Part shown: positions 1 to 18,494 of the stretch, in pieces
Layout of the letters: each line of letters opens with the position of its first letter
Position numbering within the stretch: the stretch's first letter is position 1
Origin: an uncultured Spirochaetota bacterium
GTDB taxonomy: Bacteria; Spirochaetota; Spirochaetia; SZUA-6; Fen-1364
DNA length: 18,494 bases
NCBI GenBank assembly: GCA_963745235.1
Contig: CAVUXE010000071.1
Span: forward strand, 1-18,494
Reading direction: 5' to 3'
Made by a program: the position numbers and the translations under genes
The notes under the pieces: generated by a model
Database searches by the model: none
The model's input: the letters and a program-made list of their open reading frames with translations, nothing else
Told to the model about the DNA's origin: nothing

Positions 1-44
1 CAGATACTCTACTATATATTATGTCTCATAGGAGGATGTAGAAA

Positions 45-872
45 ATGACAACTACGGAGAATGCGAAAAGGCTTTTGAGCGATCTGGTCGAAAGACTGGA
101 CACGCAGACGATTGCCGCGTTTTGCCGAAAACGGCTTTTCGCCAGCGAGGCAAATCTCCCCATGAACAAATGGAGCCGCCTTAACCAGTTCTCGGCGTTC
201 CTGACCGGCACCAGTGACGCGCGTGGCGTGAATCAGTGGCGGGAGGTTGGACGGTGGCCGCGCAAGGGCTCCCATGCTTTTTATATCCTTGTGCCGATGT
301 TCCGCACCGTCACCAACGACAAGCAGAGCCACAGCCAGGACGACGACCAGGCCCCGGATGAAAAGCAGATCCTTTCGGGTTTTCGCTGCATGCCAGTGTT
401 TCGCGCTGAAGATACCGATGGAAAGGAGCTTGATTATCAGATCGCCTTGAAGGCGTTTGACCCGGGCCGCTTCCCCTTGTATCAGCTTTCCGTTAAGATG
501 GGTGTCACGATCCGCGCGGGACTAACACGGGGCGCCTACGGCTATTTTGCCCCTGACGAGAAAGCCATTACCCTTGGCACCGACGATCCAACGACTTATT
601 TTCATGAGCTTTCACACGCTATTGACGACGCGCTGCCCAACAAGAACGAGGATTACAACTTCAACGAAGTAGTCGCGGAATTGTCCTCTTGCTTCCTTTG
701 CTCGCTCTATAATCTTCCGCATCATGAAGAACATACAAAAGCGTACATCGAATCGTATCAGGGCAAGAGCCCCGTCGCCTTCCAGATCATGAAGGCCGTT
801 GACAGGGTTCTTGAGATTTACGCTTTTATCGAGTCCTCCGAGCAGGAGCCGACCGAAAGAGCCGCGCAGTAG
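45..872 (+). CDS. ardC: ArdC-like antirestriction / ssDNA-binding protein with C-terminal zincin-like metallopeptidase domain
   Basis: 275 aa ORF with AGGAGG RBS at 30-35. The N-terminus has the ArdC-type segment (NQ..ARGVNQWREVGRWPRKGSHAFYILVP..FRCMPVF). The C-terminus has HELSH (HExxH) followed by EVVAELSS. Confidence 0.8.
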   Translation: MTTTENAKRLLSDLVERLDTQTIAAFCRKRLFASEANLPMNKWSRLNQFSAFLTGTSDARGVNQWREVGRWPRKGSHAFYILVPMFRTVTNDKQSHSQDDDQAPDEKQILSGFRCMPVFRAEDTDGKELDYQIALKAFDPGRFPLYQLSVKMGVTIRAGLTRGAYGYFAPDEKAITLGTDDPTTYFHELSHAIDDALPNKNEDYNFNEVVAELSSCFLCSLYNLPHHEEHTKAYIESYQGKSPVAFQIMKAVDRVLEIYAFIESSEQEPTERAAQ

Positions 873-880
873 GGGCTACA

Positions 881-913
881 GTGCGGGGGAGGGTAGGAAC
901 CTTCCCGCCGCAC
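881..913. repeat. GC-rich stem-loop directly after ardC (terminator, RNA-stability element or ssDNA hairpin)
   Basis: GTGCGG-GGGAGGGT-agga-ACCTTCCC-g-CCGCAC inverted repeat, with no U-tract. Confidence 0.55.
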
Positions 914-956
914 ACGAAGCGGACGCCGCGCAGGAAACACAGAGGGAGAGTCAGTC

Positions 957-1145
957 ATGAATAAAGCAGACCAACAGAGGGCAGCCGAGAGGCAATTCCA
1001 GAGCCAGCAAGCAATTTTCAAGATCCTATGCCAGGGTTGCCCTCATAAAGCCATGCCGGGCGCGCGCAGCAGAATACGCGACACCGCCGACACGCTTCGC
1101 GACGCTGACGCGGAAAAAATACTGTCAACACTGCAGACCGCGTAG
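957..1145 (+). CDS. small hypothetical protein
   Basis: 62 aa ORF preceded by GAGGGAG. It is co-oriented with ardC and ends 4 nt before the next ORF. Confidence 0.45.
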   Translation: MNKADQQRAAERQFQSQQAIFKILCQGCPHKAMPGARSRIRDTADTLRDADAEKILSTLQTA

Positions 1146-1149
1146 CGTC

Positions 1150-1620
1150 ATGCAAAACGACAAAGATAAACGCATTTCGGACCTTGAATCACAGCTCGCG
1201 GAGCGTGATATCGCCCTAGATGAGATAAAGCAACGGATGGCCGAATATGCGGCGCGCATTGAAGCCTTCGACAAAGACTTGTCCAATCTTCGTCGCACTG
1301 TGCCGGAATTTCCCACCGTGGCTATTTTTGCGTTCGCAAATTGCATAGAAAAGATCATTACCGATGTTCCTAATCTTGTATGCGTTCTCCTGGACGACGA
1401 CCTAGACTCCCTAGGCGGTGTCGGCATTGCTCCCGAAGACATGCCCTTAGTTCTTGTCCCGCTTCCCGAGGGAAGCGATGTTTGGGCTTACTCATTCGAG
1501 AAGGCCCAATATGATCCTAATACTGTTAGCCACATCGTCAGCTCCACGGGCGTTTCATTAGCTGACGTTCTCGACGCTCTCGACGCACTAGAGAATAATG
1601 ATCAGAGCCAAGAGCCATGA
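1150..1620 (+). CDS. hypothetical acidic protein with N-terminal coiled coil
   Basis: 156 aa ORF with a heptad-like N-terminus (ISDLESQLAERDIALDEIKQRM). No family recognised. Confidence 0.6.
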   Translation: MQNDKDKRISDLESQLAERDIALDEIKQRMAEYAARIEAFDKDLSNLRRTVPEFPTVAIFAFANCIEKIITDVPNLVCVLLDDDLDSLGGVGIAPEDMPLVLVPLPEGSDVWAYSFEKAQYDPNTVSHIVSSTGVSLADVLDALDALENNDQSQEP

Positions 1621-1783
1621 ACGCAGAACAGATCCGGACGCGCTACCCAGGTGGTCGCAGATCAAACGGGGCCGCATAGTAACGGCGCAGGGGTGCGCCC
1701 GTGTTTCGTCAAGCCGAGACAGCGATACTCCTGTGCGGCCTCTTTCTAACGCAGACAACTTTTTCTTCGGCAAATATCTCTCT

Positions 1784-2001
1784 ATGCTTCCTAACCAAGA
1801 CCGGCACAAAACCCCGTCCGGCACCGTCCTCAAGATCATCAACGGCAAGTTCTCCAAGATCAATCTTGACGCGGCGGCAGCTTTTAGCGATATCGACCAG
1901 GCCCGCGCGCAAGTCCTTTACGTCGAAGAGGCACAACAAAAGAAAAGCGCCTTGTTTGCCTTGCCTAGCGGCTGTACCAGGGCATGAGATTTCGCAGCAA
2001 A
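1784..2001 (+). pseudogene. degenerate paralogue of the 6467-6748 gene
   Basis: GTVLKIINGK..AFSDIDQARAQVLYVE aligns with GTVLKIVNGK..AFSDIEQARAQVLYVE. After a frameshift near 1930-1940 another frame reads EKRLVCLA*RLYQGMRFRSK (TAG at 1966-1968), versus EKRLVRLAFRQYQGMRFRGK in the intact copy. Confidence 0.8.
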
Positions 2002-2117
2002 ATGGTCCCTCTCTTATGGCTCCGTGTTCCAGATTTATGAGTATATTGAGTCTTTCGAGGCCCGCGAGGAACAGCGGCAGGCTTGATAACTAGACGGGGC
2101 TTTTTGCTCCACTAAAC

Positions 2118-2141
2118 GTGCGGGGGATATATCCCCCGCAC
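2118..2141. repeat. perfect 24-bp palindrome
   Basis: GTGCGGGGGATA|TATCCCCCGCAC. Confidence 0.9.
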
Positions 2142-2166
2142 CCCCGAGCGAAAGGATGAACAGCAG

Positions 2167-2451
2167 ATGGGATCTAGCAACAAGCATATCGCCTACATCT
2201 ACAAGTGCAAAAACCGCGAGTGCGTTTATTACAAAAAGCCCATTGAATCTGAGAAGGATCCCATCGACCATATTGCCCAGAGTGGCATTACAAAGCTCTG
2301 CGATAAATGCAGCCAGCCCCTTATTCTCTCACGGACCATCTATGATCGTTCCGTCTTTCGCGCCCCAAAACCCGACCTTGATCTCAAAGAGCCTGCTGAG
2401 TATCTCCCTGAAATCCTGCGCCGTAACATAATGAGGAAGCCGAAGCCTTGA
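2167..2451 (+). CDS. small putative zinc-ribbon protein
   Basis: 94 aa with CKNREC and CDKC cysteine pairs and a basic C-terminus. AAAGGA lies upstream. Confidence 0.6.
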   Translation: MGSSNKHIAYIYKCKNRECVYYKKPIESEKDPIDHIAQSGITKLCDKCSQPLILSRTIYDRSVFRAPKPDLDLKEPAEYLPEILRRNIMRKPKP

Positions 2452-2603
2452 GTACGCTCGTGCTACTAACCTTTGCTTGTAGCTCTGTCAACGTGAAGGA
2501 GTGATTCATTACGGAAAGACTATTTTCCCCCTCTGGCGCTGCCCACGCACGGCAGCAGATCCCAGGGCTTTGCCTTCTTCGGGTGGAAATGATGCGCTAC
2601 CTC

Positions 2604-2654
2604 GAGCGACTCGCTCACGCCTCATAGGCGAAATCTAACGCTACGTTGGCGTTA
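2604..2654. other. candidate oriT region of the MOBQ relaxase
   Basis: Two inverted repeats, GAGCGA-c-TCGCTC (2604-2616) and TAACGCTA-cgt-TGGCGTTA (2636-2654), lie immediately upstream of the relaxase. The minus strand next to the second repeat reads TAGATTTCGCCTA, only loosely like MOBQ nic sites (TAAnTGCG^CCCT). Confidence 0.4.
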
Positions 2655-2658
2655 ACAA

Positions 2659-2864
2659 ATGGCGATCTATCATCTACACGTGCAGATCATATCTCGAAAG
2701 AACGGTCGCTCGGCTGTGGCCTGTGCGGCCTTCCGATCCGGAGACCGCCTCCGAGACGAACGCTATGGCGAGGTCCGAAACTACGCTCGCAATAACGGTT
2801 TCCTAGCCAAACGAACGCGGCAGAGCTACATCCTCTCACCCGATGGATCGCCGGAATGGACTAG
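2659..2864 (+). pseudogene. mobA: MobA/MobL (MOBQ) relaxase, 5' fragment, interrupted by IS1182
   Basis: MAIYHLHVQIISRKNGRSAVACAAFRSG is the typical MobA/MobL N-terminus. Homology stops at the CTAG at 2861-2864. Confidence 0.92.
2861..2864 (+). repeat. left target-site duplication (CTAG) of the IS1182
   Basis: CTAG is repeated at 5821-5824. Removing the insert plus one copy restores the relaxase frame (..PEWT-R-DREKLW..). Confidence 0.92.
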
Positions 2865-2951
2865 GAGCCTGTCGGACTTTGGCGGAAGGCGCGCGGGGGG
2901 GGCGGCATAGGGGGAATTCCGGAAATCCGCGCGGCATGGTAGGATTCAGGC

Positions 2952-4271
2952 ATGGCAGAGCGGCTGGTGAACGTGGATCGGGACACGCCGATGCTCCTTC
3001 CTGTGGATCTTCGTCAGTGGGTCCCCGAGGATGATTTGGTGCACTTTGTGATCAGCGCGGTGGATTCGATGAACCTCTCCAGCGTGTCGGTGAACACCCG
3101 CGGCAGCGGCAGCAAACAATATCCACCCCGAATGATGCTGGTGTTGCTGATCTATTGCTACTGCAACGGAGTCTTCGCCTCGCGGAGAATCGAGCGGGCA
3201 ACCTATCGTGACGTAGCGGTTCGCTACCTGAGCGGGGACACCCATCCCGATCACGACACCATCTGCGAGTTTCGTCGAGAGAACGGGAAGGTCGTCAAGG
3301 AAGCATTTGTTGAGGTTCTGCGCCTGGGGCGGCAGATGGGTCTGGTGAAGGTGGGGATGGTCAGCGTGGACGGGACGCACATCAAAGCGAACGCCTCCAA
3401 GCACAAGAGTGTGCGCTATGATCGGGCAGGGCAACTGGAAGAGCAATTGCGCAAGGACATAGAGGAGTTGTTGCAACGCGCGGCAAAAGCAGATGCGGAG
3501 CCTGCTGAGGATGGACAGAAGCTCCCCCCGGAGATAGCACGACGCGAAGCGCTTTTGGAAAAGATGCGCTGGGCTCGCGAGGAACTTCAGAAGCGAGCGA
3601 AGGACGAGGGTGAGAAGCAAGACGACAAGGACAAACCGCAAGGGCCGAAGTCAGGGGGTGAGAGTCCTGTGAAGCAGCCGAAGGACTCTCAGCAGATCAA
3701 CCTCACCGATCCCGATAGCGCCCTGATGCGCAAGAGCCGCCGCGACAGCTACGAACAGGCCTACAACGCGCAGGCGGTTGTGGACGCCGAGGGCAGCCAG
3801 TTGATCCTGGCCACCGATGTCATTGCCACTCCCAGCGACGCGAATCAGCTGGAGGTGGCCTTGCAGAACGTAGTGGAGTCGGTCGGACCTGTGCGGGGGA
3901 TGCTGGCAGACGGGGGCTATGTGAACGCCGAGGCGATTGAGCGCGTTCAGCAGAAGGTGGACCTCTACGTGGCGATCAGCAGTGAGGACAACAGCTATCG
4001 CCGCTACGACTACCGGCCGCCCAAGAAGCGGCCTGCCAAGAAGATCGTGGATCCGCGACTGATCGCCATGCGTGAGAAGGTGACATCTGATGAGGGCAAG
4101 CGCATCTATGGCAGGCGAGCTGCCAGCGTTGAACCTGTGTTCGGTATCATCAAGAGTGCGATGGGGCTGCGGCAGTTTCTGCTTCGCGGCATGGCCAAAG
4201 TGCGCATCGAGTGGGACTTGGCCTGCCTGGCGTACAACGTGAGGCGGCTCTGGAGCCTCTCGACTGCCTGA
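2952..4271 (+). CDS. IS1182-family DDE transposase
   Basis: 439 aa with DUF772-like N-terminus (LLPVDLRQWVPEDDL..YPPRMMLVLLIY..PDHDTI), VDGTHIKANAS, AYNAQAVVD, LADGGY and YGRRAASVEPVFGIIK. Confidence 0.93.
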   Translation: MAERLVNVDRDTPMLLPVDLRQWVPEDDLVHFVISAVDSMNLSSVSVNTRGSGSKQYPPRMMLVLLIYCYCNGVFASRRIERATYRDVAVRYLSGDTHPDHDTICEFRRENGKVVKEAFVEVLRLGRQMGLVKVGMVSVDGTHIKANASKHKSVRYDRAGQLEEQLRKDIEELLQRAAKADAEPAEDGQKLPPEIARREALLEKMRWAREELQKRAKDEGEKQDDKDKPQGPKSGGESPVKQPKDSQQINLTDPDSALMRKSRRDSYEQAYNAQAVVDAEGSQLILATDVIATPSDANQLEVALQNVVESVGPVRGMLADGGYVNAEAIERVQQKVDLYVAISSEDNSYRRYDYRPPKKRPAKKIVDPRLIAMREKVTSDEGKRIYGRRAASVEPVFGIIKSAMGLRQFLLRGMAKVRIEWDLACLAYNVRRLWSLSTA

Positions 4272-4415
4272 AGGCGGGCGAGGTGGGAAAGATCAGCCAA
4301 CGGGCTTTCGCGGGACCGACAGCCTCGCGACGGACAACGGGGCCAACCGCGCGGAAAATGCCCCGCCGTGGGCGCTCGGTGGCCGCTTGGCCACCGCCTC
4401 AGTCCGACAGGCTAC

Positions 4416-4425
4416 TATGATGCGC
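4416..4425 (+). repeat. IS110 sub-terminal inverted repeat (transposase 3' end)
   Basis: TATGATGCGC is the exact reverse complement of GCGCATCATA at 5804-5813. It lies 2 nt from the core. Confidence 0.88.
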
Positions 4426-4430
4426 GTCAA
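4425..4430 (-). promoter_or_regulatory. -35 half (TTGACG) of the IS110 circle-junction promoter
   Basis: In the excised circle the minus strand reads TTGACG-cgcatcatagt-AG-ttgt-TATGAT, a 17-nt spacer. Confidence 0.8.
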
Positions 4431-5524
4431 GCCGCCTCTTGGTTTCCCCCTTTCTTGATTTCCTTCGCATAGTCTCCGAGCTTCTTCTCATAGAGCCTCG
4501 GATCAATCCAGCGGTATAACTCGCGAGACAAGAGCATTCGGCGCATTATGGAGAAGGTCTTGCGCAGTAGAGCGATCCGCGCGCGCCCGTACCCTTTACG
4601 GTCAACCAACTCGCGGTAGAAACGAGCCAGCACAGGAGAGGAGTCCACGAGGTGGATCACCGTCTGGGTGAAGAGGCTGCGGGTTAGTCCTCGGCTACGT
4701 CGGTTGATCGCCCCGTTGTGTGTTACCCCGCCACTGGAGCGCACTGTAGGTACCACCCCCAAGTAGGAGTGTAGCCGCCGGGCGCTCCTGAACCTTGTGA
4801 TGTCTCCCACCTCCGAGAGGAAGGCCAAGGCCAACAAAGGGGTTACTCCGCGGATGCTGATGAGCAGCTTCACTTCGGCCTCAAACGGCCTGCCTGCCTG
4901 GTAGATCGCGCGTTTGAGATTTTCCTTCTGGTCCTGCAAGCTTGCCAGAAGTGCCAGGCTGGTTTTGATGCAGACACGACTTGCCGCGGAGAGCTCTACC
5001 GTCTTCAGAAGCTCCTCTGTTCCAGTAGGATTGTCCACAAGACGGTTTCCCAGCACTCGATCCCTTATCCCGTTGTCTAATAGAACCCCGTGAATCTCGT
5101 TCTTCAATTGACGGATCTGTTTGTTCAACAACTCGTACAGTCCGAAGTACCTTCTCAACTCCCGCACCACTGGTCCCGGCTGCCACACCTCCGGCAGCTT
5201 CATCTCTCCGCTGCGTGAGGCCAGCCACAACGCCAAGGACAGATTGGCCGCGTCCCGTTTGTCCGTCTTTTGCCAAGAGTCGCGGATGATACGGAAGCGG
5301 TAGGCGTCGATCACCGCGCAGCTCGCTCCCTGGTTCTGAATCTTCTCCGCCCAGTACAGCGCTCCGGCAGAGGCTTCCAGCACAACCGCGTCCTCGTTGC
5401 CCAGGCTCGCGACGTAGCCCTTGATATCCACCTGGGTCCGCACAAAACTCTCCTCCGTTCCTCCCTCGTCCCGTACGGAAATCGTTGCGTACTTCTTGTG
5501 CAGATCCACCCCGTAATACCTCAT
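4427..5524 (-). CDS. IS110-family transposase / DEDD recombinase (365 aa)
   Basis: The start is reassigned to the ATG at 5524 (GGAGGGGG RBS). RuvC-like DEDD motifs are YGVDLHK, VVLEAS and KTDKRDA. The Tnp20-type C-terminus reads IRGV..LSEVGDITRF..SYLGVVP.VRSSGG and includes the catalytic Ser. Confidence 0.95.
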   Translation of the reverse strand: MRYYGVDLHKKYATISVRDEGGTEESFVRTQVDIKGYVASLGNEDAVVLEASAGALYWAEKIQNQGASCAVIDAYRFRIIRDSWQKTDKRDAANLSLALWLASRSGEMKLPEVWQPGPVVRELRRYFGLYELLNKQIRQLKNEIHGVLLDNGIRDRVLGNRLVDNPTGTEELLKTVELSAASRVCIKTSLALLASLQDQKENLKRAIYQAGRPFEAEVKLLISIRGVTPLLALAFLSEVGDITRFRSARRLHSYLGVVPTVRSSGGVTHNGAINRRSRGLTRSLFTQTVIHLVDSSPVLARFYRELVDRKGYGRARIALLRKTFSIMRRMLLSRELYRWIDPRLYEKKLGDYAKEIKKGGNQEAA

Positions 5525-5568
5525 GTCCCCCTCCCTTCTCGAAACCCTCAGGGTCCAAACGAGGAGAC

Positions 5569-5801
5569 TTCCTGGAAGGCGCTGGTAACTCCATCCTACT
5601 ATCCAGCATCGCCAGTGGCGTGCTATTTTGTCGGTACGGAACGGCGGTGGGTGGCCTGCCAAACTCTTAGTCGTGGTCGCCGCTCGGGTGCCACAAGCCT
5701 ATAGAAGGCCATCTACCGTCCTCCTCTTGGGTCCCGGGTCTTCGAGGAATTCAGTATACAGCCACCAACCACTTGATCATCAACGCCTTCCGGGAACTGC
5801 A
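5569..5801 (-). ncRNA. putative bridge RNA (seekRNA) of the IS110 element
   Basis: Lies just downstream of the junction promoter. A long closing stem pairs 5796-5781 with 5584-5569. Two stem/internal-loop/stem domains carry loop segments matching the target (CTATAGGCT, CTAAGAG) and the donor junction (GACAA, ATAGTAG). Stems contain G-U pairs only when read on the minus strand. Folded by eye; the ends are approximate. Confidence 0.75.
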
Positions 5802-5803
5802 AG

Positions 5804-5813
5804 GCGCATCATA
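5804..5813 (-). promoter_or_regulatory. IS110 sub-terminal inverted repeat containing the -10 box (TATGAT, 5813-5808) of the junction promoter
   Basis: The minus strand reads TATGATGCGC, 4 nt from the core. It pairs with the -35 at 4430-4425 only after circularisation. Confidence 0.82.
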
Positions 5814-5820
5814 ACAACTC

Positions 5821-5824
5821 CTAG
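5821..5824 (+). repeat. right target-site duplication (CTAG) of the IS1182
   Basis: Identical to 2861-2864 and follows the last base of the reconstructed IRR. Confidence 0.92.
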
Positions 5825-6404
5825 GGATCGGGAAAAGCTCTGGAATCAGGTCGAAATATCCGAAAAGCGCGTCGACTCGCAGCTTGCTCGTCAGTATGAT
5901 ATTGCCCTGCCTATCAGGCTGACCAACGATCAGCAGAAAGCTCTTATCGACGAATTTGCCATACAGGAGTTTGTTTCGCGCGGCATGATTGCCGACGTGT
6001 CCATTCATGACGGCGCGAAAGGCCCTACAGAGAATCCTCACGCCATCATCATGCTCACCACCAGAGAAATCAGACCCCTGGGCTTTGGCAAGAAGGTCAT
6101 GGAGTGGCATGATAGAACGCTTCTCCTTGAAGCTAGGCAGCAGTGGGCGAAGATCGCCAACAGACACATGGAGCTTGCCAGCCTTAAGGATCGAATCGAC
6201 CACAGATCACTCGAGGCCCAGGGAATCGAGCGCCAGCCAGCGGCACATCTGGGGCCGCGTCGGACACGTCTTATTCGCCAGATCGAGCTGCACTTGAAGA
6301 CTATCGAGGATACGATCGAGGCGGAACGCCGAAAGGAAGATCCATTTCTTCCCGACCTCGATACTATGCTAACCGAACTAGAAGCGCAGATCGATCAGCT
6401 CTGA
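5825..6404 (+). pseudogene. mobA: MobA/MobL relaxase, 3' fragment
   Basis: DREKLWNQVEISEKRVDSQLAR..IALP..GMIADVSIHD..NPHAIIMLTTR..RQQWA..N..RIDHRSLEAQGI..HLGP are MobA/MobL motifs. The fragment joins 2659-2864 in frame to give 261 aa. Confidence 0.92.
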
Positions 6405-6428
6405 AATCTCGCGGGGTAAATCAACGTA

Positions 6429-6459
6429 GGCTGACAAAACTTCGTCAGCCAATTATGAT
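6429..6459 (+). promoter_or_regulatory. putative sigma70 promoter overlapped by an inverted repeat
   Basis: CTGACA (6431-6436)-N17-TATGAT (6454-6459), with GGCTGAC-N8-GTCAGCC at 6429-6450. The ATG lies 7 nt after the -10. Confidence 0.5.
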
Positions 6460-6466
6460 ATGTTGC

Positions 6467-6748
6467 ATGGCAAAGACACAGAGACGCGCAACAAAAAAGA
6501 GGGTAGCTGCGTCGCCGGCGCACACTCAGAAGAAAGCAATTCCGGCTAACAAGGTAACAGGGACCGTGTTGAAGATTGTAAACGGCAAACCGACCGACCA
6601 GAAGCTGACCGCTGAAAAAGCTTTCAGCGATATTGAACAGGCACGTGCGCAAGTGTTGTACGTTGAGAAACATGGGTCAAGAGAAGAGAAGCGCCTTGTT
6701 CGCCTGGCCTTCCGCCAATATCAGGGCATGCGATTTCGCGGAAAGTAG
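6467..6748 (+). CDS. small basic hypothetical protein (intact copy of the duplicated gene)
   Basis: MAKTQRRATKK.. (93 aa). Coding is supported by protein-level conservation, with many synonymous differences, against the paralogue at 1820-2001. Confidence 0.7.
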   Translation: MAKTQRRATKKRVAASPAHTQKKAIPANKVTGTVLKIVNGKPTDQKLTAEKAFSDIEQARAQVLYVEKHGSREEKRLVRLAFRQYQGMRFRGK

Positions 6749-6964
6749 CTTCGACTGGTTCATCTACCACAAAGCCGAGCAAAGAATCTCGCAGTAGCCG
6801 GAACACAGTAATTACTCCAAAACGTGGTAGAATTGTATACAGGCCAGGCGAGCTCTCGAGAACACACGAGCAGAACGCCGTTCCGCTCGCTGTCCGGGAC
6901 CTCTGATAGAAAATTGCGATCTGTTGCGCGGTTTCATCCTGCCTGACCAGGGAGGAGGACCGAC

Positions 6965-7192
6965 ATGCTAACAGAGTTCAAAGGCATCTTCCGCGATCGC
7001 ATCCAAGGCGAAAAAGAGTACCGCATTACAGAAAAGGCGCTGGAAAACGGGAGCTTTGAGTACACCGTTTTCTGCCCTTTCGGGAACCGATCCACGACGA
7101 TCCAATCGCGTGTGAAACGTGAGCAGGTCGAATGCAACGGTTGCCTGAGAGTCTACATGATTTATCGCCCCCAGCTCGTCGTAGCCGCATGA
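6965..7192 (+). CDS. small hypothetical protein with Cys motifs
   Basis: 75 aa with a strong GGAGGAGG RBS and FCPF..ECNGC. Confidence 0.65.
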   Translation: MLTEFKGIFRDRIQGEKEYRITEKALENGSFEYTVFCPFGNRSTTIQSRVKREQVECNGCLRVYMIYRPQLVVAA

Positions 7193-7472
7193 GGTTGGCT
7201 ACGCGCGTCAATTGGTCTCTCGGTGGGAGCGCTCTTGCCACCTGATCCCTCTCCGGCAAGAGTGCCATAATAAAACGCCCTCCACTCACAAGGGCAGGAG
7301 AGCGGCATAGGGCTGCCACATAGCTTACATTGACCGAGCTCCCGATCAGTGCCGATAGCGAACGACGATTATTTCGTCGCGATCGGACAACACTATGGTC
7401 CTGCCAGGCACGCCCACTGTCTTGGGAACATAGCCGTAGAGGAAAAAGGAACATGCAGATTTTGCGTACGAG

Positions 7473-7763
7473 TTGTTCCTCGCTACCGGATTCCGTAAGG
7501 GGAATTCTAGCGCTGGAAATGGATTGAGCCAATTCAAGGCGAAAGACATTTTTCGAGCCTCGGGGCTATCCCTCCTTGGAGTCAGCAACTATCATGTCAA
7601 GAAGGATCTTTCCAAGATTGCCGATGGAGAAAAGCTTTCTCTCATTCTCCTGGTACGCCGCGAGGGGGAGAGGGTCGTCATCGCTGATGGCTATCACAGG
7701 ATGTGCGCGGTCTATTCGCAGGATGAAGACTCCTTGATCCCTTGCAAGATTGTCTCTACCTGA
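7473..7763 (+). pseudogene. ParB/Srx-like nuclease-fold protein, probably 5'-truncated
   Basis: LSLILLVRREGERVVIADGYHRMCAV matches the ParB_N/Srx motif (P-I-x-V..I-x-DGxHR). There is no convincing ATG or RBS, and the family-like sequence starts at about 7527 (SQFKAKDIFRASGL). Confidence 0.6.
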
Positions 7764-7769
7764 GTGAGT

Positions 7770-8558
7770 TCACGACTCCATCGCGGGCTCCTTCAGCGCC
7801 TCGCCGCTACTGATCAGCTCCGAGAGGCTCTTCACGAATCGAGCAGCGGGAGCTCCATCGACTATCTCGTGGTCAAACGATACTGTCAAACAAAGATGTT
7901 CTCGCATCTCGGGGCGGTTCTCGATCAACACAAGCCGCTCGACGATGCTGCCCACTGTGACAAGCACCGTTGTCCCGCCGACTGGGACAAACCAAAGTGC
8001 CCTATTGCCAAACATGCCAACTGCTGTGACGCTTACGGCCCCAAACCGTCCCATCATCGACATGGCGTGGGAGGCAATACGGATGAAAGTGCGGAGAAGG
8101 AAACTCGGAACGAATCTAATCCACTCCATCCCCGAAAGGCTGCCATAATCTCCCCCGTAGCTGAGCTGCGCAGCCCTGATCTCCTCATGAATCTGGCGAT
8201 ATGTCTTTGACTGCGTTGCACGGACTCCAATAGGCTCGGGAACCTTTTCGCCGTCGATTTCTCGCTCAACGAAAGTACCTATCGTCAAATCACTCAGCAA
8301 GATCAGCTTCCTTCCCCTGCGAAAGGAGTTCAACTCAGGGTATTCGGCCAAGGCACGGGCCAGGCAAGCGATGACGTATGCGGTAAGAGATAGCGTTTCC
8401 CCCGTTCGCTGCTTGTGCTCTAGCATGATCCGCCTCGGTTCGCTGATGTCGACTTCGGTGACCGCATGGATCGTGGCTCGCTCGCTGGCAACAGCGGCTG
8501 CCGCCGCGGCCACCCGCCTTTTCGCGGGGAAAGGCACAGCTCTATGTCCCACCCTCAT
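7770..8558 (-). CDS. stand-alone 2-oxoacid dehydrogenase E2-like acyltransferase catalytic domain (CAT-like fold)
   Basis: LARALAEYPELNS and LTVSFDHEIVDGAPAARF (DHxxxDG motif). No lipoyl or E3-binding domain. GGAGGG RBS. Confidence 0.88.
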   Translation of the reverse strand: MRVGHRAVPFPAKRRVAAAAAAVASERATIHAVTEVDISEPRRIMLEHKQRTGETLSLTAYVIACLARALAEYPELNSFRRGRKLILLSDLTIGTFVEREIDGEKVPEPIGVRATQSKTYRQIHEEIRAAQLSYGGDYGSLSGMEWIRFVPSFLLRTFIRIASHAMSMMGRFGAVSVTAVGMFGNRALWFVPVGGTTVLVTVGSIVERLVLIENRPEMREHLCLTVSFDHEIVDGAPAARFVKSLSELISSGEALKEPAMES

Positions 8559-8666
8559 CCCTCCGCGCTCCTGCTTCGACCTTGAGCGAAAATTACTTGT
8601 TCGCGATGGTCAAATAAAGCACTGCTAAGGTTATGGGAGCCAGAAAAGTCAACGACCACTTGGACT

Positions 8667-9194
8667 TCACTCCGCCGGAGTGGACTCTTCCCAAAGTCGT
8701 TTCCATTCGCGTGAAAACGCCTTCGCAACATCGGGTACGTTCCACAACACAATGGCGTTCTCGGCGTTGTGCTTGATGGCCGCTGTAGTGAAGTTGAAGG
8801 ATCCTGTTTCCAAGTCCACCTCATCAACGACGATGAACTTGTGATGGAAGATCGCGTAGTGCTGGTCCAGGCGAACAGGGATACCTGCCCGAACCAAGGC
8901 CTCGATCTCCGAGTACTTGTCGTGTGAGGCCTTCCAATCTGCTACCACCCAGACTTTGACGTCGCGTTGCGCCGCTGCTTCAAGAGCTTTAGTGATGTCG
9001 ACCGAGGTGAACTCATAACATGCCATTAGGATTTCGGAATGTGCGGCGTCGATGGCTTTCTCGACCACTGCCAGGGCTGTCCCGCCTGGAGAGAAGCCGA
9101 TATCGACGGACGCAGCAGACGGCAGGGGCTCCTGTGCGTAGAGAGATAGGAGGCTCGTCCACAATATAGCGAATGTCGCAAGGAAGTGCTTCAT
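8667..9194 (-). CDS. exported phospholipase D-family endonuclease (Nuc-like)
   Basis: The start is reassigned to the ATG at 9194 (AAGGA RBS). Signal peptide MKHFLATFAILWTSLLSLYA, then GFSPGG and a single HKD motif HHKFIVVD..ETGSFNFT..NAEN. Confidence 0.88.
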   Translation of the reverse strand: MKHFLATFAILWTSLLSLYAQEPLPSAASVDIGFSPGGTALAVVEKAIDAAHSEILMACYEFTSVDITKALEAAAQRDVKVWVVADWKASHDKYSEIEALVRAGIPVRLDQHYAIFHHKFIVVDEVDLETGSFNFTTAAIKHNAENAIVLWNVPDVAKAFSREWKRLWEESTPAE

Positions 9195-9674
9195 GTAGGC
9201 ATAATCCTTGAGAGGAGGCCATAGCGCAAGAGGCCGCAAATGCAAACGCTGTCTGGTGGGGAGACGTAGTAGTCTACCGTTCTTTTGTTTCAATAAACTC
9301 GGCCCGCTTTTGTTTTCAGAAGATCGCTCGGTGTCCGTTTGAGGATGACGGCAGGCAGGGTGCGACATTCACATCGGGCCCGGCCAGCCACCATGGATGC
9401 ATTCATTCCTGCACCACTTTTCCACCACCCTAGATACTTCCACTCTGCCCACTATCGGCGCATTCCGGACGAGTGCACGGAAATCCTTTCCTCCTGGCAA
9501 GCTAACGGGGAATAGGTCTCATCACTGAGGAGATTGCATGGATTTGTCTGCTAAGTTGGTTATAGCCAATGCTTACTCAAAGAGTCTGGTAAGATCCTTG
9601 TACTGCCAAGCCAAACGACGCGCGTGGTGGGCCGTGCGAGGTTTTCTGCGGACCTGCCGTGTGTTTCCACGGGG

Positions 9675-10679
9675 TCAAGTCCCGGTGAATAGATCCCGCG
9701 GCCGGCCAGGGTAGGGGACGTGAAGCGCCTTCGCAGCCTTGCGCTTTGCTTCTTCGCCTCGCCTGTCATACTTTGCAGTGGTCAGCACACTCGCGTGTCC
9801 AGCCATCTTTGAAACCGTGGTTACGTCGACTCCTGCATCAAGCAGGTCCGAGACGAAAGACCGCCTCAGGTCGTGTGGGGAGACGTCCGTCACCCCCGCC
9901 ATCTTCGAGCGCTTCTCGATGAGACGCCACACCGCGTCATCGGTCATCCCCTGATGAACCAGACGCCCGCCCTTGCGAGCCTGCCAAAAGAGCCCTCCGG
10001 GCTCCTTCCCGCGGATCTCCATGTAGTCGCGTAGCGCATCACGCGCGCCGTTGTCCAGATAGACAACTCGCTCGCGTCCGCCCTTGGCGTGTCGGACTTT
10101 CACGACGATGGTCTCCCCATCGATCTTTGCGTCCTCGATGTCCAGGGCGGCAATCTCCGCACGGCGCAGGCCGGCCCCGTAGCCGAGAGCAAGCACCGCT
10201 GCGTCTCTGTAGCCTGATGGAGTGCCGTCGACGCAGGCCATGAGTAGAGCTCGTAGCTCCCCAGAAGACAGCCCGCGCCCTGCAGGCACAGAAGACCCTG
10301 AAACAGACTTGATGTCGCGCACGCGCTCGAGCTCCTCGCTAGGAAATTGACCCAGGCGCCAAGCTTCCCGGAGCGTTCCCTTGATTGCTGCCAAGTAGCG
10401 GTTTGCCGTTGCTGGCTTGAAGGTCTCAGCGAGCCACTGCCTTAAGGCGACCAAGTGCTCGTAGCGAAGGCTGGCCCACGGCATGGAGCGTGCATCTTTG
10501 GCGCCGAGCTTGCGTGCGACGATGTCCAGGGATCCCGCCATTACAACGCGCCCGGAGGGCTTGAGGCTGGCCAAATACACCAGAGCGGGGTTTGAGCCGC
10601 TTGGCGGGCGCCCAACGCTCGCAGGCGTGGCTTTTCCAGGGGATGGTGAAATAACGGGCAGGCCTGGGATCACCGACAT
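9675..10679 (-). CDS. tyrosine recombinase / site-specific integrase (XerC/D-like)
   Basis: 334 aa with a complete catalytic set: GLRRAEI (R), HAKGG (K), PHDLRRS (HxxR), MAGH and TTAKY (Y). The N-terminal SAM-like region reads KPATANRYLAAIKG. Confidence 0.93.
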   Translation of the reverse strand: MSVIPGLPVISPSPGKATPASVGRPPSGSNPALVYLASLKPSGRVVMAGSLDIVARKLGAKDARSMPWASLRYEHLVALRQWLAETFKPATANRYLAAIKGTLREAWRLGQFPSEELERVRDIKSVSGSSVPAGRGLSSGELRALLMACVDGTPSGYRDAAVLALGYGAGLRRAEIAALDIEDAKIDGETIVVKVRHAKGGRERVVYLDNGARDALRDYMEIRGKEPGGLFWQARKGGRLVHQGMTDDAVWRLIEKRSKMAGVTDVSPHDLRRSFVSDLLDAGVDVTTVSKMAGHASVLTTAKYDRRGEEAKRKAAKALHVPYPGRPRDLFTGT

Positions 10680-11221
10680 TGTGTCTTTAATATCGGTTTA
10701 GGGGTCGGGAGGCGGTAATTTTCTGATTGGCTCCCCTTTCGCCTTAAAATGGCAGTTCTAATGCGCTATTTTAGCCCATTCTTGGCCATCGGGAAAGGCT
10801 GCAAAGGCACAATGTGCGCGATTGGCCGCAAAGGGAACTGCCAGGGCTTGCCAGCAATCAGCCGGGGTCAATCATGCGGCAGGTCACCGAATCGTTCGTC
10901 TACGGTCCGCTACGCAAGCCGTTTGACGGGCAAAAAGAGCGACTTATGAAACTTTTCACTTCTCCTTTAATAACCCATTATCCAAAACAGACACTAAGCC
11001 GTACAACGCGTATTGCCAGCGTCCCGCGACAAAAAGTCGATAGTCGATGAAGTCGCCAGGGCCTATGCCCAGGGGCTGCCGAGCCCTCGGCCCGATTTTG
11101 GAGGTCCACTGGCACGATTTGGGACGAACAAAGGTTTGTCGATTGCTGACATTTCTGATCATATTAGACGGTAGTTGGACTACCGCTCCGTTGTCAGTCA
11201 GCAAACATGGGGAGAGGTGAA

Positions 11222-12376
11222 ATGGAAACTGTGGACCTCGTTGGTCAAATTTATGAAAGTATCGGCGATTCCGAAGCGCTTGAGAAAACTCTCATTCAGA
11301 TAGCGCAATTTGCAGACAGTCGCGCCACACAACTCGGTGTTATTGACAAAATGGGAAACTGGCCCATTGCCATGATGGTGGGCATGGATCCTAATGTTTT
11401 GCAAGCATACATCAAACAATACGCAGTCGATGATCCGCGCATGGTCTTTTCCAGGCGAAATCCTGGCCGGTTGGTTGCTTGCCACCAAATTCTGAATGAT
11501 CCTGTTGCGTTCGATAGTTCTTCTCTCGTAAATGATCTCCTGGAGAAGGCTGAGGCACGCTTTGCAATGGCGGCTATGCTTCCTATCGACCCAAACCATT
11601 CTGCGATTCTCTGTATGATGCGCGCCCGGCGCGACGGGCAATACAGCGACGATCAGCTCAGTCGTGTCGCCCGTCTCCTTCCGCACGTTCGGCGAGCCCT
11701 CGGCCACCACATCCGCCTGGGGCGATTGGAGTCTCAGCTAACCTCAATAAGTGCCTTGGTTGATCGCCTCGTCGCGCCGGTGTTGTTGGTCGACAGAACC
11801 GGCCTGTTGCGCTACACTAATTCCAGCGGCCAGGAGGCCTTGCGACGGGCTGACTTCTTGGTGCTTCGGACCGGACGCGTCCAACCGCGCAGTGTGAAAC
11901 AAGAACGTCATTTCACTGACGTACTAGCCGCGGCACTGTCGGATGACGTATCTACTGCGGCTACCGAGCTAAGTTCCTCTATCCGCCTTCTTGACGGCGA
12001 AGGTCATGCAGCGGTACTCATCGTTCAGGCATTGCGCGGCCAAGCGAATCTTTCTGGCATGCCGCAAGCCCATGCGGTCCTGTTCTTGATCCGTGCCGAC
12101 GAAAAACCGTCCGTCAATACTACTCGTCTACAAATGGTTTTTGGACTTACACCGGCAGAAACGCGGCTGGCCGAGCACCTGGTGAGCGGGAAAGATCTTA
12201 GGCAGATTGGCGAAGAGCTGAAAGTGAGCCGCGAGACCCTGAAGTCTCAACTCCGATCCTTGTTCACCAAGACAGACACCCGACGGCAAGGCGAGCTGAT
12301 CGCACGCCTCCTTTCTTCTATCTTGGTTTCCATAACTCCTGCTCACAATTCCACACAGCCGCGAAGGTTCACATGA
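11222..12376 (+). CDS. LuxR-type HTH regulator with N-terminal sensory and PAS-like domains (copy 1)
   Basis: ATG at 11222 follows GGAGAGG (alternative start 11207). Motifs: LLPHVRRAL, PVLLVDRTGLLRYTN and C-terminal FGLTPAETRLAEHL..VSRETLKSQLRSLFTKTDTRRQGELI. Confidence 0.9.
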   Translation: METVDLVGQIYESIGDSEALEKTLIQIAQFADSRATQLGVIDKMGNWPIAMMVGMDPNVLQAYIKQYAVDDPRMVFSRRNPGRLVACHQILNDPVAFDSSSLVNDLLEKAEARFAMAAMLPIDPNHSAILCMMRARRDGQYSDDQLSRVARLLPHVRRALGHHIRLGRLESQLTSISALVDRLVAPVLLVDRTGLLRYTNSSGQEALRRADFLVLRTGRVQPRSVKQERHFTDVLAAALSDDVSTAATELSSSIRLLDGEGHAAVLIVQALRGQANLSGMPQAHAVLFLIRADEKPSVNTTRLQMVFGLTPAETRLAEHLVSGKDLRQIGEELKVSRETLKSQLRSLFTKTDTRRQGELIARLLSSILVSITPAHNSTQPRRFT

Positions 12377-13488
12377 CCGATTCGAGTAAGCTAATAAGCG
12401 AAATCTACGAAAGTGTTGGCGATCCGCCCGCAATGGCCGAGACAGTTAAGAAGCTTGTAGTCTCCAATGAGAGCATCTCCGCGCAATATGGCTTTCTTGA
12501 TCTGGAAGGGCACTGGCTTCAGGCAACTGTCGTCGGCGTGGATCCGTTCGGACTAAACGTATACCTGAAATACCACGTGGAAGACGACCCGCGGCGTCAC
12601 TTCGCCCTGAAACACCTGGGCAGATTCTTCAACTGTACTCAAATGGTTAGGGACATTCCCACGTTCGAACGTTCGGCTCTGGTGAACGATTTGAATAGGT
12701 TTCACGCGCGTTTCCTGCTTGGAGGATATTTCGCCGTTGGTTCCATGCGCTTGGGTTGCCTCGGCTTCTTTCGACCGCAACGGCAGGGGCAATATGACGC
12801 CAGGCTGATTGCGAGGGCCAACCGCCTCTTGCCCCATCTTCAGCGGGCCATGAGCCTTCATGTCCGGATGGGTCGCCTGCTGTTGCAGGCACGCTCACTG
12901 GAAGCCCTCGTCGATCATCTTTCGTCTCCAGTACTGCTCGTTGATCGAGCAGGAACGTTGAAGTATGCCAACGCCGCCGGCTACTCAGCTTTGAACCGGG
13001 CAGATCATCTGCTCATCGTGAACGGTAAGGTACAGCCATGTAACGCGAGACAAGCTAGGCAGTTCGCCGACCTTCTGGCGGCTGCGATTCGCTCCACAGA
13101 GGAGGGTGCGGACGAAAGCAACATGATGCGCCTTTCAGATGGCCTGGGATCCCTTACTATGCTAACGGCCTATTCCCTGCGCGGGCTGCCGGAGCTCACG
13201 GCAATGCCCCAAGCGCATGTAGTTCTGTTCTTGACCTACCCTCACGAAGAGACAACGATCAACAGCGCGTCTTTGCAGGCCCTCTTCGGCCTGACTCCGG
13301 CGGAAGCTCGGCTGGCCGAGTATCTGGTGAGAGGCAAGGATCTCAAGGAAATTGCCGAAGGGCTGAAGGTGAGCCGCGAAACTCTAAAGTCTCAGCTTCG
13401 GAACTTGTTCACCAAAACAGATACACGACGGCAAGGCGAGTTGATCGCGCGCCTCCTTTCTTCTCTCTCGGTTTCCTTGACTATCTGA
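12373..13488 (+). CDS. LuxR-type HTH regulator with sensory and PAS-like domains (copy 2)
   Basis: ATGA overlap with copy 1 and collinear similarity over its full length. HTH reads FGLTPAEARLAEYL..VSRETLKSQLRNLFTKT. Confidence 0.9.
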   Translation: MTDSSKLISEIYESVGDPPAMAETVKKLVVSNESISAQYGFLDLEGHWLQATVVGVDPFGLNVYLKYHVEDDPRRHFALKHLGRFFNCTQMVRDIPTFERSALVNDLNRFHARFLLGGYFAVGSMRLGCLGFFRPQRQGQYDARLIARANRLLPHLQRAMSLHVRMGRLLLQARSLEALVDHLSSPVLLVDRAGTLKYANAAGYSALNRADHLLIVNGKVQPCNARQARQFADLLAAAIRSTEEGADESNMMRLSDGLGSLTMLTAYSLRGLPELTAMPQAHVVLFLTYPHEETTINSASLQALFGLTPAEARLAEYLVRGKDLKEIAEGLKVSRETLKSQLRNLFTKTDTRRQGELIARLLSSLSVSLTI

Positions 13489-13577
13489 ACGCCCAGAACA
13501 GCGACCCTCACCCGTCTGGGGGATGCCGTTCGCTGACTTTCTGCCGACATTTCGCACAGCCGGAAGGCTCACTAACC

Positions 13578-14219
13578 ATGGAACACAGGAAACTTCGCCA
13601 GGGGCAGCTAAAAGCACGTATTGCTTCCCAATATCTATATGCTTTGGCCGATCGTCTTTCCACACCCGTGCTATTCGTCAACAGGGCCGGCGTATTGCGA
13701 CACGCCAATCCAGCTGGAATAGATGTGCTTAGCCGAGCACAATATCTGGCGTTCCATGGGGGGCGCGTCTCGCCGAGCGGCGGAAGGCAAGAACGACAGT
13801 TTGTGGACATGCTGGCAGCCTCACTATCTGCAGCCTCGCCCGCTGTGGCTTCGCCGACAATGCGCCTCGCTGATGGCGAAGGCCAGTCTATAATACTCGT
13901 CGCGCAGACGTTGCGCGGCCCTTCAAATCTCGACTACATCCCGCGGCGCGATGTAGTTCTGTTCCTGATTCACCCCAACGAAATGGTGCAGGTCAACACC
14001 ATTCGCCTACAGATCGTCTTTGGCTTCACGCCGGCGGAAACGCGGCTGGCCGAGCACTTAATAAGCGGCAACAGCCTCTCGGTAATTGGCGAGAAGCTGA
14101 GGGTGAGCCGTGAAACCTTAAAGTCTCAACTTCGCTCGCTTTTTCACAAGACGGAAACCCACCGCCAGGGCGAGCTGATCGCGCTCCTCCTCTCTTCCGT
14201 CGCGGTTCCAATGGAATAG
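13578..14219 (+). CDS. LuxR-type HTH regulator with PAS-like domain, lacking the N-terminal sensory domain (copy 3)
   Basis: 213 aa that aligns only to the C-terminal ~55% of copies 1 and 2 (ALADRLSTPVLFVNRAG..FGFTPAETRLAEHL..VSRETLKSQLRSLFHKT). Start uncertain. Confidence 0.82.
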   Translation: MEHRKLRQGQLKARIASQYLYALADRLSTPVLFVNRAGVLRHANPAGIDVLSRAQYLAFHGGRVSPSGGRQERQFVDMLAASLSAASPAVASPTMRLADGEGQSIILVAQTLRGPSNLDYIPRRDVVLFLIHPNEMVQVNTIRLQIVFGFTPAETRLAEHLISGNSLSVIGEKLRVSRETLKSQLRSLFHKTETHRQGELIALLLSSVAVPME

Positions 14220-14379
14220 ATTTCCCAAAACGAGTTGCTTCTGTTATCACCCGTTTGGGTGATGTCGACCAGGCGTCTAGGTGCCACATTTAGCTTGTTG
14301 TTAAGATCGGCCATCAGCTGAACGATCTCATAGGAGATCGCTGCTGTTGAAATCCCATCCGATCTCACAGGAGGATCCA

Positions 14380-14652
14380 ATGAAACGGTGGATCGTGAGT
14401 TTTACGCTTGCGATATTTATTCTAGTCGGTTCGCTGGCATTTGCTGACCTTGTACAGCACCAGTCCACTGCCTCGGTGCCTTGCACAGACAATTTTGTAT
14501 CAATATCGAGTGCCGAGGCGCAAGCTTACCGGATGGCAAGGAGCAACGTTCCAAGCAACGCCAAAAACGTTTCTTGGCCGAGTTATGCGGTCACACATAA
14601 CCCCCCTTCCGCCACGGTGGACTGTACGGTTACCTACGACCTTGATGAGTGA
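14380..14652 (+). CDS. small secreted hypothetical protein with two cysteines
   Basis: AGGAGG RBS and a Sec signal peptide MKRWIVSFTLAIFILVGSLAFA (AFA cleavage site). The mature part is 68 aa. Confidence 0.78.
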   Translation: MKRWIVSFTLAIFILVGSLAFADLVQHQSTASVPCTDNFVSISSAEAQAYRMARSNVPSNAKNVSWPSYAVTHNPPSATVDCTVTYDLDE

Positions 14653-14928
14653 TTGTAGGTAGGACTATGTCCCGCCAAGCACTTTGATGCTGGACCTGGG
14701 GAGAGCGAGGACGTACGTTGCACGGGATGTTCTTCCCAGGCCTTCTTCGACAGCGGAGGCACCCACGAACTTGCTGCCTGAGAAAAAACCGATTCCACAA
14801 GGTATAAAGGAAGCCCCCCTCGCAGAGCAACATTAGTCTTCTGGTGGCTGACGGATAAAAGGAGGATTCCGACCTTTGACTAACTTTGGCACCACGTTGT
14901 GATTTCTCTTGACGAAAGGAGATCTGAT

Positions 14929-15801
14929 ATGAGGACGGATAATTCCACGAAACTTGTGGCCGCGGTAGGGACAGCGATGCTGTTTCTTTCGGTTACCGCC
15001 TACGCAGAAGCACAAAGCATCGTATGGCGAACCGATCTGGACCTCGCCACTGCAGAGGCCACGCAAACCGGCAAGATGATGATGGTCGACGTGTATACCG
15101 ACTGGTGCCAATGGTGCAAGGTGCTGGACACCAAAACCTACACAGATGCAAAGGTTATCGTCGAGGCGCAGCAGTTTGTGTCTCTCAAGCTCAACCCTGA
15201 GAAAAGCAAGGCTGGAGCAGCCTACGTGGAGAGCTTTGGAGTTAGTGGTTATCCGACAATTCTCTTCGTTGAAGGAGATGGGACATTGGTGGGCAAGGTA
15301 GTCGGGTACCACGACGCAGTGTCGTTTGTCGATGTGATGTCAAAGACAACTGAATACCGGGAGAGGGTCAGAACAGATTCCGATGAGTTCAAATCGGGAG
15401 GCTACGCGAACTCTCGGGAGCTATTGACTATGCTTGTAGGCTTGGGGCGTACCTTCGAGGCAATAGAAGTATTTGCGGAGCTTCGCGCAGCTGTATCTCT
15501 TGCGCCCTCATTCCAGGAGACCATCGCAATCTCCATCGCACGAAGCCTTTTTGAGGATGATCAGTATGGCGACGCCCTGCAGTATTTGAAAATCGTCGAA
15601 GACTTCAACTCAAATTCGAATAGTGCGTGGCAGGCACACCTCATGCATTCGATTGCCCTGTTCTATACCCAAGGGAAGCCTGCCGGGATCGAGTATCTCG
15701 ACAAGTGGTTCGGCGATCCGAAATTATCTGGTAGCTGGAGATCACGCTACCAAGAGATAAGGGACCGTATGACTGCATCAAAGGATCCAACAAACAAATG
15801 A
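14929..15801 (+). CDS. exported thioredoxin-family protein with helical (TPR-like) C-terminus
   Basis: AAGGAG RBS, signal peptide ending AYA/AEA, VDVYTDWCQWCKVL (WCxxC) and cis-Pro motif VSGYPTILF. Confidence 0.88.
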   Translation: MRTDNSTKLVAAVGTAMLFLSVTAYAEAQSIVWRTDLDLATAEATQTGKMMMVDVYTDWCQWCKVLDTKTYTDAKVIVEAQQFVSLKLNPEKSKAGAAYVESFGVSGYPTILFVEGDGTLVGKVVGYHDAVSFVDVMSKTTEYRERVRTDSDEFKSGGYANSRELLTMLVGLGRTFEAIEVFAELRAAVSLAPSFQETIAISIARSLFEDDQYGDALQYLKIVEDFNSNSNSAWQAHLMHSIALFYTQGKPAGIEYLDKWFGDPKLSGSWRSRYQEIRDRMTASKDPTNK

Positions 15802-15874
15802 GCAAATGACACGCTACGCACAATCAACCGCCGCATTGTGTACGGTGCAAGCGACAGGGCTCATCAAAATATGG

Positions 15875-15917
15875 AAAAAGCAAGCGGCACGTGAGGTCTC
15901 CGCGCTCGCGTGCCGCT
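15875..15917 (-). terminator. probable intrinsic terminator of the mcp gene
   Basis: 13-bp inverted repeat AGCGGCACGTGAG (15883-15895) / CTCGCGTGCCGCT (15905-15917) with one mismatch, followed on the minus strand by TGCTTTTT. It lies between convergent genes. Confidence 0.65.
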
Positions 15918-15960
15918 CATTCGCTCAGTCTCTCAAAGAATCTTCAACGCCGCCCGACCG

Positions 15961-18201
15961 TCAACTCTGATCACCCTCCGCGACTAGCGCTAGTTGCGGC
16001 TTCCCGTTCCCAGTGGCACCAGTCGAGTGCTTGCGGGCCGCCCGGGTTGGCGCGCTGTCTTCCGCGGAGCCTCCATCTTCAATCTTGAACTGCGCCATCA
16101 ACTGTTGCAACTCCTGCGCCATACTCGCAAGCTGCTCAGTGGCCGAAGACATCTCCTCCGCCGCCGAGGCTGCGCTCTGGGTCACCTCATTCACATCTTC
16201 CACCGCCTTGGATACCTGCTTCGCGTTGGTCGTCTGTTCCTCTGTCGCCGCCGATATGCTTTGGCTCATCTCACTCACGTTGCCCAGGGCCTTCGACAGC
16301 TCCTTCACCGCCTCCACTTGCTGCGTCATGGAGACCGACAACCCGGCGATCATGTCCTTCACCGTTTGCGAAGCCGTGCGTATCTGCTCCATCGCCGCTT
16401 GCGACCCCTTCGCGGTTTCCACCCCCTTTGTCACATTCTTGACGCTCTCCTTGATCAGACTCTCAATTTCCTTTGTCGAGGTTGAGCTGCGATCGGCCAG
16501 CTTGCTCACCTCATCGGCTACTACTGCAAATCCCCGTCCATGCTCCCCCGCACGGGCCGCCTCGATGGAGGCGTTGAGCGCCAAGAGGTTCGTTTGGTCT
16601 GCAATGTCGGAGATCACCGTAACGATCCCCCCGATTCTCTCCGAGCTTCCCGCGATCAGGTTAATCCCTTCCATGACCTCAGAAACAGCCTTCGCCCCTT
16701 GAAGCGCGTTGTCCACAGACTTGCCCGCAAGTCCCGCTATCTCAGAAAGGTTTTTCGACACGTCCTCTATGGATTTATGCACCTGCGCCATGGAGGCAGT
16801 GCCTTGTTCCGCCGCCGCAGCCTGGTTCTGCGCATGTTCGGCCACTTGGTCCACCGACGAGGTCAGCTCTTCCACTGATGCGCTCGTTTCCTCCAGACTG
16901 GACGCTTGGCTCTGAGCTCCCTCAGCCAGCCTCTGCGCGTTGGCGGTGATCTGTTCGCTGGAGGAGGCTACCTGCTCGGCGCTGTCTTGGATTGTGCCTA
17001 CCATGCCTTTCAGCTTCACCGACATCCCATTCAGGGCCTCAGCGAGCCTGCCGATCTCGTCCTTCTGGTGAATGGGAAGCTGCTGGGTGAAGTCTCCGGA
17101 TGCCACCAATTCCGCGAATGCTACTCCCTTCGCCAACGGCTCCGTGATGGTGCGGGAAAAAAGAAGGAAAACGATGAAAGCGACGATGAGGGCCACTATG
17201 GCAACAAGCAGCGTTACGTTCCTCGCCTCATTCACCGGGGCCAGGTACTCGGAGTCGGGAAGGGCGAGACCGACGCTCCACCCGGTGGTTTTCACTGGCG
17301 CGAATCCTTCTGTCTTGGGCACACCTTGGAAGACGTAATTCATAACACCGCTTTTCCCCGCCATCATGGCCTTTGCAAGCTCGGTCATCCCGGTCATGTT
17401 GGCGATGTTTAGCGTGAAAACGTTTTCCGCCTTCGGATGTGCCAAGACAAGTCCAGTATTATCGACGACCACTGTGTAACCCGTTTTTCCGATCTTTTCA
17501 CTTGCGGCGAGATCGTTGAGGAAACTGATGTCGACAAGGGTAGCAACCACACCCACAATTTTGTCTCCCGCGCGAATGGGCGCCGCAAATGGTGTGAACG
17601 GCTTTTTTGTCACTTTGTTCAGGCCCGCCGCGCCGGCGTTCACCGCGCCGGCAAGAGCATCCTTGAAATACTGGCGGTCACTCGTGTCGACTCCGATGAA
17701 CCTATGGTCTGAAGCGGCAAAACTGAAGCCGTCAAGCCCGAGGACCACAACTCCCTGATACCCGTCCCCGAGCCCCTTTGTCTGCACGAATCGTTCCAGC
17801 TTCGCATTCACTCGGTTCACAAGTTCCGCAGTCCCGGCGGGAGCAGTATTAGTAGAAGCTGGTACAGTCTTGCCCGCACCAATCTTGCTTGCTGACGGCA
17901 TTTTCGGAGCCGACGCCGACGTCTCCGCAATCACAGTTGCTTTTCCGTCGGCCACTGCGTTGGCGGCAGCCACGATGTCCGGATCGATGGAGAAGTTCAA
18001 GGCGATCTTCTTCTCCTCATCGAAAACTCTGTCGATCATTTGGGCGATGTCCATCGACCGTCCGGCGAGCTGTTCGTTCTCCATCGCCGTAAGCCCCTTC
18101 GTGGACTTGTTAATGGCGACCAGTGCCACGATGAGGAGGGGAAGCACCATGATGAGCGTCCCTACCCCAATGAGCTTCACCCCAAGCTTCAAGTTCTTCA
18201 T
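15961..18201 (-). CDS. methyl-accepting chemotaxis protein (TM-dCache-TM-HAMP-signalling domain)
   Basis: Start probably at the ATG at 18201 (AAGGAG RBS). Two TM helices, Cache motifs ([30 protein letters not shown]), HAMP ([12 protein letters not shown]) and the hairpin tip [37 protein letters not shown]. Confidence 0.96.
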
Positions 18202-18218
18202 CTTCAATCTCCTTTCCT

Positions 18219-18494
18219 TCATGCCCTGCTCAAGGCAGGTGCTTTGTCCACAGCGTTAAGGCTGCCAGCGATCTGGCTCATTTCCTCGGAGCTGAGAATT
18301 GTGTCCACGTCGATCATGATGATCAGCCTGTCACCTGTTTTTCCGACCGCGGTAATAAAATCCCGTGACCCCTTACCCATTAGGACGGGGGGTGGGTCGA
18401 ACTGGTCAGAAGGCACACGAACCACTTGGCTGGCGGAATCCACTACCATACCAACTGGCCGGCCCGCCACCTCCACCACGATCACTCGTGTCAT
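18219..18494 (-). CDS. cheW: chemotaxis coupling protein CheW, 3' part (5' end outside the window)
   Basis: [48 protein letters not shown] is a CheW C-terminal half, directly upstream of an MCP. Confidence 0.9.

What the first reader, a model, noticed from the sequence alone, without database searches (positions are those of the whole stretch)
5525..5817. Structured non-coding end of the IS110: candidate bridge RNA with loops matching both target and donor DNA
Seen in sequence (minus strand): a closing stem TTCCcGGAAGGCGTTG / CAGCGCCTTCCaGGAA (5796-5781 with 5584-5569) encloses a small hairpin and two stem-loop-stem domains. Domain 1 has outer stem TGGCCT/AGGCCA and inner stem TTGTGG/CCACGA. 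It exposes CTATAGGCT (5704-5696), which matches the left target plus core CGACAGGCT at 7/9 with one G-U-compatible difference. It also exposes CTAAGAG (5670-5664), which matches the reverse complement of core plus right target, CTAGGAG, at 6/7. Domain 2 has outer stem CCGTTC/GGATGG and inner stem TAGCA-CGCC/GGCG-a-TGCTG. It carries ATAGTAG (5602-5596), the exact reverse complement of the junction CT-ACTAT, and more weakly GACAA versus the donor arm AACAA. G-U pairs occur only in the minus-strand reading, the same strand as the junction promoter. Established: IS110 recombinases such as IS621 use a bispecific bridge RNA with target- and donor-binding loops. Inference: this is a complete, potentially reprogrammable RNA-guided recombinase system with both substrates readable from this window.
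Basis: partly seen in the sequence, partly recalled or inferred. Interest (0 to 1): 0.92.

Follow-up and report, generated by a model that had tools for sequence, protein, structure and literature searches.

The report
Bridge RNA of an IS1111-like element
The non-coding left end of this insertion sequence encodes a two-loop guide RNA whose loop letters change together with the insertion sites and element ends in dozens of relatives, so it is a natural RNA-guided recombinase of a known kind in an unusual layout.

Summary
All five strings sit exactly at the stated coordinates.

In 46 distinct homologous left ends the scaffold helices are conserved and covary. The four loop strands are hypervariable.
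- The 3' strand of loop 1 equals the left flank plus core: 4.44 of 6 non-core letters against 1.91 in shuffles, 0 of 20000.
- The 5' strand of loop 1 is the reverse complement of core plus right flank: 4.97 of 7 against 2.63, 0 of 20000.
- The strands of loop 2 track the two element ends and the core.

An empty copy of the target lies in the window at 2861-2878. It is the other terminal repeat of an IS1182-family element.

Refinements:
- The ends (10-bp subterminal inverted repeat, 7/3-bp extensions) and the guide order are those of the IS1111 group, not of IS621, yet the RNA lies upstream of the transposase.
- The G-U strand argument holds only as a majority.
- The donor guide of this copy does not pair with the core.
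- RNA ends and activity are untested.

Verdict: a new variant of a known kind, of moderate interest.

The parts
4414..5817 (-). The insertion sequence, 1404 bp without the core copy. A core AG flanks it on both sides.
   Evidence: An identical second copy lies on contig C58 and an 83% copy on C30. The flanks diverge outside these limits. An empty site is in the window.
5818..5824 (-). Left target half CTAGG plus core AG (5819-5818).
   Evidence: It equals the 3' strand of loop 1 at 6 of 7. The same relation holds in the relatives.
4405..4413 (-). Core AG (4413-4412) plus right target half CCTGTCG. This is the tip of the terminal inverted repeat of the IS1182-family element.
   Evidence: It is the reverse complement of the 5' strand of loop 1 at 7 of 9. 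The same site is used by the C58 copy and by L028.
5813..5817 (-). Terminal pentamer TTGTT of the left end, the donor arm.
   Evidence: It pairs with GACAA of loop 2, using one G-T wobble. The pentamer covaries with the loop in 12 distinct combinations.
5804..5813 (-). Left subterminal inverted repeat TATGATGCGC. It contains the -10-like hexamer TATGAT (5813-5808).
   Evidence: It is the inverse of GCGCATCATA at 4425-4416 and is nearly invariant in 46 left ends.
5781..5796 (-). 5' strand of the closing stem.
   Evidence: It pairs with 5584-5569. Four of 12 pairs show changes on both sides. The stem is reproduced in the minimum-energy fold.
5721..5749 (-). Small 5' hairpin, TTCCTC (5749-5744) with GAGGAG (5726-5721).
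   Evidence: 91.8% of cells are paired and one pair shows a change on both sides. RNAalifold instead pairs TCCTC with the ribosome-binding site, so this helix is the least certain.
5645..5718 (-). Loop-1 (target-binding) domain. The outer stem is 5718-5706 with 5657-5645. The inner stem is 5696-5690 with 5678-5671.
   Evidence: RNAalifold finds the domain. In the outer stem 98.8% of cells are paired, and one pair is U-A in 31 sequences and G-C in 12.
5696..5704 (-). 5' guide of loop 1, CTATAGGCT. It pairs with the transposase-sense strand of core plus right flank.
   Evidence: Relatives give 4.97 of 7 non-core letters against 2.63 +/- 0.19 in shuffles. L011, with the same guide, sits in a 9 of 9 site.
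5664..5670 (-). 3' guide of loop 1, CTAAGAG. It has the same sense as left flank plus core.
   Evidence: Relatives give 4.44 of 6 against 1.91 +/- 0.19 in shuffles. L025, with the same 3' guide, has a 7 of 7 flank.
5591..5644 (-). Loop-2 (donor-binding) domain. The outer stem is CCGTT (5644-5640) with GATGG (5595-5591). The inner stem is 5625-5617 with 5613-5604.
   Evidence: The domain folds this way on its own at -20.6 kcal/mol, z -3.52. Five of 9 inner-stem pairs show changes on both sides.
5626..5632 (-). 5' strand of loop 2, GACAAAA. GACAA pairs with the left-end pentamer. The next two letters (AA) do not pair with the core.
5596..5602 (-). 3' strand of loop 2, ATAGTAG. It is identical to the right end plus core.
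   Evidence: Exact in the window. It changes with the right end and the core in distant relatives, to ATAGTAC, ATAGTAT and ATAGCAC.
4427..5524 (-). Transposase gene, 365 aa plus stop. The ribosome-binding site GGGAGGGGG is at 5535-5527.
   Evidence: NCBIfam NF033542 'IS110 family RNA-guided transposase' scores 180.6 bits against a cut-off of 140. Pfam PF02371 gives 9.5e-18.
4414..4430 (-). Right end: the -35-like hexamer TTGACG (4430-4425, overlapping the stop codon), the subterminal repeat GCGCATCATA (4425-4416, its last A shared with AGT) and the 3-bp extension AGT (4416-4414).
   Evidence: The outermost right-end copy is nearly invariant in all relatives where it could be read.
2861..2878 (+). 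Unoccupied copy of the target, CTAGG-AG-CCTGTCGGACT, at the other end of the IS1182-family element.
2952..4271 (+). IS1182-family transposase gene of the element whose terminal repeat is the target.
   Evidence: NCBIfam NF033551 scores 338.2 bits against a cut-off of 270. Pfam gives PF01609, PF13751 and PF05598.

Best explanation
Window 5817-4414 (minus strand) is a 1.4-kb member of the IS110 family in the wide sense. Its 293-nt left end encodes a bridge RNA (seekRNA) of about 235 nt, read in the same sense as the transposase.

Shown by sequence and comparison:
- A long closing stem encloses a 5' part and two stem / internal-loop / stem domains.
- In loop 1 the 9-nt 5' strand is complementary to the transposase-sense strand of core plus right flank. 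The 7-nt 3' strand is identical to left flank plus core, so it would pair with the other strand.
- In loop 2 the 3' strand is identical to the right end plus core. The 5' strand is complementary to the first five letters of the left end.
- The core is AG in this sense (CT on the plus strand). It is read by both 3' strands and by the 5' strand of loop 1.

Inferred by analogy with IS621 and ISEc11:
- The element excises as a circle.
- The abutted ends form a promoter. The -35 hexamer TTGACG lies in the right end and the -10 hexamer TATGAT in the left end. The 17-nt spacer consists of 11 right-end letters, the core and 4 left-end letters.
- The RNA, and probably the transposase message behind it, is transcribed from this promoter.
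- Transposase bound to the two loops brings the circle junction and the target together and exchanges strands at the core, leaving no duplication.

The guides specify CTAAG-AG-CCTATAG. Here the element sits in a near-match, the tip of the terminal repeat of an IS1182-family element.
For: Family and activity:
- The protein passes NCBIfam NF033542.
- There are two identical copies at different sites in this genome.
- Near-identical copies lie at other sites in other assemblies: L011, L023 and L025.

Structure, tested on 46 distinct left ends:
- 93.4% of 2433 cells are paired, against 37-58% when the partners are slid.
- 13 pairs show changes on both sides, against 6.8 +/- 1.4 in shuffles (0 of 500).
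- 52 such cells are seen, against 15.1 in shuffles.

Target guides:
- Left: 39 distinct guide/flank pairs give 4.44 of 6 against 1.91 +/- 0.19 (0 of 20000).
- Left, one insertion per distinct guide (26): 4.69 against 1.90.
- Right: 37 pairs give 4.97 of 7 against 2.63 +/- 0.19 (0 of 20000).
- Right, 28 distinct guides: 5.0 against 2.60.
- Perfect 9 of 9 sites are seen in L011, L024, L061, L047 and L050-L053. L064 is perfect over 10 letters.

Donor guides:
- The pentamer of loop 2 and the left-end pentamer agree at 4.42 of 5 against 3.63 +/- 0.17 (1 of 20000), in 12 distinct combinations.
- There are compensating changes at four of the five positions.

Core: it equals the last two letters of both 3' strands in 56 of 57 insertions (AG 46, AC 7, AT 3).

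Strand:
- G-U cells 295 against A-C cells 104.
- The core complement lies at the 3' end of each guide, as in ISEc11.
- The promoter halves point this way.

Weak support for transcription: contigs of two metatranscriptome runs of one study cover 5401-5633 and 5740-5825.
Against: - No transcript start, end or strand is shown. The RNA-library evidence is contigs only and could be carried-over DNA.
- The whole-region fold is only marginally better than shuffles (z -1.86). Its minimum-energy form pairs part of the loop-1 domain differently.
- Folded alone, the loop-1 domain is more stable as the antisense strand: -36.0 kcal/mol (z -3.76) against -26.1 (z -1.37).
- Two conserved A-C positions in its outer stem would be G-U in antisense.
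- In this copy the guides mismatch the present site at 1 of 7 and 2 of 9 letters. The 5' strand of loop 2 has AA where the core complement would be.
- Across relatives those two letters vary freely.
- Several insertions fit their right flank poorly: L016, L042 and L066 at 2 of 7, L015 at 2 of 7 unless a 1-nt offset is allowed, L031 at 3 of 7, and C58 at 1 of 7 as read.
- Rfam 15 has no match.
- No promoter-like site is found on this strand in the integrated copy.
Confidence: 0.86

Rival explanations
1. The RNA guides target choice only, as a seekRNA in the narrow sense. The donor ends are recognised by the transposase through the 10-bp subterminal inverted repeats. The matches of loop 2 to the ends are then conserved scaffold, not functional pairing.
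For: - The ends carry long subterminal repeats, as in IS1111-family elements. Siddiquee et al. suggest that end recognition may differ in that family (passages).
- The 3' strand of loop 2 and the right end are both almost invariant, so most of that match cannot covary.
- The core positions of the 5' strand of loop 2 vary freely and often mismatch.
Against: - Where the ends do vary, loop 2 follows. The left-end pentamers TTGAT, TTGGT, TCGTT, TTTTT and TTGTC go with ATCAA, ACCAA, GACGA, AAAAA and GACAA.
- The right-end variants ATAGCAC and ATAGTAC go with the same letters in the loop.
- Only 1 of 20000 shuffles reaches the observed agreement.
Confidence: 0.07
2. The functional transcript is the antisense (plus) strand of the left end, for instance an antisense regulator of the transposase.
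For: - The loop-1 domain folds better as antisense when taken alone.
- Two conserved A-C positions would be G-U in antisense.
- Contigs cannot tell the strand.
Against: - G-U cells outnumber A-C cells 295 to 104, and by pairs 27 to 11.
- The loop-2 domain folds better in sense: z -3.52 against -1.18.
- In antisense the core letters would lie at the 5' ends of the guides, unlike ISEc11 and IS621.
- The promoter halves formed by the joined ends point in the sense direction.
Confidence: 0.03
3. The left end is only a structured leader that controls translation of the transposase. The likeness of the loops to the flanks would then be coincidence or a by-product of site preference set by the protein.
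For: - Anti-Shine-Dalgarno-like stretches (CUCCUC at 5566-5561 and UCCUC in the small hairpin) can pair with the ribosome-binding site.
- In the window alone the target matches are at chance frequency.
Against: - At least 26 different guide sets on one scaffold each fit their own flanks.
- Agreement stops sharply at 9 and at 7 letters.
- A leader function does not exclude the guide function.
Confidence: 0.02

Closest known systems
IS621 bridge RNA with its recombinase (Durrant et al. 2024, PMC11208160: passages and section 12 read; Hiraizumi et al. 2024: search listing and abstract only)
   Same: - The RNA is encoded in the long left end, upstream of a DEDD transposase.
- The promoter is split between the right and left ends.
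- The first internal loop binds the target and the second binds the donor.
- The 5' guide is about 9 nt and the 3' guide 4-7 nt.
- The core dinucleotide is read by the guides. The 5' guides end in CU and the 3' guides in AG.
- There is no target duplication.
   Different: - The protein is only marginally similar. A profile search gives E 0.021 to 8wt6, over the C-terminal part only. A single-sequence search finds nothing.
- On the RNA-sense strand the junction reads right end-AG-left end. In IS621 it reads right end-CT-left end.
- So here the 5' guide binds the top strand on the right and the 3' guide the bottom strand on the left. Tested in the IS621 order, the guides agree with the flanks only at 2.79 of 7 and 1.41 of 6. 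That is near the shuffled means of the corresponding tests in the observed order, 2.63 of 7 and 1.91 of 6; no shuffle was run for this order itself.
- The subterminal repeat is 10 bp here and 2-3 bp in IS621.
- A long closing stem encloses both loops.
ISEc11 and other IS1111-family elements with their seekRNA (Siddiquee et al. 2024, PMC11187229: abstract and passages)
   Same: - Subterminal inverted repeats are present.
- The terminal extensions are 7 bp on the left (core included) and 3 bp on the right.
- The guide complementary to the top strand precedes the guide that matches it. I checked this on an ISEc11 copy (L087). There CAGTATTT, the reverse complement of the right flank, lies 5' of GTGAAAAT, the left flank.
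- The transposase aligns over its full length: 26% identity, E 3e-16.
   Different: - In ISEc11 the non-coding region and its RNA lie downstream of the transposase gene. Here they lie upstream, and the right end is only 17 bp.
- The repeat is 10 bp here and 11-13 bp in that family.
- A clear second loop matching both ends is present here. I did not examine donor pairing in ISEc11.
ISMtsp17, and the 'few' IS1111-family elements with an upstream non-coding region (Siddiquee et al. 2024: one passage)
   Same: IS1111-type ends combined with an upstream long non-coding region.
   Different: The passage only mentions them as exceptions. I saw no RNA, guides or targets described. Their relation to this Spirochaetota lineage was not tested, because the sequence is not held and the supplements are closed.
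IS4321 / IS5075 (Partridge and Hall 2003: title seen only in the reference list of PMC11208160)
   Same: IS1111-family elements that insert into the terminal inverted repeats of another transposon.
   Different: Their targets are the repeats of Tn21-family transposons. Here the target is the tip of an IS1182-family terminal repeat. Nothing else was compared.

Membership tests
IS110 family in the wide sense (DEDD transposases) | The transposase matches the curated family model. | tested here: met
   NCBIfam NF033542 scores 180.6 bits against a cut-off of 140. Pfam PF02371 scores 64.8 bits against a cut-off of 21.3. Pfam PF01548 scores 24.9 bits, below its cut-off of 29.
IS110 family in the wide sense (DEDD transposases) | Catalytic DEDD residues and the C-terminal serine. 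| tested here: inconclusive
   In the pairwise alignment with the ISEc11 transposase, GVD, (L/M)EA, the D..D stretch and SGG line up. No structure or curated residue list was used.
IS110 family in the wide sense (DEDD transposases) | Site-specific insertion without target duplication. | tested here: met
   The empty site at 2861-2878 equals left flank plus one core plus right flank of the occupied site.
Bridge RNA / seekRNA | Encoded in the long non-coding end on the transposase-sense strand. | tested here: met
   The left end is 293 nt and the right end 17 bp. The strand follows from the G-U majority and the guide architecture. No strand-specific RNA data exist.
Bridge RNA / seekRNA | Conserved secondary structure with internal loops. 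| tested here: met
   93.4% of cells paired. 13 pairs show changes on both sides, against 6.8 +/- 1.4 in shuffles (0 of 500).
Bridge RNA / seekRNA | The strands of one loop covary with the two halves of the target. | tested here: met
   0 of 20000 shuffles reach the observed agreement, for either half; guide lengths of 9 and 7 letters.
Bridge RNA / seekRNA | The strands of a second loop match the two element ends. | tested here: met
   The 3' strand matches at 7 of 7. The 5' strand covers 5 letters, with covariation.
Bridge RNA / seekRNA | [quoted passage not shown] | tested here: not met
   Met for three strands: 56 of 57 insertions for the two 3' strands, and 35 of 38 for the 5' strand of loop 1. 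The core positions of the 5' strand of loop 2 read AA here and vary among relatives.
Bridge RNA / seekRNA | A promoter is formed by joining the ends. | tested here: met
   Read from the sequence: TTGACG at 4430-4425 and TATGAT at 5813-5808 would be 17 nt apart after joining. Activity was not tested.
Bridge RNA / seekRNA | The RNA is made, binds the transposase and is required for recombination. | not testable with these tools
   The only data are two contigs from RNA libraries of one study, over parts of the left end.
IS1111 group | Subterminal inverted repeats of about 7-17 bp. | tested here: met
   TATGATGCGC at 5813-5804 and GCGCATCATA at 4425-4416, 10 bp.
IS1111 group | Terminal extensions of 7 bp (left) and 3 bp (right). 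| tested here: met
   Taking the 9-bp repeat ATGATGCGC, the left extension is AG+TTGTT and the right extension is AGT.
IS1111 group | The guide complementary to the top strand lies 5' of the bottom-strand guide. | tested here: met
   The control on ISEc11 gives the same order.
IS1111 group | The long non-coding region lies downstream of the transposase gene. | tested here: not met
   Here it lies upstream. Only 17 bp follow the last sense codon. Some relatives (L012, L013, L015, L016) have in addition about 270 nt downstream.
IS110 group in the narrow sense (IS621-like) | The long non-coding region lies upstream. | tested here: met
IS110 group in the narrow sense (IS621-like) | The subterminal repeat is absent or only 2-3 bp. 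| tested here: not met
   The repeat is 10 bp.
IS110 group in the narrow sense (IS621-like) | The 5' guide equals the left target (bottom-strand pairing) and the 3' guide binds the top strand on the right. | tested here: not met
   In that orientation the agreement is 2.79 of 7 and 1.41 of 6. That is near the shuffled means of the corresponding tests in the observed order, 2.63 of 7 and 1.91 of 6.

The most novel reading that the evidence does not exclude
This Spirochaetota lineage may be a third layout within the RNA-guided DEDD recombinases.
- Its donor geometry and guide order are IS1111-type.
- Its RNA is an IS621-like two-loop bridge RNA placed upstream and clamped by a long closing stem.
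- Pairing of the donor guide with the core would be dispensable.

It would then be a living intermediate of the proposed move of the RNA gene between the two ends. It would also be a compact scaffold orthogonal to IS621, with at least 26 naturally reprogrammed guide sets.
Probability: 0.35. Interest if true: 0.62.

Novelty: new variant of a known kind. Interest (0 to 1): 0.5.

Why it matters
RNA-guided DEDD recombinases are being developed as genome-writing tools, and most mechanistic work rests on IS621 and a few relatives.

This lineage is far from IS621. A sequence profile search against solved structures gives only E 0.02. Even so, natural variation alone already shows which letters are programmable:
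- 9 and 7 letters for the target.
- 5 and 7 letters for the donor.
- The core can be AG, AC or AT.

The lineage combines features used to separate the IS110 and IS1111 groups. That bears on how the RNA gene changed ends during evolution, and on whether the two groups differ in mechanism.

In this genome the element parasitises the terminal repeat of another insertion sequence, and an unused copy of the site lies 1.5 kb away.

Tried and rejected
**Searches that found nothing**
- Rfam 15 over 4300-6000 at E up to 10: no match. The RNA therefore belongs to no curated family in that library.
- Single-sequence search of solved structures: nothing at E 0.01. Only a profile reached IS621 and ISCro4, marginally.
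- Promoter and terminator scan of the integrated copy: no site on the minus strand and no terminator. This fits a promoter that exists only after the ends are joined, but it does not prove that.

**First readings that I corrected**
- I first took the right end of the 83% copy on C30 to follow the stop codon directly. Alignment of the relatives showed that this is a degenerate internal copy. The true right end lies about 270 nt further on in L012, L013, L015 and L016, and about 1.4 kb further on in C30.
- I considered that the conserved GGTGGC (5767-5762) pairs with GCCACC of the loop-1 outer stem, as the minimum-energy fold has it. I rejected this. Relatives with GGCGGC keep the invariant A opposite, and the other pairing carries the covariation.
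- In the IS621 order (5' guide equal to the left flank) the agreement is near the shuffled means of the tests in the observed order.

**Expression**
- Of three metatranscriptome runs laid, X3 gave nothing. X1 and X2 each gave one contig covering part of the left end.
- Parts without cover mean nothing, and no start, end, strand or level can be read from contigs.

**Limits of what I could see**
- The supplements of Durrant et al. (predicted bridge RNAs for ISfinder elements) and of Siddiquee et al. (the full tree) may already hold relatives with this layout. I could not see them.
- No literature search was made specifically for 'IS1111 with upstream RNA'. The statement that such elements are only mentioned as exceptions rests on two searches and on the passages.

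**Rows dropped before counts**
- One search removed 9 loci with left ends identical to another locus and 1 locus with an N.
- Loci without a readable left end or right end were left out of the respective test.
- In alignment A3 the row for L003 is cut at its 5' end. That was a coordinate slip of mine.
Full report
**What is in the window**

On the minus strand an open frame of 365 codons runs from ATG 5524 to TGA 4429-4427, behind a strong ribosome-binding site.
- It passes the NCBIfam model 'IS110 family RNA-guided transposase' at 180.6 bits, cut-off 140.
- It passes Pfam PF02371. PF01548 stays below its cut-off.
- Upstream lie 293 non-coding bases (5817-5525). Downstream only 17 bp remain before the element ends.

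The limits are set by three comparisons.
- A second, identical copy on contig C58 and an 83% copy on C30 lose similarity outside these points.
- The window itself holds an unoccupied site at 2861-2878 (plus strand). It equals left flank, one core and right flank of the occupied site.
- Insertion therefore leaves no duplication. It takes place at a core AG in the transposase sense, which is CT on the plus strand.

The site is the tip of the terminal inverted repeat of an IS1182-family element, NF033551 at 338 bits.
- The window copy sits at one end of that element and the empty site is the other end.
- The C58 copy sits at the end of a second IS1182-family copy.
- A metagenome relative with a slightly different guide (L028) has the same right flank.

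**The observation**

Taken alone the window is weak evidence.
- Matches of 7/9 and 6/7 to the target halves are as common as in shuffled sequence.
- Only the 7-letter identity to the right end is rare: 3 found against 0.47 expected. One of the three is an unrelated chance copy at 9-15.
- The fold of the whole region is only marginally better than shuffles, z -1.86.

**Relatives**

- A scan of one genome per species gave 12 loci. Eleven are from Spirochaetota assemblies. The twelfth, L019, is a 52%-identical partial match in an Acidobacteriota assembly.
- A scan of metagenome contigs gave 64 loci at 27-100% protein identity.
- After removing identical left ends, 46 distinct left ends were aligned. 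One row is cut at its 5' end by my slip.
- The scaffold is conserved, while four short stretches are hypervariable.

**Structure**

RNAalifold recovers the loop-1 domain and the inner stem of loop 2.

- 93.4% of 2433 cells are paired, against 37-58% for slid partners.
- 13 pairs show changes on both sides, against 6.8 +/- 1.4 in shuffles (0 of 500).
- 52 such cells are seen, against 15.1 in shuffles.
- The closing stem has 4 such pairs. The inner stem of loop 2 has 5.
- One pair of the loop-1 outer stem is U-A in 31 sequences and G-C in 12.
- The small 5' hairpin and the outer stem of loop 2 are the least certain helices.

**Target guides**

Each guide was compared with the flanks of its own insertion.
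- The 3' strand of loop 1 equals the left flank at 4.44 of 6 non-core letters, in 39 distinct guide/flank pairs. The distribution is 6:4, 5:18, 4:10, 3:5 and 2:2.
- Shuffled pairings give 1.91 +/- 0.19, and 0 of 20000 reach the observed mean.
- The reverse complement of the 5' strand equals the right flank at 4.97 of 7, in 37 pairs. The distribution is 7:7, 6:9, 5:9, 4:6, 3:1, 2:4 and 1:1.
- Shuffled pairings give 2.63 +/- 0.19, again 0 of 20000.
- One insertion per distinct guide gives the same result, with 26 and 28 guides.

Agreement ends sharply.
- On the left, positions -1 to -7 agree in 32-44 of 44 insertions, and position -8 in 7.
- On the right, positions 1 to 9 agree in 23-35 of 38, and position 10 in 5.

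L011 carries the window's own 5' guide and sits in a perfect 9 of 9 site. L025 carries the same 3' guide and has a perfect 7 of 7 left flank. The window's site is thus a near-match, at 6 of 7 and 7 of 9.

Some insertions fit poorly: L016, L042, L066, L031, L015 unless a 1-nt offset is allowed, and C58 as read. In some subfamilies the 5' guide sits one letter further 3'. The test allowed both registers, for real and shuffled pairs alike.

**Donor guides and core**

- The 3' strand of loop 2 is identical to the right end plus core, at 7 of 7. It changes with them in distant relatives, to ATAGTAC, ATAGTAT and ATAGCAC.
- The 5' strand carries the complement of the first five letters of the left end. 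In 12 distinct combinations agreement is 4.42 of 5 against 3.63 +/- 0.17 in shuffles (1 of 20000). Compensating changes occur at four positions.
- The core at the left junction equals the last two letters of both 3' strands in 56 of 57 insertions: AG 46, AC 7, AT 3.
- The two letters of the 5' strand of loop 2 that should face the core vary freely. They read AA in the window copy. This is the one point where the IS621 scheme is not met.

**Strand and transcription**

- Sense G-U cells outnumber A-C cells 295 to 104, and by pairs 27 to 11.
- Two conserved A-C positions in the loop-1 outer stem would be G-U on the other strand.
- Folded alone, the loop-1 domain is more stable as antisense. The loop-2 domain is more stable in sense.
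- The guide architecture argues for the sense strand, because the core letters lie at the 3' end of each guide, as in ISEc11.
- So does the split promoter. The hexamer TTGACG (4430-4425) overlaps the stop codon, and TATGAT lies at 5813-5808. After joining of the ends they would be 17 nt apart. A start about 7 nt behind the -10 hexamer would fall just before the closing stem. This is my inference.
- The integrated copy has no promoter-like site on this strand.
- Two metatranscriptome runs of one study hold contigs over 5401-5633 and 5740-5825. The second runs on into a different flank behind the same 7-letter left half-site. This shows presence in RNA libraries, not a defined RNA.

**Comparison with what is known**

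According to Durrant et al., IS621 reads right end-CT-left end on the RNA-sense strand. Its 5' guides pair with the bottom strand on the left. Here the RNA-sense strand reads right end-AG-left end, and the 5' guides pair with the top strand on the right. In the IS621 order the agreement is near the shuffled means of the tests in the observed order.

According to Siddiquee et al., exactly this reversed order marks the IS1111 family. So do subterminal inverted repeats and terminal extensions of 7 and 3 bp. All three features are met here.

As a control I read an annotated ISEc11 copy, L087. The reverse complement of its right flank lies 5' of a copy of its left flank in its downstream non-coding region. 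That is the same order as here.

The transposase also aligns over its full length with that of ISEc11, at 26% identity and E 3e-16. IS621 is reached only marginally, by a profile.

In the IS1111 family, however, the RNA lies downstream of the gene. Here it lies upstream. The same paper notes such cases only as exceptions, naming ISMtsp17. The element thus fails one defining feature of each of the two groups. Even so, it appears to work like both.

**Verdict**

This is a bridge or seek RNA with its recombinase, and donor and target are both readable in the window. The kind is known, and thousands have been predicted. The layout is a variant, and the lineage is far from the studied ones. RNA ends, protein binding and recombination remain untested.

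Noticed in passing
G000 contig C30:9397-9545 (locus L003/L008-L010); L023:1380-1480; L012, L016, L059: The short right end is often repeated in tandem.
- Counts: L023 x3 (24-nt units), L012 x2, L016 x2, L059 x2 (14-nt units), C30 and L014 x3 with re-started host sequence between the copies.
- Every unit boundary follows the element's own core dinucleotide.
- In L023 the letters before the first unit (CCAAGAG) match the 3' guide of loop 1 at 6 of 7.
- This fits the 'half-match' recombination and tandem expansion described in two 2026 preprints.
   Followed up: partly
G000 contig C30:6754-9545 (L003) and L014; L012, L013, L015, L016: Relatives at 83-85% identity carry a degenerate internal copy of the right end directly after the stop codon. 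Extra DNA follows before the true right end. It is about 270 nt with a long hairpin in L012, L013, L015 and L016. In C30 and L014 it is about 1.4 kb with a repeat-rich open frame. These are small cargo-carrying forms.
   Followed up: partly
G000 contig C58:53397-53420 and C58:51870-51890; L037 against L032: An extra TAG appears at some junctions.
- It lies between the right end and the flank in the C58 copy.
- It lies between the flank and the left end in L037, compared with the same site in L032.
- The unoccupied other end of the C58 IS1182-family copy also reads GAG-TAG-CCTGTCGG, where the window copy reads GAG-CCTGTCGG.
- Possible causes are slippage in the TAGTAG run, recombination at the neighbouring AG, or a footprint of excision. 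This is not resolved.
   Followed up: partly
window 5527-5566 and 5744-5749: Two CUCCUC-like stretches can pair with the ribosome-binding site GGGAGGGGG of the transposase. One lies just behind the closing stem and one in the small 5' hairpin. Translation may be masked in the long transcript.
   Followed up: no
L050-L052 (metagenome contigs): In this subfamily both 3' guides end in AU and the left junction reads AT. The 5' guide of loop 1 ends in GU, and the right junction reads AC in two loci and AT in one. This looks like a core read with a G-U wobble, or a mixed core after recombination.
   Followed up: no
window 5645-5718: Two A-C oppositions in the outer stem of loop 1 are conserved. Columns 125/202 are A-C in 43 of 46 sequences. 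Columns 123/204 are A-C in 19 of 46, with mostly A-U elsewhere (my reading of the alignment). They may be a recognition feature for the protein.
   Followed up: no
G000 contig C11 (L004-L006): Fragments of further diverged copies of the same element (72-83% identity) lie on contig C11 of this genome.
   Followed up: no
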